Shown here: positions 1-64,000 of the stretch, piece by piece
Layout: the number at the start of each line of letters is the position of its first letter
Position numbering within the stretch: the stretch's first letter is position 1
Source: Betaproteobacteria bacterium
Lineage (GTDB): Bacteria > Pseudomonadota > Gammaproteobacteria > Burkholderiales > SG8-39
DNA: 64,000 bases
NCBI GenBank assembly: GCA_016195915.1
Contig: JACPYS010000055.1
Span: forward strand, 516-64,515
Direction: 5' to 3'
Notes under the pieces: model-generated
What the model was told of the DNA's origin: nothing
The model's input: the letters and a program-made list of their open reading frames with translations, nothing else
Databases searched by the model: none
Translations under genes and position numbers: made by a program

Positions 1-14
1 GCTATAATACAGAC

Positions 15-341
15 GTGAACTGGAAGGTCACCTTTTACAGCGATCGGGTCGAGGCCGAGATCAACGCACTGCCGGCCGGTCTTGTTGCTCGCTTTGTGCG
101 ATACGGCGAGCGCATGGAAATCTATGGACCCAACCTCGGAATGCCTCACACACGTTCGATGGGCGATGGGTTATTCGAGCTGAGAGTCAAGGCGGCTGAA
201 GGAATTGCACGCGTATTCTTTTGCACCGTGGTCGGGCGGCGGATCGTAGTGCTTCACCAGTTCGTGAAGAAGAGCGAAAAGACTCCGAAGAAGGAACTCA
301 AGGTCGCGAGGAATCGAATGAAGGAAATCAAAGATGACTAG
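15..341 (+). CDS. RelE/ParE-superfamily (HigB/Gp49-like) toxin
   Basis: 108 aa with GMPHTRSMGDGLFELRVK...RVFF...LHQFVKKSEKTP. Overlaps a downstream HTH gene. TATAAT at 3-8 lies just before the GTG, suggesting a leaderless transcript. Confidence 0.85.
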   Translation: MNWKVTFYSDRVEAEINALPAGLVARFVRYGERMEIYGPNLGMPHTRSMGDGLFELRVKAAEGIARVFFCTVVGRRIVVLHQFVKKSEKTPKKELKVARNRMKEIKDD

Positions 342-654
342 CACTTTCAAACAGTTTAAGGCAAAGGCGCTTGCGCGCCCGGACGTAAGATCAGCGTACG
401 ATCAACTTGCCGAGGAGTTCTCGTTTATCGATGAGGTGCTCAAGGCACGGGCTGCTTCCGGTCTGACGCAAGCGGAGTTGGCGGCGCGCGTGGGTACGAC
501 GCAATCTGCCATCGCGCGGCTAGAGTCGGGCACTCCGAAACACTCGCCTTCGATCGTGACCCTGCAGCGGTACGCTCGCGCTATGGGCTATCGAGTCGAA
601 GTCAAGCTTGTCAAGGAGCGAGGGCTAACCGAGCGTTCGAAGGGACGCGCATAG
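334..654 (+). CDS. XRE-family HTH antitoxin (HigA-like)
   Basis: GLTQAELAARVGTTQSAIARLESG helix-turn-helix. Toxin-first gene order. The C-terminus runs into an attC-like site. Confidence 0.85.
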   Translation: MTSTFKQFKAKALARPDVRSAYDQLAEEFSFIDEVLKARAASGLTQAELAARVGTTQSAIARLESGTPKHSPSIVTLQRYARAMGYRVEVKLVKERGLTERSKGRA

Positions 655-685
655 AGCCGCGCGCCCTTCAACGCGGACGTGTGCG
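623..685 (+). mobile_element. integron attC-like site (degenerate R' box)
   Basis: GGCTAAC-5nt-GTT(C)GAAG GG(A)CGCGC / GCGCGCC CTTCAAC-6nt-GTGTGCG. Shows an R'' box, L''/L' boxes with two extrahelical bases and 5/6-nt spacers. R' reads GTG instead of GTT. Confidence 0.7.
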
Positions 686-691
686 TGCTGA

Positions 692-1085
<394 letters not shown>

Positions 1086-1110
1086 CTTCGTCGCTGACGG
1101 AGGTGCCGCA

Positions 1111-3081
1111 TCATGGTTTCCGTGAGAAAGATTTCTCCTGCGCACGCGGCGCCGGCGCCGGTTTTGCGAGGCCGAGTATCGGTACGAAGTCCTTGTGCAT
1201 CTTGCGCGCATCGCCGATGCGCAGCGTGATGCCGAGTTTGTCCAGGTGTTCCAGGATTTTGATCGCGAGGGTCCTGCCGATACCGGTGGCGTCCCGATAC
1301 TGCGCAGCGGTGAACAACCCCTTCGACGCCGAGCGCGCCACGAGGGCGGCGGTGGCGGCAAGTGTGGCGAGGGTCGCCTTCGGGTAGAAGCGGTCATCGG
1401 TGACACGCATCAGTTCTCCGGCAGTGCTCTTCCGGTGCAGGAAATTCTTGAGCTTCGCCTCGTTCGTACCGAGCTTGAGCGAGAGTTCGGCGACCGTCGG
1501 TGGCGAGAAGCCGCCTTCGAGTAGCACCGGCAGCACCTCGCGCCACATCTTTTCGTCCGCCGCGTTGGAAGTCGGGTCGTGCCCGGAAAGCAGGACGTTC
1601 GAACCGCTCACGGAGAGTTTGCGCTCGTCGGCCAGACCGCGCACCAGGAACGCAAACGCGTCCGCGCTCAGCCAGGGAGCGAGTTCCTTTCTGAGAACCT
1701 GAATGTCGATGCCCGGCGCCTGCGGTTGGGCACGATGGAATTCGGCGAGGCGCGCGAGCATGCGCTCGCAAAGCGCGGTTACGCTGGCGCGCGCCACCGC
1801 CACCCGCTGCTCGCGGCCGAGGATGGCCGCATCGCACGACTTGTAAATCGACGCGGCGCGCGCGGCGGAAATATTGAAGATCACTTCGAAACGCTTGCAG
1901 TCGACCGGCTGTCCCGGAATCTTCAGCAGCGCGGCGAGCGCGGCTTCGGGCGCACCCTGCTCGAGGGCCGTCAGGGCGGCAAGCCGCGCGGGCGACGCGC
2001 GGCGGCTCGCCTGGGCCAAGGGATCGATGACGGTGCCGCCACCCAGCGTGCGCGAGGCCGACTGGTCGCGAAGAATGAAGCGATCGCCGTGGAGTGCGGC
2101 CATCGGCTGATCGAGTACGAGCTGCGCCTGCGCCGACGTGCCCGGGGCGATGGGTGCGCCCTTGACGGTGGCCACGCGCGTCAGGCCCTCTGCGGTCGCC
2201 AGGTGCAGGTGCACCGGCGTCCAGTGCTCGAGCGGCTGGCGTTCCGTCGCGAGCAGCGTGAAGCGCACGTCCATGCGCCAGCTCGGCGCGTGGATCGCCT
2301 CGTGCAGCACCCAGTCGCCGCGCGCGACCGCGCCGACGTCGACCCCCGATAGATTGATGGCGCATCGGTCCCCGGCCCGCGCCCGTTCCGCCACTTTTCC
2401 GCGGATCTGGATGCCGCGCACGCGCACCGGGAGCCCCTTCGGCGAGACCAGGAGCTGGTCGCCGGGGCGGATCTCGCCGTTGAACATCGTGCCGGTCACG
2501 ATGGTGCCGCTGCCTGCGACGCTGAATGTCCGGTCGACGGCGAGGCGGGCATGCTGTCCTTCGCGATAGCGCGCCGCTTGCGCCCTGGTCGCGTCGATCA
2601 GCGCCTGGCGCAAAGGCTCGATGCCTGCACCAGTGACCGCGGAAACCGGGAGCAGGGGGATTGCCGCGAGCGGGGAATCGGCAAGCAGCGCTCGCAGTTC
2701 CGCCTTGACCTGATCAACCCGCGCGGGATCGACGCGGTCGATCTTGGTGATGGCGGCGACCCCGCGGCCGATGCCAAGCAGGCTGAGGATCTGAAGATGC
2801 TCCACCGTCTGCGGCATCACCCCGTCATCCGCCGCGACGGCCAGCAGCGCGAAATCGATGCCGCACACCCCCGCGAGCATGTTGTGGATGAAGCGTTCGT
2901 GGCCGGGAACGTCGACGAATCCGATCAGTGCGCCATCGGCAAGCGGCAAGTAGGCGAAGCCGAGGTCGATCGAGATGCCGCGGGCTTTTTCTTCGGGCAG
3001 GCGGTCGGTGTCCACGCCCGTCAAGGTCTTCACCAGCAGCGTCTTGCCGTGGTCGATGTGGCCCGCGGTGGCGACGATCAT
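1111..3081 (-). CDS. selB: selenocysteine-specific translation elongation factor SelB
   Basis: [45 protein letters not shown], and a C-terminal winged helix [23 protein letters not shown]; 656 aa. Confidence 0.96.
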
Positions 3082-3097
3082 GTTTCTGACGTCCGGT

Positions 3098-4021
3098 TCA
3101 GCGCTGCGAGCTGGCGAGCATTTCCTGCGCGCGTTTGGCGGCCGCTTTTCCGTCGGACACGGCGGCCGAAACCTGGCGCGGCGACCCGCTCCTCACGTCA
3201 CCGGCGGCGTATGCGCCGGAAACATCGGTTTCGAACTGCTCGTTCACAGTGATCCGACCCGAATCGTCGAGCATAAACACGCCCTCGAGATAGCCGGTCG
3301 TGGGCGCATAGCCGACGTGAACCAGCACGCCGTAGACGCCCAGCGTCTCTCGTTTTCCGGTCGCCGCATTTTCGACCACGAGGCCGGTGACGCCTTCCCT
3401 GCCAATGATTTCAACCGGCTTCTCTCCGAGGCGGATTTCCAGCTTTGCATTGGCCAGGGCGCGCGCCTGCAGCACCGGTCTGGCGCTCAATTGCGACTGC
3501 GCTTCGAAGACGAAGACTTTCGACGCAAATCTCGCCAGGTACAGCGCCTCGATGAGTCCTGCGTTTCCGCCGCCGCACACCGCCACCACCCGGTCACGGT
3601 ACAACCCGGCGTCGCACATGGCGCAGTGAATCATGCCTTTGCCCTGAAATTCTTCCTCGCCCGGGATGCCGAGTTTGCGGGAATGCAGCCCGCCGGCCTG
3701 AATCACGACCGACGACGTGTAGGCCCTGCCATCGGCGCAACTGACGGAGATGCAACCGGAATAAGGCTCGATCTCGACCACCTCGGCCAATTCCATCTCC
3801 ACGCCCAATTGTTCGGCCTGCTTCACCATCTCCGAGGCGAGCATCGCGCCCGCTACCTTTTCGCCCGGACGCGGGTAGCCGTTGAGCCACTCGATGTTGA
3901 CGATCGGCCCGCCGAACGATTCCTTCTCCAGCAGCAGCACGCGGTGGCCTGCCTGCGCAAGTTCGGTGCCGGCGGACAAGCCTGCCGGTCCGCCGCCGAT
4001 CACGATCGCGTCGTATTCCAT
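3098..4021 (-). CDS. thioredoxin-reductase/AhpF-like FAD-dependent disulfide reductase
   Basis: [15 protein letters not shown], redox CAMCD motif, GGGNAG, AAGD. Start taken at ATG 4021. Co-oriented with selB, 16 nt gap. Confidence 0.9.
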
Positions 4022-4133
4022 TGCATGGTCCTTGTTGCAGAGTAATTTGAGGCGCGCAAGCTTGACGCTGTGCGACGATTGCATTAAACATTGACGCTCC
4101 AGTGCAATCAACTGTTTCGAACGAGGAGGCAGC

Positions 4134-5834
4134 ATGAACGTGGGCGTGGAAACCAGCCAGCGAAGAGCAGATTACGAGGTGTTGAGCCCGTGGGCCGACG
4201 CGGATCCAGTTCCGCTGCGCGGAATCGCGACGCGCCCGGCCGACGTTTCCGGCAGGAAGATCGGCCTGTTCTCCAACCGCAAGCGCGCCGCGGAGCTGAC
4301 ATTGAGCGCGTTCGAACGGCAGTTGCTGGAAAAGTATCCCGCGGCACAGACCTCGTGGTACGCGTGCAGCACGATCAACACCCCGGAGATGCTGACCGAA
4401 GGCAAGGCGAAGTTCGAAGCCTGGGTGGCGGGCGTCGACGCGGTCGTGCTTTCGGTCGCGGACTGAGGCTCATGCACTAAGTTCCTCGTGCACGATGCAA
4501 TATCCGTTGAGGACTTGCATCGGCCCGCTGTGGTACTGGCGAACGAGGGCTTCGTGACGGACGGGCGGTCTGCCGCGTCGAACAAGGGGATGCCGACAGT
4601 GCGCATCGTGCCGGAGACGGTCCCCTGTGAATGCAGTGTCAAGGAAGATGTGGAGGCTGGCATCGGTTCGGTCATGGCTCAGATCATCGACGCCCTGACG
4701 AACCCCCTTTCTGCCGAAGAACAGGCACCGAAAAGGAAGGAGAAGGGAACGCCCTCGAGAATCGCCTTCAAAGGGCGGTTGGAGGAGTTCGACCGTTTCT
4801 TCTACAAGCGCGGCTGGGGCGACGGCCTGCCGATGCGGCCGCCGACCGAGTCCGCGGTGAGGCAGATGCTGGCGGGGACCGACTTTCCACCCGAGCATGT
4901 CGTCGGCGAGATCGATCCGCGTCGCGGCAAGGCGACGATCGAGAAGATCGCGGTCAATGCCGTCATGGCCGGCGCCTTGCCGACGCACATGCCCATTCTG
5001 ATCGCGTGCGTGGAGGCCCTCGCCGATCCGCGCGCCCATCTGGGCGCCTACGGCACCAGCACCGGTTCGTGGATGCCTTTCTGGATCATCAACGGCCCGG
5101 TGCGCAACGATGCGCGCGTGAACTGCAGTTCCGGCGCGATGAGCCCGGGGGACATCGCCAATGCCGCGATCGGCCGGACCATGGGCCTCATCGTCAAGAA
5201 CGTCGGCGGGGCGCGCAAGGCGATCGAGGATATGGGTGTTTACGGCAACCCGGGAAAGTACTCCTGCGTCGCAGGTGAGAACGAGGAGAACAGCCCATGG
5301 GAACCGCTGCACGTCGAACAGGGATTTGCGAGGGAAGACAGCGCCGTCACGCTGTTCTTCCCGAACTGCTATGCGCAGATCTGGCAGTACGGTTCGGACG
5401 ACAAGGGAATACTCGGCACACTGATCTACAACCTTCCGCCGGGGAGAAGCGGCCTTACCTGCCTCCTGATGACCCCCACCCAGGCGAATACGCTGGCGCA
5501 GAAAGGCTGGACGAAGCCGATGATCCGGAAGTACGTGTACGAGTACGGGCGGGTGTCCGCTTACCGTCACCCGAGCTTCCACGACGGCGGCGGCTGGACC
5601 GGCAGAAGTCCGGAAACCGTACCGCCGAACGCCATGGACGCGGTGGCGATCGTGCCGAGCCCGGAACACATCAGGATTCTGGTATTGGGCGGGCCGGGTG
5701 CGTTCATGGGGCTTGCCTGCGGCGGCGGCCTGCCTGGCGGTCAGTTCGTGACCAAGAAGGTCAGTCTGCCTTCAGGGTGGGCCAAGCTGGTGGCAAAATA
5801 CAGGAGCTTGGTCCCGGCCTACGAAAGGTACTAG
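4134..5834 (+). CDS. UGSC-family selenoprotein fusion, copy 1 (566 aa, Sec at codon 111, TGA 4464-4466)
   Basis: ORFs 4134-4466 and 4488-5834 are in the same frame, separated only by TGA GGC TCA TGC ACT AAG TTC CTC, giving VLSVAD-U-GSCTKFL. RBS GAGGAG precedes 4134 and none precedes 4488. The C-terminal part has the conserved GWGDGLP..PPT / NAVMAG / GNPGKY domain. Confidence 0.9.
4473..4522 (+). promoter_or_regulatory. candidate SECIS (two adjacent hairpins) of selenoprotein copy 1
   Basis: H1 is TGCAC..GTGCA (4473-4492, loop contains AGTTCC). H2 is CGATGCAA-TA-TCC-GTTGA-GGA-C-TTGCATCG (4493-4522). Confidence 0.65.
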
Positions 5835-5961
5835 GCGCGGTTTTGTTGATCCATGTCGCCGTTTTTCCGCGCATTCGCGCTCGATTGGTTTGACAGTGTG
5901 CGGCGTGGGCATCGAATATGAAGTTCCGGTCGCGGTTGACTGTTTCGAACGAGGAGAAATC

Positions 5962-7659
5962 ATGAATGTTGGCGCGGAGGTATCGCAGCGCAGCGCAGAA
6001 TACGAGGTCTTGAGTCCGTGGGCCGACGCCGATCCCGTGCCATCGCGGGGGATTACATCACGGCCCAGGGATCTCGCGGGCAAGAAGATCGGCCTGTACC
6101 TGAATCACAAGCGCGCCGGGCACTTGTCGTTGAGCGCATTCGAACGGGAGTTGCTCGAAAGGGTCCCTTCCGCGACGACTTCCTGGTACCCCTGCACCGG
6201 GCACAACGTTCCGGAGATGCTGACCGAAGGCAAGGCGAAGTTCGAAGCCTGGGTCGGCAGCGTCGACGCGGTCGTGCTCTCGGTCGCGGACTGAGGCTCA
6301 TGCACGAAGTTCCTCGTGCACGATGCAATATCCGTTGAGGACTTGCATCGGCCCGCTGTAGTACTGGCGAACGAGGGCTTCGTGACGGACGGGCGGTCTG
6401 CCGCGTCGAACAAGGGGATGCCGACAGTGCGTATCGTGCCGGAGACGATTCCCTGTGAATCCAGCGTCAAGGAAGATGTCGACGCCGGTATCCATCTGGC
6501 GATGGACCAGATCATCGAAGCGTTGACAAAGCCCCTTTCGGCGGAAGAGCAGGCGCCGAAAAGAAAGGGAAAGGAAAAGCCCTCCAGGATCGTTTTCAAA
6601 GGGCAATTGGGGGAGCTGAACCGCTTCATCTACAAGAGGGGTTGGGGCGATGGCCTGCCCGTGCTTCCCCCGACGGAATCCGCGGTGCGGGAGATGCTGG
6701 CAGGCACCGACTTGCCACCGCAGCACGTCGTCGGCGAGATCGTGCCGCGCCACGGCAAGGCGACGGTCGAGAAGATCGCCATCAATGCCGTCATGGCCGG
6801 CACTCTGCCCACGCACATGCCCATCCTGATCGCGTGCGTCGAGGCGGTTACGGATCCGCTCGTCGATCTGGGCACCTTTGGCACGAGCACCGGTTCGTGG
6901 GCACCTTTCTGGATCATCAACGGGCCGGTCCGAAATGACGTGCACGTGAACTGCGGCTCCGGGGCCCTGAGTCCCGGCGACATTGCCAATGCCGCGATCG
7001 GCAGAGCGATGTGCCTGATCATCAAGAACATCGGCGGCGGGCGCAAAGCGGTCGAGGACATGGGCGTGTTCGGCAACCCCGGCAAGTATTCCAGCGTGAT
7101 CGGGGAAAACGAAGAAAGCAGCCCGTGGGATCCGCTGCATGTCGAACAGGGATTCGCGCGGGACGAGAGCGCGGTGACGCTTTTCTTTCCGAATTCCTAC
7201 TCGCAGCTTTGGCAGTACGGCTCCGACGACGTGGGAATCCTCAGCACCTTGATCTACAACCTCCTGCCCGGAAGGGGCGGGTTGTCGTGCCTTCTGATCA
7301 CCCCGCCGCAGGCGAAGACGCTGGCGAAGAAGGGCTGGACGAAGCAGATGATCAGCAAGTACGTGTTCGAATACGGACGCGTTCCCGCCTATCGTCACCG
7401 ATTCTTCCATGGGGTCGCGCAGGCGCACGGAAGCCTTGGAGTTGTTCCGCCGAATGCGATGGATTCGATGCCGATCATTCCGAGCCCGGATCACATCAGG
7501 ATACTGGTGACCGGGGGACCCGGCGCGTTCGTGGGCCTTGCCTGCGGGGCGGGCCTGCCCGGGCGGGAGTTCGTGACGAAGAAGATCGGATTTCCGGCCG
7601 ACTGGATCAAGCTGGTCGCGAAGTACAAGAGCTTTGTTCCTGCGTACGAAAAGTATTGA
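5962..7659 (+). CDS. UGSC-family selenoprotein fusion, copy 2 (565 aa, Sec at codon 111, TGA 6292-6294)
   Basis: ATG 5962 follows GAGGAG. In-frame TGA, then GGC TCA TGC ACG AAG, continues into ORF 6316-7659. Full-length paralog of copy 1. Confidence 0.9.
6301..6350 (+). promoter_or_regulatory. candidate SECIS (two adjacent hairpins) of selenoprotein copy 2
   Basis: TGCACGA-AGTTCC-TCGTGCA (perfect 7-bp stem), followed by an H2 identical to that of copy 1. Confidence 0.65.
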
Positions 7660-7687
7660 GACCGGAAACTGTCGAGGCGAGGGCGGC

Positions 7688-8689
7688 ATGAAGAGATCAG
7701 CCATCATTGTTGCCGTCTTCGCTTGGCTGGTTTCGTCCGGTTTTCCGGCGAGTTGGGCCGCCGAGGATGATTATCCCGTAAGACCGATCCAGCTCATCGT
7801 TCCTTTCGCTGCGGGCGGCAGCCTGGACATCACCGCTCGCGTCGTGGGGCAGAAACTGCGGGAATATCTGGGTCAGCAACTTGTCATCGTCAACCGACCC
7901 GGCGCGGGAAGCGCGGTTGGCGCACGGTTCCTGGCAAGTTCCCCGCCGGACGGTTATACGATTTACCTCGCTTCCGGCTCGACCTTCGGGTTTCTTCACC
8001 TGCTGGTTCCCGGCTTCCCCTACCAACTCAAGGATTTCGCCCCGATTGCCGCCATCGCTACGAATACCTCCGTATTCGCTGTGAATGCCGAGGTTCCCGT
8101 GAATTCGCTTCCCGAACTGGTCGCCTACGTTCAGAAAAATCCCGGCAAGCTCAACTTCTGCACCACCGGCCTGGGTGGACTCAATCACCTTCAATTCGAA
8201 ATGTTCAAGACTTTGGTGAAGGAAAAGCACGGCGGTTTGCAGTTGGATCTCCCTCACGTACCCTACAACGGCGTCGCACCGGCGCTCACGGCGCTGCGGG
8301 GAAATCAGGTGCAGGTCTGTACTCTGCCCTACAGCAGCCTGCTGAAGAACAGCGACGGCAAGGGCATCCGCATGATCGCGATCATGCGACCGCAGCGGTT
8401 AGCGTCGATCGCGCACGTGCCGGCTTGCGCAGAACAGGGGTTTGCGGAAATGGATGGCAACAATTCCATGGTCAATTTCACTGCTCCTGCCGACACGCCG
8501 GCGCCGATACTCGCAAAGCTGGAGACGGCGCTCCAGAAGACGATGCAGGACAACGAAGTTCGCCAAAAGCTGGAGGACATCGACGCTGCGCCGACGTTCC
8601 TGAGCGCCAGGGAAATGAAGGAATGGCTCGAAGGAGATGTGCGCAAATGGGAAATGATCATCAGGAATGCGAACATGGTCGTGAAATAG
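7688..8689 (+). CDS. Bug/TctC tripartite tricarboxylate transporter substrate-binding protein
   Basis: Signal peptide, YPVRPIQLIVPFAAGGSLD, NRPGAG, PPDGYT, HVPYNG. Confidence 0.9.
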   Translation: MKRSAIIVAVFAWLVSSGFPASWAAEDDYPVRPIQLIVPFAAGGSLDITARVVGQKLREYLGQQLVIVNRPGAGSAVGARFLASSPPDGYTIYLASGSTFGFLHLLVPGFPYQLKDFAPIAAIATNTSVFAVNAEVPVNSLPELVAYVQKNPGKLNFCTTGLGGLNHLQFEMFKTLVKEKHGGLQLDLPHVPYNGVAPALTALRGNQVQVCTLPYSSLLKNSDGKGIRMIAIMRPQRLASIAHVPACAEQGFAEMDGNNSMVNFTAPADTPAPILAKLETALQKTMQDNEVRQKLEDIDAAPTFLSAREMKEWLEGDVRKWEMIIRNANMVVK

Positions 8690-8729
8690 GGATCAGTTTC
8701 AAACCCCTTCATTGACCGCCGCAGTCGCC

Positions 8730-9701
8730 ATGAAGCGCCAAAAGACCCTGGTCTGCTTGTTCGGACTGTGCGCGCTCTTTGCCGCCGTGCCGGCGATGTC
8801 GCAGACCTACCCGAAGGGCGTGGTCAACATCGTCGTGGGTGCCACGCCCGGTGGCCCGACCGATTTTGTCGCGCGCATCGTCGCGCAGCAGCTGCAGGAA
8901 CTCTGGGGGCAGTCGGTCCTGGTTGTGAACAAGCCCGGCGCGGGCGGCACGATTGCGGGCGACGCCGTGGCAAAGTCCGCGCCCGACGGGCACACGATCG
9001 GGATTGAGACCACCACGCACGTAATCAACCCGACGCTGCGCGCGGCGACCATTCCGTACGACACTCCGAAGGATTTCGCGTATATCACGCAGCTGGTCGG
9101 CCAGCACGTGGTGCTGGTCGCGAACGCCGCCGAGCCGTTCAATACCGTGAGGCAGATGATCGCGTATGCGAAATCGAATCCGGGGAAGCTGACCTACGCC
9201 TCGCCCACCGCCGGCACCGCTTCTCATCTGGCGGCCGAAATGCTCAAGAGCGAAGCCGGCATCGACATGGTGCACGTGCCCTACAAGGGCAGCGGCCCCG
9301 CGCAGACCGACCTCGTGGCCGGGCGCGTGGACGTCATGTTCGACGTCTACCACTCGGCGAAGCAGCTCGCCGAACAAGGCAAGCTCAAAATCATAGCGCT
9401 CGCGAGCGAGACCCAGCCGGACAACATCAAGGGCTATCCTCTCGTCTCCGATACGATCCCCGGGTTCAACGTGACGAGCTTCTTCGGGCTGGTCACGCGC
9501 GCCGGCACTCCGCGCCCGGTGATCGACAGGATCCAGGAGGATGCCGCGAGGGGAATCAGCAAGCCGGAGGTCAAGGCGCGGCTCGAGGGCGTCGGGATGA
9601 AGGTTCTTGGCACTACGCCGGCCCAATTCGAGGGTTTCGTGCGCGCCGAACTGGCCAAGTGGGCGAGGGTGATCCGGGCCGGCAATATCAAGGCGGAATA
9701 G
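8730..9701 (+). CDS. Bug/TctC substrate-binding protein
   Basis: Signal peptide, TPGGPTD, NKPGAGG, APDGHT, HVPYKGSGP, C-terminal IKAE. Confidence 0.92.
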   Translation: MKRQKTLVCLFGLCALFAAVPAMSQTYPKGVVNIVVGATPGGPTDFVARIVAQQLQELWGQSVLVVNKPGAGGTIAGDAVAKSAPDGHTIGIETTTHVINPTLRAATIPYDTPKDFAYITQLVGQHVVLVANAAEPFNTVRQMIAYAKSNPGKLTYASPTAGTASHLAAEMLKSEAGIDMVHVPYKGSGPAQTDLVAGRVDVMFDVYHSAKQLAEQGKLKIIALASETQPDNIKGYPLVSDTIPGFNVTSFFGLVTRAGTPRPVIDRIQEDAARGISKPEVKARLEGVGMKVLGTTPAQFEGFVRAELAKWARVIRAGNIKAE

Positions 9702-9731
9702 AGCGGGTGGGCAGCGTTGTCACCGCGCGCC

Positions 9732-10094
9732 TCAGGGCGCAAACCGAACGAACCGCTGCGGCACCTGCACCCGCATGCCGAGCAGGAGAAACGAGTTGCT
9801 CTTGCCGTGGCCGTCGACGTTGAGACTGCCGTTGACGCCGCCTTCGAGTACGTCTTCGATCACGAAGTTGAGCGCCGGCAACAGCGGCAGATCATAGCGC
9901 TTGACGCGCGTTGCGCCGCGATGCGCGAACAGTTCGAACACCCGCTGTTCGGTGAGCTGTTCGGCAATGACCGGATACGCATCGTTGTCATACGGCATCA
10001 CGCTGATGTTGAGGCGGTTGCCCTTGTCGCCGGCGCGTGCGTGAGCGACACAGTGCAGCGGGACGCTCGCCAGAGTATCGTCGGAACGGCTCAT
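9732..10094 (-). CDS. AtuA-related small (C-terminal domain) protein
   Basis: AHARAGDKGN...LNFVIEDVLEGGVNGSLNVDGHGKS; ATGA overlap with the upstream AtuA-like gene. Confidence 0.8.
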   Translation of the reverse strand: MSRSDDTLASVPLHCVAHARAGDKGNRLNISVMPYDNDAYPVIAEQLTEQRVFELFAHRGATRVKRYDLPLLPALNFVIEDVLEGGVNGSLNVDGHGKSNSFLLLGMRVQVPQRFVRFAP

Positions 10095-11473
10095 CGTGCA
10101 AGCTCCGCCGCAGTGAAAACCCGGCTTCCCGGCGCCAGATCGCCGGGGGGCATCAGGTAGGACTGCGTCCTGATGCGCGGCGTGGTGCGCCAGCGCACGC
10201 CGCCGCCGCCGGCGGGTCCGCAGCAGTACAGCGCCAGTACCTCGCGTGCGGCCTGGTCTGCGTCGTCCTGCGTGCGCGCCGATACGGCGAGCCGAACGCG
10301 CACGTCGTCCGGGCTGCCACCCTCGTAAGTGCGCCATTTCGTGCCGCGGTCGCCATCATGCACGCTCGCGACACCGATCAGGTCGACGCGCGGCTTGACC
10401 TCGAGCTTGCGCATGCGTAGGCGTTCAAGGAGTACTTCCGCCGCGGCGCGGGCGCGCGCAAGGCAGTTCGGTCCTGCGTAGGAGATTTCGCCTTCCCCCA
10501 TCCAGCCGCCGTCGAAGCACACCGTGGCCTTGACCTTTTCGGGCGCAGGGCCGCCGCGAACGCCGAGTACCTCGACCCGGTCGGTTGCGATCTCGCGCAC
10601 GGATACCTGAGTGAAATCGAGTGTGACGTCGGGAGTGATGTAATTGGAAGGATCGTGGATCTCGTAGAGCAGCTGTTCCTTCACCACCTGGGCATTCACG
10701 ACCCCGCCCGTGCGCGCGGCCTTGGTGATTACGAGGCTCCCGTCGGACCCGACTTCCGCAATCGGAAAGCCGATATTCGCCGGGTCGGGGATGTCCTTGA
10801 AGCCGGGGTCGTAGTAGTAACCGCCGGTGATCTGCGCGCCGCACTCGAGCAGGTGGCCTGCCGTCGCGCCCACCGCAAGGCGCGCCCAATCGTCGAAACG
10901 CCAGCCGAAGTGATGAATCAGCGGCGCCAGGGCGAGCGAAGGATCTCCCGTCCGGCCGGTCACGACAATCTGGGCTCCCGACGCAAGCGCATCGACCATC
11001 GGACGCGCCGACAGGTAGGCGTTCGCGGAAACAATTTCGCCGTCTCCCGTGTCCAGCGCTGCGTCGGCCTCGTAGACCGGGAGGGAGGCGAGGTCGATGC
11101 GTTCGCGCACATCGTCGCCATGCACGACGCCGATCTTCAACTCCGGCATGCCCAGCCGCAACGCCAGCTGCGCGATCACCCGGGCAGCGCCGGGCGGGTT
11201 GGCCGCCCCGAAATTGCCGATGATCGGGATCGCGTGCCCGGCACATCGCTTCAGTATCGGCTCGAGCAGGCGCTCCAGCATGGGTTCGTATCCGCGCAAG
11301 GGATCGCGCCGTTTCTCGAGTTGTGCCAGCGCCACCGTGCGTTCCCCGAGCACCTCGAAAAACACTGCACAAGGGCCTCCCAATTCGATCAGCGTGTCGA
11401 CCACCGGACCCGGTGCGTCCACCCGATCGCCGGAAAACCCCGCGCAGTTGCCTATTCGGAACATATCTGGCAC
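10091..11473 (-). CDS. acyclic terpene utilization AtuA-family (DUF1446) protein
   Basis: RIGNCAGFSGDR, GHLLECGAQITGGY, IGFPIAEV, EQLLYEIHDP..YITPDV, GPAGGGG. Confidence 0.88.
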   Translation of the reverse strand: MPDMFRIGNCAGFSGDRVDAPGPVVDTLIELGGPCAVFFEVLGERTVALAQLEKRRDPLRGYEPMLERLLEPILKRCAGHAIPIIGNFGAANPPGAARVIAQLALRLGMPELKIGVVHGDDVRERIDLASLPVYEADAALDTGDGEIVSANAYLSARPMVDALASGAQIVVTGRTGDPSLALAPLIHHFGWRFDDWARLAVGATAGHLLECGAQITGGYYYDPGFKDIPDPANIGFPIAEVGSDGSLVITKAARTGGVVNAQVVKEQLLYEIHDPSNYITPDVTLDFTQVSVREIATDRVEVLGVRGGPAPEKVKATVCFDGGWMGEGEISYAGPNCLARARAAAEVLLERLRMRKLEVKPRVDLIGVASVHDGDRGTKWRTYEGGSPDDVRVRLAVSARTQDDADQAAREVLALYCCGPAGGGGVRWRTTPRIRTQSYLMPPGDLAPGSRVFTAAELAR

Positions 11474-11612
11474 GTTTTCACCTCCGAAGCTTGGTTTCTT
11501 GCTCCATTTCAGCCCGCTCGCGTGCGGGAGTCTGGCTTTCGCTTATCCGGTGACGCGCGCGCCGCTAGCCTTTATCCTAGATACCTGCGAAATTCGCACA
11601 CGGGACGATCTG

Positions 11613-13802
11613 GTGGCAACTATAAGGAAAATTGCGGTCAGCACGGGCATCTTCTGGATTGAGGTGCCGGAGGCCGATTTGCGCGTGCTGTGCGGGTGCC
11701 CGGTCGACTCGGTCAAGCATCTGCTGCGCAGAGGGCTGATCGTGCCGATCGAGGTAAAGGGCGTCGCCAGCGAGACCGGACCGAACGCGATCCTGCTCTC
11801 GGACCTCCCGATCCAGAACGGAAGGCTATGCAGCCACTCGGAGTTCCCGGTCCTGCAGATGCTCTACATGCAGGGCATGATCGTTCCGGGGCATCCGAAC
11901 AACGTCGGGCTGCGGCCGATGCTCATCGGTGCGCGCGGGCAGGTGGACGCCCAGATGTCCTATATATACCGCGGGAACTACGGTCTGGTGTCCGCGGACG
12001 AGCTGGCGGCGGCGGGGATCGAGCGCGAGCAGGCCGACGAGCTGATGCGGATCAAGCTGGCGTTCGCCTTCGGCGTGATCCGTTCCACCGAGGAGCTGTT
12101 GCAGGCGGTTTACGTCGAGAACGCCCCGGCCGAGATCCGCAATGGGGTGTTCGTGCGCAGGCTGCGCACCAACGTATTCGAGTTTTCCTTCGCCGGGGAG
12201 CATGTCGAGGTCGACCTCAACCTGGCCCAGGAGCAGATCTTCGAGTGCCCGTACACGCTCGACATGCACCTGCTCGATCGGGAGTACTTCGCGGTGGTGC
12301 ACACCGGCGACGGCGACGGCTGGGACATGAACCGGCCGACGATGGGAAGCATTCTGTTGCATCAGGGCCACGTGTATGTCGTGGACGCGGGGCCGAACAT
12401 CGATTACGCGCTTACCGCGCTGGGAATCGGCATCAACGAGATCGACGGCATCTTCCACACCCATGGCCACGACGACCATTTGGCAGGTTTGACCTCGCTC
12501 ACGCGCGGAGACCGGCGCATCGCCTATTACGCGGCGCCGATGGTGCGCGCTTCGGTGTTCAAGAAACTCGCTGCCGCGATGCAGTTCTCGGAGCGCGACC
12601 TCGACGAACTGTTCGACATCCGCGACCTGCGGATCGACGAATGGAACGACATCGAAGGGCTGGAGGTGCGGCCGATCATCTCGCCGCATCCGGTCGAAAC
12701 CACCGTTTTCTACTTCAGGGTGAAATGGGAAGGCGGCTACCGCAGCTACGCGCATTTGGCGGACATCGCCTCGGTCCGGGTGATGCGCAACATGCTCGCC
12801 GCCGATGGCGCGCGCGCGGGAATCAACCCGGCCTGGATGACGAGGACGATCGAGGCCTACCGGGAGAAGGCCGACATCAAGAAGATCGACATCGGCGGCG
12901 GGTTGATCCACGGCGAGGCGGAGGATTTTCGCGGCGATCCGTCCGGAAAACTTATTCTCGCCCATACCTCGAGGCGGCTCACCGAGAAGGAACGCACCAT
13001 CGGATCGGGGGCGCCGTTCGGCACGGTGGACGTGCTGATCAAGGGGGTCTCCGACGTTTTCCGGCGCCGGGCATTCGAGTTTCTGCGCGACTATTTCCCG
13101 GACGTGCCGTTGCACCGCCTCCGCCACCTGATGAACTGCGAGATCGTGGTGTGCAACCCGGAAGTGCTGCTGATCCGCAGCGGGCAGGCCGTGGACAACG
13201 TCTATCTGGTGCTCAGCGGCACGGTCGAGATGCTTCGCCACGGCGTGGCGGGTGCGAGCCAGCTTTCGGCCGGTTCAGTCATCGGGGAGACCCCTGCGCT
13301 GCTCGGCACCGAGTGCGGCGAGACCTACCGCGCGGTGAGCTTCGTGCGCGCCCTCCGCCTCCCGGTCGACCTGTACCGTGACTTCGCGATGCACAGCACG
13401 CTTTACCCCCAGATCTTCCAGTCGCGCGACAAGCGGGAGGATCTGCGCCGCGCATGGCTGTTCGCGGACGGCGTGTCCTGCGTCACGCTCAACCGGCTGG
13501 TGAATGCCGCGGACCACGCGCACTTTTCGCAAGACGAGGTCGTCGGGCTGCCGGAACGGGAGGTTCTGATTTTGCGCTCGGGACACGCGCAGCACATTTC
13601 GGCCTCCCATCAGGTCGAGCCGCTCGCGGCCAGCAATCACTTCGGCGGGCTCGAGCTCTCCCCGGGCGCGGGACGCGGTGCCAGCGTGCGGTTTCTCGAA
13701 TTGGCCCAGGCGTACCGCCTGCCGCTCGAGCTCGTCGCCGAATTGCCGGTGGTACGGTGGAAACTGATCGAGACCCACCGGCGCCGGTATCGAGGCCGCT
13801 AG
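11613..13802 (+). CDS. MBL-fold metallohydrolase with two cyclic-nucleotide-binding domains
   Basis: FHTHGHDDH (HxHxDH), SPHPVET, ILAH metal ligands. C-terminal cNMP-like segments VYLVLSGTVEM..GSVIGE and ILRSG..NHFGG. Start placed at GTG 11613; the upstream extension is antisense to atuA. Confidence 0.75.
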   Translation: MATIRKIAVSTGIFWIEVPEADLRVLCGCPVDSVKHLLRRGLIVPIEVKGVASETGPNAILLSDLPIQNGRLCSHSEFPVLQMLYMQGMIVPGHPNNVGLRPMLIGARGQVDAQMSYIYRGNYGLVSADELAAAGIEREQADELMRIKLAFAFGVIRSTEELLQAVYVENAPAEIRNGVFVRRLRTNVFEFSFAGEHVEVDLNLAQEQIFECPYTLDMHLLDREYFAVVHTGDGDGWDMNRPTMGSILLHQGHVYVVDAGPNIDYALTALGIGINEIDGIFHTHGHDDHLAGLTSLTRGDRRIAYYAAPMVRASVFKKLAAAMQFSERDLDELFDIRDLRIDEWNDIEGLEVRPIISPHPVETTVFYFRVKWEGGYRSYAHLADIASVRVMRNMLAADGARAGINPAWMTRTIEAYREKADIKKIDIGGGLIHGEAEDFRGDPSGKLILAHTSRRLTEKERTIGSGAPFGTVDVLIKGVSDVFRRRAFEFLRDYFPDVPLHRLRHLMNCEIVVCNPEVLLIRSGQAVDNVYLVLSGTVEMLRHGVAGASQLSAGSVIGETPALLGTECGETYRAVSFVRALRLPVDLYRDFAMHSTLYPQIFQSRDKREDLRRAWLFADGVSCVTLNRLVNAADHAHFSQDEVVGLPEREVLILRSGHAQHISASHQVEPLAASNHFGGLELSPGAGRGASVRFLELAQAYRLPLELVAELPVVRWKLIETHRRRYRGR

Positions 13803-13824
13803 AGAACGAAATCCAAGGGGATCC

Positions 13825-14412
13825 ATGGACCGCACCAGCGAACGCACCCGCGAGATCGATGCCGCCGTCGCGGACATCCGGGTGATAGAACAGCACGACG
13901 GCGTGACGCGCGAAAGTTTGGACAAGATCAAGCAGCGCCTGATTGCGCTCGCCGCACGCCCGGATCTGTTTACTGTCGCGGATTTTCCTCCGCCGGAGAA
14001 GGGCGGAAAGCGTTTCTCGTGCCTGTATCGGATATCCGAGGACGCGGACCACCGCTTTGCGCTGTATGCGAACTCGGCGCTCGGCGGGCATGGCACGCCC
14101 GCGCACAACCACACTACCTGGGCGGTGATCGTGGGCGTTACGGGCGAAGAACTGAACCGCTTTTACGACCGCACGAGCGAAGGCGGCGTGCGGGAAAAGG
14201 GCCAGTCCCTGGTGCGGCAGGGCTCGGGGGTGGCATTTATGCCCGACGATCTGCACTCCATTCACATGGACGCGCCGCTGCTGAACTTCCACATGTACGG
14301 CCTGGCGCTCGAGCAGTTGCACCGGCGCGAGTTCTACCGGGCCGCTGAGAACAAGTGGGACATTTTCCCGCCGCACTCGGACATCCGCGAAGCGCGCGCG
14401 GGCCGCGCGTGA
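13825..14412 (+). CDS. cysteine/thiol dioxygenase family cupin
   Basis: TPAHNHTTWAVIVG, DDLHSI, FHMYG (3-His cupin pattern). Confidence 0.8.
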   Translation: MDRTSERTREIDAAVADIRVIEQHDGVTRESLDKIKQRLIALAARPDLFTVADFPPPEKGGKRFSCLYRISEDADHRFALYANSALGGHGTPAHNHTTWAVIVGVTGEELNRFYDRTSEGGVREKGQSLVRQGSGVAFMPDDLHSIHMDAPLLNFHMYGLALEQLHRREFYRAAENKWDIFPPHSDIREARAGRA

Positions 14413-16016
14413 CCGGAAAGGTCTCGTTCACCGCGCTGCGCGGTTTGCTGGACGGGGGCGGCGAACTGGCGCTGCTTGACGTGCGCGAGCAGGGCGTGCA
14501 TTACAAGGGCCATCCGTTCTTCGCCTGCTCGCTGCCGCTGTCGAAGCTCGAGATGATGATCGAGGATCTCGTGCCGCGGCCCAGCGCGCCGATCGTGCTG
14601 CTCGACGCGGGTAACGAGGGGCTCGCCGAGCGCGCCGCGGCAAAACTGGCACGACTCGGCTACACAGATTTCGCGATCCTGGAGGGCGGTTGCGCGCTCT
14701 GGCAGGCGAGCGGCGGCGAGTTGTTCAGCGGGGTCAATGTGCCTTCGAAGGCGTTCGGCGAGTTCGTCGAGCATCACTGCGACACGCCGCGCATGCCGCC
14801 CGAGGAGTTGAAGCGGCTGGCAGGCAGCGGCAGGACGCTCGTGATCCTGGACTCGCGGCCGTACGAGGAGTACCACCGCATGAACATCCCGGGCGGCATC
14901 GACGTGCCGGGTGCCGAGCTGGCGTACCGCGTGCATGATCTTGCAGCCGATCCGGAGACGCTGGTGGTGGTGAACTGCGCGGGACGCACGCGCAGCATCA
15001 TCGGTTGCCAGTCGCTGCGCAATGCGGGAATTCCCAACGAGGTGATTGCATTGAAGGACGGCACCATGGGCTGGGAGCTTGCCGGCTTCGCATGCGAACG
15101 CGGCTCGACCCGCGTGGCGCCACCGCCATCTCCCGGCGGACGCGCGAAGGCGCGCGACGCAGCGGACCGGGTGGCAAAGCGCTTCGGCGTCAAGTTCGCC
15201 ACGCGCAAGATGGTGCAGTCGTGGCAGGGCGACGCGGGCCGCACGCTTTACCTGCTGGATGTGCGCTCGCGCGAGGAGTTCGAGCAGGGCCATATCGCCG
15301 GATCACGCCACGCGGCCGGCGGGCAGGTGGTGCAGGCTGCGGATGAGTACGTCGGAGTGCGCAACGCGCGCGTCGTACTGATCGATCCCGAGCGCGTTCG
15401 CTCCGTGATGACGGCCTCGTGGCTCAACCAGATGGGTTGGAACAATGTATTCGTACTCGAACCCGGGGGCGAGGACGGTTTCGCCGGCTGGGCGATCGAA
15501 AACGGGCCGCGCGAGCGGAGCATTTCCGGCTTCAGGCCGTGGCAGACGATCGCTGCTGCAACTGTCGCGGCGCGGCTTTCGCTTGGCGAGGCGGCGGTCG
15601 TTGATCTTTCGACCAGCCTGAAGTTTCGCGACCGGCACATTCCGGGCGCGTGGTGGGCGGTCCGGGCGAGGCTCGATGCGGCGCGTGCGCGAATCCCGGG
15701 GGCGGGGGCGATCGTGCTCACGTCGGAGGACGGCACGCTCGCGCACTTCACCGCGCCCGATGCCGCGGTGCTATGGCCCGAAGCGGAAGTGCGTGTGCTC
15801 GAAGGCGGAAACGCAACGTGGTTTGCAGCCAACCACGCCATCGAATCGGGCATCGCGAATGCGACCACGTCGCTCGATGACGTCTGGTACAAGCCCTACG
15901 ACCACGAGCACGGCAGCGATTACCGGAAGCACGCGCGTGAATACCTGAGCTGGGAGGTCGCGTTGGTGGACCAGATCAAGCGCGAACCGAGCGTGCGGTT
16001 CCGGGCCTACGACTGA
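14409..16016 (+). CDS. multi-domain (4x) rhodanese sulfurtransferase
   Basis: Repeated rhodanese starts (LLDVRE, ILDSRP, LLDVRS, VVDL..HIPGA) and NCAGRTRS active loop in domain 2. GTGA overlap with the dioxygenase. Confidence 0.85.
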   Translation: MTGKVSFTALRGLLDGGGELALLDVREQGVHYKGHPFFACSLPLSKLEMMIEDLVPRPSAPIVLLDAGNEGLAERAAAKLARLGYTDFAILEGGCALWQASGGELFSGVNVPSKAFGEFVEHHCDTPRMPPEELKRLAGSGRTLVILDSRPYEEYHRMNIPGGIDVPGAELAYRVHDLAADPETLVVVNCAGRTRSIIGCQSLRNAGIPNEVIALKDGTMGWELAGFACERGSTRVAPPPSPGGRAKARDAADRVAKRFGVKFATRKMVQSWQGDAGRTLYLLDVRSREEFEQGHIAGSRHAAGGQVVQAADEYVGVRNARVVLIDPERVRSVMTASWLNQMGWNNVFVLEPGGEDGFAGWAIENGPRERSISGFRPWQTIAAATVAARLSLGEAAVVDLSTSLKFRDRHIPGAWWAVRARLDAARARIPGAGAIVLTSEDGTLAHFTAPDAAVLWPEAEVRVLEGGNATWFAANHAIESGIANATTSLDDVWYKPYDHEHGSDYRKHAREYLSWEVALVDQIKREPSVRFRAYD

Positions 16017-16022
16017 CGCGAT

Positions 16023-16424
16023 TCATCCATCGGTGACCTTGCTTCGCAGGGTCTTGATTTTTCCCCTCAGGATCTTGCCCTCGAGCCGGCGCTTCTTCGC
16101 CGCGCGGCTCGGCTTGGTCGGCCTGCGGGGTTTGGGTGGCGCCGCCACGCTGTTCACCAAATCGCTCAGGCGCGCGAGCGCAGCGTCGCGATTCATTTCC
16201 TGGCTGCGGTGCTGCTGCGACTTGATGATGATCACGCCGTCGCTGGTGACGCGCTGATCCTTCAGTGCCAGCAGCCGCGCCTTTACAGCCGCCGGCAGCG
16301 AGGAGGCGCGAGTGTCGAAGCGCAGGTGGATCGCGCTCGAGACCTTGTTGACGTTCTGGCCGCCCGCGCCCGAGGAGCGCACGGCGGAGATCTCGACGTC
16401 GGTTTCACGGATGACTAGTTTCAC
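16023..16424 (-). CDS. arfB: alternative ribosome rescue peptidyl-tRNA hydrolase ArfB
   Basis: RSSGAGGQNVNKVSSA, RSQEMNR, basic tail RRPTKPS. Confidence 0.93.
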   Translation of the reverse strand: MKLVIRETDVEISAVRSSGAGGQNVNKVSSAIHLRFDTRASSLPAAVKARLLALKDQRVTSDGVIIIKSQQHRSQEMNRDAALARLSDLVNSVAAPPKPRRPTKPSRAAKKRRLEGKILRGKIKTLRSKVTDG

Positions 16425-16658
16425 GGCACGATTAAACCAGAGAAAGCGACGCGCAGCATGTTAGGCAGTGGGACTGCGCAAGCGCACGTCGTTGCCGCCT
16501 CCTCCAGGGTTTCCCGGTAGCGCCGGCAATCCGGCTCGGCGTGGAAACAAGCCGCGCGATTGTTACCGCGTTGGAAGATGTGCAGGGCTGCCCCGATACA
16601 ACAATTCGGGGAAGACGGGCGCTGACGCTGTTCTTATGTCGGGATGCGTGGCGGTACG

Positions 16659-17006
16659 TTAGCGTGACTGAGACGGGGATGCCTCAATTCGTCCCTTGTC
16701 GCTTGTCAAGGCGCTAAATATCTGCGCATTGGGGCAAAAGGTATTTCCCCCTTCGATTTTTCCGGCGAGCCATTGTTCGCACACGTCCTCGGCATGACAT
16801 TTCTGGCAGCGGCTGCGGATGTCCTCGAAAATGGCCTCCTTGTCACCCCGCGCCGCGATGTCGGGGTCCACGCCGGCACCCATCAACATGCGCATCATGC
16901 GCCTTTCTGAGCTGGCCCCCAGGTATCTTGCAAACCATACGAGGAGGGCGACAATTACCGCCGCCATGACTAGGGCGACGCTGATCTCGAACAGAGTAGG
17001 GCTCAT
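16659..17006 (-). CDS. small membrane-anchored four-Cys protein (DUF6455-like)
   Basis: N-terminal TM helix, MMRMLMGAGVD, CQKC...C...FCPNA; RBS AGGAG upstream of ATG 17006. Confidence 0.65.
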   Translation of the reverse strand: MSPTLFEISVALVMAAVIVALLVWFARYLGASSERRMMRMLMGAGVDPDIAARGDKEAIFEDIRSRCQKCHAEDVCEQWLAGKIEGGNTFCPNAQIFSALTSDKGRIEASPSQSR

Positions 17007-17085
17007 GGTTCCGTTCTCCTGTTGCACGCCTAGCAACCTGATCATTCGCGAGCGGATAGTAGTACCAGCCAACGCGTAGCTGACT

Positions 17086-17099
17086 TTGACCTGGATCAA
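17086..17099. promoter_or_regulatory. FNR/CRP-family box upstream of the four-Cys gene
   Basis: TTGAC-CTGG-ATCAA, one mismatch to TTGAT-N4-ATCAA. TACTAT (-10-like, minus strand) at 17056-17061. Confidence 0.55.
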
Positions 17100-17318
17100 G
17101 TTCCGCTTTGTTTACGGAGTCAGTCAGGTGGACTGCTGCGTCGCAACCGGGGAGATCGAGAAGGCGACGGCCGCCTTCGATAGAAGGGTGCAGTTCGCGC
17201 CGCTTTTCGCCCAATACACTTGCGAGCGTCCGCGGGAGGCCTTCGGAAATTTTCAGGGTAGTCGTCACAATCGCTCCAGACGGATTCGTGTGAAAATCAG
17301 TTCCGGCATCGCTGCGCT

Positions 17319-17765
17319 CTAGCGAGTCTTGCCCGCAAACTTTTTCCTGGCCACGTCGTACAAGCGGCTTGCGGCGTCGATCAGCGCTTCGAGTTCCTTG
17401 TTGCCGATCGCGAGACTTGCGGCACGGTAAATCCCCTCGGCTCTGATGCGGTCGGCTTGAATGAATGTACGCAGGTCATCGCTGGCGACACTGAGCGACC
17501 AGGCCAGCGACTGGATTGTGATATTTCTCGATCCTTCCTTGTGGGTCGGGCGCACGTCCAGATTTCGCCACCCAGCCATCGCAATCTGAAACACGGCGTC
17601 GTAAGCGTTCTGATAGCGCACCTTCGCAGGGACGTGGGCGACTTTGCTGCCGACCATGAATTCCTGCGCGTTTTTCAGGAACTGGCCGATCTCCTCGGCA
17701 GAGCTCTTCTCGTCCTGAAGAAGCCCGCGCTTCAGGAGGTTTTCGGCCTGCACCGGGCGTTTCAT
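17319..17765 (-). CDS. HEPN-like protein
   Basis: Helical protein with RYQNAYDA and RIRAEGIY (R-X4-Y variant of R-X4-6-H); ATGA-coupled to an upstream nucleotidyltransferase. Confidence 0.55.
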   Translation of the reverse strand: MKRPVQAENLLKRGLLQDEKSSAEEIGQFLKNAQEFMVGSKVAHVPAKVRYQNAYDAVFQIAMAGWRNLDVRPTHKEGSRNITIQSLAWSLSVASDDLRTFIQADRIRAEGIYRAASLAIGNKELEALIDAASRLYDVARKKFAGKTR

Positions 17766-18394
17766 TTTCGCCGTTTCCTCGGCTGGCGCAGCGCCGAAAC
17801 GACCTTCCTCCCGCCGCCGTCCGCGTCATGAATCCAGATCTTTGGTCCGGCTTCCACCGCTTTGATGAACGAGTCAAAAGTTGTCAACCTGGCATATTCT
17901 TTCGGTTCATAGAAGCGGACGCTCACGGGGCGGCCCAGCTTGGCCTCCGCGTCCTGCATGGCGCCGAGCACCCGCGCGTAATCGCAGCTTCCTACGACGA
18001 GTACATCGACGTCGCTGTCCGGTCTCGCGATTCCTTTTGCGACCGAACCGAAAATGTATGCTCGTTTGATCCCAGGCGCATACGGAGCCAACACGTCACG
18101 AATCACGGCTGGGGCACCAAACAGTTTTCGCGACATCGAACGCAGTTCCTCATGGAGCGGGTGCCTCGCGTTGGAAATGAAGACCCGACGGCCTCCGAGG
18201 CTTTGCTCGAGAATCAGACCGCAGGCCAGGAACTGGAGAAGTTCGCGATGAATGGCGCCCGATCCTCCGCCGGCGCACCGCAGGAGCTCGGCGTACGAGA
18301 ACGCCGCGTCACCGTCCGAAAAAAAAGCAGCCAGCAGGCGCTGTTGTGTCCTGGAGAACAGAACGTCCTGGACCTGAAGCTGAGAGCGACCCAT
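17762..18394 (-). CDS. HTH + minimal nucleotidyltransferase (MNT) protein
   Basis: N-terminal winged HTH (LFSRTQQRLL..GAIHREL) and IFGSVAKGIARPDSDVDVLVVG (GS-x-DxD). Confidence 0.85.
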   Translation of the reverse strand: MGRSQLQVQDVLFSRTQQRLLAAFFSDGDAAFSYAELLRCAGGGSGAIHRELLQFLACGLILEQSLGGRRVFISNARHPLHEELRSMSRKLFGAPAVIRDVLAPYAPGIKRAYIFGSVAKGIARPDSDVDVLVVGSCDYARVLGAMQDAEAKLGRPVSVRFYEPKEYARLTTFDSFIKAVEAGPKIWIHDADGGGRKVVSALRQPRKRRK

Positions 18395-18423
18395 ATTGGG
18401 TTAATAATAACCCATTCTGGGTC
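18388..18423. promoter_or_regulatory. double-palindrome operator over the MNT start codon
   Basis: GACCCATATTGGGT-TAATAATA-ACCCATTCTGGGTC: two ACCCA-N3-TGGGT palindromes flanking a -10-like TATTAT on the minus strand. Confidence 0.7.
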
Positions 18424-18436
18424 ACTCTAAGTCAGT

Positions 18437-21172
18437 TTATGGGGCACCTGCCCCGCCCTCGCGTGCCGCCATCAGCTTCGCCAACGCCGAGGCCAGCGCA
18501 TCCAGCGACTGCACGCCGGGAAGCGTGACGGCGAGGCGAAGCTTGCCGTCCGCTCCGGTTTCGACGCATTCCTGAAGACCGGCCCTGAGCGCCGAGACGG
18601 CTTGGGGCGCGGGTGCGGCGGATGCGCCGGCGGGAAGAAATTCTCCGAGGAAGGAAAAAGCCGCTGCAAGCAAATGCCCGCCCGCTTCGGACACGCGCTG
18701 TTTGCGCAGTGCAAGCGCCGCGGCCTCGGCCTCGGCGCGCTGCTGCATGGACACGTCCGGCGAACCCTCGGGCCTGGCGCCGAGCAACGCCTCGAGGCGG
18801 CGCTTCAGTTCCTCGATACCGCTGGCAAGCTGCACTTCGCGCAGTTCGGAGTCGGGATCGAGCACGGCCGTGGCAAGCTCGTGTTTCGCCGAGAGCGTGG
18901 CGAGCAGGTTTTCCTCGATCGTATTTTCGGTGATCATCAGATACACCTGCACCGGCCGCTTCTGGCCCATGCGGTGCGCGCGCGAGATGCGCTGCTCCAG
19001 CAGCGCCGGGTTCCACGGCAGTTCGAGGTTGATGACGGTGTCGGCGGCCTGAAGATTCAGGCCGGTCGCACCTGCATTGGAGGTGAGAAAAGCGCGGCAA
19101 GTAGCTTCGGTCTGAAACCTGTGCACAAGCCGGCTGCGCTGTTTCTGCGGCACGCTGCCATCCAGGCGGACGAAATCGGCCTTGAGCCGCTTGAGCAACG
19201 GCTCGATCAGATCGAGCATCGTGGTCCACTCGCTGAACACGATCAGCTTGCGGGCGGGCTCGGCACAAAGCGTTTCGAGCAGCTCGCCGACGCGCTCGAG
19301 CTTGGTAGAGAAGCCGGGCGGCTGCTTGTCCACGAGGAAGGTGCTGTTGGCCGACATGCGCGCGAGCAGCAGCGCCTTTTGCAGGCGCAGCAGGTCCATC
19401 TCGCTGAGGAAGGACTTGCCGGTGATCGTCTGCACGAGCTGCATCTGAGCGCCGTGAAGCTGAAGTTGCTCGTCGGTGGGCGTGACGCGAACGATTTCGG
19501 TCGTGCGCCGCGGCAGCTCCATCGCCACGCTCGCGCGCGTGCGGCGCAGAAGCACCGGTTTCAGATGCTGGCGCAACGCATCCAGGTTCTTGTATCCCAG
19601 GACCTTGCCGGTTTCGGTTGCGACGCGGTGACGATTGATGAAGCGGTACGCCGGGCCCAGCCGGCGATCGTCGATGAATTCGACCACTGAATACAGGTCG
19701 TCGAGCCGATTCTCCAGCGGCGTGCCCGTGAGCACCAGCGCGAAGGGTGAACGCAGGCACTTGATGATGCGGCTCGTTTTTGCTTCCCAGTTCTTGATGC
19801 GCTGCGCCTCGTCAAGGATGATGAGATCCCACCTCGTGCGCTCGATGTCGAGGAAGTCGCGCAGCACCTGCTCGTAGTTGCACACCGTGAAGAACGCGCC
19901 GTCTGCGTATTGAGCGCTGCGTTCGGCACTTTTCCCGCTCACGAGTTGCACGCTGCGCTCGCAAAAGCGTCCGATCTCGGCGCGCCACTGCGACTTGAGC
20001 GAGGCGGGGCAGACGACGAGCACACGCCCGATGCCGGCCTGGCGGGCGAGCAATTCCGCCACGCCCACGCCCTGGATGGTCTTTCCCAGGCCCATTTCGT
20101 CGGCCAGTACTGCGCGCCCCGCGCCGGCGGCGAAGGCGATGCCGGCGAGCTGATATGGCAGCAGCTCGACCTTCAGCAGCTCACGCCGCAGCAAATGCCC
20201 GCGCGGATCGCGACGAAGCTCGTCGACCAGCGCGCTCATGCGATGCCGATGCATGGCCTGGCCGAGAAATTCTTCCGCGTCGGGATAAACGAGCACGTCC
20301 TCGCCCTGCCGCGAGAGCCTGCGGACCACCTCGAACAATTCGATCAGCTCGTGAGGTTCGCGCGCGAAGCGCTCTCTCCAGGGAGTCACGATCGCCCTGG
20401 CGGAGGAAGAAATGCGGGCCGGTGCTTCCAGGCCCAGGCGCAGATCGCCGTCGTAGCGGGCAAACACGGCGATCCGGTCGGGCACCCACTTCGCCGCCAT
20501 GCCGTGAGGGCCGAACTTCCTTCGCGTCGAAGCTTGCACCTTGATGACGTGCTTGCATGTTCCGAGCGCGTTTTTCCTGAAGTCCGGACACGAGCAGTAG
20601 CTCTGACCGCGCTCCCGGCCGCGCAGGGCGACGCGATAGGTCTTGCCGGAGGCCGCACTCGCCACCAGGTAGTCCGTCCAGGGCGTGGTCGAATCGGCGG
20701 ATTTCACCGTCATCTTCTCTTCGCGCGCGCGTTGTTCCCGCTCCGCAAGCGCGCGCGACTCCAGCGCTTGCTCCGAAAGCAGCTCCCACGGCGTGTCTTC
20801 ATCGGGTGCGACCGCCAGTCCGAGCGACGTTTTCTCCTCCAGAATCAGCGCGAGGGCTGCGCCCTCGTGCAGCAGCGCTCTGTCGCCCGAGCGGTTGCAC
20901 CCGATGTGCAGCCGGTCCCGATACCCGGGATGCAACGCCACCCGGACCACGAGCGGATCGCGCTTGTCGCCAATTCGGCCGCCGGTGTCGGGAAAGGTGA
21001 CCTGGCAAGACTCATCGGTGAGACGTACTTGCGCCTCTACATCGATTTCGATCTTGCCGCCCATGGCCAACCAGTGCGCGCCTTTCGGCCCGAGGAGCTT
21101 TTGCGCTTGGACGAAGGAGAGGCGGGAAAGCTTGTCTTTGAGCGTGAGCTGGGCGGAGGATTTGAAGCGCAT
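18437..21172 (-). CDS. SWIM zinc finger + SNF2-family helicase/ATPase
   Basis: CSCPDF...CKH (SWIM), LADEMGLGKT, LDEAQRIKN, LTGTPLEN, GLNLQAAD..PWNP..QRISRAHRMGQ. Start uncertain (ATG 21172 chosen). Confidence 0.88.
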   Translation of the reverse strand: MRFKSSAQLTLKDKLSRLSFVQAQKLLGPKGAHWLAMGGKIEIDVEAQVRLTDESCQVTFPDTGGRIGDKRDPLVVRVALHPGYRDRLHIGCNRSGDRALLHEGAALALILEEKTSLGLAVAPDEDTPWELLSEQALESRALAEREQRAREEKMTVKSADSTTPWTDYLVASAASGKTYRVALRGRERGQSYCSCPDFRKNALGTCKHVIKVQASTRRKFGPHGMAAKWVPDRIAVFARYDGDLRLGLEAPARISSSARAIVTPWRERFAREPHELIELFEVVRRLSRQGEDVLVYPDAEEFLGQAMHRHRMSALVDELRRDPRGHLLRRELLKVELLPYQLAGIAFAAGAGRAVLADEMGLGKTIQGVGVAELLARQAGIGRVLVVCPASLKSQWRAEIGRFCERSVQLVSGKSAERSAQYADGAFFTVCNYEQVLRDFLDIERTRWDLIILDEAQRIKNWEAKTSRIIKCLRSPFALVLTGTPLENRLDDLYSVVEFIDDRRLGPAYRFINRHRVATETGKVLGYKNLDALRQHLKPVLLRRTRASVAMELPRRTTEIVRVTPTDEQLQLHGAQMQLVQTITGKSFLSEMDLLRLQKALLLARMSANSTFLVDKQPPGFSTKLERVGELLETLCAEPARKLIVFSEWTTMLDLIEPLLKRLKADFVRLDGSVPQKQRSRLVHRFQTEATCRAFLTSNAGATGLNLQAADTVINLELPWNPALLEQRISRAHRMGQKRPVQVYLMITENTIEENLLATLSAKHELATAVLDPDSELREVQLASGIEELKRRLEALLGARPEGSPDVSMQQRAEAEAAALALRKQRVSEAGGHLLAAAFSFLGEFLPAGASAAPAPQAVSALRAGLQECVETGADGKLRLAVTLPGVQSLDALASALAKLMAAREGGAGAP

Positions 21173-21230
21173 CGGAATTCCGCGCTTGGCGTTTGCGACG
21201 TGATCCCGAGACGGTGGAAAAACGCGAGAT

Positions 21231-21806
21231 TCAACCGGCTGTCGCCAGCCAAACCTCCGCAAGCGAGATCGCCACATCAGGCCTGAGCTGCGGCGAGATG
21301 ATCGCATCCCGGGCCGGAGAAAGCTCCGTGCGATAGCCCTCCGGCCGTGGGCCGCGATAGATTGTCGTGGCCCCGCTCGCCGCGTCGAACAACCAAGCCT
21401 CCGGGATATCGTGCCGCGCGTATAGCGGAATCTTGATATCGCGGTCGCGTGCCAGCGTCGTGTCGGCGACCTCGATCACGAGCAGAATGTCGTTCGCGGT
21501 CGGCACCGCGGCGCGCCCCCAGCACTCGGAACGAAGTAAAACGATGTCCGGTTGCGGCTCGCTATCGGGGGGAATGCAGATCGGATTCTGCACCGAGACC
21601 ACTGCCGATCGTCCCAGCCGCATGGAGAAAAGCTGCGCGAGAACGTTTACCAGACGAAGATGCGGCCCGCCGATCGGTGCCATGGTCACCAGATCTCCGT
21701 GAATGAGTTCGAGTCGCTCCTCGGGAGCGAACAACCCCACCTCACCCATCCGGTGGTAGTCCTCCACGCTCAATGTGCGCCGCGGCAGCGGAATTTCAGC
21801 ACCCAT
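21231..21806 (-). CDS. Uma2-family (DUF820) endonuclease-fold protein
   Basis: SVEDYHRM, ELIHG, SEPQPD, LVIEVADTTL..DR..K..LYA..IPE.W. Confidence 0.9.
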   Translation of the reverse strand: MGAEIPLPRRTLSVEDYHRMGEVGLFAPEERLELIHGDLVTMAPIGGPHLRLVNVLAQLFSMRLGRSAVVSVQNPICIPPDSEPQPDIVLLRSECWGRAAVPTANDILLVIEVADTTLARDRDIKIPLYARHDIPEAWLFDAASGATTIYRGPRPEGYRTELSPARDAIISPQLRPDVAISLAEVWLATAG

Positions 21807-21945
21807 GAGTCACGATTGTACGAGTTCTCGGGCGACGCCGGTATCGCCGCAGCAGCGCTCGCCGATCCCTCCCCCTCTGGCGCCCGGCCGGAAATCGGTC
21901 TATAAAACGGCCGTCAGTTTGTTCCACCCCTATGGAGGAGGAGTC

Positions 21946-22677
21946 ATGAAGACCATCAATCGCAGAGACGCTCTCAAGATGTTTGGCGCATTTGCAGCGT
22001 TCAGTTCGGCCGCGGGCGCGCTGTCCCCGCTTGCCCGGGCCGCGCAGATCAAGCCGGATGCGAAGAGCGTGCTGATCGTCGTGGACGTGCAGAATTGCTT
22101 CGTGCCCGGCGGCAGCCTCGCGGTGCAGAAAGGCGAAGAAGTTGTGCCGATCATCAACAAGCTGGCAAAGGCGTTTCAGAACGTGGTCATCACGCAGGAC
22201 TGGCACCACCCGCAGCACGTTTCGTTCGCCTCGCAACACGCCGGCAAGAAGCCATTCGAGACGGTCAAACTGCCCTACGGCACCCAGGTGCTGTGGCCGG
22301 ATCATTGCGTGCAGGGCACCGACGGCGCGGGGCTGCACAAGGACCTGCAGATTCCGAACGCGCAGCTGGTGATTCGCAAGGGGTTCCGCCAGAACGTGGA
22401 CAGCTACTCGGCTTTCGTCGAGGCCGACGCGAAGACACCCACCGGCCTCGCGGGTTACCTCAAGGCGCGCGGCATCAAGACATGTTACGTCGCGGGGCTG
22501 GCCACGGATTTCTGCGTTGCCTGGACGGCGCTCGATGCGCGCAAGGCCGGATTCGAAGCTTCGGTGATCGAAGACGCCTGCCGCGGCATCGACCTGCAAG
22601 GTTCGATGGCAAAGGCCTGGGCAAGCATGAAATCGGCAGGGGTGAAACGCGTGCAGTCATCGGAGTTCGTCGCCTGA
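21946..22677 (+). CDS. pncA: nicotinamidase/pyrazinamidase with Tat signal peptide
   Basis: VDVQNCF.PGGSL, TQDWH, LWPDHCVQGT, DSYSAF, GLATDFCV; N-terminal NRRDALK...ARA. Confidence 0.9.
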   Translation: MKTINRRDALKMFGAFAAFSSAAGALSPLARAAQIKPDAKSVLIVVDVQNCFVPGGSLAVQKGEEVVPIINKLAKAFQNVVITQDWHHPQHVSFASQHAGKKPFETVKLPYGTQVLWPDHCVQGTDGAGLHKDLQIPNAQLVIRKGFRQNVDSYSAFVEADAKTPTGLAGYLKARGIKTCYVAGLATDFCVAWTALDARKAGFEASVIEDACRGIDLQGSMAKAWASMKSAGVKRVQSSEFVA

Positions 22678-22784
22678 ACCTGTTCTCGCCGACTGCTTGG
22701 TTTGACGCAGGTCAAGCCGAAGCGGCGGCCGCGCCCAGGTTTCCCGTTATAAAATAGCGACTTATTTTTCCTCCCGATGACTGC

Positions 22785-24032
22785 ATGACGCTATTCGCCC
22801 TCGGCTTGAACCACCAGACCGCGCCGCTGCCGATCCGCGAGCGCGTGGTGATCCATGTCGAGCGCATGCGCGACGCGCTCGCCGAGCTGACGCGCGGCCG
22901 GCGGGTGACCGAGGCGGCGATCCTTTCCACCTGCAACCGCACCGAGCTGTATGTCGCCGCCGACCAGCCGAAAATTGCGGCGCATTGGCTGGCGGAGTAT
23001 CACCGCCTCAAGCCGGACGAGCTCTCGCCGTATCTGTACACCTTGCCAAGCGAGGGCGCGGTGCGTCACGCCTTTCGCGTGGCCTCGGGTCTCGATTCGA
23101 TGGTGCTGGGCGAGCCGCAGATTCTCGGCCAGATGAAGGAGGCGGCGCGCACCGCCGAGTCGGCGGGTACGCTCGGCACGCTGCTCAGCAAACTGTTCCA
23201 GAAATCGTTCGCGGTCGCCAAGGACGTGCGCACCAATACCGAGGTCGGCGCCGCGAGCGTGTCGATGGCCGCCGCCGCGGTGAAGCTCGCGGCACGCATC
23301 TTCGCTTCGCTGCACGAGCAGAAGCTGCTGTTCATCGGCGCGGGCGAGATGATCGAGCTGTGCGCGACGCACTTTGCGGCGCAGAACCCGGCGCGCGTCA
23401 CGGTGGCGAACCGCTCGATCGAGCGGGGCGAAGCGCTCGCGCACCGTTTCAGCGGCCATGCCATCGAGCTCAAGTCGCTCGCCGAGAATCTTCACGAGTA
23501 CGACATCGTCGTTTCCTGCACGGCCAGCTCGCTGCCGATTCTCGGCCTGGGCATGGTGGAGCGCGCGCTTCGCGCGCGCCGCCGCCGTCCCATTTTCATG
23601 GTCGACCTTGCGGTGCCACGCGATATCGAGCCGGAAGTCGGCGAACTCGACGACGTGTTCCTGTACACCGTGGACGACCTCGCCGGCATCGTATCGGGCA
23701 ATCTCGATCAGCGCCGCGCAGCCGTGGAGCAGGCCGAGGCAATCATCGAGACGCAGGTCGGCCAGTTCATGCACTGGCTCGCCGCGCGCGAGGCGGTGCC
23801 GGCAATCCGGCTGCTGCGCGAGAGCGCGGAGCAGGCCCGCAGGCACGAAGTCGAGCGCGCGCTGAAAATGCTCTCGCGCGGCGACGATCCGCAGCAGGTG
23901 CTCGAGGCGCTCTCTCAAGGCCTCACCAACAAGCTCATGCACGCTCCGACCCGGGCGCTCAACGAGGCTTCGGGCGATGAGCGCGGTGCGCTCACCGAAC
24001 TGGTGACGCGCCTGTTCCACCTCAAGCCCTAG
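22785..24032 (+). CDS. hemA: glutamyl-tRNA reductase
   Basis: [38 protein letters not shown]. Confidence 0.97.
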
Positions 24033-24064
24033 CGTCTTTCGGCGGTGACCCGCGTGGCTCGCCC

Positions 24065-25174
24065 ATGAAGCTCTCATTGCGCGCGAAGTTGGACAGCCTT
24101 GCCTCGCGCCTCGACGAGGTCGGCGGCCTGCTCGCAGAAGAAAAGGCGACCAGGGACATGGAAAGCTTTCGCAGGCTCTCGCGCGAGCATTCCGAATTGA
24201 CCGGTCTGGTGGAGCTTTATCGCCGTTTCCAGGGCACCGAGGCCGACGCGCAGGCGGCGCGCGAGCTGGCGGCGGACCCGGCGATGAAGGAATACGCCGA
24301 CGAGGAATTGAAGAGCGCCCGCGCCGCGCTGGAAAAGCTCGAGGCCGAGTTGCAGCAGGCGCTGCTCCCGAGCGACCCGAATGACGATCGCAACCTGTTT
24401 CTCGAGGTGCGCGCGGGAACCGGCGGCGATGAATCGGGGCTGTTCGCGGGCGACCTGTTCCGCATGTACCTGCGTTACGCCGAGCGCCACGGGTGGCAGG
24501 TCGAAGTGATCTCGGAAAGCCCCTCGGAACTGGGCGGCTACAAGGAAGTGATCGCCCGCCTGATCGGGCAGGGCGCTTATTCGAAGCTGAAGTTCGAATC
24601 CGGCGCGCACCGGGTGCAGCGCGTGCCCGAGACCGAAGCGCAAGGGCGCATTCATACGTCGGCGTGCACGGTGGCCGTGCTCCCGGAGGTCGATGCGGTG
24701 GACGACGTGGTGCTCAATCCGGCCGAATTGCGCATCGACACTTTTCGTGCTTCGGGCGCGGGCGGACAGCACGTCAACAAGACGGACTCAGCGATACGCA
24801 TCACGCATCTTCCTACCGGGATCGTGGTCGAATGCCAGGACTCGCGCTCGCAGCACAAGAATCGGGAAAAGGCGCTCGGGGTGCTTGCTGCGCGCATCAA
24901 GGACAAGCAGGAACGCGAGCAGCACGCGAAGACTGCATCGGCGCGCAAGTCGCTGGTCGGCTCGGGCGACCGCTCGGAGCGGATTCGCACCTACAACTTT
25001 CCGCAGGGGCGGGTCACCGACCACCGCATCAATCTGACGCTGTACAAGATCGACCGCATCATGGACGGGGAACTCGACGAGTTGATCGGCGCGCTCGCCT
25101 CCGAGTTCCAGGCAGAGCGGCTGGCGCAGGTGGCCGAGGCCGAGGAACCAGTGGCGGCGCGCACTGGCGCCTGA
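24065..25174 (+). CDS. prfA: peptide chain release factor 1
   Basis: RVQRVPETE (PxT), GAGGQHVN; hemA-prfA-prmC order. Confidence 0.97.
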
Positions 25175-25184
25175 CCGCGGAAAG

Positions 25185-26012
25185 ATGAAGGTCGGAGAAG
25201 CGCTCGCGGCCAGCGGCCTGTCGATTGTCGAGGCGCGGTTGCTGCTCGAGCGCGCGACGGGCTGGCCGCGTGTGACGCTCATTGCCCGCCCGGAGCACGA
25301 ACTGAGTGAACCGGCGGCGCGCGATTTCATCGCTCTTTCGGAGCGTCGACGAGCCGGCGAACCCGTCGCCTATCTGTTATGCGAACGCGAGTTCTACGGA
25401 CTTTCCCTCGCGGTCGGCCCCGCGGTTCTGATCCCGCGGCCGGAGAGCGAATTGCTGGTGGAGCTGGCGCTCGAGCGGCTTGCACCGGGTGCCTCAGATC
25501 GCGTTCTCGATCTCGGCACCGGTTCAGGTGCGGTGGCACTCGCGATCAAACACGAACGGCCGGATGCAGCTGTATGCGCGGTCGAAGCGTCCCCGGCCGC
25601 GCTCGAAGTCGCGCGGTCGAACGCGCGGCGGCTCGCACTGGTGATTGAATTCTTCGAAGGTCGCTGGTTTGAACCGCTGGGCGCGCGGCGCTTCGAATTG
25701 ATCGTCGGCAATCCGCCTTATGTCGCCCGAGGAGATCCGTACCTTGCGACGGGCGACCTGCGCTTCGAACCGCGCGAAGCGCTGGTGGCCGGGGCGGATG
25801 GCCTGGATGCGATACGCGAGATCGTGAAGGCGGCCGCCGCATATCTCGAACCAGGCGGCTGGATATGCCTGGAGCATGGCATTGGACAGGGCGCGGCGGT
25901 CCGCGCGCTATTCGCGCAGGCGGGTCTTGCAGATGTGCAGTCCTGGCCCGATCTTGCGGGCATTGCGCGCGTGACGGGGGCGCGATTGACGAGCCTTACC
26001 GGTAACGGCTAG
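25185..26012 (+). CDS. prmC: release factor glutamine methyltransferase
   Basis: VLIPRPE, DLGTGSG, NPPY. Confidence 0.95.
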   Translation: MKVGEALAASGLSIVEARLLLERATGWPRVTLIARPEHELSEPAARDFIALSERRRAGEPVAYLLCEREFYGLSLAVGPAVLIPRPESELLVELALERLAPGASDRVLDLGTGSGAVALAIKHERPDAAVCAVEASPAALEVARSNARRLALVIEFFEGRWFEPLGARRFELIVGNPPYVARGDPYLATGDLRFEPREALVAGADGLDAIREIVKAAAAYLEPGGWICLEHGIGQGAAVRALFAQAGLADVQSWPDLAGIARVTGARLTSLTGNG

Positions 26013-26048
26013 AATCCGATCAAATTACTCAAGTATTTGGAGGCTGGT

Positions 26049-26378
26049 ATGGACACTCAGCAGACGATCAAGCAGCAGGTAACCGGAAATCCGGTGGTGC
26101 TTTACATGAAGGGAACGCCGCAGGCTCCCCAGTGCGGTTTCTCCCAGCTCGCGGTCCAGGTACTGCGCGCTTGCGGGGTGAACGAGTTTTTCAGCGTGAA
26201 CGTGCTGGAGAACCCGGAGATCCGCCAGGGCATCAAGGAATTCGCCAACTGGCCCACGATTCCCCAGCTGTACGTGAGCGGCGAGTTCATCGGGGGATCG
26301 GACATCGTGCGCGAGATGTATGAATCGGGCGAGCTGCAGAAGCTGCTCACCGAAAAGCTCGGCATGCAGGCTTCCTAG
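26049..26378 (+). CDS. grxD: monothiol glutaredoxin Grx4
   Basis: MKGTP..PQCGFS, WPTIPQLY, GGSDI. Confidence 0.95.
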   Translation: MDTQQTIKQQVTGNPVVLYMKGTPQAPQCGFSQLAVQVLRACGVNEFFSVNVLENPEIRQGIKEFANWPTIPQLYVSGEFIGGSDIVREMYESGELQKLLTEKLGMQAS

Positions 26379-26426
26379 CCGTCGGTCTCGATCGGCGCCG
26401 CGCGGTTTGCGCGCACGGTGTTCGAA

Positions 26427-27719
26427 TCAGACGCCCGAGAGGCGGATGTTGGCCATCGACAGCCGTTCGACCAGGATCTGCAGGAACGCGTGGTCGAAAT
26501 TGTGCCGGCACGCCTCGGATGCTTCGGCCAGGCCCTGCGTTGGAATGGAGACGATCTTCGCCTCGTCGAGAACCGTCACGTCCGCACCGCGCACCTGCGC
26601 GGCCTTCGACAGGTACGCCATTTCGCCGAAACATTCGCCCGGCCCCAGGATGTTGAGCAGTTTCCCCCGCTTGGTGACCTTTACCTGTCCGCTTGCGAGG
26701 AGGCCGAAGAACGTGCCGGGTTCGCCTTCCTTGGTCAGCATCTCGCCGACCGCGCAATGGCGCCAGCTGCTGATGCGCGCCACCTCCCAGATCTCGGCGT
26801 CGCTGAATTCCGCGAAAAAAGCGAGCGAGCGCAGCGTATTGAACTTGTCCGAATCGGCGAACTCCTGCGTCCGGTCGCTGAGTTTTTCGTCGCGAAATGC
26901 GTCGGCGAGGTCGCGCGAGAAGTCTTCCCACTCCGGGTAGCGGTTCTCCAGATCCCTTGCCATCGCGCGTTTTACGATCGTGTCCACGCTGGTCGGAATC
27001 TCCGGGCGATAGGACGAGGGCGGGGCGGGATCGACGTTGGTGATCTGGTAGATCAGGCTGAAGTTGTTGCTCGCCTGGAACGGCAGCCGCCCCGCGAGCA
27101 GGTGGTACATCACCACGCCCAGCGAGTAAATGTCGGTACGGTGATCGAGCGGGTGCTCCTTCACCTGCTGCGGCGACATGTACGCGGGCGAACCGATCGC
27201 CGAGACCTGGGTGCGGTCGCCTGTCGCCACCAGCGCCGCCCCGAAATCGCTGATCTTCACGTCCGTCTCGCCGCTGTGCAGAATGTTCGCGGGCTTCAAA
27301 TCGCGATGGGTGATTCCCATGCGGTGCGCGAACTCGAGCGCCCGCGTGCACTTGAACACGATTTCCACCACGCGCTCCACGGGGAGCAACTGTTGCGGAT
27401 CGCAGAACTTTTCCAGTGTTCCGCCGTCGACGTACTCCATCACGATGTAGTGCAGGTTTTCCTCGGCGACCGCATCGTAGATCTGGGAAATATGCGGGTG
27501 AACCAGCTTGCCGGCGAGCGACGCCTCGGTGACGAACAGGTTCTTGTAGACCTTGCCGTGCTCCGGATTGTTGAACACGTCCTGCATCACGAGCTTGACC
27601 GCGACCTCGCGATTGTTGAACGGATCCTTGCAGAGAAATACCTCGCTCGTCGCGCCTTCGCCGAGCTTGCGCAGGACGTGGTACTTGCCGATCCGTTCCG
27701 GAGTTCCTCTCTCGCTCAT
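26427..27719 (-). CDS. Ser/Thr protein kinase with C-terminal cNMP-binding domain
   Basis: [32 protein letters not shown], then [10 protein letters not shown]...RGADV. True start MSERG at 27719, overlapping the argH stop. Confidence 0.9.
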
Positions 27720-29137
27720 TGCTCCCCCCAGATCGCCAGCCGCTTGCGCCCCCGCGCGACCGCCGCGCGCACTGCGCGCGGCGCGGTGCCGCCGATGTGA
27801 TCGCGCGCGGCGACCGAACCTTCGAGCGTGAGCACCTGGAAAACATCCTTGTCGATGGCGCTCGAAAACCTCTTCAGCACCGCAAGCGGAAGGCCCGAGA
27901 GGCCGCAGCCGGTGAGCTCCGCCTCCCGCACCGCGCGCGCGACGACACCGTGCGCGTCGCGAAACGCGACGCCCTTGCGCACGAGGTAGTCGGCAAGATC
28001 CGTGGCGGTGGAAAAACCTTCCAGCGCCGCCTCGCGCATGTTCTCCGGGCGCGCCTCCAGCCCTGCGACCAGGCTCGTGAAAACGGCGAGGCTGTCGCGC
28101 AGCGTGTCGACGGTGTCGAACAGCGGTTCCTTGTCTTCCTGGTTGTCCTTGTTGTAGGCAAGCGGCTGGCCCTTCATCAGCGCAAGCAACGCCATCAGGT
28201 GGCCGAATACGCGAGCGCTCTTGCCGCGCACCAGTTCCGGAACGTCCGGGTTCTTTTTCTGCGGCATGATCGACGATCCGGTGCAGAAGCGATCCGGCAG
28301 CCGCACGAACGCGAAGCGCGGGTTCATCCACAGCACCAGCTCTTCGGCGAAGCGCGACAGGTGCATCATCACAAGCGACGCGCAAGCGGCGAATTCGATC
28401 GCGAAATCCCGATCCGACACGGCGTCGATCGAGTTCGCCGCGACCTCGTTGAAATCGAGCTCCCGGGCAACGCGCGCGCGATCGATGGGGAATGTGGTGC
28501 CCGCGAGCGCGGCGGCGCCGAGCGGCAGGCGGTTGACGCGCCTGCGGCAATCGCCGAGCCGCTCGCGGTCGCGCTCGAACATTTCGAAATAGGCGAGCAG
28601 GTGATGGCCGAACGTCACGGGTTGCGCGACCTGCAGGTGCGTGAAACCGGGCATGACTGTGGCGGCGTGGCGCTCGGCCTGTTCCAGCAGAGCGCGCTGC
28701 AGAGCTTCGAGCTGCCCGGCGATCCGGTCAATCTCGCCGCGCAGCCACAGGCGCACGTCGGTCGCCACCTGGTCATTTCGCGAGCGCGCCGTATGCAGGC
28801 GCTTGCCGGCGTCGCCGACGAGCTCGACCAGCCGGCGCTCGATGTTGAGGTGCACGTCCTCCGCATCCAGCGACCAGGCGAACTTGCCGCCGGAGACCTC
28901 GCGTTCGATCTGCTTCAGCCCGCGCTCGATGGCGGCCAGATCTGAAGGGGAGAGAATTTCTCGTGCCGCGAGCATGCGCGCGTGAGCCAGCGAGCCGCGA
29001 ACGTCGTGCAGTGCGAGGAGCTGGTCGAATCCGACGGACGCCGTGAACCGCTTCACCAACTCGTCTACCGGCTCGTCGAAGCGGCCGGACCAGGGCTGTG
29101 CCGGTTCAGGGCGCTTTTTTGATTGTCGGGAAGCCAT
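27716..29137 (-). CDS. argH: argininosuccinate lyase
   Basis: [35 protein letters not shown]. Confidence 0.97.
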
Positions 29138-29233
29138 GGGGCATACTGGAGCGAACCTGCGGGCCGAGTGCGAAGCTAAACCTGAAGCAACGGTGATGCA
29201 ACACCTGAAGCAACGCCATCTGTTCGCAACGCC

Positions 29234-30268
29234 ATGAGTATAAGGCAAAGCGCCTCCCCGGACGTCCTGCCGGATTTCCGCAATCTCGGGGTCATGGCGC
29301 GTATCCTCGTGGGCGTGAACGCCGCCGCGCTCGCCGCAGCCGCGTACGCGGAATCGGGGTGGCCGCAGATTGTGGAGCGCTTCGTGCGCGACGCGGTAGT
29401 GGTCGAACCCGCGCTGATTTTCAGCGTTTTCCTGCTCTACGTGGCTGCGCCGACGCTGCGGCGGCTGGGCTACCTGGCGGGATGCGCAGCGGTGGCGGCC
29501 GCCGCGCTCGCGCTTGCGACGGCAACTGCGTACATCGCCGGCCGACTCAACCCGCTTGCCGTAGCGACCGACGTGGCGAAGTTGTGGCTGTTCACTCTGT
29601 CGGCGACCGCGGTCCTGCTCGAATATTTGAGATTGCGGACACGGGCGTTTTCCCCCGCCCTGGTAGAGGCGAGACTGCAGGCGCTGCAGGCCCGCATCCG
29701 CCCGCATTTCCTGTTCAACACATTGAACGCTGTACTTTCGGTGATCCGGCGGGACCCCCAGCGCGCCGAGGCTGCACTCGAGGATCTGGCCGAGCTGTTC
29801 CGCTCGCTGATATCCGACCAGCGCGGGTTCGTGCGTCTCGCCGACGAGATCGCATTGCTCGAACGCTACGCCAACCTCGAGCAGTTGCGTCTGGGCGAGC
29901 GGCTTCGCCTGGTGTGGGAAATCGACGGCGCCCCTCTTGACGCGCTGCTGCCCCCGCTGCTGCTGCAACCGCTGCTGGAGAACGCGGTGTATCACGGCAT
30001 CGAACCGGGAACCGAGCCCGGAGAGGTCGTGGTGAATATGGCGCTGCAGGGCAATCAGGTGCGATTGCGCATGAGCAACCCTTACCACCGGGAGCACCAG
30101 CATCGCGCGGGCAACCGCATGGCACTCGCGAACATACGAGAGCGGCTGATGCTGTTTTTCGACGCCGAGGCCCGGCTCGAGACGCGCGTCGAGGGCGCGC
30201 GCTACGTGGTCGCGATCGAGATGCCGTACCTGACCGAGCGCGCCGATCAGCGAGCCGGTTCTCCGTGA
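29234..30268 (+). CDS. LytS-type sensor histidine kinase (AlgZ/FimS-like)
   Basis: TM region, [27 protein letters not shown]; argH-algZ-algR-hemC synteny. Confidence 0.9.
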
Positions 30269-31026
30269 CGCCGGCGCTGCGGGTGTTCATTGCGGACGAC
30301 GAGCCGCTGGCGCGCTCGCGCATGCGCGAATTGATCGCGGATCTGGGCGACCGGATTCCCTGCGAGATCGTGGGGGAGGCGCAAAACGGTTTCGAAGCGC
30401 TCGAGCGGCTGCCCGGGAGCGGCGCCCAGGTGCTGCTGCTCGACGTCCACATGCCGGGCATGGGCGGGCTGGAACTCGCGCGGCATTTGTGCTCGATCGA
30501 CGGCGCGCCGGCGGTCGTTTTCGTCACCGCGCACGACAGGCATGCCGTCGAGGCGTTCGAACTCAATGCGCTCGATTATCTCCTCAAACCGGTGCGCGCC
30601 TCGCGTCTGGCTTCCGCATTGACCAAGGCGCGTGCCGCCGGGGCTCCGGCGCGCGAGGCCATCGCCCGGGCGGCGCAAACCGCGCGTGAGCACATTTCGG
30701 TGGTCGAGCGCAGCCGCATCCAGCTGGTCCCGGTGCGCGAGGTCGTGTATTTCAAGGCGGAACTCAAATACGTGACCATGCGTACGCGGGAACGCGAGTA
30801 CCTGATCGAGGAATCGCTGGTGTCGCTCGAGGGCGAGTTTGCCGATCTATTCCTCCGTGTGCATCGCAATTGCCTTGTGGCGCGCGATGTGATCAGCGGT
30901 TTCGAGCGCTCGAGCGGCAGCGCGGAGGAACCGCATTGGCAGGTGGTGATGAGCGGCGTCGACGAGCGACTGCCGGTCAGCAGGCGCCAGTGGCAGGCGG
31001 TACGCGACATCGTTGCCCGGCGGTAG
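30265..31026 (+). CDS. LytTR response regulator (AlgR-like)
   Basis: [37 protein letters not shown]. Confidence 0.92.
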
Positions 31027-31034
31027 CCCTCTGC

Positions 31035-31508
31035 TTACGGTCGTCGCAGTTTTTCGGTCGCCTGCTCCAGGCGGCGCTCGAGCAAACCCTGGTACAGGTC
31101 CGGGACGGTGAGACCGATCAGCGGCTCAGCCAGCGCGTTTCCGTTTGCGCCCGCGAACATCAGCGTCGGCACCCATTTCACCCGGTTCGCTGCGGCGAAA
31201 GCCGAATGCGTGGTGCGTGTTCCGGAGAACGATTCGAGCGGCGCGTCGCTGCGGATGTCGACCTCGACCAGCTTGAGCCGCGCGCCCGCGGTCGGATCGG
31301 CAGTGAGCGGCACCAGATGATCCCGCCGCGCCCGCTCGCAGTACGGGCAGTGCTGCTCGCTGAAAAAGATCACCAGCGGAACGCCCGCATCCTGCGCAGC
31401 GTGCGCCTCGGCGCGGAGATCGGCGGCGCGCGTGATCGCCTGCGCCGAGGCAGGAACGGCAAGTGCGCATGCTAAAATTGCCAGCAGCAGCTTCGCGAGA
31501 TGCCGCAT
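31035..31508 (-). CDS. exported thioredoxin-fold protein (SoxW-like)
   Basis: Signal peptide, CPYC, VPTLMF. Confidence 0.75.
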
Positions 31509-31538
31509 GCAGTGCCTTCCTCCGGATTCACCCAACCG

Positions 31539-32489
31539 ATGATTCCCCCTGTTACGCAGGGCGCCCGCCTGGAGCGCCTGATGATCGCGACGCGTAAGAG
31601 CCGTCTCGCGTTGTGGCAGGCCGAGCACGTGCGCTCGCGGCTGGAGAAATTATATCCGCATTGCCGCGTCGAGCTGCTCCCGTTGTCGACGCGCGGCGAC
31701 GAGTTGCTCGAGGCGACGCTTGCCAGCGCCGGGGGCAAGGGACTGTTCGTCAAGGAACTCGAGGCGGCCATCGCCGATGGCCGGGCCGACATCGCGGTTC
31801 ACTCGATGAAGGATGTCCCGGTCGAACTGCCGCCGGGTTTCGTACTGGCCGCGATTACCGAACGCGAGGACCCGCGCGACGCGTTTGTCTCGAACACTTA
31901 CGCCTGTTTTGCCGATCTGCCTGCGGGCGCGGTGGTCGGTACCTCGAGCCTGAGGCGGGCGGCGCAGATCGCCGAACGTCACGCGAAGCTCGAGTTGCGT
32001 CCGCTGCGGGGCAATGTCGATACCCGCCTTGCGAAGCTGGACCGGGGCGAGTATGCGGCGATTGTCCTGGCCGCTGCGGGACTGCGACGGCTCGGCCTGG
32101 CTTCGCGCATCCGCGCTCTGCTGGAGGCCGAGGAAAGCCTGCCGTCCGCCGGGCAGGGCGCCCTCGGAATCGAATGCCGCGCCGACCGGCTCGAACTGCG
32201 CGCGGCGCTTGCGACGCTCGCGCATGCGGCCACCGCCGATTGCGTGCGCGCCGAACGCGCGGTGAACCGCGTCCTGGGTGGAAACTGCGCGATTCCGCTT
32301 GGCGCTTACGCCACGGAGGATCAGGGAATGTTGCGCCTGCGCGCGCTCGTGGCCGCGCCCGACGGGAGCCGCGCCGCACGCGCAGAAGTAACCGGTCCGG
32401 CCGATCAAGCCGATGCGCTGGGGGCAGAGGTGGCGCGGCGTCTGCGCGAGCGCGGAGCGATCGAGATCCTCGCCGCGCTGCCGGTCTGA
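31539..32489 (+). CDS. hemC: hydroxymethylbilane synthase
   Basis: [39 protein letters not shown]. Confidence 0.97.
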
Positions 32490-32495
32490 TCGCCA

Positions 32496-33281
32496 GTGAA
32501 GCACGCCGGAGCGCTCGCCGGCAAGGGGATCGTCGTGACACGGCCCCGCGCGCAGGCGACTGGACTCGCCACCGCGATTGAACGAGAAGGCGGAACGGCC
32601 TTGGTCTATCCAGCCGTTGAAATTTGCGACATCGATGACCTGCGGCCGCTACATGCGATCATCGACCGCCTGAACGCCTTCGATCTGGCCGTGTTCGTCA
32701 GCCCCAACGCGGTGAGAATGGCGCTCAAGCTCGTGCTCGCAAGACGCGCCACGGGCTGGCCACGACACTTGCGCGTCGCCGCGATCGGGCCAGGCAGCCG
32801 CCGCGAACTCGAACAGCAGGGTGTTTCCGGAGTCATCGCGCCTCACGGGCGCGCGGACAGCGAGTCGCTGCTCGCCGTGCTGGAGGGCGAAGCGCAATCC
32901 ATTGCACGGCTGGTCATTTTCAGAGGCGAGGGAGGGCGCGAGATGCTCGCTGAAGCGTTGCTCGCGCGCGGCATGCAGGTCGAGTATGCCGAGTGCTACC
33001 GCCGCGTCCGTCCGCAACTCGATGCGGCGCCGCTGCTGGCCGCATGGGCGCGGGGCGAGGTCCATGCAGTTAGCGTATCGAGCGCAGAGGGTCTGGGCAA
33101 CTTTTTCGCCCTGATCGGCAGCGCCGGACAGGCCTGGTTGAGGCGCACGCCGCTGTTCGTGCCGCACGCGCGGGTCGCGGGCGAGGCTGCACAGCTGGGG
33201 GCCGGCACGGTGCGGGTTTCCGGCCCAGGCGACGCCGAAGTCCTCGCGGCTCTGGTTGCCTATTTTCGGGACGCGCAGTAA
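32496..33281 (+). CDS. hemD: uroporphyrinogen-III synthase
   Basis: VVTRP, FVSPNAV, DSESLL, GGRE, ECYRR. Confidence 0.93.
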   Translation: MKHAGALAGKGIVVTRPRAQATGLATAIEREGGTALVYPAVEICDIDDLRPLHAIIDRLNAFDLAVFVSPNAVRMALKLVLARRATGWPRHLRVAAIGPGSRRELEQQGVSGVIAPHGRADSESLLAVLEGEAQSIARLVIFRGEGGREMLAEALLARGMQVEYAECYRRVRPQLDAAPLLAAWARGEVHAVSVSSAEGLGNFFALIGSAGQAWLRRTPLFVPHARVAGEAAQLGAGTVRVSGPGDAEVLAALVAYFRDAQ

Positions 33282-33291
33282 AACAGCAGCC

Positions 33292-34308
33292 ATGGAGGAA
33301 ACGATACAGGCAACGCCCCGGCAGCAGCGCCGATTTGCCGCCGCGCTGGCGGTGGTCGCGGCGTTCGGCGCGCTCGGGTGGGTATGGTACGACGCGCGCG
33401 ATCGCATCGGCGCGACCCAGGAAGAACTCGCGCGGCGGTTGCGCAGCATCGAGACCGAAAGCCGCGAGGCGCGCCTGCTTGCGCGGCAGGCGCAGGAGGC
33501 AGTGCGCGACAGCCAGGCAAAACTCGCAATCCTCGAGAACCGCGTGGGGGAATCGCAAAACCAGATGGTGGCGCTCGAGGCGCTCTATCAGGAGCTGACG
33601 CGAAGCCGCGATGAGTGGGCGCTGGCCGAAGTCGAGCAGGTGCTTACGCTGGCTGCGCAGCAATTGCAGCTGTCCGGAAACGTGCGCGGCACGCTGCTGG
33701 CGCTACAGTTGGTCGAAACCCGGCTTGGACGGTCCGACCGGCCGCAGTTCATACCGCTGCGCAAGGCGCTGGCGCGCGACATCGAGCGCCTCCGCGCGCT
33801 TCCTGCGCTCGACGTATCCGGCATCAGTCTCAGGCTCGACGGGGTGATTGCGTCCGTGGACAGCCTGCCTCTCGCATTCGACGAGCGCGCGCCGGCGGAC
33901 GCCGCGCGTGACGGCGCGCGGATCGAAGATGGCGGCACCCTCGCGCGCCTGGGTGCCGAGCTGTGGGGCGAGCTGAAGAGCCTGGTTCGAATTCGAACCA
34001 TGGACGCGCCGGAGCCGCCGTTGCTCGCGCCGGCGCACGCGTATTTCCTGCGCGAAAACCTGAAGCTGCGGCTGCTCAACGCACGCCTTTCCATGCTGGC
34101 GCGGGACCAGGCCGGATATCGCGAAGATCTTCGCATCGCGCAGGCATGGATTACCCGCTACTTCGACGCACGCGCCAAGCCAAACGCGAACGCGCAGGCG
34201 CAGCTCAAGCAGCTCGCGCAGGCAGTGGTGAGCATCGAGCTGCCCGTGCTCGCCGAAAGTCTCGAGGCGGTGCGCGCGTTCAACATGCGCCGCGAGCGGG
34301 GCAACTGA
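33292..34308 (+). CDS. hemX: HemX family protein
   Basis: TM plus coiled coil, W.LAEVE..L.LA.QQL, FLRENLKLRLLNAR. Confidence 0.88.
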   Translation: MEETIQATPRQQRRFAAALAVVAAFGALGWVWYDARDRIGATQEELARRLRSIETESREARLLARQAQEAVRDSQAKLAILENRVGESQNQMVALEALYQELTRSRDEWALAEVEQVLTLAAQQLQLSGNVRGTLLALQLVETRLGRSDRPQFIPLRKALARDIERLRALPALDVSGISLRLDGVIASVDSLPLAFDERAPADAARDGARIEDGGTLARLGAELWGELKSLVRIRTMDAPEPPLLAPAHAYFLRENLKLRLLNARLSMLARDQAGYREDLRIAQAWITRYFDARAKPNANAQAQLKQLAQAVVSIELPVLAESLEAVRAFNMRRERGN

Positions 34309-34334
34309 GTGCGAATGCGGCCGCGGCGCGACGC

Positions 34335-35507
34335 ATGAAGGGGCTATTCTGGCTGCTTGCCGTTTTTGCAGCGGCGGTTGCGCTCGCGGTCGTCGGCCGG
34401 ACGCAGGAAGGCTACGTGCTGTTCGTGTATCCGCCGTACCGCGTCGAGCTGTCACTGGTGTTGTTCGCGATCCTTCTGGCCGCGGGGTTCTTCGCGGCCT
34501 ACCTTTCTTTGCGCCTGTTGGTGCACACGCTGCGATTGCCGGAATACGTGCGCGCCTACCGTCTGCGCCGTCGCCGCGAAGGCGCGCTGGATGCGATGAG
34601 TTCGGCCGCCCTGGCCTACATGGAAGGCCGTTACGCACGCGCGGAAAAACAGGCCGAAGCGGCATTTGCCGCCGGCCATTGGCCCGGACTCTCGGCGCTG
34701 CTCGCGGCACGCTCGGCGCATCAGCTGCGCGTTCGGGAACGGCGTGATGCGTGGCTCGCGCGCGCGGCGTCCTCCGGCGACGCGGTTGAGACGGCGCGGC
34801 TGGTGACCCAGGCCGAGATGTTGCTCGAGGAGCATGATTACCCCGGCGCGCGGGAAGCGCTGCAGCGGCTGCATCTGTCAGGTCCCAAACATATCGCATC
34901 GCTTCGCCTGCTGCTGCGCGCGGAGCACGGCGCCCGCAACTGGGACGAGGTGCTTCGGCTCGCCGCGCACCTGGCACGACGCGGCGCGATTCCCCCGGCG
35001 CTCGCCGAGGAGTACAAGGCGCAGGCGATACTGGAACTCCTCGCGCGCTCCGCTGGCGATGCGCGCTCGCTCGGCGAGAGCTGGAGGCGACTTGCCGCGG
35101 CCGACCAGTTCAATCCCCGCGTGGCGGCCGCCGCGGCCCGCCATGCGCGCGAGCTCGACGCGGGTGCGTTTGCACGCGAGATCATCGAGAAGGCGCTGGC
35201 GCAGGAATGGGACGCTCGCCTGGTCGAACTTTACGGCGACGCACCGGCAGCGGAGGCGATGGCACGCATCGAGCGCGCCGAGCGCTGGCTGCGCGAGCAT
35301 GCCGACGATGCGGGGCTGCTGCGCACCCTGGGCCGGTTGTGCATGCGCGCAGAACTTTGGGGCAAGGCGCAGAACTACCTGGAAACGAGCCTGTCGTTCG
35401 AAGCAGGCCGCGCGACGCACCTCGAACTCGCGCAACTGCTCGAGCGACTCGGCCGCAGCGCCGAGGCGGCGAAACATTTTCGCCTCGCCGCGGAGTCGGT
35501 TTCCTAA
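34335..35507 (+). CDS. hemY: HemY family TPR membrane protein
   Basis: [26 protein letters not shown]...LWGKA. Confidence 0.88.
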
Positions 35508-36400
35508 GTCCAGTCCCGCGGCTTCAGGAAGTAGGTGGTGAGCCTGTCCTCCGGCGTGCCCGGTTCGGGCTTCCAGTCGTATTGCCAGCGTACCACCGGG
35601 GGAAGCGACATCAGGATCGACTCGGTGCGCCCGCCGGATTGAAGCCCGAACAGCGTGCCGCGGTCCCACACCAGGTTGAACTCGACATAACGTCCGCGCC
35701 TGAAGGCTTGGAACCTGCGTTCGCGTTCGCCGTATGGAGTCGTCTGGCACCGCTCGACGATCGGAACGTATGCAGCGAGGAAATGTTCCCCGACGCTGCG
35801 CGTCATCGCGAAGCTGAACTCGAAATCGCGTTCCGCGAAATCGTCGAAGAAGATTCCGCCGATGCCGCGCGGCTCATTCCTGTGGCGCAGGAAGAAATAT
35901 TCATCGCACCATTTCTTGAGGCGCGCGTGCAGGCCGTCGCCGAACGGCTCCAGCGCCCGCTTGCAGGTGCGGTGGAAGTGACGGGCGTCGTCCTCGAATG
36001 CGTAATACGGCGTGAGGTCCATCCCGCCGCCGAACCACCACACGGGCGGCTCGCCGTCGCGATGCGCGACGAGCAGACGCACGTTCATGTGCACCGTGGG
36101 TACGTAGGGGTTGCGTGGGTGCAGCACGAGCGACACGCCCATCGCGTCGTAGCTGCGCCCGGCAAGTTGCGGCCGCGCGGCGCTGGCCGAAGGCGGCAAG
36201 CGCTCGCCGCGCACGCGGGAAAAATTCACGCCGCCGCGCTCGAACAGGCTGCCTTCTTCGATCAGTCGCGTCAGCCCGCCGCCGGCCTCGGGGCGCTGCC
36301 AGGCGTCGGCGCGAAACGGCCGGCCGTCGAGCGCTTCGAGCGCGGTGACGATGCGGTCCTGCAGATCGGTAAACCAGGCGTGTGCGGCGTCGAGGTCCAT
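35504..36400 (-). CDS. hemF: oxygen-dependent coproporphyrinogen III oxidase
   Basis: [35 protein letters not shown]. Confidence 0.97.
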
Positions 36401-36407
36401 GGAGGGT

Positions 36408-37703
36408 TCAGTTCCCGGCAGAGGTGCGCGATCCGCCGTCGCGCAATGCGCGAAACCCGATGTCCCGGCGGCATTGCATGCCTTCAAAACGTATGGCATC
36501 CACCGTCTCGTAGGCGCGTTTCTGCGCGATGCGCAGATTGTCGCCGAGCGCGGTGACGCACAGCACCCGGCCGCCGCTGGTCACCAGGTTGTTTCCGTCG
36601 AGCCGCGTGCCTGCGTGGAATACGCGGCATGCCGCGGCGGGAGCGGGTATTCCGTGGACGCGATCGCCCTTGCGCGGCGCGTCCGGGTAGCCGTGCGCGG
36701 CGAGCACGACGCCGAGCGCGCAGCGCCGGTCCCACTCGGCTTCGGCCTGATCGAGGGTGCCTGCGAGCGCATGATCGATGAGTTCGAGCAGGTCAGACTT
36801 GAGGCGCAGGATGATCGGTTGCGTTTCCGGATCGCCCAGGCGGCAGTTGAACTCGAGCGTCTTCGGATTGCCGGCCGTGTCTATCATGACGCCGGCATAG
36901 AGGAACCCGACATAGGGCGTGCCGTCCTTCGCCATTCCGGCAAGCGTCGGCAAGACGATTTCGCGCATGATGCGCGCGTGAATCTCCGGCGTGACCACTG
37001 GCGCGGGGGAGTAGGCGCCCATGCCCCCGGTATTGGGGCCGGCGTCGCCGTCGCGCAGCCGCTTGTGGTCCTGGCTGGTCGCAAGCGCGAGCACGTGCGC
37101 GCCGTCGCACATCACGATGAAGCTCGCCTCTTCGCCCTCCAGGCACTCCTCGATCACGACCCGCGCACCCGCCCCGCCGAGCCGGCGCTCGCCGAGCATC
37201 GCCTCGATCGCGCGTTCCGCCTCCGCGACACTCGCTGCCACCACGACGCCCTTGCCGGCAGCGAGTCCATCGGCTTTCACCACGATCGGAGCGCCATTGG
37301 CGCGCACGTAGGCCCTGGCGGCGTTCAATTCGCCGAATGTCGCATGACGGGCGGTCGGGATCCCGTGGCGTACCATGAACTGCTTGGCGAAATCCTTCGA
37401 TGCCTCGAGCTGCGCTGCTGCGCGCACGGGGCCGAAAATGCGCAGGCCTTTCTCACGGAACAGATCGACGATGCCGGCCGCAAGCGGCGCCTCGGGACCC
37501 ACTACCGTGAGGGCCGCGCCTTCGCGCGCGGCAAAAGCCGCGAGTTCGCCCGGGTCGGTGATCGCGACGTTGACGAGCCCGGACTCGGTTGCCGTTCCCC
37601 CGTTGCCGGGAGCAACGTAGACCATCTGCACCCGCGGACTCGCCGCCAGCTTCCACGCGAGCGCGTGCTCGCGCCCCCCCGATCCGATCACCAGCAGCTT
37701 CAT
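36408..37703 (-). CDS. purD: phosphoribosylamine-glycine ligase
   Basis: [40 protein letters not shown]. Confidence 0.97.
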
Positions 37704-37773
37704 CGTTCAGCTTGTCTCGATAGGGTGGCACCGCAATGCAGCGCCTGCGCTGATTTGCGGTGCATCGTGGTTC

Positions 37774-39333
37774 TTAGTGCCTGAAATGACGCACGCCGGT
37801 AAATACCATCGTGATGCCGCGCTCATCGGCTGCGGCGATCACTTCGTCGTCGCGCATGCTGCCGCCTGGCTGGATCACCGCGCCGGCGCCGGCGTCGATG
37901 ACCACGTCGAGGCCGTCGCGAAACGGAAAGAACGCATCGGACGCAGCGCATGATCCCTCGAGGCTGAGCCCGGCATTCTTCGCCTTGATCGCCGCAATGC
38001 GCGCACTGTCGACGCGGCTCATCTGTCCCGCGCCGACACCCACCGTCGCGCCGTCCTTCACGAACACGATGGCGTTCGATTTCACGTACTTTGCCACCCG
38101 CCACGCGAACAGCAAGTCCCTCATCTGCCCCTCGTCAGGCGTCTTCTTGGAAACGGTCCTGAGTTCGCCGGCCGCGACGACGCGGGCGTCGGGTGACTGC
38201 ACCAGCAGCCCGCCGCCGATCCGTTTGAAGTCGTATTCCGCGGATGCGTGCGCGAGCGGCACCTCGAGCACGCGCAGATTGGCCTTGGTCGCGAACGACT
38301 CGCGCGCCTCGGGATCCACGCGCGGCGCGATGATCACCTCGGCGAACTGCTTGCCGATCGCCTCCGCCGCCGCGCGCTCGAGCGCGCGGTTGAACGCAAG
38401 GATGCCGCCGAACGCCGAGGTCGGATCCGTCGCGAAGGCCTTGAGATACGCTTCGAGCAGGCTCGGTGCGACCGCGACGCCACAGGGGTTGGCGTGCTTG
38501 ATGATGACGCAGGCCGGTTCGTCGAAGCTCTTGACGCATTCCCACGCCGCGTCCGCGTCCGCAATATTGTTGTAGGAAAGTTCCTTGCCCTGAAGCTGCC
38601 GGTACCCGGCCAGGCTGCCCTCGGCAGGGCGCGCGTCGCGGTAGAACGCCGCCGACTGGTGCGGATTTTCCCCGTAACGCATGTCGGTGAGTTTCACGAA
38701 CTGCAGATTGAGCACGTCCGGAAACGCACGTCGCCTGCCGCCGGCGTCGAGCGAGTACAGATAGTTGGCGATCGCGCCGTCGTAGGCAGCGGTGTGGGCG
38801 AAAACCTTCCGGGCGAGCGCGAAGCGCGTTGCCTCGTCGACAGTGCCGCCTGCCCGGATCTCCTGGAGCACCTGCGCGTAATCCGCCGGGTCGACCAGCA
38901 CCGCAACGCCGCCGTGGTTCTTCGCCGCCGCGCGCAGCATCGCCGGGCCGCCGATGTCGATGTTCTCGATCGCGTCTTCGAAGCGGCAGTCGGGATCGGC
39001 AACCGCTGCCTGGAACGGATATAGGTTTACCACAATCAGGTCGATCGGCGTAATGCCGGCGGCTTCGATCGAGCGCATGTGCTCGGGCGTGTCGCGACGG
39101 GCCAGTATGCCGCCGTGGATCTTCGGGTGCAGCGTCTTCACCCGGCCGTCGAGCATCTCCGGGAATCCGGTGTGGGCGGATACCTCGGTAACGGCAACGC
39201 CGGATTTTTCCAGTGCTCGCGCGGTGCCACCGGTGGAAAGTATCTTCACGCCGAGCGCAGCGAGTCCGCGCGCGAACTCGACGCACCCGGTCTTGTCGGA
39301 AACGCTGATCAGCGCCTGTCGGACGTGATTCAT
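37774..39333 (-). CDS. purH: bifunctional AICAR transformylase/IMP cyclohydrolase
   Basis: [39 protein letters not shown]. Confidence 0.97.
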
Positions 39334-39376
39334 CGCGCTGGCCGGGACGAATGACGCGAATCCATGCTGCCCATCC

Positions 39377-39616
39377 TCAGGCCTTGATGCGCAGCTGCTG
39401 CATCTTCTTGCGCAGCGTGTTTCGATCGATGCCCAGCATCGACGCCGCAAGCGTGAGGTTTCCCTCCGCATGATCCAGCACGGTTTCGATCATGGGCTTC
39501 TCGACGTTTTGCAGCACCATGTCGTAGATCGACGTCGGCTTTTCGCCGTCCATGTCCTTGAAGTAGCGTTCCAGGGAACGCTTGATGGCGATTGAGATTT
39601 CGTTGTTGCGGCTCAT
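39377..39616 (-). CDS. fis: Fis DNA-binding protein
   Basis: [10 protein letters not shown]...GN...AA.MLGI.RNTLRKK; between dusB and purH. Confidence 0.9.
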
Positions 39617-40650
39617 GCTGCGAGCCTCGCGCGCGTTTCGTTGGCCGCCTCGGCCGGCAGGGCAAAGCGCAGGCGTTCGCCGCCCTCGGCGAGGCGTTCA
39701 AAGTACGCGCCCACTTCCGCCACCTGCTTCAAGATGCAATGCGTCGCATTGACTCGCTGCCGCAGCGCCTCTCCGCCGGGCAGTTCGCGCACGTACCAGC
39801 CGATATGTTTTCGCGCGACGCGAACGCCCGCCTCGGCGCCGTAGAAATCGTGCAGTTCGCGCAGGTGTTCGAGCACGACGGCGCGGATCTCGGCCACCCG
39901 CGGCGGCGGCAGCCGGACGCCGGTGGCGAGAAAATGCGAGATCTCGCGGAAAATCCAGGGCCGCCCTTGCGCCGCGCGCCCGACCATCAGGCCGTCGGCA
40001 AGCGTCGATTCAAGCACCGCGCGCGCGCGTTCCGGCGAGTCGATGTCGCCATTGGCAATCACCGGGATGCGCGACGCGGATTTCACTTCGGCGATCGTGT
40101 CGTATTCTGCCTCGCCCGAAAACCCGCATGCCCGCGTGCGGCCGTGGATCGAAAGCATCCGGATACCGGTCGACTCGGCAATGCGCGCGATGCGCAAGGC
40201 GTTGCGGCTGCTAGCGTCGAGACCCGTGCGAATCTTCAGAGTCACAGGCACGTCGACGGAACCCACCACTGCGTCGAGGATGCGCCCGACCAGTGTTTCG
40301 TCCGCCAGCAGCGCGGAGCCGGCCATCAGGTTGCAGACCTTTTTCGCCGGGCAACCCATGTTGATGTCAATGATCTGCGCGCCGCGATCCACGTTGTAGC
40401 GCGCGGCGTCGGCGAGCATGCGCGGATCGGCCCCCGCGATCTGTACCGCAATCGGCTCCGTCTCGCCCTCATGGTCGGTACGCAGTCGCGATTTGCGCGT
40501 CTGGCGCAAATCCGGTTTCGCCGACACCATCTCGGAAACGGCCAAGCCTGCGCCCAGCCGCTTGCACAGCTGGCGGAACGGGCGGTCCGTGACTCCCGCC
40601 ATCGGAGCGACGAACAAAGCATTGCGCAGGCGGTGCGGTCCGATTTGCAT
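39613..40650 (-). CDS. dusB: tRNA dihydrouridine synthase B
   Basis: APMAGVTD, DINMGCPAKKV, HGRTR, ANGDI. Confidence 0.95.
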   Translation of the reverse strand: MQIGPHRLRNALFVAPMAGVTDRPFRQLCKRLGAGLAVSEMVSAKPDLRQTRKSRLRTDHEGETEPIAVQIAGADPRMLADAARYNVDRGAQIIDINMGCPAKKVCNLMAGSALLADETLVGRILDAVVGSVDVPVTLKIRTGLDASSRNALRIARIAESTGIRMLSIHGRTRACGFSGEAEYDTIAEVKSASRIPVIANGDIDSPERARAVLESTLADGLMVGRAAQGRPWIFREISHFLATGVRLPPPRVAEIRAVVLEHLRELHDFYGAEAGVRVARKHIGWYVRELPGGEALRQRVNATHCILKQVAEVGAYFERLAEGGERLRFALPAEAANETRARLAA

Positions 40651-40783
40651 CAGGAGAAACGCGGGCAGGGTTTGGATCGGAAGGACGGGAATTCTATACG
40701 GTTTCGTTGCGAAAAGAATCGCCAGGCGACGGCTTGTATCGATCGCGCAACACAGAGTGCCGTTGCGCGCCGGTGGGTCGAGT

Positions 40784-41944
40784 TCAGGGCAGGGCCGAAG
40801 CGCCGAAGGTCATGCGCCGCGCAAAAAAACGGCGTGCAGGCGAAACCAGATCGAGCGCGGTCATCACCGCGCCACGCGCGGCGGCAGTCAACGGGTTATC
40901 GCCGGTGAACAGCGTGGCGAGCAGATCGGTGATGCGTATCGTCGCGACCATGTCGAGGCGGCGCGCGCGCGCGAAACGCTCGAGCACGGGTGCCGATCCG
41001 GCCGAGCCCGGATCGGCACGGATGCAGCGCGCCAGCTCCCACGCATCGCGCAGGCCGAGGTTGAGTCCCTGGCCGCCGACGGGGTGCAGGGTTTGGGCGG
41101 CGTTACCAATATACGCCTCACGGGGTGCGATACGCGATGCACGGTAGCGCAGCGCGAGCGGAGCGCGACTGAGCGAGCGCAGCGCCGTGAAACGCCCGGC
41201 GCGCGACCCGGCGGCCGATTGCAGATCATGGAGAAACGCTTCGGGCGCGGCGAGCGCAAGCGCTGCAGCGCGGCGTTCCGAGCAGACCCACACCACGGCA
41301 TAGCGTCCCGCCAGAGGCAACAGAGCGAGCGGGCCATCCGCCGTGAAACGCTCGAAAGCGCAATTGCCCGCCGCCGGTTCGCAATCCACGAGCGCAACCA
41401 GAGCCTCCTGGGCGTAGTCGCGGCCGTGTGTCGCATCACGCACGCTGCCCTCCGCGTGTACCACGCACGCAGCCTGAAGGACGCGCGCTTCGCCTTCCCG
41501 CAGGTAGGATAGCTCAGCCCGGTCCGGATTCACTCGAACGGATTGCAGCTGCGCGGAAGTGACGACGGGGATCGCGCGACGATGGACAATCTCCATCAGC
41601 GATTGCGCGAGCTCCCGGTACTCGATCACATAGCCCAGTTCCGGCGTACCCGTGTCGTGCGGATCGATCACGGTGCGGCCGAAGCGCCCCGACTGCGAAA
41701 CCTGAATGCGGCGAATCGGCGTCGGCGCAAGCTCGCTCCACGCGCCCAGCCGTTCGAGTATCAGGCGGCTCGAATACGACAGCGCGATCGGACGCGATCC
41801 GGCGCTCCCCTCGCGCGCCGCCGCGGCGCTGCGCTCGAGCAGCACGATCGATACCGGTGCCGGCGCAAGCGCAAGTGCGAGCGCGGCGCCGACCGGACCG
41901 CCTCCGACGACTGCGATGTCGCAGCGCTCGGGTGCCGGATTCAT
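40784..41944 (-). CDS. ubiH: UbiH-type FAD-dependent hydroxylase
   Basis: VVGGGPVG, ERFT..GPLALLP, GNAAQTLHPVGGQGLNLGLRD; downstream of pepP. Confidence 0.8.
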   Translation of the reverse strand: MNPAPERCDIAVVGGGPVGAALALALAPAPVSIVLLERSAAAAREGSAGSRPIALSYSSRLILERLGAWSELAPTPIRRIQVSQSGRFGRTVIDPHDTGTPELGYVIEYRELAQSLMEIVHRRAIPVVTSAQLQSVRVNPDRAELSYLREGEARVLQAACVVHAEGSVRDATHGRDYAQEALVALVDCEPAAGNCAFERFTADGPLALLPLAGRYAVVWVCSERRAAALALAAPEAFLHDLQSAAGSRAGRFTALRSLSRAPLALRYRASRIAPREAYIGNAAQTLHPVGGQGLNLGLRDAWELARCIRADPGSAGSAPVLERFARARRLDMVATIRITDLLATLFTGDNPLTAAARGAVMTALDLVSPARRFFARRMTFGASALP

Positions 41945-43275
41945 TTGCCGGCCGGGCGCTCGCGCATCAGTGCTTCGATATCCGCGATCGATTTGGGGGT
42001 TTCGCGGGTGAGCACTTCGCAGCCCGAGTCGGTCACCAGAACGTCGTCTTCGATGCGAATCCCGATGTCGTGAAAATCTTCGGGCACGTCGTGCGCCGCG
42101 CGGATGTAGATGCCGGGCTCGACCGTCAACGTCATTCCAGGTGCAAGCGCGCGCCAGTTGCCGCCATGCTTGTATTCGCCGGCATCGTGCACGTCGAGCC
42201 CGAGCCAATGGCCGGTGCGGTGCATGTAGAAGCGGCGATAGGACTCGGTTTCGAGCACTTCGTCGAGGCTCCCGCTGAGCAGCTTGAGTTCGAGCATGCC
42301 CTGTGCAAGCACGCGTACAGCGGCGTCGTGCGGCGCGTTCCAGGCATTGCCGGGACGCACCTGGACGATCGCGGCTGCCTGCGCCGCGAGCACCAGTTCG
42401 TACGCGGCGCGTTGCGCCCCGGAGTACCTTCCGTTCACCGGAAATGTGCGCGTAATGTCGGCGGCATAGCCATCGAGTTCGCAGCCGGCGTCGATCAGCA
42501 GAAGATCGCCGTCGTCAAGCGTGGCGCTGTTGTCGCGGTAATGCAGCACGCAAGCGCTGGCGCCGCTCGCGACGATCGGCCAGTAGGCGGGGAACTGCGC
42601 GCCGCGGCTGCGGAATTCGTGCAGCAATTCCGCCTCGATCTCGAATTCACGCCGCCCGGGCCGGGCAAAGCGCATGGCCCGCCGGTGCGCGCGGGCGGAG
42701 ATGGTGGCGGCGCGGCGCATCGTGTCGATCTCGGCCGCATCCTTCACCAGGCGCATCTCATCGAGCAGAACGCGGATGTCGTGGATCTGCGCGGGCGCCG
42801 AAATGCCGGTGCGCGTTTGTGCGCGCACCGCATTGAGCCAGCGCATCACGCGCGCGTCCCACTCGGACTCTGCGCCGGGCGCATAGAACAGCGTGGGCTG
42901 GTCGCCAAGCAAGCTCGCAAGCGCTTCGTCGAGCTCGCCGATCGGCCGGGCCTCGTCGAGCCCGAAACGCTCGCGCGCCGCCTGCGGTCCGTAGCGGAAA
43001 CCGTCCCAGGTTTCGCGTTCCTCGTGTTTTTCGCGGCAGAACAGGATCGAGCGCGGCGTATCCCCCGCCACCAGGACGAGCACCGCTTCGGGTTCCGCGA
43101 AACCCGTGAGGTAGTAGAAATAGCTGTCGAACCGATACGGATAGTACGAGTCCCGGTTGCGCGTGCGCTCGGGTGCGGTGGGCACCACCGCCACGCCGGC
43201 GCCCATCGACTGGAGCAGGCGGCTGCGTCGCCCGGCGTAGGCGGCGATTCCGTGCGGCGGTTCATTCATGTTCAT
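41941..43275 (-). CDS. pepP: Xaa-Pro aminopeptidase
   Basis: YLTGF.EP, LHY, IDAGCE..GYAADITRTFP, GHWLGLDVHD, TVEPGIY, GIRIEDD. Confidence 0.95.
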   Translation of the reverse strand: MNMNEPPHGIAAYAGRRSRLLQSMGAGVAVVPTAPERTRNRDSYYPYRFDSYFYYLTGFAEPEAVLVLVAGDTPRSILFCREKHEERETWDGFRYGPQAARERFGLDEARPIGELDEALASLLGDQPTLFYAPGAESEWDARVMRWLNAVRAQTRTGISAPAQIHDIRVLLDEMRLVKDAAEIDTMRRAATISARAHRRAMRFARPGRREFEIEAELLHEFRSRGAQFPAYWPIVASGASACVLHYRDNSATLDDGDLLLIDAGCELDGYAADITRTFPVNGRYSGAQRAAYELVLAAQAAAIVQVRPGNAWNAPHDAAVRVLAQGMLELKLLSGSLDEVLETESYRRFYMHRTGHWLGLDVHDAGEYKHGGNWRALAPGMTLTVEPGIYIRAAHDVPEDFHDIGIRIEDDVLVTDSGCEVLTRETPKSIADIEALMRERPAGK

Positions 43276-43967
43276 CGCGTCGTCCTCGTTTCGGCGCGCG
43301 CGGCGCGCAGTCGCGCATCGAGCGCCGCGCGCCGCTCGGAGGTGCCGACATCGGCCCACAGTCCGGCGTACAGCTCACCCGACACGCGCCCGGCTTCGGC
43401 ATTCGAGCGCAGCAGCGGAGCAAGACCCGCCTTGGCGCCCGCATCGACTGCGCTCACCAAGCGCGGAGATATGACCGCCAATCCGGCGTAAGTGTATCGC
43501 GGTGCAGCCCGGTTTCCGACGCACCCGTCTTCGAGAGAGAAATCGCCGTCTGTGCGAAACGCCGGGTTGGGTACGAGCACCAGATGCGCGAGGGATTTGC
43601 CCAACCCGAGGGCGCGAAGCCTTGCGAGCGGGTACTCGCAGTACACGTCGCCGTTGGCGAGCAGGAACGGTTGCTCGCCCAGCTGAGCGCGTGCGAACGC
43701 GAGCGCCCCGGCCGTATCGAGCGGTTCGGGTTCGCGGGAAAACTTGATCGAATGTCCCCAAGCCCGGCCGCTGCCGAGCGCCTGCTCGATCTGCGCGCCG
43801 AGGTGGGATACGTTGATCACGATTTCGCGGAATCCCGCCGCTGCGAGGCGCTCCAAGTGCCAGACGATCAGCGGTTTGCCCCCCACCTCGACGAGCGGCT
43901 TGGGGACATGGTCCGTGAGCGGGCGCATCCGCTCGCCACGCCCGGCCGCCAGGATCATCGCCATCAT
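43272..43967 (-). CDS. murU: N-acetylmuramate alpha-1-phosphate uridylyltransferase
   Basis: AMILAAGRGERMRPLT..PKPL, WADVGT; next to amgK. Confidence 0.85.
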   Translation of the reverse strand: MMAMILAAGRGERMRPLTDHVPKPLVEVGGKPLIVWHLERLAAAGFREIVINVSHLGAQIEQALGSGRAWGHSIKFSREPEPLDTAGALAFARAQLGEQPFLLANGDVYCEYPLARLRALGLGKSLAHLVLVPNPAFRTDGDFSLEDGCVGNRAAPRYTYAGLAVISPRLVSAVDAGAKAGLAPLLRSNAEAGRVSGELYAGLWADVGTSERRAALDARLRAARAETRTTR

Positions 43968-44965
43968 GGCGTTGCGCCGCGTGCGCGAGCCTCGTTCAGT
44001 CGCTCGATCAGTCTTGCGAGCGGGACCAGTTCACGATAGCGCCGGCAGGCCGCCCGCAGGTATTCGAGCACCAATGGAATGTCGGCAAGGTAGCGTTGCT
44101 TGCCGTCGCGGTGGCACAGCCGCGCAAATATCCCGGCCACCTTGAGATGGCGTTGCACCCCCATCCACTCGAAGTCGCGATAGAACTCGGCAAAATCCGG
44201 CGCCACCGCCAGACCGGCGCGGCGCGCCTTCTCCCAGTAGCGAATCGTCCAGTCGAGCACCTGTTCTTCGTCCCAGCGGATGTAGGCATCCCTGAAAAGC
44301 GAAGCCAGGTCGTAGGTGATCGGCCCGTACACCGCGTCCTGGAAGTCGAGCACGCCCGGGCTTGGTTCGCACACCATCAGGTTTCGCGAATGGTAGTCGC
44401 GGTGGACGTAGACTTTCGGCTGGGCGAGATTGTTGGCGAGGATGGCGGAAAAGGCGCTCTCGAGAGTTTGGCTGTCTGCTGGAGACAGGCCGTGTCCGAG
44501 TTCGCTTGCGACGTACCATTGCGGAAACAGCCGCAGTTCACGTTCGAGCAGGGCCCGGTCGTATTCCGGCAACGCGCCAGGCCGGCTCGCGAGCTGGATT
44601 CGAAGCAGCGCATCGGTCGCGTCCGCATACATTCCCCGCGCGCTGGAGGCGTCGAGCCGCTCGAGGTAGGTCGTTCCGCCCAGGTCTTCGAGCAGGAGAA
44701 AACCCTGTTCGAGATCGGCCGTATGCACGTTCGGGACGTGCGCGCCGGCCGCGGCGAACAGCGCAGCGACGTGCAGGAACGGGCGGCAGTCCTCCTTGTC
44801 CGGCGGCGCGTCCATCACGATGAGCGAAGTCTCGCCATCGAGAGACACGCGGAAATAACGCCGGAAACTCGCGTCTTCGGATGCCGCCGTCACCGACCAC
44901 CGGCGCCCCGGAAAACGCTCCGCCAGCCAGCGCGCGAGGGAAGCGCCGCGCAGATCATCCTTCAT
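43964..44965 (-). CDS. amgK: anomeric MurNAc/GlcNAc kinase
   Basis: DASFRRYFR, MDAPP, HRDYHSRNL, LDFQDA; divergent from lptD. Confidence 0.88.
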   Translation of the reverse strand: MKDDLRGASLARWLAERFPGRRWSVTAASEDASFRRYFRVSLDGETSLIVMDAPPDKEDCRPFLHVAALFAAAGAHVPNVHTADLEQGFLLLEDLGGTTYLERLDASSARGMYADATDALLRIQLASRPGALPEYDRALLERELRLFPQWYVASELGHGLSPADSQTLESAFSAILANNLAQPKVYVHRDYHSRNLMVCEPSPGVLDFQDAVYGPITYDLASLFRDAYIRWDEEQVLDWTIRYWEKARRAGLAVAPDFAEFYRDFEWMGVQRHLKVAGIFARLCHRDGKQRYLADIPLVLEYLRAACRRYRELVPLARLIERLNEARARGATP

Positions 44966-45082
44966 CTTGGGCCGTTCGCTCGGCGCATGACGTCGCATGT
45001 TGGGCGGAAGGCGCCGGAATGAATTGCGTAACCGGGGGAATTGTGCGATTTTACCACTCCAGCAATCTCCTTCGTTCCATCC

Positions 45083-47341
45083 ATGCCGTTCGCCTGCGCG
45101 CGCTGGCGCGTGCCCGCTGGGGCTCTCGTTATCCTCATCCTTGCGCTCACCGGCGCGGATGCTGCGCGCGCGCAGGCGTTGAAACCGCCTGCCGTTGCGT
45201 TGCCGCCGCGCGAAAAAGGCCCGACCACGATCGACGCCGAGCGCATCGAGGGCGTGGGCGGGCAGGAAGTGACGGCGCGCGGCAAGGTGGAACTGCGCCA
45301 GGACGACACTGTCATCTTCAGCGATTTCCTGAAATACAACCAGGAATTCGGCCGCATCGAGGCCGATGGCGGCGTGCGGCTTCGCCAGGGCAACGACCGT
45401 TTCTCCGGACCGCGGCTCAAGTACGACAGCCGCGACCAGACCGGGGTATTCGAGGAGCCGAGCTTCGTTCTGCGCGGCGACCAGCCGGGCCGTGGCAAGG
45501 CCGAGCGCATCGATTTTCTCGGTGCCGACCATTTCAGGATTAAGAATGGCAGCTTCACCTCGTGCGCGCCGGGACGCGAGGACTGGCGTTTCGATTTGCG
45601 TGAACTCGACCTGGACTACAACACCCAGACCGGCACGCTGCGTGACGGATCGCTCAAGTTTTTCGACACCACGATTGCGCCGATCCCCTGGATGAGCTTT
45701 CCGCTCGAGCACCGGCGCAAGAGCGGGTTTCTCTCGCCCGCCTATACGCAGTCCTCGCGCGGCGGCCTCGAACTTTCGATGCCGTTCTACTGGAACATTT
45801 CCCCGGAGCGCGATGCGACGATCACGCCGCGCTACATTTCCCGGCGCGGAATGATGCTGCTCAGCGAGCACCGCTACATCGACCGCAGCCATCTCGGGGA
45901 GGCGCACTACGAGGTGCTGCCCGATGACAAGTCGGCCGGCCGCACGCGCAGCGCGTTTTCGCTGGTTCACCGGCAGACCTTCACCTCCGACCTGTCGGGC
46001 TTCGTGGATCTCAACAAGGTTTCCGACAACCGGTACTACGTCGACCTGTTTTCGCGCGTGAGCCAGACATCGACCGTCAACCTGCCTCGCCAGGGTTTTC
46101 TGCAGTACAACGGATCGGGTTATATCCTGCAGAGCCGCGTGCAGCGCTTCCAGACGCTGCAGGATCCGCTCAGCCCGGTGGTCAGTCCGTACCACCGGGT
46201 GCCGCAACTCACGTTCGGAGCCTCGAGGAACGACGTCGGCGGCGTGGTCGATATCGCGCTCCCGGCCGAGTACGTGCGTTTCACGCACACCACACAAGTC
46301 GAGGGGCAGCGCGTCGTGATGAATCCCACGTTCACCGCGCCGATCGTCGCACCCGGCTATTTCTTTACGCCCAAGCTGGGGGTGCGCTACGGCGGCTACA
46401 ACCTGCAAAACGCTGCGCCTGGAATTCCGGACAAGCAAACCGTCACGATTCCCTGGCTCAGTGTGGACGGCGGGTTGATCTTCGAGCGCAATTTCGCCCT
46501 GGCTGGCCGCGATTTTGCGCAGACGCTCGAGCCGCGCCTGTACTACGTCAGCGTTCCGTTCCGCGACCAGAGCCGGATACCGCTGTTCGATACCGGACTT
46601 GCGGACTTCAACTACGCGCAGATTTTTTCCGAGAACCGTTTCGTCGGCAACGACCGCTTCGGCGACGCGAATCAGCTGACCGCTGCGGTCACGACGCGCT
46701 TGCTCGGGGGGGCTTCGGGCCAGGAGTTGCTGCGTGCGACGGTTGGCCAGCGCTTCTATTTCAAGAACGAGGAGGTGAGCCTCTCGCACGCTTCGGCGTT
46801 GCGCACCTACAAGAGCTCGGACCTCCTCGCCTCGGTGGCCGGAAGGATCTCGCAGCTGTGGTCGTTCGATACCGCCTACCAGTACAACGGCCGGCTGTCG
46901 CAGACCGAGCGCTTCAACGCCTCGATGCGCTATTCGCCCGAATTGGCGAAGGTCGTCAATCTCGGGTACCGGTTCACACGCGATGCACTGAAGCAGATCG
47001 ACGTTTCGGGGCAATGGCCGGTGCAAACCGGCTGGTACGGGATCGGCCGGTATAACTATTCGTTGAAGGACGGCCGACTGCTCGAAGGCATCGCCGGGCT
47101 GGAGTACAACGCGGGCTGCTGGATCATGCGCGTGGTCGCGCAGCGCCTGCAGGCGGCGACGCAGCTCGCTTCGACCACGGTATTTGTCCAGCTCGAGCTC
47201 GGCGACTTCGCCCGGCTCGGGTCGGACCCGCGCGACCTGCTCCGGCGTACAGTGCCGGGCTACACGAGCACGCATCTGCGGCCCGAGCAGACCATCCCCT
47301 CCAGCCTGCAGCCGAAGCTGCCGTTCGAACAAGTGTACTGA
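45083..47341 (+). CDS. lptD: LPS assembly protein LptD
   Basis: RKSGFL, PFYWNI, QTLEPRLYY, NRF.G.DR..DANQ, EYNAGCW. Confidence 0.95.
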   Translation: MPFACARWRVPAGALVILILALTGADAARAQALKPPAVALPPREKGPTTIDAERIEGVGGQEVTARGKVELRQDDTVIFSDFLKYNQEFGRIEADGGVRLRQGNDRFSGPRLKYDSRDQTGVFEEPSFVLRGDQPGRGKAERIDFLGADHFRIKNGSFTSCAPGREDWRFDLRELDLDYNTQTGTLRDGSLKFFDTTIAPIPWMSFPLEHRRKSGFLSPAYTQSSRGGLELSMPFYWNISPERDATITPRYISRRGMMLLSEHRYIDRSHLGEAHYEVLPDDKSAGRTRSAFSLVHRQTFTSDLSGFVDLNKVSDNRYYVDLFSRVSQTSTVNLPRQGFLQYNGSGYILQSRVQRFQTLQDPLSPVVSPYHRVPQLTFGASRNDVGGVVDIALPAEYVRFTHTTQVEGQRVVMNPTFTAPIVAPGYFFTPKLGVRYGGYNLQNAAPGIPDKQTVTIPWLSVDGGLIFERNFALAGRDFAQTLEPRLYYVSVPFRDQSRIPLFDTGLADFNYAQIFSENRFVGNDRFGDANQLTAAVTTRLLGGASGQELLRATVGQRFYFKNEEVSLSHASALRTYKSSDLLASVAGRISQLWSFDTAYQYNGRLSQTERFNASMRYSPELAKVVNLGYRFTRDALKQIDVSGQWPVQTGWYGIGRYNYSLKDGRLLEGIAGLEYNAGCWIMRVVAQRLQAATQLASTTVFVQLELGDFARLGSDPRDLLRRTVPGYTSTHLRPEQTIPSSLQPKLPFEQVY

Positions 47342-47348
47342 GGCCAAC

Positions 47349-48671
47349 ATGCCGTTTCGCGCCCTGCTGGTCCGTCTTGGTGCTGCGTTCACGCTCGCAC
47401 TCGCGCCGGGAGCGCATGCGCAGGGCCGCATCACTCTGGTCGATCGCATCGTGGCAGTGGTGAACAACGAGGTGGTGACGGCGTCCGAACTCAACGAGCG
47501 CGTTGCGTTCGCGATGCGCGAACTGCGCCGGCAAGGCACGCCTGTACCCGACGCCGGCGTGCTCGAAAAACAGATGCTCGAGCGCCTGATCCTCGACAAG
47601 GCGCAGCTGCAACTGGCGCGTGATTCGGGACTCAAGGTGGACGAGGTCCAGCTCGACCGGGCGATCGAGCGCATCGCCGAATCCAACAAGCTCTCGTTGC
47701 TGGAGTTTCGCCGGACGCTCGAGCGCGACGGTGTCGATTTCGACCGTTTTCGCGAAGACCTGCGCCAGCAGATCACGCTCAGCCGGCTGCGCGAGCGCGA
47801 GGTCGACGACAAGATCCAGGTCAACGACAGCGAGATCGACCTGTTCCTCGAGGAGACGACCGCGGAAGGCACGCCGGCCGCGGGGGTGGAATACAACCTC
47901 GCGCACGTGCTCGTGCGGATTCCAGAGCAGGCCGGCCCCGAGCAGATCGAGCGCGCGCGCGCGCGCGCCGAGAAGGTCGTGAGCGAAGCGCGCAGCGGCG
48001 TGGACTTCGGCAACCTCGCCGCAAGCTACTCGGACGCCGAGGATGCGCTGAGGGGAGGGGCGATGAGCTGGCGTCCCCAGGAGCGCCTGCCGGAGATTTT
48101 TACAACGGCATTGAAGGAATTGCGTCCCGGAGACGTGAGCGGCGTTTTTCGCAGCCCGGCCGGATTTCATGTGCTCAAGCTTCTCGAGCGCCGGGGAACC
48201 AGCACCGGCCCGGGCGGAGCGCCGGTGCTGCAGACGCACGCCCGCCATATCCTGGTGAGGACCAACGAGGTGGTGTCCGAGGCGGACGCGCGCCGCCGCC
48301 TGGGCGACCTGCGCGAGCGCATCGTGACGGGCGGATCCAGCTTCGCAGACCTCGCCAGGCTGCATTCCGAGGACGGCTCGGCGACGCGTGGCGGTGACCT
48401 CGATTGGGTCTATCCCGGCGATACGGTGCCCGAATTCGAACGCATGCTCAATGAACTCAAGCCGGGGGACGTGAGCGTGCCGTTCAAGACGCAGTTCGGC
48501 TGGCACCTGGTCCAGGTGATCGAGCGGCGCACCGCGGACGTCAGCATCGAGCGGCGTCGCCTCATGGCGCGGCAGGCGCTCAAGGAGCGCAAGGCGGACG
48601 AGGCCTTTCAGGATTGGGTGCGCCAGGTGCGTGATCGCGCCTACGTCGAGATGCGGCTCGAGGAGAGGTAG
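47349..48671 (+). CDS. surA: periplasmic chaperone/PPIase SurA
   Basis: DRIVAVVN, two parvulin domains (HVLV, HILV, GGDLDW, FGWHL). Confidence 0.95.
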   Translation: MPFRALLVRLGAAFTLALAPGAHAQGRITLVDRIVAVVNNEVVTASELNERVAFAMRELRRQGTPVPDAGVLEKQMLERLILDKAQLQLARDSGLKVDEVQLDRAIERIAESNKLSLLEFRRTLERDGVDFDRFREDLRQQITLSRLREREVDDKIQVNDSEIDLFLEETTAEGTPAAGVEYNLAHVLVRIPEQAGPEQIERARARAEKVVSEARSGVDFGNLAASYSDAEDALRGGAMSWRPQERLPEIFTTALKELRPGDVSGVFRSPAGFHVLKLLERRGTSTGPGGAPVLQTHARHILVRTNEVVSEADARRRLGDLRERIVTGGSSFADLARLHSEDGSATRGGDLDWVYPGDTVPEFERMLNELKPGDVSVPFKTQFGWHLVQVIERRTADVSIERRRLMARQALKERKADEAFQDWVRQVRDRAYVEMRLEER

Positions 48672-48719
48672 CGGGGGCGTCCCCCCGCATCCGTTCCCCG
48701 GCCCGGACGACGAAACCCC

Positions 48720-49718
48720 ATGGGATCCCGGTTGCCGGTGATTGCGCTCACATCCGGTGAACCCGCGGGAATCGGGCCGGAATTGTGTGCCATGCTCGGT
48801 GCGAGGGAGTTCGCCGCGCGGCTGGTGGTGATCGGTGACGAAGCGCTGCTCGCCGAAAGGGCGCGGCGTGCCGGTGTTGACGCGCGGCTGCGACGATATT
48901 CCCGCGCCACGCTGCCGACATCCGGCATCATCGAAGTGGAGCATGTTCCGATTGCGCGTCCGGCACAGGCCGGGCAACTCGACCCGGCCAACGCCCGCTA
49001 TGTGCTCGCGCTTCTGGACCGCGCGATCGACGGCTGCCTGTCCGGCGAGTTCGACGCGATGGTCACGGCGCCGGTGCACAAGGGGATCATCAACGACGCC
49101 GGCATCGCATTTACCGGACATACCGAGTATCTCGCTGCGCGTACGGGCGCGGCCGACGTGGTCATGCTGCTGGTCGGCGGCGGGCTGCGCGTCGCGCTCG
49201 CTACCACGCACCTGGCGCTCGCCGAGGTTGCGGCGGCGATCCAGCGCCCCCGGCTCACTGAAACCCTGCGCACGCTCGAGCGCGGCTTGCGTGAGCAGTT
49301 CGGCATCGCGCGGCCACGCATTCTGGTTGCGGGCCTCAACCCGCACAGCGGCGAAGGCGGTTATCTTGGCCGGGAGGAAATCGAGGTGATCGAGCCGGTG
49401 GTGCGCGAACTGCGTTCCGCGGGGCTCGAGCTGGAGGGGCCGTTGCCCGCAGATACGTTGTTCCTGCGCGAGCGGCTGGAGCGCGCCGATTGCGTGCTCG
49501 CGATGTATCACGACCAGGGCCTGCCGGTGCTCAAGTACGCGAGCTTCGGCAAGGGCGTGAACGTGACGCTCGGGTTGCCCATCGTGCGCACTTCCGTCGA
49601 CCATGGAACCGCGCTCGAACTCGCGGGCACGGGCCGCGCCGATTGCGGCAGTCTCGAGGAGGCGATTCGGCTCGCGCTCGCGATCGCGGGCGTGCGCCAG
49701 CGCCGCGCGCCGGCGTGA
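48720..49718 (+). CDS. pdxA: 4-hydroxythreonine-4-phosphate dehydrogenase
   Basis: GEPAGIGPE, GHTEYL, NPHSGE, MYHDQG, RTSVDHGTA. Confidence 0.96.
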   Translation: MGSRLPVIALTSGEPAGIGPELCAMLGAREFAARLVVIGDEALLAERARRAGVDARLRRYSRATLPTSGIIEVEHVPIARPAQAGQLDPANARYVLALLDRAIDGCLSGEFDAMVTAPVHKGIINDAGIAFTGHTEYLAARTGAADVVMLLVGGGLRVALATTHLALAEVAAAIQRPRLTETLRTLERGLREQFGIARPRILVAGLNPHSGEGGYLGREEIEVIEPVVRELRSAGLELEGPLPADTLFLRERLERADCVLAMYHDQGLPVLKYASFGKGVNVTLGLPIVRTSVDHGTALELAGTGRADCGSLEEAIRLALAIAGVRQRRAPA

Positions 49719-50521
49719 AACGTTCGCGCATCGTTCCGCGCAAGCGCTTCGGGCAGCACTTCCTGCATGAGCGGGGTGTGATCGAGCGCATCGTGCAGTC
49801 GATCAATCCGCAACCTGGTGATGTGATCGTGGAAGTGGGAGCGGGGGAAGGCGCGCTCACGCGGGCCTTGCTCGAGCGCGTGGCGAAGATCGAGGCGATC
49901 GAAATCGACCGTGATCTCGCGGCACGGTTGGCAGCAGAGTTCTCCCCGTCCCAACTGGTTGTGCACGTAGCGGATGTACTCGAGTTCGACTTTTCACTTT
50001 TTCCCGAGGGCGTGCGAATTGTCGGCAACCTGCCCTATAACATTTCAACGCCGATGCTTTTTCATCTCGCCCGCTACGCCACGCGCGTGCGCGACATGCA
50101 CTTCATGCTGCAGCTCGAGGTGGTCGAGCGCATGGTGGCAAAGCCTTCGACCCCGGAATACGGCCGGCTATCGGTGATGCTGCAGACGCGCTTTCGAATG
50201 GACAAGCTGTTTCGCGTGGGGCCCGGCGCGTTCCGCCCGCCGCCGAAAGTGCAATCCGCGGTGGTGCGGCTGGTGCCGCTGGCGCACGAGCAGCTTGCGG
50301 CCATGGACCATTCGGTGTTCGAAGCAGTGGTACGCAGCGCATTCAGCGCCCGGCGCAAGACGCTGCGCAACGCACTGGCGGAGTGGTTCGACGAGGGTCA
50401 GCTGCGCGCACTTGGCATCGACCCGAGGCTGCGCCCCGAAAATCTTTCGCCGAATGATTTTGTGCATCTTGCGGAACACGTTGGTCGAAGGGGCTCGTGC
50501 GGCAGTGATCCGAATCAGTAG
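49715..50521 (+). CDS. rsmA: 16S rRNA dimethyladenosine transferase
   Basis: RKRFGQHFL, EIDRD, GNLPYNIST, PPPKVQS, RRKTLRN. Confidence 0.96.
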   Translation: MKRSRIVPRKRFGQHFLHERGVIERIVQSINPQPGDVIVEVGAGEGALTRALLERVAKIEAIEIDRDLAARLAAEFSPSQLVVHVADVLEFDFSLFPEGVRIVGNLPYNISTPMLFHLARYATRVRDMHFMLQLEVVERMVAKPSTPEYGRLSVMLQTRFRMDKLFRVGPGAFRPPPKVQSAVVRLVPLAHEQLAAMDHSVFEAVVRSAFSARRKTLRNALAEWFDEGQLRALGIDPRLRPENLSPNDFVHLAEHVGRRGSCGSDPNQ

Positions 50522-50575
50522 GCCCGCGTTTCTTCTTGCGCAAGCATCGGGACCGCAAATCCGATAGGCAGCACT

Positions 50576-50976
50576 CGGCCACTATGCACAGTTCGAAACT
50601 ATGCGCAATTATGTCGATTGGGGGAGGCGTCCGCCTCGGGTGCTGAGCGTTCAGGATCGGCGCGATCTGCGCATAGTTTCCGAAGGCATGTGACTTCGTA
50701 GTTCGACTTCGGGAAAGCACCACGGAAACACGTGAACCACGCATCGCTTCGTCAAGGCCGACCTCGCGAAGAATGAAAATACTCTCACCCATTGTGATGC
50801 GTTCGACGTCAGGTTGCGTCGATTTGGGGCTCCGGACTCGCTCGTGTGGTTCCTGCAACGCGATAACTATGCACAGATCGAAATTGACGCACCTCGTCAA
50901 ACGCCGCGCCAGTCTTGTGTCTGCGCCCTCGAGCTCTCTTCACCTGCGCATAGTTGCAATCTGCGCATAGTGGTCG
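50576..50976. repeat. non-coding element with ~30-bp imperfect terminal inverted repeats and six TGYGCATAGT 10-mers
   Basis: Left end CGGCCACTATGCACAGTTCGAAACTATGCGCA; reverse complement of right end CGACCACTATGCGCAGATTGCAACTATGCGCA. 10-mers at 50581, 50598, 50668, 50866, 50945 and 50962. Confidence 0.7.
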
Positions 50977-51024
50977 CTATCTAAACCTTTACATAGCGGC
51001 CAATAGCGGTCATTCGCGAACGCG

Positions 51025-52020
51025 CTATTCGATCACCCGGTCGGCACGCAGCAGAAGCAACTGCGGGATCGTAAGCCCGAGCGCCATGGCGGTCTTCTTG
51101 TTAATGACCAGTTCAAACTTAGTTGGAAGTTCTACCGGCAACTCCGCGGGTTTTGCTCCGTGCAGAATGCGATCGACGTGGGCCGCAGCGCGCCGGAAAA
51201 GATCGGCATAGTCAACGCCGTAGGAAATCAAACCGCCTTGCTCGGAGAAGTTGGCGGTAAAGTAGATTGCTGGAACCTTGTGGCGCGCGGCCAGTTCGAT
51301 GATTGGCTTCCGATGGACGATCAAAAAACTGTCTGGCATGGCAATGAAGCCGCTGCCCGACTGGCGCGCAAGCCCGCTGATGACCTGTTCGATCCTGGAG
51401 TCGTTGTGAACGCTGGCCGTGAACGTCGTCACGCCAACTTTCGTCGCGGCAGCCTGAAGGGGCTGCAAATAATATTCCGCGTAAGGCGCAGTTTGCGGAT
51501 TGAACATCACGGCGACCCGCGTCACACGAGGCGCGATCTCCGTGAGTAGCTGCAGAAACTTCTCAATCAGCGACGCTTCGAGGCTAAGAAAGCCGGTGAT
51601 ATTGCCTCCCGGATGCGCCAAGGTCTTGACGAAACTGCTGCCGACCGGATCGGCGACGGCCAGGAATACGATCGGGATGGTCCGGGTCTCGCGTTGGAGT
51701 GCGGCCGTCACTGGCGTAGTTTGGGAAAGGATCACCTCGGGCCGCTGCGTCACCAGGTCTTTTGCAAGCGCAGATGCGCGATTGACGTCGCCCGAGGCCC
51801 AGCGAACGTCGATCGACAAGTTACGCCCATCAACCCACCCTAGCACCGCAAGCCGCTCCTTGAATGCCGCAAGGAATAAGCGCGCTTCCGGATCGCTCTC
51901 GGTGTAACCCATGAGCACAGCGATTTGGCGCACGCGCTCGGGCAACTGCGCCTGCACGAGCCGGGCAGCAAGAAGAGCGGCCCAGGAAAACAGGAACTGC
52001 CTGCGTCGGATTTGGCGCAT
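51025..52020 (-). CDS. orphan ABC transporter substrate-binding protein (ABC_sub_bind type)
   Basis: RRRQFL leader, LGWVDGRNL, TIPIVF..DPV, HPGGNITG, GAKPAELPVE.PTKFELVIN.KTA..LGL, RADRVIE. Confidence 0.9.
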   Translation of the reverse strand: MRQIRRRQFLFSWAALLAARLVQAQLPERVRQIAVLMGYTESDPEARLFLAAFKERLAVLGWVDGRNLSIDVRWASGDVNRASALAKDLVTQRPEVILSQTTPVTAALQRETRTIPIVFLAVADPVGSSFVKTLAHPGGNITGFLSLEASLIEKFLQLLTEIAPRVTRVAVMFNPQTAPYAEYYLQPLQAAATKVGVTTFTASVHNDSRIEQVISGLARQSGSGFIAMPDSFLIVHRKPIIELAARHKVPAIYFTANFSEQGGLISYGVDYADLFRRAAAHVDRILHGAKPAELPVELPTKFELVINKKTAMALGLTIPQLLLLRADRVIE

Positions 52021-52040
52021 TACCCCTCCCGAACAGTGAT

Positions 52041-52072
52041 CGCGCATAGTTGAGACCTACGCATAGGGGTCG
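52041..52072. repeat. third, degenerate copy of the paired 10-mer end
   Basis: CGCGCATAGT-TGAGACC-TACGCATAGG-GGTCG has the same 17-bp period and GGTCG tail as 50945-50976. Confidence 0.6.
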
Positions 52073-52083
52073 ACGGCAGCCGT

Positions 52084-52479
52084 TCACGGCATCGAAATCT
52101 TGCGCTCAATAAACTCGATCTTGTACCCGTCCGGATCCTCGATGAACGCGATCACCGTGGTGCCGCCCTTGACCGGACCGACTTCGCGCGTCACGGCGCC
52201 CCCGTGGGCACGCACTGCCTCGCAGGCGCTCTTCGCGTCGGGGACTTCGATCGCGAGATGACCGAAGGCTGTACCGAGCTCGTACTTGTCCACGCCGTAG
52301 TTGTAGGTCAGCTCGATCACCGAAGCCTTGTCTTCCATGTCGTAGCCGACAAAGGCGAGCGAGTACTTCTGCTCCGGGCGGTCAGTTTCGCGCAGCAGTT
52401 TCATGCCGAGCACCTCGGTATAGAACTTCACCGAGCGCTTCAGATCACCGACGCGCAGCATGGTATGCAGTAGCCTCAT
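52084..52479 (-). CDS. gloA: lactoylglutathione lyase
   Basis: [32 protein letters not shown]. Confidence 0.96.
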
Positions 52480-53255
52480 GGCACTCCTCCGATGTGTGGA
52501 ATCGCAGCGGCGGCGAGATGCAGTTCGCGCCGCGCCTTGCGGCAGTCAGGATACAGCGATTTGAGCGTCGTCCAGAAGCGGCGCGAATGGTTGAGTTCGA
52601 CCAGGTGTGCAACCTCGTGGGCGATCACGTAGTCGGCAAGACGCGGCGCGACGTGCACCAGGCGCCAGGCAATCCGGATGCGACCCTTCCGGTCGCAGTT
52701 TCCCCATTGGGAGCGTGCTGAAGACAGGGTCACCGGCGGGGCGGCCAACCCCAAGCGCGCCGCGAAGTGCCCCGCGCGTGGTGTGAAGGCTTCGAGCGCG
52801 GTGCGTTTCAGCCACGCGACCAGCGCCCCGCATGCGGCGGCGCCATCAAGCGGATTGCGCAATTCAAGCACCAGCGCGCCGGGCTCGCGCAGCACAGTAC
52901 CTGCTCCTCGGCGCACTTCGAGGCGCAGTGTTTCGCCAGCGACGCAAAGCGTTTCTCCGTCGATGCCAAACATGCGAACGGGGCGCGGCACGCTGCGCCA
53001 CTCCTCGAGCCGGGTGGTGATCCAGCGCGCCTTGCTTGCAATAAAGGCGTCGATATCGCGCCACGGCGCCGCGGGAGGGGCGCTGACTGCGAGGCCCTCC
53101 GCGTCAACGCTGATCGCGATGGTGCGTCGCCGCCTTCGGCTGATGCGGTATTCGACCAGCCGTCCGTCCAGAAAAGCGTGCCTGCGTTGTTCACCCTGAA
53201 GCGCTTGCCGCTCGCCAATCTGCCCGAACAGCGTCAGTTGTCTTGGGCTGGGCAA
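52476..53255 (-). CDS. YgjP/DUF45 zinc metalloprotease-like protein
   Basis: [23 protein letters not shown] (HExxH). Confidence 0.88.
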
Positions 53256-53300
53256 CGCTTGCTTTGCCGGGTATTAATGTACGCTTCAACCATGCCGGGC

Positions 53301-53624
53301 TTACGAAGCGAGCTTTGCGCTCGCGAGCCGATTCAGACTGACTCCCTGTTCAGCAGCCTGCATGGCCAAGGCACGATGAACTTCCGGCGGGATCCGCACG
53401 CGAAATTCGCCGCTATAGTGTTTCTCCGCGAGGGGTACGGGAACGGCCTCTCCCGAGGACTCCATGTCCGCGACTGCCGTCGAAACGATCTGCCGAATCC
53501 CCTTCAGGGCGGCCTCCGGCGTGGCGGCCAGCCATGACAGCGACGGAAATTCCGCGCACAGACCGACATGTTCGCCATCTTCCGACGACCACGTGACGCG
53601 GTAGGTGTAGTGATCAACGCTCAT
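53301..53624 (-). CDS. hicB: HicB-family antitoxin
   Basis: YTYRVTWS.ED, EFPSLSW, YSGEFRVRIPPEVHR.L...A...GVSLN. Confidence 0.9.
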   Translation of the reverse strand: MSVDHYTYRVTWSSEDGEHVGLCAEFPSLSWLAATPEAALKGIRQIVSTAVADMESSGEAVPVPLAEKHYSGEFRVRIPPEVHRALAMQAAEQGVSLNRLASAKLAS

Positions 53625-53871
53625 CGTGCATGCCCTCCAGCTTTTCGATTGCGAGTAGCACTTGCCGGACCTGATACGCCTTGGCCTTGCCTTTCTGGTC
53701 CTGGATGTTGATGCGAGGATCGCCGACCCAGGGCGTCTTGAAGATCGCATGGCTGGTACCCGCCTGACGTGGCTTGCCGAAAAATGTCTCGCACACTTTC
53801 TTCAGATCGCCGAACCGCACGTTCACCGGTTCTCGCCGCATCTGGTCGAGGATTTTGTCGGCAGACGTCAC
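53614..53871 (-). CDS. hicA: HicA-family toxin
   Basis: NVRF.DL.KVC..FFG.PRQ..TSH..FKTPW.GDPRINIQ...GKAK.YQVRQ. Confidence 0.85.
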   Translation of the reverse strand: MTSADKILDQMRREPVNVRFGDLKKVCETFFGKPRQAGTSHAIFKTPWVGDPRINIQDQKGKAKAYQVRQVLLAIEKLEGMHDER

Positions 53872-53878
53872 AATCGTA

Positions 53879-53898
53879 TGGTATCAATAGTGGAACCA
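53879..53898. promoter_or_regulatory. palindromic operator upstream of hicAB
   Basis: TGGTATCA-ATAG-TGGAACCA imperfect palindrome immediately upstream of a TACGAT -10-like hexamer and the GTG start. Confidence 0.55.
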
Positions 53899-53944
53899 CG
53901 CATCAATCCACCCGTCCCGCTGAGGCATAGAATCCGCAAGGATC

Positions 53945-54142
53945 ATGACGACGCTCGAACTTACCCTGAACCTGCCCGACGATCTCGCGCGCCAGGCGCG
54001 GGCCGCCGGCTCCTCGAGATCGGCGAGGCGCTGCAGGCGAGTGACCTGCCTCCGATGAGCGAAGACGAGATCCCGGCCGAAGTCGACGCCGTGCGCGCCG
54101 CGCGCCGCGCCATGCGCGATGCGCCTGGTGCTTGACACGAAT
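53945..54142 (+). pseudogene. decayed antitoxin + PIN-toxin (VapBC-like) remnant
   Basis: MTTLELTLNLPDDLARQARAAG breaks frame into LLEIGEALQASDLPPMSEDEIPAEVDAVRAARR. An overlapping ATG at 54119 gives MRLVLDTN (PIN N-terminus), after which similarity stops. Confidence 0.65.
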
Positions 54143-54155
54143 TGCCGGAGCAGCG

Positions 54156-54875
54156 TCAGTTTGCACGGGCCGGGCAAAGCTCCTCCTGCTGCGTTTCGAT
54201 CCATGTTTCGGCTTCCGCGGTGATCGCCTCCGCAGTGCGGCCCGCAGTTTCAATTGCTGGGCCCACGCGTACGGTCACCAACCCCGCGCGTTTGAGGAAC
54301 GCATTGCGCGGCCAGACGAGGCCCGCGTTGTGGGCGACCGGCACCACCGGCACCCCGGCCTTGGCCGCAAGCCAGGCCCCCCCGAGCTGGTAGCGCCGGC
54401 GCTCACCCGGTGCGACGCGCGTGCCCTCGGGGAATACCACCACCCAGAAGCCTTGCGCGAGGCGCTCGCGCCCCTGGCGCACCATGGCTTTGAGCGCCGT
54501 CGCGCCCCTCGAGCGATCGATCGCGATCGGACTCATCAGCGCAAGGCCCCAGCCGAAAAAAGGAATCCACAGCAACTCGCGTTTGAGCACGTGGACCTGC
54601 GGCGGGAACAGTTTCTGAAACACCATCGTTTCCCATGCCGAATGGTGCTTGGAAAGGATCACTGAAGGTGTCGCGGGCAGGCGTTCGAGTCCTTCGACGC
54701 GGTAGCGGATGCCGCAGATCGCACGTGCCAACGCGATCATGGTGCGTGCCCAGCCCGTGATGATGCGGTAGCGGAGCATGCGCGGCAGCGGAGCGGTCGC
54801 GAGGAGAATCAGTGCATACGGCGGGGTGAACAGGACCATCGCGAGCGCAAACAGGCTCGAGCGTAACCAGATCAT
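54156..54875 (-). CDS. plsC: 1-acyl-sn-glycerol-3-phosphate acyltransferase
   Basis: KHHSAWET, FPEGTR, PVVPVAHN. Confidence 0.88.
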   Translation of the reverse strand: MIWLRSSLFALAMVLFTPPYALILLATAPLPRMLRYRIITGWARTMIALARAICGIRYRVEGLERLPATPSVILSKHHSAWETMVFQKLFPPQVHVLKRELLWIPFFGWGLALMSPIAIDRSRGATALKAMVRQGRERLAQGFWVVVFPEGTRVAPGERRRYQLGGAWLAAKAGVPVVPVAHNAGLVWPRNAFLKRAGLVTVRVGPAIETAGRTAEAITAEAETWIETQQEELCPARAN

Positions 54876-55405
54876 TTGAGGAAATCATTGACGAACGCGG
54901 CGAGGTCCGGAAACACGCGCGTTCCCTCCGGAAGTCCGCCGTCCTTTTGCGTCTTGCGTCCCTTGCCTGTCAGCACCAGCACCGGCATTGCACCCACGGC
55001 CGCGGCTGCCTGCAAATCACGCATTGCGTCGCCGACGAAGGGCACCCCGTCGAGCGCGACGTTCATGCGCCGGCCGATTTCGAGGAGCATCCCCGGATTG
55101 GGCTTGCGGCACTCGCAATTCGCATCGGCCGCGTGAGGGCAGAAGAACACGGCATCGATGCGCCCACCTGCATGTGCAACCGCCTTGTGCATCGCGTCGT
55201 GGATCGCGTTGAGCGTGGCCATGTCGAACAGCCCGCGCGCGAGTCCGGACTGGTTTGTCGCAACCACTACCCGGTAGCCGCCTTGCGTCAGCAGCGCGAT
55301 CGCCTCGAGGCTGCCCTTGATCGGCCTCCACTCCGCCGGCGACTTGATGTACTGATCGCTGTCGTGGTTGATGGTCCCATCGCGGTCCAAGATGACCAGT
55401 TTCAT
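54872..55405 (-). CDS. gmhB: D,D-heptose 1,7-bisphosphate phosphatase
   Basis: LDRDGTIN, TNQSG, CPH...C.CRKP. Confidence 0.95.
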   Translation of the reverse strand: MKLVILDRDGTINHDSDQYIKSPAEWRPIKGSLEAIALLTQGGYRVVVATNQSGLARGLFDMATLNAIHDAMHKAVAHAGGRIDAVFFCPHAADANCECRKPNPGMLLEIGRRMNVALDGVPFVGDAMRDLQAAAAVGAMPVLVLTGKGRKTQKDGGLPEGTRVFPDLAAFVNDFLK

Positions 55406-57483
55406 GTGGCGAGCCTGGAGATGTCGGCGACGCGGTTCATCGCGCGGTCCAGTTGCTGCAGCAGCAGCAGGCGGTTGGTGCGCAGTTCCGCGTCTTCCGC
55501 GTTGACCATCACGCTGTCGAAGAACGCATCGACCGGCGCCTTGAGCGCCGCCAGAGACGAAAGGGCTTCGACGTAGCGCCCGGCCTCCAGGTGCGCTGCG
55601 GCCTGTGCCTCGACCCGACCGAACGCGTCGTAAAGAGACGATTCAGCGGCTTCCACGAGCATTCCCGGCAGGAATGCCGTACCGGCGGGCGGCGCCGACT
55701 TGTTCAGAATATTGCGGATGCGCTTGTTGGCTGCGGCAAGGCTCGCCGCCTCCGGCAGCGCCAGGAAGGCACGCACGGCCTCGAGTTGTAGCGGCACCAG
55801 ATCGAGGCGCGCCGGGCGCATGCCGAGAACCGCATCGACTTCGAGCGTCGAGTACTTCTGTTCCCTGAGATAACCGGAGAACCGTTCGAAGACGAATGTC
55901 TCCAGGTCTGCGCTCGCATCGCCGATGCGAGCGTTGAATCCGGCAAAGGCGGCGCCCAGGATCTTCCCCAGCGTGAGAGGCAACCTGCGCTCCACGAGGA
56001 TCCGTATCACGCCGAGCGCGGCGCGACGCAGTCCGTAGGGATCCCGGTCACCGGTGGGCTGCTGGCCGATGCCGAACAGGCCCGCGAGCGTGTCGAGTTT
56101 ATCCGCGATTGCGACGGCGATCGCGACGGGCCCTTCGGGCAGGGCGTCGCCGGCGAAGCGCGGACGGTAGTGCTGTTCGATCGCGTCGGCGACCTCCGCG
56201 TTCTCCCCGTCGTGCAGCGCGTAGTGGCGGCCCATCGTGCCCTGCAATTCTGGAAACTCGCCCACCATCCCGGTGATCAGGTCGGCCTTCGCGAGCCACG
56301 CGGCGCGCTCGGCGAGCAGCGCATCGGCCCCGAGCAGGCGCGCAAGGCTACCAGCGAGGAGTTGCACGCGCTCGACGCGCTCGAGCTGGCTGCCCAGTTT
56401 GGCGTGATAGACCACGGCGGCGAGTTTCGGCACGCGGGCTTCGAGGCGGGTCTTGCGATCCTGGTCGAAAAAGAAGCGCGCATCCTCCAGGCGCGGGCGA
56501 ACCACGCGCTGGTTGCCGTCGATCACGTGGCGAGGGTCGTCGAGTGCCATGTTGGAGACGATCAGAAAACGCGGCAGCAATCTGCCGTCCGCGCCGAACA
56601 ACGGGAAATACTTCTGGTTCTTGCGCATCGTAAGGATCAGGCACTCCTGCGGCACCCCGAGGAAATCCGCATCGAAGGTGCCGGCGTAAACGCTAGGATG
56701 CTCCACCAGCGCCGCAACTTCACCGAGCAGGACCGCGATATCCTCCGCTGATCCCAGCGAGGCGCCGAGTTCGGCCGCTTTCGCGTTCAGCTGCTCCCTG
56801 ATCCGCGCTTCCCGGGCGTCGAAGCCGGCGAGCACCATGCAGTCTTTCGCGCCCAACCACGCTTCGTAGTCGCCGGCGGAGCGAAGAACGATTTCGTCCC
56901 TTCCCATGAAACGATGCCCGCGCGTGCGATTGCCCGAGTCGAGGCCGAGCACGATTCCCGGCACGACGCGTTCGCCGTGCAGCATCACCAGGCGATGTAC
57001 CGGGCGCACGAACTGCGCATCGCCGTCCCCCCAGCGCATGAGCTTCGGGATCGGCAGCCGCTTGAGGGCTTTTTCCACCAGCTCCGCCAGTACGGTGTCC
57101 AGCGTGATTTCTCCCGTCACGACGCGCGCCACGAACACTTCGCCTTTCGGCGTGCCGCGGCGTTCGAGCGCTTCCACCGCGATCCCCGCCTTCTTCGCAA
57201 ATCCGATGATCGCCTGCGTCGGCTTGCCGTTCGCGTCCAACCCGACTTTGACCGACGGCCCCGCGATTTCCTTTTCCTCTCCCGCAACCCTGTCCAGGAC
57301 TTCCGGTATCACGGCCGCCAGCCGTCGCGGCGTCGCGTAGTGCCTTGGTACGACGGTGCGCGCGACGAGCTTGAGCTTCGCCAGTTCCTCGAACAGCCAG
57401 CTGCAAAAGTTGACGTCGAAGTCCCTGAGCGATTTGGGCGGCAGTTCCTCGCTCAGTATTTCCACCAGCAGCGTCGCCTTCAT
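55402..57483 (-). CDS. glyS: glycine-tRNA ligase beta subunit
   Basis: EELPPK, TPRRL, MRWG, EFPELQG.MG, DPYGLRR. Confidence 0.97.
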   Translation of the reverse strand: MKATLLVEILSEELPPKSLRDFDVNFCSWLFEELAKLKLVARTVVPRHYATPRRLAAVIPEVLDRVAGEEKEIAGPSVKVGLDANGKPTQAIIGFAKKAGIAVEALERRGTPKGEVFVARVVTGEITLDTVLAELVEKALKRLPIPKLMRWGDGDAQFVRPVHRLVMLHGERVVPGIVLGLDSGNRTRGHRFMGRDEIVLRSAGDYEAWLGAKDCMVLAGFDAREARIREQLNAKAAELGASLGSAEDIAVLLGEVAALVEHPSVYAGTFDADFLGVPQECLILTMRKNQKYFPLFGADGRLLPRFLIVSNMALDDPRHVIDGNQRVVRPRLEDARFFFDQDRKTRLEARVPKLAAVVYHAKLGSQLERVERVQLLAGSLARLLGADALLAERAAWLAKADLITGMVGEFPELQGTMGRHYALHDGENAEVADAIEQHYRPRFAGDALPEGPVAIAVAIADKLDTLAGLFGIGQQPTGDRDPYGLRRAALGVIRILVERRLPLTLGKILGAAFAGFNARIGDASADLETFVFERFSGYLREQKYSTLEVDAVLGMRPARLDLVPLQLEAVRAFLALPEAASLAAANKRIRNILNKSAPPAGTAFLPGMLVEAAESSLYDAFGRVEAQAAAHLEAGRYVEALSSLAALKAPVDAFFDSVMVNAEDAELRTNRLLLLQQLDRAMNRVADISRLAT

Positions 57484-58395
57484 CTACGTCACCTTCGCCG
57501 CGCCGGCAAGCATCGGAAAGCCGAGCCGTTCGCGCGATTCGTAATAGGCCTGCGCCACGCCCCGGGCGAGCGCGCGAACCCGTCCTATGTAGACGGCGCG
57601 CTCGGTGACCGAGATCGCGCCGCGCGCATCGAGCAGGTTGAACGAGTGCGAGCACTTCATGACCATCTCGTAGGCCGGCAGCACGCACTGCGCCTCGATC
57701 AGTCGCCTGGCCTCCGTCTCGAACTCGGTGAAATGCCGGAAAAGCATTTCGGCATTGGACAACTCGAAGTTGTAGCGCGATTGCTCGACTTCGTTCTGGT
57801 GGTAGACGTCGCGATAGAGGATCGGACCCGATCCGCGCGCCTCCGACCCGGCCGTCCAGACGAGGTCGAAGACGTTCTGCTTGCCCTGCAGGACCATGGC
57901 CAGGCGCTCCAGGCCGTAGGTGATCTCGCCCAGCACCGGCCGGCAGGCCAGGCTGCCGACTTCCTGAAAATAGGTGAACTGCGTAACCTCCATGCCGTCG
58001 AGCCAGACTTCCCACCCCAGGCCCCAGGCACCGAGCGTCGGCGATTCCCAGTCGTCCTCGACGAAGCGGATGTCGTGTTCGCGCGCGTCGATGCCGATCG
58101 CGGCGAGACTCTCCAGGTAGCGTTCCTGGATGTCCAGCGGAGACGGCTTCATCACCACCTGGTACTGGTAGTAGTGCTGGAGCCGGTTGGGGTTCTCCCC
58201 GTAACGCCCGTCCTTCGGGCGGCGCGAAGGCTGTACGTAGGCTGCGTTCCAGGGCTCCGGTCCGATCGCGCGCAGGAAGGTCGCGGTGTGGAACGTGCCG
58301 GCACCGACCTCCATGTCGTAGGGTTGCAGCAGCGCACATGCCTGGCGGTCCCAGAATTCGTTCAAACGCAGGATGAGTTGTTGGAAGGTCAGCAT
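57484..58395 (-). CDS. glyQ: glycine-tRNA ligase alpha subunit
   Basis: [41 protein letters not shown]. Confidence 0.98.
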
Positions 58396-58411
58396 GACGT
58401 GAAGCGCGAGT

Positions 58412-59914
58412 CTAGCGTTTCGCTCCCTTTCGGAGAAGCGCAGCCGCAGCGAGCAGGCCCAGCGCCAGCAAAATCACGGCCGCATTGCCCACGCGAATGT
58501 AAGGCGTTGCGCCGGTATAGCCGTTCGCGGTCGACTCGAGCACGCCTTCCACGAACGGCGCGATGCTCGTTTCGCTCCCGTCGGGGGAGATCATCGCGGT
58601 GCGCCCCGTATTGGTCGCCGTGAGCACGGTTCTGCGCGTTTCAATCGCACGCATCTGGGCGATCTGGAGGTGCTGCGCGGGGGCGAGCGAATCGCCGAAC
58701 CACGCCACGTTGGAGACATTGACGAGCAGGGTTGCCTCGGGTAGCTGCCGCAGGACCTCCTCGCCGAACGCATCTTCGTAACACACGCTGATCGCGATCT
58801 TTTGGCCTGCGATCGCAAGCGGCCGCTGCCGGAGCGATCCGGCGCTGAAGTCCGAGAGCGGAATGCGCAGCACCGACAATACCCAGCCGAAGCCCGGCGG
58901 CACAAACTCGCCGAACGGTACGAGGTGCACTTTGTCATAACGCTGCCGCGGCGAGGCGCCGAAGCTCACCGCGCTGTTGTAGTAATCGCGCGCTCCGTCG
59001 CGCACCGGAACGCCGAGCAGCAAGTCGCCGCCGTTGCGCCGCGCTATCGTTTCGAGCCGGGACAGGAAGTCCGGATCAATGCGCTCGAGAAAGCGCGGGA
59101 TCGCCGTTTCCGGCAACACGATGAGCTGCGCACGGCTGGCCTGCGCCAGGCGTTCGTAGGTGGCCAGGATGCGTGCGTAATGCGCCTCGTCGAATTTCAT
59201 CTCCTGTGGAATCGCGCCTTGCAGCAGCGAAAACCGCACGGCTGAGCCGCCACGCTGCGTCCACTCGACGCGATCGAGCGCGAAGCCGAGTGCAAGCGGC
59301 GCTGTGAGGAGGACCCAGCCCGCTACGCGCCGCGGCTGCAACAGCGCGCAACACGCTGATCCCGCGATTAGCCAGGTCACGAGCGTGACTGCAAACACGC
59401 CGCCCACGGGGGCAAACCCGGCAAGCGGGGCCGGCACCATGGCGTAGCCGGTCGCGAGCCACGGAAAACCCGTGAGCAGCCAGCCGCGCAGCCATTCCGA
59501 AAGCGTCCACAGCGCGGGAATCGCGACGCAGGCGCGCAGGGCATCGCCGCCGAACAGGCGCGCCTGCAGGTAGCCGACCGCGGCGGGGTAGAGCGAAAGC
59601 AGTACGCAAAACCCGAGGGTCGCGAGGGCCGCGACCGGGGCTGGCATGCCGCCAAACTGGTTGAGGCTGACGTAGACCCACGAAACGCCGGTGCCGAACA
59701 GACCCATGCCGAACGAAAAACCGATCAGCGCGGCGCTGCGCGCCCCGCGCGCACCGAGCCACAGTCCGGTCAGGGCCGCCGGCGCAACGAGCGCGAGCGG
59801 CCACGACCCGACGGGACGAAACGCTGCGACCATCAATGCGCCGGCGGCTAACGCGAGCGCGGCCGCCGCGAGCGGACGCTCGCTCAGCGCTTGCCTTGCG
59901 GCCAGAGGGTTCAA
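58412..59914 (-). CDS. lnt: apolipoprotein N-acyltransferase
   Basis: [34 protein letters not shown]. Confidence 0.95.
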
Positions 59915-60735
59915 GCCTTCGGCTTCTCGACGATCAGCGTGTACACGCGGCGGCTGTCCGCGCGCAGCACATGAAACTTCAGCCCTTCGATGACCAGCGT
60001 TTCGCCGCGCTTGGGCAGGCGACCGAGTTGCGTAATCACCAGTCCGGCGACGGTGTCGTGTCCCTCGTCCGAAAAACGGGTGTCGAACGCGGCGTTGAAA
60101 TCCGCGATCTGGGTGTGCGCCTTGATGCGGTAGCGTCCGCTCGATTCCAGCAGGATGTTGTCGCTCGCCTCGTCGAAGTCGTATTCGTCTTCGATCTCGC
60201 CGACGATCTGCTCGAGCACGTCCTCGATGGTCACCAGGCCCGCCACGCCGCCGTATTCGTCGACCACGATCGCCATGTGGTTGCGGCTGGCGCGGAACTC
60301 GCGCAGCAGCACGTTGAGGCGCTTGGATTCAGGCACGAACACCGCGGGGCGCAGCATCTCGCGCACATTGAATTCTTCCTCTCCTGCGTAGTGGCGCAGC
60401 AGGTCCTTGGCGAGCAGCACGCCGACCACGTCGTCGCGGTTGCCGTCGACCACCGGAAAGCGCGAGTGCGCCGTGGCGATCACCGACGGGATGAACTGGT
60501 CGGGTGTCTCGCCGATGTCGATCACGTCCATCTGCGCGCGCGGAATCATGATGTCGCGCACCTGCAGTTCGGACACACCGAGCGCGCCCTCGATGATCGA
60601 CAGGGCGTCGGCATCGAGCAGGTTGCGCGCGTAGGCGGAACGCAGCAGCGCGACCAGCTGCTCGCGGTCTTCGGGCTCGCGCATCACCAGCGTGGAAAGC
60701 CGCGCCAGCAGCGACGGTCGTGACGGATCGCTCAT
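59911..60735 (-). CDS. corC: CorC/HlyC CBS-domain transporter-associated protein
   Basis: HSRFPV, FVPESK, VDEYGG..GLVTIEDVLEQIVGEIEDE. Confidence 0.9.
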   Translation of the reverse strand: MSDPSRPSLLARLSTLVMREPEDREQLVALLRSAYARNLLDADALSIIEGALGVSELQVRDIMIPRAQMDVIDIGETPDQFIPSVIATAHSRFPVVDGNRDDVVGVLLAKDLLRHYAGEEEFNVREMLRPAVFVPESKRLNVLLREFRASRNHMAIVVDEYGGVAGLVTIEDVLEQIVGEIEDEYDFDEASDNILLESSGRYRIKAHTQIADFNAAFDTRFSDEGHDTVAGLVITQLGRLPKRGETLVIEGLKFHVLRADSRRVYTLIVEKPKA

Positions 60736-61256
60736 GCCGGCCTCATTCTACCTGCGGGCGCCGCACGATACGGATCGGCGAAACCCAGCGCACGCAGAAT
60801 GCGCACCTCCGCGCGTTCCATGCGTGCGGCGGCGCGCGTCCGGGCGTGGCCGTAACCGAGCAGGTGCAGCACCCCGTGCACCGTGAGGTGCGCGAAGTGC
60901 GCCTCGAGCCGCTTGCCCTGCTTCCTTGCTTCACGAGCGACCACGCTCGGGCATAGGACGATATCGCCGCACAGCAGCGGCGCGCTCTCGGTCGCGCGGC
61001 GCCGCGCATAGGAAAAGCTGAGCACGTTGGGAACGTAGTTCGCCCCGCGATACGCCGCGTTCAGCGCGCGCGCCTCACCCGAGGTAACGAGACGAATGGT
61101 GAGCGTCGCGGGTGCGCGCGCGGCGGCCCTTGCCCAGGCGCGAAAGCGCGCCGCCACGGGAATGCCGCGCACCGCGCACGCAATCTGCACCGTCACGGCG
61201 GCCCGGCTAGCCGCGCGCTTCGGTCTTGGTGCGTTTCGCGTTGCGTTCGTACGCAT
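60732..61256 (-). CDS. ybeY: endoribonuclease YbeY
   Basis: NVLSF, GDIVLC, HLTVHGVLHLLGYGH; true start may be further downstream. Confidence 0.9.
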   Translation of the reverse strand: MRTNATRNAPRPKRAASRAAVTVQIACAVRGIPVAARFRAWARAAARAPATLTIRLVTSGEARALNAAYRGANYVPNVLSFSYARRRATESAPLLCGDIVLCPSVVAREARKQGKRLEAHFAHLTVHGVLHLLGYGHARTRAAARMERAEVRILRALGFADPYRAAPAGRMRPA

Positions 61257-62181
61257 CGACGATGCGCGCCACCAGCGGATGGCGTACCACGTCTTCGGAG
61301 AGAAAATCCAGGAACGCGATGCCTCGCACCTTGCGCAGGATGTTGCGGGCCTCGATCAGGCCGCTTTTCTGCCCGTGCGCGAGATCGATTTGCGTAACAT
61401 CGCCCGTGACCACCGCTTTGGCGCCGAAGCCGATGCGCGTGAGGAACATCTTCATTTGCTCGGGCGTGGTGTTTTGCGCCTCGTCGAGAATCACAAACGC
61501 ATGGTTGAGCGTGCGTCCGCGCATGTAGGCGAGCGGCGCGAGCTCGATCGCGCCCCGCTCGAGCAGTTTGCCGACCTTGTCGAATCCCATCAGGTCGTAG
61601 AGCGCGTCGTACAGCGGCCGCAGGTAGGGATCGACCTTCTGCGCGAGGTCGCCCGGCAGGAAACCGAGGCGCTCGCCCGCTTCGACCGCGGGCCGCACCA
61701 GCACGATGCGCTTGACCTTGTCGCGTTCGAGCGCATCGACCGCGCAAGCAACCGCGAGATACGTCTTGCCGGTACCCGCCGGTCCGATGGCAAAGGTGAT
61801 GTCGTGCGCGAGGATGCTCGCGAGATAGCGCACCTGGCGCGGCGTGCGGCCGTGCAGGTCGGGCCGGCGCGTGAGCAGTTGCGGCGACGCGTCTTCCCCG
61901 CTTGCGGGCGGGACGCTGCGCAGCATTTCGCTCAGGCCCAGCTGCAGTTCCTCCACGGTCAGGTCTTCGTCCGCCCGTTGGTAGAAATGCCGCAGCGCAT
62001 GCGCAGCGTGCCTGGCGCGAGCCGATTCCCCCTGCACCGAAAAACGCGCGCCGCGTCGGGCGATCGAGACATCCAGCGCGGTCTCGATCTGGCGCAGGTT
62101 TTCGTCCATCGCTCCGCACAACCGCGCGAGTCGCTGGTTATCGAGCGGATCGAGCCGGACTTCGACCGGTTTGGGTCGCAA
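61207..62181 (-). CDS. PhoH-family ATPase (YbeZ)
   Basis: [36 protein letters not shown]. Confidence 0.93.
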
Positions 62182-62186
62182 GGGGT

Positions 62187-63521
62187 TCAGGCGAGCGCTG
62201 CTTCGTGCGCAACGGGCTCGCCGCGCAGGGAGTGCGCCCGCGCTTCAGTGATGCGTATCTCGAGGAAGCGGCCCGCGAGATGCGCGGCGCCGCGAAAATT
62301 GACCGTGCGGTTGTTACTGGTCCGGCCCGCGAGTTCGCCGGCGTCCTTCTTCGAGCGGCCTTCGACCAGCACGCGTTGAACGGTTCCGATCATGCGTTCG
62401 CTGATGGCGCGCGCGCCCGCCTCGATTTCGGCCTGGAGCCGCGCCAGACGCTCGGATTTGACTTCCGCCGGCGTGTCGTCCGGATACTCCGCCGCCGGTG
62501 TGCCCGGCCGCGGACTGAAGACGAAGCTGAAAGAATCGTCGAAGCCGAGTTCGCGCACCAGCTTCAGCGTCGCGTCGAAATCGGACCCGGTTTCGCCGGG
62601 GAAACCGACGATGAAGTCCGAGGAAATGCTGATTTGCGGCCGCGCCTTGCGCAGCCGCCGGATGATCGAGCGGTATTCGAGCGCGGTATAGCCGCGTTTC
62701 ATCGCTGCCAGCACGCGGTCGGAACCCGATTGCACCGGCAGGTGCACATGGCCGGCCAGCGCGTCGAGCTCGGCGTGCGCGTCGATCAGCCGCTGGGTGA
62801 ACTCGCGCGGGTGCGAAGTGGTGTAGCGGATGCGCTCGATGCCGTCGATTTCGGCGACGTGCATGAGCAGTTCTGCGAAATCCATCCCATCGGCCGCACC
62901 GCGCCAGGCATTGACATTCTGGCCGAGCAGTGTCACCTCCATCACGCCCCGTGCGGCAAGGTCCGCGATTTCCTCGACGACGTCTTCAAACCGACGGGAG
63001 AATTCGGCGCCGCGCGTGTACGGAACGACGCAGAACGTGCAGTACTTGCTGCATCCTTCCATGATCGACACGAAAGCGCTCGCGCCTTCGACGCGCGCCG
63101 GCGGCAGGTGGTCGAATTTTTCGATCTCGGGGAAGCTCACGTCGATCTGCGGCCGCCCTGTGGCGCGCCGGCGCGCCAGCAGTTCCGGCAGGCGATGCAG
63201 CGTCTGGGGCCCGAACACCACATCGACGAAGGGAGCGCGCCTCGCAATCGAGGCGCCTTCCTGGCTCGCCACGCAACCTCCGACCGCGATCAACAGGCCG
63301 GGGTTGGCAAGCTTCAGGTGCTTGACGCGCCCGAGATCGGCAAACACCTTTTCCTGCGCTTTTTCGCGCACCGAGCAGGTGTTGAACACGATCATGTCGG
63401 CATCTTCGGGGCGCAGCACCGGGACGAATCCTTCGGACGCACGCAGCACGTCGGCCATCCTGCCCGAGTCGTACTCGTTCATCTGGCATCCGTAAGTCTT
63501 GATGTACAGCCTTCCTGCCAT
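62187..63521 (-). CDS. miaB: tRNA methylthiotransferase MiaB
   Basis: [28 protein letters not shown] radical-SAM motif, TRAM domain. Confidence 0.97.
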
Positions 63522-63601
63522 GGGCGAGAGCCGCGCGTTCCTCTTACTGCAGCGCATCCCCCCGGATGACGAGCAAGGCGGCGACTGATGGCGCGCGAAT
63601 C

Positions 63602-63627
63602 ATCTGGGGATGGAATCTGGGGATGGA
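63602..63627. repeat. tandem 13-bp direct repeat at the tRNA 3' end
   Basis: ATCTGGGGATGGA x2, 3 nt from the tRNA CCA end. Confidence 0.75.
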
Positions 63628-63630
63628 AAT

Positions 63631-63707
63631 TGGTGGCGAATCAGGGACTCGAACCCCGGACACACGGATTATGATTCCGCTGCTCTAACCAGCTGAGCTA
63701 ATTCGCC
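63631..63707 (-). tRNA. tRNA-Met (CAT), elongator type
   Basis: Reverse complement GGCGAATTAGCTCAGCTGGTTAGAGCAGCGGAATCATAATCCGTGTGTCCGGGGTTCGAGTCCCTGATTCGCCACCA: cloverleaf, CAT anticodon, paired G1-C72, encoded CCA. Confidence 0.93.
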
Positions 63708-63827
63708 AGGTTGACAAGGGTTGCCGAACGAGCCGGCGGGGGGCGAATTGTCGCTTTTTCGACCCGCCCAGGTCAAGCGTGCGGCGCGGCAGGCAAAGCT
63801 GCGCTCCCGTCGCGCTAGAATCGGCCG

Positions 63828-64000
63828 GTGGAACACGATCTCATCGTCGTAGGAGGGGGGCTGATCGGCGCGAGTTTCGCGCGCGCAGCGCGTGGCTCCC
63901 GGGTGGCGCTCGTCGATCCGGCCGCGCCTGCGTCGAGCGAACAGGCGAGGGTACCGGAGGATCTGGATTCCCGGATCTACGCGCTGAGTCCCGGCAGCGT
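63828..64000 (+). CDS. UbiH/UbiF/VisC-family hydroxylase, 5' part (truncated by window end)
   Basis: MEHDLIVVGGGLIGAS...DSRIYALSPGS. Confidence 0.8.
   Translation, partial: MEHDLIVVGGGLIGASFARAARGSRVALVDPAAPASSEQARVPEDLDSRIYALSPGS

Follow-up and report, generated by a model that had tools for sequence, protein, structure and literature searches.

The 64,000-nucleotide window analysed here, from a Betaproteobacteria bacterium (contig JACPYS010000055.1), carries a locus that we read, with about even confidence, as a module for reducing an imported solute. It would encode two tandem copies of a cytoplasmic, selenocysteine (Sec)-dependent two-domain reductase and the enzyme that feeds electrons to them. 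In the proposed scheme, a pyridine nucleotide would reduce the FAD and the CAMC dithiol of a TrxR-like protein, this dithiol would reduce the U111-x-x-C114 selenenylsulfide of a UGSC domain, and the UGSC selenol would then attack a small solute bound by the fused C-terminal domain (Cdom). The solute would probably be a carboxylate, delivered to the cell by two Bug binding proteins. We infer the direction of electron flow, the binding of substrate by Cdom, the nucleotide and the nature of the substrate.

Gene layout and the two-domain selenoproteins

All six genes of the layout drawn in an earlier note on this DNA were recovered in place (Table 1), with a reductase-selB unit divergent from two paralogous fusion genes of about 565 aa, followed by two TctC/Bug genes. 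The divergent gap of that layout likewise lies between the reductase ATG and the first plus-strand gene, and a consensus scan of it gave no promoter-like site. Open frames extend to 4135 for the reductase and span 7634-8689 and 8712-9701 for the Bug/TctC genes, for which the tabulated ATG codons are the likely starts; judged by eye, both N-termini are hydrophobic and signal-like after these ATG codons. The SelB protein contains the Pfam domains GTP_EFTU, Beta-barrel_SelB and SelB-wing_2/3. Among the 12 open reading frames scanned from 1 to 13.8 kb, no selA, selC, selD, formate dehydrogenase or thioredoxin family was found, in agreement with the earlier description.

Table 1. Features of the locus, in positions of the window
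Feature	Position	Strand	Details
selB	1111-3081	-	656 aa; TIGR00475 399.8 bits (cut-off 242.25)
TrxR-like FAD disulfide reductase	3098-4021	-	307 aa from ATG at 4021; Pyr_redox_2 145.5 bits
Divergent intergenic region, reductase-selB unit and selenoprotein genes	4022-4133		112 bp
Selenoprotein 1, UGSC + ~370-aa Cdom	4134-5834	+	566 aa; PF24696 97.2 bits
Predicted Sec TGA (U111), selenoprotein 1	4464-4466	+	in-frame
SECIS-like region, selenoprotein 1	4473-4525	+	hairpin 4473-4492, AGUUCC loop, then second hairpin
Selenoprotein 2, tandem paralogue, same architecture	5962-7659	+	565 aa; PF24696 88.3 bits
Predicted Sec TGA (U111), selenoprotein 2	6292-6294	+	in-frame
SECIS-like region, selenoprotein 2	6301-6353	+	fold -26.5 kcal/mol, z -2.66
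Bug/TctC periplasmic solute-binding protein 1	7688-8689	+	PF03401 180 bits
Bug/TctC periplasmic solute-binding protein 2	8730-9701	+	PF03401 210.6 bits

The UGSC model PF24696 covers residues 16-189 of both selenoproteins, and the AF2 model of selenoprotein 1 has a pLDDT of 85.6. Both proteins resemble the UGSC family (PF24696, NF041046) in having an N-terminal domain above the PF24696 threshold, the U-G-S-C motif, a predicted TGA-encoded Sec and Cys homologues, but the domain is fused here to Cdom (about 370 aa) and falls below the NF041046 equivalog cut-off of 125, at 77.7 and 67.6 bits. Three papers rank UGSC among the selenoprotein families most abundant in aquatic metagenomes, with function unknown (PMC2398784, PMC1976440, PMC13188914); the locus gives this family a testable three-part context. 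The term "undescribed", applied earlier to the pathway, therefore holds only in part, since UGSC is a known family and a 2008 paper already mentions a "UGSC/Unknown_1 fusion" (PMC2398784), while no description of the partner reductase, of the split and reversed forms or of the sel-gene linkage was found in the literature searched.

Cdom belongs to a large family, with 4,614 cluster representatives recovered at E values up to 0.001; it gave no Pfam match even at E 10, and no solved structural relative was found. Neither an invariant Cys or His-rich site nor a structural relative points to a chemistry for Cdom, which counts against the proposed scheme. Among 22 hand-picked representatives from the best 150 of these 4,614, the Pfam architectures comprised UGSC-Cdom, Cdom-UGSC, Cdom alone and Cdom-Cdom, and all seven Cdom copies in the present genome are either fused to a UGSC gene or directly beside one. 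UGSC and Cdom form an obligate pair, fused in either order or encoded by neighbouring genes. In P0166, UGSC is replaced by a ferredoxin:thioredoxin-reductase catalytic-chain domain (PF02943, 61.3 bits), suggesting from sequence that Cdom may take its electrons from a disulfide-type redox module. The U/C-x-x-C couple is not universal in the superfamily, as 10 of 14 more distant full-length relatives have Ala, Gly, Ser, Val or Phe at the Sec position; 12 of the 14 retain the second Cys.

It is unlikely that Cdom is instead a redox client or scaffold, for instance one that carries a cofactor or assists assembly, which UGSC keeps reduced and which has no small-molecule substrate of its own. Such a role would suit a domain that is always paired with a redox domain and has neither a recognisable active-site signature nor a structural relative. 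However, about 50 Cdom positions, rich in Gly, Pro, Asn, Arg, Glu and Trp, are invariant across 67-68 sequences, which suggests a conserved pocket and not a passive client, and these sequences contain no conserved Cys that could be kept reduced.

The TrxR-like reductase and the uptake genes

The flavin disulfide reductase previously linked to the fusion genes proved to belong to a TrxR-like clade that is dedicated to these genes and accompanies them in different phyla. With its full-length Pyr_redox_2 architecture, its CxxC motif (CAMC, residues 133-136) and its gene-level pairing with a U/C-x-x-C redox domain, the protein resembles low-Mr TrxB (TIGR01292) and AhpF, and AhpF-type models score 185-223 bits on it. 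It differs from TrxB in its TIGR01292 score (260.5 bits, below the cut-off of 343.45), in its 30% identity to the genome's own TrxB (C50, 385 bits) and in having VFEAQ where the latter has HRRDRFRA; its presumed client also has no thioredoxin-family match. The acidic residue in place of the NADPH motif leads us to guess at NADH as the nucleotide. In a phylogenetic tree, the TrxR-like neighbours of the fusion genes group as a single clade with support of 100/99, outside which the trxB of this genome falls; together with the sub-threshold score and the low identity, this separation led us to reject a housekeeping TrxB role. The CxxC is invariant among these neighbours, and the reductase is 45-86% identical to those in other phyla.

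Surveyed across 79 loci, the gene association proposed in the earlier note was recovered for TrxR-like genes (29 loci) and solute-binding genes (27 loci), with selB beside the module in 12. No other neighbour is as conserved across phyla as the TrxR-like clade, which occurs in every taxon group defined, often 27-400 nt downstream on the same strand; where at least 3 kb was available on both flanks, 22 of 46 loci have it within 3 kb. No TrxR-like gene is present at 50 of the 79 loci, nor at 24 of the 46 well-flanked ones, indicating that this gene is not obligatory or that other reductants serve.

Solute-binding genes of three unrelated families lie within 8 kb at the 27 loci (SBP_bac_5 in 12, TctC in 11 and DctP in 6), and 50 of the 79 loci have no uptake gene within that distance. 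In the present genome, a Bug gene is adjacent at four of six module loci and a TRAP system at one. Because the genome holds at least 150 TctC/Bug genes, such adjacency is weak evidence when taken alone, and the earlier link to Bug proteins draws its support from the recurrence of solute-binding genes across the survey. Other neighbours of the family are varied and include SDR, CoA-transferase, esterase and glycyl-radical enzyme genes.

A role in general redox defence, of AhpF/AhpC or Trx type, against peroxides, disulfide stress or electrophiles, would need no imported substrate and would make the Bug genes bystanders. The UxxC motif with a TrxR-like partner does resemble thiol peroxidase and Trx systems, as the AhpF-type scores reflect, and both the abundance of Bug genes here and the loci devoid of uptake genes would agree with it. 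We nonetheless consider this role improbable: the seven paralogous modules of this genome, and the 20-34 Cdom matches held by two relatives, fit a diversified specificity better, members of three unrelated binding-protein families are found repeatedly near the module in different phyla, one paralogue is arranged as if in an operon with genes for a CoA-transferase and a TRAP transporter, and no peroxiredoxin or thioredoxin family match was obtained.

For the preferred reading of a solute reductase, the Stickland enzymes offer a working analogy. Grd and Prd contain UxxC selenoproteins that are reduced via the thioredoxin system, and their substrates are small carboxylates. The likeness to GrdB and PrdB, the latter given as a UxxC protein in Table 2 of PMC2398784, would lie in a Sec within UxxC, a substrate-specific protein, a TrxR alongside and small carboxylates, whereas the domain make-up differs and the hosts here are not restricted to fermenters, since Burkholderiales rich in Bug genes are among them. 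The Stickland link drawn in the earlier note did not extend to homology: the Pfam models GRDB, GRDA and Gly_reductase gave no match even at E 10, and no sequence relation to GrdB or PrdB was found at this level.

The sel genes and decoding of the in-frame TGA

The locus had been described as self-contained and as carrying its own decoding factor, and neither description survived the whole-genome search. Its selB is the genome's sole match above the TIGR00475 cut-off (the next best, a 396-aa frame, reaches 184 bits) and is therefore not private, and selA and selD are present on other contigs, with selA directly followed by another Cdom-UGSC pair. The suggested check for a second canonical locus thus located selA and selD and no second selB; five approaches did not find selC in the draft assembly, Rfam scans of the surroundings of selA and selD and of the end of the contig gave no match to it, and it was also not found at the position that it occupies, after a TrxR-like paralogue, in a genome of the same genus. 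No Sec-type formate dehydrogenase (FdoG) was found in this genome. The selB gene would sit here because UGSC-type genes are the only selenoprotein genes found, and not as a private factor.

In Burkholderiales relatives, selA, selC and selB flank the fusion gene, bearing out the expected clustering of sel genes with the module. Among 41 related genomes, Cdom and selB occur together in 10, Cdom only in 3, selB only in 4 and neither in 24, and in six of the 10 genomes with both, no more than 15 kb separates selB from a Cdom gene. Clustering of a selenoprotein gene with sel genes is usual, as in fdh-selABC. The present arrangement resembles the fdh-selABC(D) clusters of Proteobacteria in that Sec-decoding genes are grouped with the lineage's selenoprotein gene, and differs in that the linked selenoprotein is a UGSC fusion with a TrxR-like gene, not a formate dehydrogenase.

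The same clustering could be accounted for by selenium handling, in which sel-linked copies would reduce or release selenium from an imported compound for SelD. Across the 79 loci, selB adjoins the module in 12 and selA is present in 5, with selC at 6 of the 12 selB loci, and the pair behind selA and the selC that follows a TrxR-like paralogue point the same way. This account is quite unlikely, since 67 of the 79 loci are not near sel genes, selD lies outside the cluster, the large paralogue numbers and varied neighbours are unlike a single selenium-supply task, and a main selenoprotein gene beside sel genes is the usual pattern, as PMC8124441 describes for fdh-selABC.

Both fusion proteins of the proposed solute reductase read SVAD-U-GSCTKF around an in-frame TGA, giving the motif A-D-U-G-S-C. 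That these TGA codons are read as Sec, and that the proteins earlier described as UGA-readthrough products are encoded by genuine selenoprotein genes, is well supported by comparative evidence. Of 91 homologous copies (79 public loci, several phyla), 90 keep the TGA at this codon and the remaining one is cut by a contig end, which argues against chance; full-length Cys forms, P0039 and P0086, also exist. Across 84 distinct sequences, the stem after the TGA is paired in 82.7% of cells, compared with 13-59% in slid controls, and the loop G of the hairpin (G18) is invariant. Hairpin covariation did not exceed shuffled controls, and Rfam gave no family match to the hairpin. Over the 20 codons that follow the TGA, conservation of synonymous sites is raised, with third-position conservation of 0.84-0.94 in the SECIS-like region versus 0.55-0.77 elsewhere.

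Reading the TGA codons as true stops, with 110-aa fragments and separately started 448-aa proteins, or as decay from selC loss, is barely credible even though selC was not found and public gene callers predict, for most of the 120 best matches, a downstream ORF of 412-455 aa, given the retention of the codon across phyla with conserved codons on both sides, the Cys forms, the intact selA, selB and selD, and an assembly whose 42 tRNAs also lack ordinary ones such as those for Ile and Tyr, so that a missing selC says little. Between selenoproteins 1 and 2, protein identity is 77% and DNA identity 79%, the latter rising to 97-98% in the 180 nt around the TGA; the terminal stop of selenoprotein 2 is also TGA.

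Gene order of the locus and predicted decoding of the in-frame TGA

Over the annotated part of the window (up to 13.8 kb), ORF listing, translation, and family scans (Pfam and NCBIfam) confirmed the gene map of the earlier note, in which selB and a TrxR-like flavoprotein reductase gene are divergent, across a gap of 112 bp, from two selenoprotein genes that are followed by two Bug/TctC genes. The SelB assignment passes the equivalog cut-off and is accompanied by the Pfam domains SelB-wing_2 and SelB-wing_3. Translation places an A-D-U-G-S-C motif in both selenoproteins; the two paralogues share 77% protein identity and 79% DNA identity overall, with the latter reaching 97-98% over the 180 nt around the TGA.

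Features of the window, of its genome (G000) and of related records (C, contig; L, fetched locus; G002, a same-genus genome)
Feature	Location	Strand	Basis or context
Gp49-like/HTH toxin-antitoxin pair and putative small toxin-antitoxin remnant	window 3-654, 668-1085		pair by Pfam; remnant by eye
selB	window 1111-3081	-	TIGR00475, 399.8 bits (cut-off 242.25)
TrxR-like, 307-aa pyridine-nucleotide disulfide oxidoreductase	window 3098-4021	-	directly next to selB; CAMC redox motif
Selenoprotein gene 1	window 4134-5834	+	~565 codons open if TGA 4464-4466 is Sec
Selenoprotein gene 2	window 5962-7659	+	~565 codons open if TGA 6292-6294 is Sec
Bug/TctC 1	window 7688-8689	+	PF03401, 180 bits (threshold 27); signal-like N-terminus, by eye
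Bug/TctC 2	window 8730-9701	+	PF03401, 210.6 bits (threshold 27); signal-like N-terminus, by eye
selA	G000:C47:34079-35440		567 bits, exceeds cut-off
selD	G000:C54:84709-85638		431 bits, exceeds cut-off
Paralogue module	G000:C30:25187-29021 (L118 ~5167-11022)		in a row with family-III CoA-transferase and TRAP DctPQM; second TrxR-like gene opposite/divergent
Paralogue module	G000:C7:44766-48727 (L120 ~6767-10727)		beside epimerase/SDR-like gene; Fer2/FAD/NAD ferredoxin-reductase-type (Fer2/FNR-type) gene opposite
selC, same genus	G002:C54:186766-186861 (L123 1501-1596)		directly after orthologue of the second TrxR-like gene of G000 (C30)
Distant UGSC-like/Cdom example	L075:7116-7481, then 7506-8636		second part is a distant Cdom match
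selB	L035:5940-7805	+	full-length; TIGR00475, 423 bits
Second selB-like match	L035:~11134-13092	-	tblastn match only; stretch contains a stop
selB	L081:8936-10789	-	full-length; TIGR00475, 380 bits
selB	L081:12945-14834	+	full-length; TIGR00475, 365 bits
selC	L024:171-263	+	selB match (-) ends at 256, from tblastn
selC	L035:11067-11159	+	selB match (-) ends at 11134, from tblastn

One genome per GTDB species was scanned, which yielded 360 confirmed loci; 79 of these were fetched, all of them MAG or SAG records. The TGA occupies the same codon in 90 of the 91 gene copies at these loci, with conserved codons on either side, and the 91st copy is cut by a contig end. Additionally, Cys replaces Sec in four full-length homologues (P0039, P0086, P0134, and P0250). 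On the basis of a conserved TGA with Cys homologues, the in-frame TGA codons of the fusion genes are counted here as predicted Sec codons.

The nucleotides that follow the TGA are constrained as well. Over 84 distinct sequences, a hairpin directly after the codon (columns 10-16 with 23-29) is paired in 82.7% of cells, compared with 13-59% in slid registers, with no covariation above shuffled controls; its loop G (column 18), which is the final base of a Lys codon, is invariant. In 14 Burkholderiales-like copies, third positions are conserved at 0.84-0.94 over the 20 codons that follow the TGA vs. 0.55-0.77 elsewhere, and the ten codons before the TGA combine an amino-acid conservation of 0.94 with a third-position value of only 0.61. 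An Rfam scan of window positions 1-12000 gave no SECIS match and a single chance-level miRNA row.

The UGSC domain and its unannotated partner

Residues 16-189 of selenoproteins 1 and 2 match the Pfam UGSC family (PF24696) at 97.2 and 88.3 bits against a gathering score of 25. Both fusion proteins miss the 125-bit equivalog cut-off of NCBIfam NF041046 (77.7 and 67.6 bits), and stand-alone UGSC genes elsewhere in the same genome score above them on the Pfam model (126-159 bits). Nearly all 90 related copies carry the motif D-U-G-S/A-C. In an alignment of 14 full-length non-Sec relatives, the Sec position holds Cys in four and Ala (seven), Gly, Ser, Val, or Phe in ten, so that a U/C-x-x-C couple is not universal among distant relatives; the downstream Cys of G-S-C is retained in 12 of the 14.

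Passages of PMC1976440, PMC2398784, PMC9312934, and PMC13188914 treat UGSC as a known selenoprotein family whose function is unknown; according to the second and fourth of these, lists from 2005-2008 onward place it among the most abundant selenoproteins in aquatic metagenomes, and a 2026 review still calls it function-unknown. Figure S1A of PMC2398784 mentions a 'UGSC/Unknown_1' fusion, and a passage of the same paper proposes a thioredoxin fold. The AF2 model of the whole fusion protein (pLDDT 85.6) gives the N-domain five strands alternating with helices. Its best structural matches, at Z 8.2-10.7, are to three-layer alpha/beta domains of a generic kind, and the 50 matches listed include no thioredoxin. 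No description of a TrxR-like partner, of split and reversed forms, of an FTR-type fusion, or of sel-gene linkage was found in the literature searched; the selenoprotein genes of the window belong to a known family and stand in a previously undescribed context.

The C-terminal domain of ~370 aa (Cdom) returned no Pfam match at E 10, NCBIfam matched only the UGSC part, and a Cdom profile had no match among PDB sequences at E 10. The domain is nevertheless widespread: a HMMER search with the C-terminal 372 residues against 1.84 billion cluster representatives gave 4,614 matches at E ≤0.001 and 870 at E ≤1e-30. A word-indexed search with a stand-alone Cdom paralogue gave more than 7,000 matches, and among those listed all were 'hypothetical protein' and none had a Pfam domain. 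The ESM Atlas returned only unnamed clusters for Cdom, with no usable match among named clusters.

Domain architectures were examined by Pfam scan in 22 representatives, picked from the best 150 matches to span length classes. Cdom stands alone in six (about 350-370 aa), follows UGSC in six (557-619 aa, uninterrupted), and precedes it in three, a reversed order that is cut at profile position 92, the site of Sec. Another six are long forms (616-741 aa) without a family, of which P0140 (717 aa) is by its sequence a Cdom-Cdom tandem, and the remaining protein (P0166, 494 aa) joins Cdom to a ferredoxin:thioredoxin-reductase (FTR) catalytic chain (PF02943, 61.3 bits) with CPC and CHC motifs. Within the window's genome, all seven Cdom copies have UGSC fused or directly adjacent, with a TGA in six of these UGSC genes. 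From these arrangements we conclude that UGSC and Cdom form one functional module, and that Cdom probably draws on a disulfide-type redox partner.

Structural comparison of Cdom, modeled by AF2 at pLDDT 86.3, led less far. The best Foldseek rows against the PDB (E 1.2e-3, TM 0.23) are class I fumarate hydratases, which may serve as a lead only. In VIA-align the highest score was Z 6.7, over a stretch of 73 residues, and not one of the 48,161 chains compared reached Z 8; a second structural look had the same best Z of 6.7 and covered only sub-domain 212-337.

Two observations touch on the spread of the domain. Two related Burkholderiales genomes (G010 and G030) contain 34 and 20 Cdom matches, an expansion whose extent recalls that of the Bug family. 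At 10 of the 79 loci there is a second UGSC-like/Cdom family, more distant (30-34% identity) and with an N-terminus that resembles a signal peptide; it may represent an exported form of the module.

The neighbouring reductase, uptake genes, and a proposed electron path

Neighbours were surveyed at the 79 loci by tblastn with the window proteins and by clustering of every ORF located no more than 8 kb from the fusion gene. The TrxR-like gene is the commonest neighbour (29 of 79 loci); among the 46 loci with flanks of at least 3 kb on each side, 22 have it no more than 3 kb away. It was found at 13 of 17 Burkholderiales-like loci, 7 of 29 from Deltaproteobacteria/Desulfobacterota, 6 of 17 from Chloroflexota, 1 of 10 from Acidobacteriota, and 2 of 6 from other groups; groups were set from record titles, with four oddly titled records placed as Burkholderiales-like on 83-87% identity. 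In loci outside Burkholderiales, the TrxR-like gene is often 27-400 nt downstream of the fusion gene on the same strand.

These neighbours are a distinct kind of reductase. They share 45-86% identity with the window protein, compared with 30-32% for the TrxB of its own genome and a second paralogue, and 21 of them form one clade with a support of 100/99 in a tree with two outgroup rows only. The window reductase scores 260.5 bits on the TrxB equivalog TIGR01292 and misses its cut-off of 343.45, which a gene on contig C50 of the same genome passes at 385 bits. All 21 sequences compared retain both cysteines of CAMC (C133 and C136). HRRxxxR is the NADPH-binding motif of TrxB; the genome's own TrxB carries VAVVHRRDRFRA there (the HRRDRFRA stretch), and the window protein differs, with E173 nearly invariant in its clade. 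A Glu in place of this stretch hints that the clade may use NADH. A complex prediction pairing the TrxR-like protein with the UGSC domain of P0039 (residues 1-195) scored 0.01, which speaks neither for nor against binding.

Solute-binding proteins of three unrelated families accompany the fusion gene at 27 of 79 loci (SBP_bac_5 at 12, TctC at 11, and DctP at 6), with TctC confined to Burkholderiales-like loci. In the window's genome, three paralogue modules adjoin Bug genes. Bug adjacency is weak evidence taken alone because this genome encodes at least 150 TctC/Bug genes (of 235 candidates, 150 were scored, all above the cut-off).

We infer an electron path in which a pyridine nucleotide would reduce the FAD and CAMC of the TrxR-like protein, the CAMC would reduce the U111-x-x-C114 couple of UGSC (the Sec and the second Cys of U-G-S-C), and this couple would in turn act on a solute bound by Cdom, which would be the substrate. 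The Stickland proteins GrdB and PrdB can serve only as a working analogy. A relation to Stickland selenoprotein B found no backing, since neither the Cdom parts nor four full-length homologues matched GRDB (PF07355) or any related family at E ≤10, a range in which HMMER filters drop most matches above ~E 0.1, so that a very remote kinship could have been missed.

The locus and its relatives make the long-open function of UGSC directly testable. The parts that lend themselves to such tests are a dedicated flavoprotein reductase, an obligate partner domain without a Pfam model or solved structure, and periplasmic binding proteins, and the ligands of the Bug proteins could name the substrate.

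The sel genes and their linkage to the module

The earlier note had read the locus as a self-contained Sec redox system with its own decoding factor. Its observation is confirmed and its interpretation partly supported. The UGSC-Cdom module, the TrxR-like neighbour, and the Sec signals stand; the separate decoding factor does not, as a whole-genome profile search found the window selB to be the sole selB of the genome (67 contigs, 6.84 Mb), with selA and selD on other contigs. The sel genes expected of the host were recovered in part, with selA, selB, and selD above their cut-offs and selC not found in the draft assembly.

Five approaches failed to recover selC there, as did Rfam scans near selA, selD, and the contig end. 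The best match of a genome search with RF01852 (46.7 bits) is a tRNA-Ser according to ARAGORN, ARAGORN at lowered thresholds produced hundreds of false calls, two home-made pattern scans gave no match, blastn with the selC of five relatives found nothing longer than 15 nt, and a DNA search of the genome was likewise empty. The intergenic stretch syntenic to the selC site of the same-genus genome also holds no tRNA. This miss is uninformative because tRNA-Ile and tRNA-Tyr are also absent from the 42 tRNAs of the assembly, and because the contig ends ~1.6 kb beyond selB. On that side of selB, where relatives carry selC, insertion of the toxin-antitoxin genes may have displaced it.

Across the survey, selB adjoins the module at 12 of 79 loci, ten of which belong to the 17 Burkholderiales-like ones; five of the 79 have selA, and ARAGORN places selC at six of the 12 selB loci. 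At locus L031, selB and the TrxR-like gene come first, followed divergently by the fusion gene, selA, and selC. In the window's genome, a Cdom-UGSC pair and a Bug gene come directly after selA. Among 41 related genomes, which are kin rather than independent and whose counts carry no statistical claim, Cdom and selB occur together in ten, Cdom without selB in three, selB without Cdom in four, and neither was found in 24; a Cdom gene lies within 15 kb of selB in six of the ten having both. No Sec-type formate dehydrogenase emerged from a search of the window's genome: all 29 matches fell short of the cut-off and lacked an in-frame stop. The linkage resembles the clustering with sel genes that is usual for the main selenoprotein of a lineage, and it offers a lineage whose Sec machinery is tied to the UGSC family, not to formate dehydrogenase.

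A much broader proposal is possible, and we regard it as rather doubtful at present: UGSC and Cdom might form the core of a superfamily of substrate-specific (seleno)reductases that is large and as yet unrecognised, with thousands of 50%-identity clusters and up to 34 matches per genome. Its modules could be tuned to different imported solutes and fed by dedicated TrxR-like, ferredoxin-type, or FTR-like donors, the Sec trait (selA, selB, and selC) could be kept mainly for UGSC-Cdom in the Burkholderiales lineage, and selB would be duplicated beside the fusion gene in some genomes.

Two selB genes flank the fusion locus in a Burkholderiales MAG (L035) and in a Desulfobacteraceae MAG (L081), and two selB matches also occur in the related genome G022. 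Duplication of SelB next to a fusion selenoprotein gene could reflect a specialised decoding factor. In relatives, selC is convergent to selB and apparently overlaps its 3' end on the opposite strand; a 'reversed' selC/selB overlap is reported for some Gammaproteobacteria in a passage of Mukai 2021 (PMC8124441).

What the first reader, a model, noticed from the sequence alone, without database searches (positions are those of the whole stretch)
4467..4525. Atypical tandem double-hairpin SECIS candidate encoded with rare codons
Seen: two abutting stems follow each UGA. H1 has loop AGUUCC, 13 nt from the UGA. H2 has an 8-bp stem CGATGCAA/TTGCATCG, an internal loop, TCC/GGA and loop GUUGA, 39 nt from the UGA. 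H2 uses GCA ATA TCC GTT GAG GAC TTG CAT, A/T-rich codons unusual for this GC-rich DNA and identical in both copies. Established: bacterial SECIS loops have G(U) near the start and usually lie about 16-37 nt from the UGA. Both loops have the GU but sit just outside that range. Inference: a non-canonical SECIS that standard predictors may miss.
Basis: partly seen in the sequence, partly recalled or inferred. Interest (0 to 1): 0.7.

Follow-up and report, generated by a model that had tools for sequence, protein, structure and literature searches.

The report
Relocated, multi-helix selenocysteine signal in UGSC genes

Summary
Both hairpins exist as described, after each of two in-frame UGAs (4464-4466 and 6292-6294). 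The genes are tandem UGSC-family selenoprotein fusions lying next to selB in an uncultured Burkholderiales genome.

In 33 of 34 other UGSC genes the SECIS is a local hairpin at nt 15-33 with G23 U24, spaced as in E. coli. This subfamily (motif U-G-S-C-T-K-F/Y) has lost that hairpin.

H2 (4493-4522) is under selection. It is far more stable than synonymous recodings of the same peptide (P about 0.001). It lies in the gene's deepest trough of synonymous variation. A hairpin is kept at that spot in distant orthologs with different stem sequences.

H1 (4473-4492) is no more than the Cys-Thr...Val-His codons give by chance (P 0.2-0.7). Its pairs 12-27 and 15-24 are often broken. In context it loses to a conserved long-range helix P1 (nt 12-26 with 80-93).

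A third conserved hairpin, H3 (4560-4579, loop GGUCU), lies 100 nt after the UGA.

Verdict: the recoding signal is a roughly 105-nt P1-H2-Hs-H3 domain, not an H1+H2 tandem. H2 is the likeliest SelB site and H3 is the rival. This is a new variant of a known kind.

The parts
4134..5834 (+). Gene A: a UGSC-domain (residues 16-189) selenoprotein fused to an uncharacterised C-terminal domain of about 377 aa. It is 566 aa when the in-frame UGA is read as Sec at residue 111.
   Evidence: PF24696, 97.2 bits; NF041046, 77.7 bits, below the 125-bit cut-off.
4464..4466 (+). Sec-UGA of gene A, in the motif V-A-D-U-G-S-C-T-K-F.
   Evidence: All 17 ortholog places found by protein search carry one TGA here.
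4473..4492 (+). H1 (nt 10-29): a local hairpin with loop AGUUCC. It is not selected in this lineage and is an alternative pairing of the P1 5' strand.
4475..4489 (+). P1 5' strand (nt 12-26, CACUAAGUUCCUCGU), with U20 bulged.
4493..4522 (+). H2 (nt 30-59): an 8-bp stem, internal loop UA/C, UCC/GGA and loop GUUGA. It is the likeliest SelB-binding arm.
4527..4540 (+). Hs (nt 64-77): a small third arm of the junction. It is 4 bp here and 7 bp in group X orthologs.
4543..4556 (+). P1 3' strand (nt 80-93, ACGAGGGCUUCGUG; codons N-E-G-F-V).
4560..4579 (+). H3 (nt 97-116): GACG-GGC [GGUCU] GCC-(G bulge)-CGUC. It is a conserved SECIS-like hairpin 100 nt after the UGA.
5962..7659 (+). Gene B: a tandem paralog of gene A (77% protein identity), with its Sec-UGA at 6292-6294.
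6301..6407 (+). Gene B copies of the same elements: H1 6301-6320, P1 6303-6317 with 6371-6384, H2 6321-6350, Hs 6355-6368, H3 6388-6407.
1111..3081 (-). selB, the selenocysteine-specific elongation factor. It is the only selB in the assembly.
   Evidence: TIGR00475, 399.3 bits, cut-off 242.
3098..4021 (-). Thioredoxin-reductase-like flavoprotein (307 aa, motif C-A-M-C) lying between selB and gene A.
   Evidence: PF07992, 145.5 bits.

Best explanation
Both UGAs are selenocysteine codons of two tandem UGSC-family selenoprotein fusion genes.

The UGSC family normally carries an E. coli-type SECIS. This is a 7-bp hairpin at nt 15-33 with G23 U24 in its loop, encoded by T-S-(C/W)-x-x-H-D. In this subfamily the motif changed to T-K-(F/Y)-L-V-H-D, which destroyed that hairpin.

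The recoding signal is now a longer conserved RNA domain:
- A long-range helix P1 (nt 12/16-26 with 80-89/93) starts where the old SECIS stem started.
- P1 closes a three-way junction whose arms are H2 (nt 30-59) and a small hairpin Hs (nt 64-77).
- A further hairpin H3 follows at nt 97-116, with loop GGUCU.

Inferred mechanism: when the ribosome holds the UGA in its A site, H1 cannot persist or is out-competed by P1. The junction sits at the mRNA entrance. SelB carrying Sec-tRNA docks on a G-U-bearing apical loop, most likely that of H2. H3 is either a second docking site or an auxiliary element.

What is shown: the structures, their conservation and the synonymous-site constraint. What is inferred: SelB binding and which arm it uses.
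For: Gene identity and machinery:
- PF24696 (UGSC) scores 97.2 and 88.2 bits.
- selB is adjacent. selA and selD are in the genome.
- 6 of 7 UGSC matches in the genome have one TGA at the same place.
- All 17 ortholog places in 14 of 317 family genomes keep the TGA, as do 9 more in another order.

Canonical SECIS in the family:
- 33 of 34 distinct paralog contexts fold a hairpin with its 5' arm starting at nt 15 or 16 and GU in the loop.
- The stems are unrelated between sub-branches: GUCGUGG/CCACGAC, GCCCGC/GCGGGC and CCGGCCUC/GAGGCCGG.
- The position matches E. coli: a 17-nt element at nt 15-31, with U17, G23 and U24 (PMC8659212, passages).

H2:
- Synonymous-recoding null: P = 0.0005-0.0025 by free energy, and all 11 pairs form with P = 0.0013-0.0017.
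- 38 of 42 distinct orthologs have P <= 0.033.
- In the 11 closest full-length orthologs the synonymous difference is 0.41 overall. It falls to 0.03, the minimum for the whole gene, in 10-codon windows starting at codons +5 to +10.
- Loop nt 45 varies freely among U, G, A and C while the paired synonymous sites are frozen.
- A hairpin with a different stem persists at that site in distant lineages: AUCUCY/GGAGAU, GGUCUC/GAGGCC and CUCUAU/AUAGAG, with loops GUUGA, AGUU and AGUC, 35-39 nt from the UGA.
- 56 of 66 distinct orthologs meet the loop, G and free-energy criteria of the bSECIS model.

P1:
- 94.5-99.3% of cells are paired.
- Pair 15-90 occurs as GC 16, AU 9, GU 4 and unpaired 28. Pair 21-85 occurs as CG 40 and UG 17. 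Pair 18-87 changes to AU in one sequence.
- Codons are frozen: CUC in 60 of 60 Leu, GAG in 60 of 61, AAC in 61 of 61.
- Mean ensemble pair probability is 0.73, against 0.08 for H1. With nt 1-14 blocked it is 0.66 against 0.

H3:
- Frozen rare codons: GGG 60 of 61, CGG 57 of 57 Arg, UCU 52 of 61. G105, U106 and C107 are invariant in 61 of 61, even where Arg34 becomes Gln.
- Two covarying forms exist: GGGC[NGUCU]GCC and GGCC[GGUC]GGCC.
- The specific pairs give P = 0.02. In group X the free energy gives P = 0.003-0.024.
Against: - Nothing here shows SelB binding or Sec insertion.
- No tRNA-Sec gene was found in the assembly by ARAGORN or RF01852. The best hits are tRNA-Ser. The assembly is a 67-contig draft with 43 tRNA genes.
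- H2 lies 39 nt from the UGA, 20 nt further than the family's canonical loop and outside the 16-37 nt model range. Its contiguous upper stem is 3 bp.
- Its loop G43 is A or U in 10 of 61 distinct orthologs. 5 of 66 have no G in the first two loop positions.
- H2 is weak in G019 (-5.4 kcal/mol, P 0.58). It is not individually significant in 3 of 4 group X, 1 of 3 group Y and 2 of 2 group Z orthologs (P 0.08-0.2).
- In 5 g18-clade orthologs the H2 codons show ordinary synonymous variation (0.43-0.45).
- Strict-register covariation is thin. Only pair 33-56 (UA to CG, 4 sequences) and pair 30-59 (1 sequence) changed on both sides.
- The sequences are related, so counts overstate independence.
- P1 alone is not beyond chance in a single sequence (P 0.19-0.20). 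P1 and H3 are degraded or absent in groups Y and Z.
- 4 of 66 orthologs pass the criteria for none of the three hairpins.
Confidence: 0.55

Rival explanations
1. H3 is the real SelB-binding SECIS. It is a canonical-looking 7-bp hairpin with loop NGUCN that lies 100 nt downstream. Helix P1 loops out nt 16-89, which brings H3 close to the UGA. The effective path to the H3 loop would then be about 12 + 7 + 7 = 26 nt. On this view H2 and Hs only compact the looped-out spacer.
For: - The H3 loop GGUCU/AGUCU has the same N-G-U-N-U form as the canonical loops of the paralogs, which are AGUCU, AGUGU, UGUAU and AGUUU.
- G105, U106 and C107 are invariant in 61 of 61, including across Arg34 to Gln.
- 61 of 66 orthologs pass the loop, G and free-energy criteria, more than for H2.
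- Across all 16 full-length orthologs the minimum of synonymous variation for the whole gene lies at codons +23 to +43, which cover the P1 3' strand and H3.
- In group X the free energy gives P = 0.003-0.024.
- The 5 orthologs whose H2 loop lacks G all keep H3.
- A possible engineered precedent is a 3'-UTR SECIS working in E. coli (Su, Li and Gladyshev 2005). I saw only its title in a reference list; its content is recalled.
Against: - At 100 nt in linear distance it has no natural bacterial precedent that I could find.
- Reviews state an 11-nt restriction in E. coli (PMC11431864).
- The H3 loop motif is lost, and P1 is weakened, in groups Y and Z (5 of 66), which still keep the UGA.
- In the window's own genes the H3 free energy is not beyond the synonymous null (P 0.19-0.20).
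- The effective-distance argument is geometric inference only.
Confidence: 0.25
2. One reading: H1 and H2 act together as an abutting double-hairpin SECIS. H1 either binds SelB through its AGUUCC loop or shortens the path to H2.
For: - The H1 loop A-G-U-U-C-C resembles the canonical loop AGUUU. G18 is kept in 60 of 61 and U19 in 61 of 61.
- H1 ends at nt 29 and H2 starts at nt 30.
- In group Y, and in 1 of 2 group Z orthologs, H1 is intact through an A15-U24 pair (ACA with CUU). RNAfold draws H1+H2 in 2 of 3 group Y sequences. H1 gives P = 0.085-0.136 there.
Against: - H1 is not beyond the synonymous null: P 0.45 and 0.18 by free energy, P 0.71 and 0.21 by pairs. Only 1 of 42 orthologs has P <= 0.05.
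- Pair 15-24 forms in 20 of 57 and pair 12-27 is broken in 17 of 57, with no compensation.
- Only 7 of 66 orthologs pass the bSECIS loop and free-energy criteria.
- Ensemble probability is 0.08.
- The variable sites nt 15 and nt 27 are paired in H1. In the P1 model nt 27 is unpaired, and nt 15 pairs with nt 90, with which it covaries.
- The invariant CUC codon is better explained by P1.
Confidence: 0.12
3. The conserved structures do not serve Sec decoding. They could be an mRNA stability, processing or attenuation element, or a DNA-level inverted repeat bound by a protein. Alternatively the UGA is a true stop separating two genes.
For: - No Rfam family matches the region and no experiment exists.
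- Public gene calls treat the part after the UGA as a separate 412-448 aa protein.
- tRNA-Sec was not found.
Against: - The constraint starts right after a conserved in-frame UGA. That UGA aligns with the Sec of a known selenoprotein family, in a genome with selA, selB and selD.
- The UGSC domain spans the UGA (residues 16-189).
- A Cys-form homolog reads straight through (P0086).
- The subfamily has lost the canonical SECIS, so some replacement is needed.
- Conservation follows RNA pairing: variable sites fall in loops and bulges.
Confidence: 0.08

Closest known systems
E. coli-type bacterial SECIS (fdhF). A 17-nt hairpin at nt 15-31, 11 nt after the UGA, with determinants U17, G23 and U24 (PMC8659212, passages).
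   Same: - It lies in the coding sequence directly downstream of a Sec-UGA.
- It is an apical hairpin with G-U in the loop, in a genome with SelB.
- The UGSC paralogs in this same genome match the E. coli spacing exactly, with G23 U24.
   Different: - In these two genes no hairpin stands at nt 15-33.
- The candidate loops are at nt 43-47 (H2) and nt 104-108 (H3).
- The stem that starts at nt 12/16 pairs with nt 80-93 and closes a three-way junction rather than a simple hairpin.
bSECIS consensus model of bSECISearch, as summarised in PMC13188914 (passages).
   Same: H2 has a 5-nt apical loop starting with G then U, and a free energy of -14.6 kcal/mol. It lies downstream of the UGA.
   Different: - Spacing is 39 nt against the model's 16-37 nt.
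- The contiguous upper stem is 3 bp against the model's 4-16 bp.
- The same review notes that a subset of putative bSECIS elements fail the model, so failure alone is not unprecedented.
UGSC-containing selenoprotein family, and the UGSC/Unknown_1 fusion noted in ocean metagenomes (PMC2398784, passages; NF041046 / PF24696).
   Same: - The U-G-S-C motif and the UGSC domain are present.
- The UGSC domain is fused to a conserved domain of unknown function.
   Different: - The second redox motif is changed from C-T-S-(C/W) to C-T-K-(F/Y).
- The NCBIfam equivalog score is below its cut-off.
- I could not see Figure S1 of that paper, so I did not check whether its Unknown_1 is this C-terminal domain.
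An engineered distal SECIS in E. coli (Su, Li and Gladyshev 2005, NAR). Only the title was seen, in a reference list; the content is recalled.
   Same: It carries the idea that a SECIS hairpin can act from further away if RNA pairing holds it near the UGA. That is what P1 would do for H3.
   Different: That was an artificial construct. Here it would be a natural arrangement inside a coding region, and it is unproven.

Membership tests
Bacterial SECIS (bSECIS consensus model) | [quoted passage not shown] | tested here: met
   H1, H2 and H3 all lie within 116 nt after the UGA at 4464-4466, and likewise after the UGA at 6292-6294.
Bacterial SECIS (bSECIS consensus model) | Apical loop of 3-9 nt with G in one of its first two positions, usually followed by G or U. 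| tested here: met
   H2 loop GUUGA and H3 loop GGUCU both qualify. The H1 loop is AGUUCC in gene B but a 10-nt loop in gene A. [quoted passage not shown]
Bacterial SECIS (bSECIS consensus model) | Spacing of 16-37 nt between the UGA and the apical loop. | tested here: not met
   H1 has 13 nt (11 nt when the loop opens), H2 has 39 nt and H3 has 100 nt. In group Z the H2-type hairpin is at 35 nt.
Bacterial SECIS (bSECIS consensus model) | Upper stem of 4-16 bp and a minimum free energy of -7.5 kcal/mol or lower. | tested here: inconclusive
   H2 gives -14.6 kcal/mol and 11 bp in all, but only 3 contiguous bp lie above the internal loop. H3 has 3 bp, a bulge, then 4 bp. H1 gives -5.4 for gene A and -10.4 for gene B.
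Bacterial SECIS (bSECIS consensus model) | Binds SelB and directs Sec insertion at the UGA. | not testable with these tools
E. coli-type SECIS position as used by the UGSC family | A hairpin starting 11-12 nt after the UGA with G23 U24 in its loop. | tested here: not met
   33 of 34 paralog contexts have it. In genes A and B only 4 of 7 positions of nt 15-21 can pair with nt 27-33, and they are not contiguous (read).
UGSC family (seleno)protein | Match to the family profile. | tested here: met
   PF24696 scores 97.2 and 88.2 bits against a cut-off of 25. The NCBIfam equivalog NF041046 scores only 77.7 and 67.4 bits against a cut-off of 125. So these are family members, but not the named equivalog.
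UGSC family (seleno)protein | A U-G-S-C motif with the Sec encoded by an in-frame TGA. | tested here: met
   The motif reads V-A-D-U-G-S-C in both genes. 6 of 7 UGSC matches in the genome have a TGA there.

The most novel reading that the evidence does not exclude
This may be a natural bacterial SECIS that acts at a distance. A canonical-type SelB hairpin (H3, loop GGUCU) lies 100 nt downstream of the UGA. A conserved long-range helix (P1) would hold it at the ribosome's mRNA entrance by looping out a folded 74-nt spacer (H2 + Hs). Alternatively, H2 and H3 may be two SelB docking sites serving one UGA. Either reading would break the rule that bacterial SECIS elements must sit within about 40 nt of the UGA.
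Probability: 0.25. Interest if true: 0.8.

Novelty: new variant of a known kind. Interest (0 to 1): 0.5.

Why it matters
Bacterial selenoprotein genes are found and annotated by looking for a simple hairpin 16-37 nt after a UGA. This subfamily fails that test. Public records hold it only as truncated 'hypothetical proteins' of 412-448 aa, although it has thousands of homolog clusters.

The case shows how a SECIS can move when the protein motif that encoded it changes. It also shows that the replacement can be a larger, branched RNA structure.

If H3 or the P1 clamp proves functional, the strict proximity rule for bacterial Sec decoding would need revising. That would matter for selenoprotein prediction and for engineering Sec insertion without changing the residues next to the UGA.

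Tried and rejected
- Rfam: no family matches at gathering scores across the window except one tRNA. With E up to 10 on 4440-4620 there are only two chance-level minus-strand hits.
- tRNA-Sec: not found by RF01852 (best 46.7 bits, which ARAGORN calls tRNA-Ser). ARAGORN on the whole assembly also found none.
- A selenocysteine formate dehydrogenase, sought as an independent SECIS from this genome: none of the 29 matches has a TGA.
- A covariance model of the canonical SECIS, to score H1, H2 and H3: not built. The ungapped alignment A4 mixes stem registers, and primary sequence would have dominated the model. I used a descriptor count instead.
- A lower extension of H3 (nt 87-92 with 119-124): ensemble probability 0.05-0.20, and it competes with the P1 extension. 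Dropped.
- Internal re-initiation at GUG codon 30 behind the GAGGG of the P1 3' strand: rejected, because that codon is GUA or GUC in 12 of 61 orthologs.
- A class-wide sample of 400 genomes gave no further orthologs.
- DNA of Cys-form homologs, wanted as a natural control: P0086 is known only as protein. In the three stop-free 40-41% relatives (L185-L187) my regex found no U/C-G-x-C site, and I did not study them further.
- C-terminal domain: no Pfam family and no PDB sequence match. The AlphaFold model has mean pLDDT 78.5. Foldseek's best TM-score is 0.26. VIA-align's best Z is 6.7 over 72 residues. No fold assignment was made.
- The Su et al. 2005 paper is not held.
- No RNA-seq look-up and no complex prediction were run.
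Full report
**What is at the site**

The window is G000:C2:516-64515. The ORFs 4134-4466 and 4488-5834 are in one frame and are separated only by a TGA at 4464-4466. Read through, they give a 566-aa protein with the motif V-A-D-U-G-S-C-T-K-F. A second gene (ATG at 5962, TGA at 6292-6294, end at 7659) is a tandem paralog with 77% protein identity.

Residues 16-189 match Pfam PF24696 (UGSC) at 97.2 and 88.2 bits. The NCBIfam equivalog NF041046 scores only 77.7 and 67.4 bits against a cut-off of 125. The remaining 377 aa or so have no Pfam family and no PDB sequence relative.

UGSC-containing proteins are a known, abundant selenoprotein family, and a UGSC/Unknown_1 fusion has been reported (PMC2398784, passages).

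Immediately upstream on the other strand lie selB (1111-3081; 399.3 bits) and a thioredoxin-reductase-like gene (3098-4021). selA (567 bits) and selD (431 bits) are elsewhere in the genome. No tRNA-Sec was found in this 67-contig draft. Record titles of matching contigs name uncultured Burkholderiales or Betaproteobacteria.

**The observation**

I number from the U of the UGA as nt 1. H1 is nt 10-16 paired with 23-29, with loop AGUUCC. H2 is nt 30-37 paired with 52-59 plus 40-42 paired with 48-50, with loop GUUGA. The H2 30-mer occurs exactly twice in the window and never in 100 shuffles. Five of the eight H2 codons are minor codons locally.

**What the family normally does**

The genome has 7 UGSC matches, 6 of them with a TGA. 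The four short paralogs each have one perfect 7-bp hairpin, GUCGUGS-NGUNU-SCACGAC, at nt 15-33 with G23 U24.

I examined 34 distinct paralog contexts from this genome and five others. In 33 of them a hairpin stands at that position, always with GU in the loop, and with unrelated stems in different sub-branches. The exception, L159, has its hairpin a few nt downstream. This is the E. coli geometry: a 17-nt element at nt 15-31, 11 nt from the UGA, with U17, G23 and U24 (PMC8659212, passages).

In genes A and B the peptide T-K-F-L-V-H-D replaces T-S-(C/W)-x-x-H-D, and nt 15-21 can no longer pair with nt 27-33.

**Orthologs**

A protein search of 317 genomes of the same family found 17 ortholog places (E <= 1e-100) in 14 genomes, all with one TGA. 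A DNA pattern covering only nt 1-35 says nothing about H2, so it samples H2 without bias. It found 56 metagenome and 20 genome loci. Together these gave 42 distinct 66-mers from 94 places and 61 distinct 171-mers. A second order, reached through locus L139, gave 9 more places at 52-66% identity, all with a TGA.

**H2 is selected; H1 is not**

I resampled synonymous codons for the same peptide with local codon usage.
- H2 region: -14.6 kcal/mol against -7.0 +/- 2.5, with P = 0.0025 for gene A and 0.0005 for gene B.
- H1 region: P = 0.45 and 0.18.
- By named pairs: H2 has 11 of 11 pairs (P = 0.0013-0.0017). H1 has 6 of 7 (P = 0.71) and 7 of 7 (P = 0.21).
- Across 42 distinct orthologs, 38 have P <= 0.033 for H2. 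The four exceptions have P 0.18-0.58. Only 1 of 42 reaches P <= 0.05 for H1. That test used this genome's codon usage and 300 samples each.

In a codon alignment of 16 full-length orthologs, the 11 closest have a synonymous difference of 0.41 overall. It falls to 0.03 in 10-codon windows starting at codons +5 to +10, which is the minimum for the whole gene.

In H1, pair 15-24 forms in 20 of 57 distinct sequences and pair 12-27 is broken in 17 of 57, with no compensation.

In H2, fixed-register covariation is thin (33-56 UA to CG in 4 sequences). But diverged orthologs keep a hairpin at the same place with new stems (AUCUCY/GGAGAU, GGUCUC/GAGGCC, CUCUAU/AUAGAG) and loops GUUGA, AGUU or AGUC, 35-39 nt from the UGA. 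In those distant groups the single-sequence tests are modest, with P = 0.02-0.2.

RNAalifold and ensemble folding of 129 nt prefer a long-range helix, P1. It pairs nt 12/16-26 (CACNAAGU-CCUCGU, with U20 bulged) with nt 80-89/93 (ACGAGG-GCUUNGUG).

Mean pair probabilities over 57 distinct orthologs are:
- H1 0.08
- P1 0.73
- H2 0.82-0.83
- small arm Hs (nt 64-77) 0.52
- H3 0.73

With nt 1-14 blocked, to mimic a ribosome holding the UGA, the values are H1 0, P1 0.66, H2 0.83-0.84 and H3 0.76.

P1 is paired in 94.5-99.3% of cells. Pair 15-90 occurs as GC 16, AU 9, GU 4 and unpaired 28. Pair 21-85 occurs as CG 40 and UG 17. Pair 18-87 becomes AU once. The Leu codon CUC is used in 60 of 60 cases, GAG in 60 of 61 and AAC in 61 of 61. 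The sites that vary freely fall outside the P1 pairs: nt 20 is the bulge, and nt 27 and 78 are in the linkers. In a single sequence P1 is not beyond chance (P 0.19-0.20).

**H3**

H3 (nt 97-116) is GACG-GGC[GGUCU]GCC-(G)-CGUC. Its codons are frozen, including rare ones: GGG 60 of 61, CGG 57 of 57 Arg, UCU 52 of 61, GCC 61 of 61. Variation sits in loop nt 104 and 108 and in bulge nt 112. G105, U106 and C107 are invariant even where Arg34 becomes Gln.

Two covarying forms occur: GGGC[NGUCU]GCC and GGCC[GGUC]GGCC. Its specific pairs give P = 0.02 here, but the free energy is not significant (P = 0.19-0.20). In group X the free energy gives P = 0.003-0.024. Over all 16 full-length orthologs the gene-wide minimum of synonymous variation lies at codons +23 to +43.

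In the low-GC groups Y and Z, P1 is weakened and the H3 loop motif is lost. H1 is intact through an A15-U24 pair in 4 of those 5 sequences.

**Against the bSECIS model**

The model asks for a loop of 3-9 nt, G in the first two loop positions, a free energy of -7.5 kcal/mol or lower, an upper stem of 4-16 bp, and spacing of 16-37 nt (PMC13188914, passages). On the first three criteria, 7 of 66 distinct orthologs pass for H1, 56 of 66 for H2 and 61 of 66 for H3. Four of 66 pass for none. Spacing is 11-15, 35-42 and 98-102 nt respectively, so none of the three fits in this window.

**Reading**

The recoding signal here is a conserved domain of about 105 nt, not an H1+H2 tandem.

H2 is the arm I think most likely to dock SelB. 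It is the nearest to the UGA, it has the strongest selection signal, and it is the only hairpin kept in every lineage.

H3 is a serious rival. Its loop has the form of the canonical loops and is invariant in this lineage. P1 could hold it near the ribosome.

Which arm binds SelB, and whether Sec is inserted at all, are inferences.

**Other points**

The C-terminal domain was modelled with mean pLDDT 78.5. It has no convincing structural relative: the best Foldseek TM-score is 0.26 and the best VIA-align Z is 6.7 over 72 residues.

Noticed in passing
window 4560-4579 and 6388-6407: A third conserved hairpin, H3, with loop GGUCU lies 100 nt after each UGA. It is encoded with frozen rare codons (GGG, CGG, UCU). 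Its loop has the same form as the canonical SECIS loops of the UGSC paralogs.
   Followed up: yes
window 4475-4489 with 4543-4556; 6303-6317 with 6371-6384: A long-range helix, P1, closes a three-way junction around H2. It competes with H1 and shows G-C to A-U covariation at pair 15-90.
   Followed up: yes
window 1111-4021 and ortholog loci L029, L058-L063, L068: The order selB, thioredoxin-reductase-like gene, then (divergently) the UGSC fusion gene is conserved. The N-terminus of selB was found in the flank of 8 of 15 ortholog loci. It was not seen within the flanks held for the g18 clade.
   Followed up: partly
window 4701-5831 (C-terminal domain of gene A): This 377-aa domain has no Pfam family, no PDB sequence match and no clear fold match. 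Yet at least 6141 homolog clusters exist, all labelled hypothetical. Most are called only from after the UGA (412-448 aa), so public annotation truncates these genes.
   Followed up: partly
G000 contigs C30, C22, C7, C47 (loci L017-L022): The genome has four short Sec-UGSC genes, each next to a separate gene homologous to the C-terminal domain (the split form). One of them lies beside selA. There is also one long stop-free form with H-C-S-T-C at the Sec position. No Sec-containing formate dehydrogenase was found, so UGSC genes were the only selenoprotein genes I identified in this genome.
   Followed up: partly
relatives G010 and G030: The family is greatly expanded in some relatives: 35 and 30 matches in single genomes, in both fused and split forms.
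   Followed up: no
window 4112-4128 and 5940-5956: Both genes have the same 17-nt leader, CTGTTTCGAACGAGGAG, ending in the ribosome-binding site. It shares CGAACGAGG with the P1 3' strand, so the P1 5' strand (CCUCGU) could also pair with the ribosome-binding site.
   Followed up: no
whole assembly G000: No tRNA-Sec gene was detected, although selA, selB and selD are present. Only 43 tRNA genes were called, so it is probably unassembled.
   Followed up: partly
protein P0086: This is a Cys-form member of the same T-K-Y subfamily (V-A-D-C-G-S-C-T-K-Y), 560 aa and uninterrupted. It would be a natural control for the RNA constraints, but no DNA was available.
   Followed up: no
window 7634-8689: A TctC/Bug-family periplasmic binding-protein gene follows gene B (PF03401, 180 bits). 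Its homologs also follow the orthologs in several loci.
   Followed up: no
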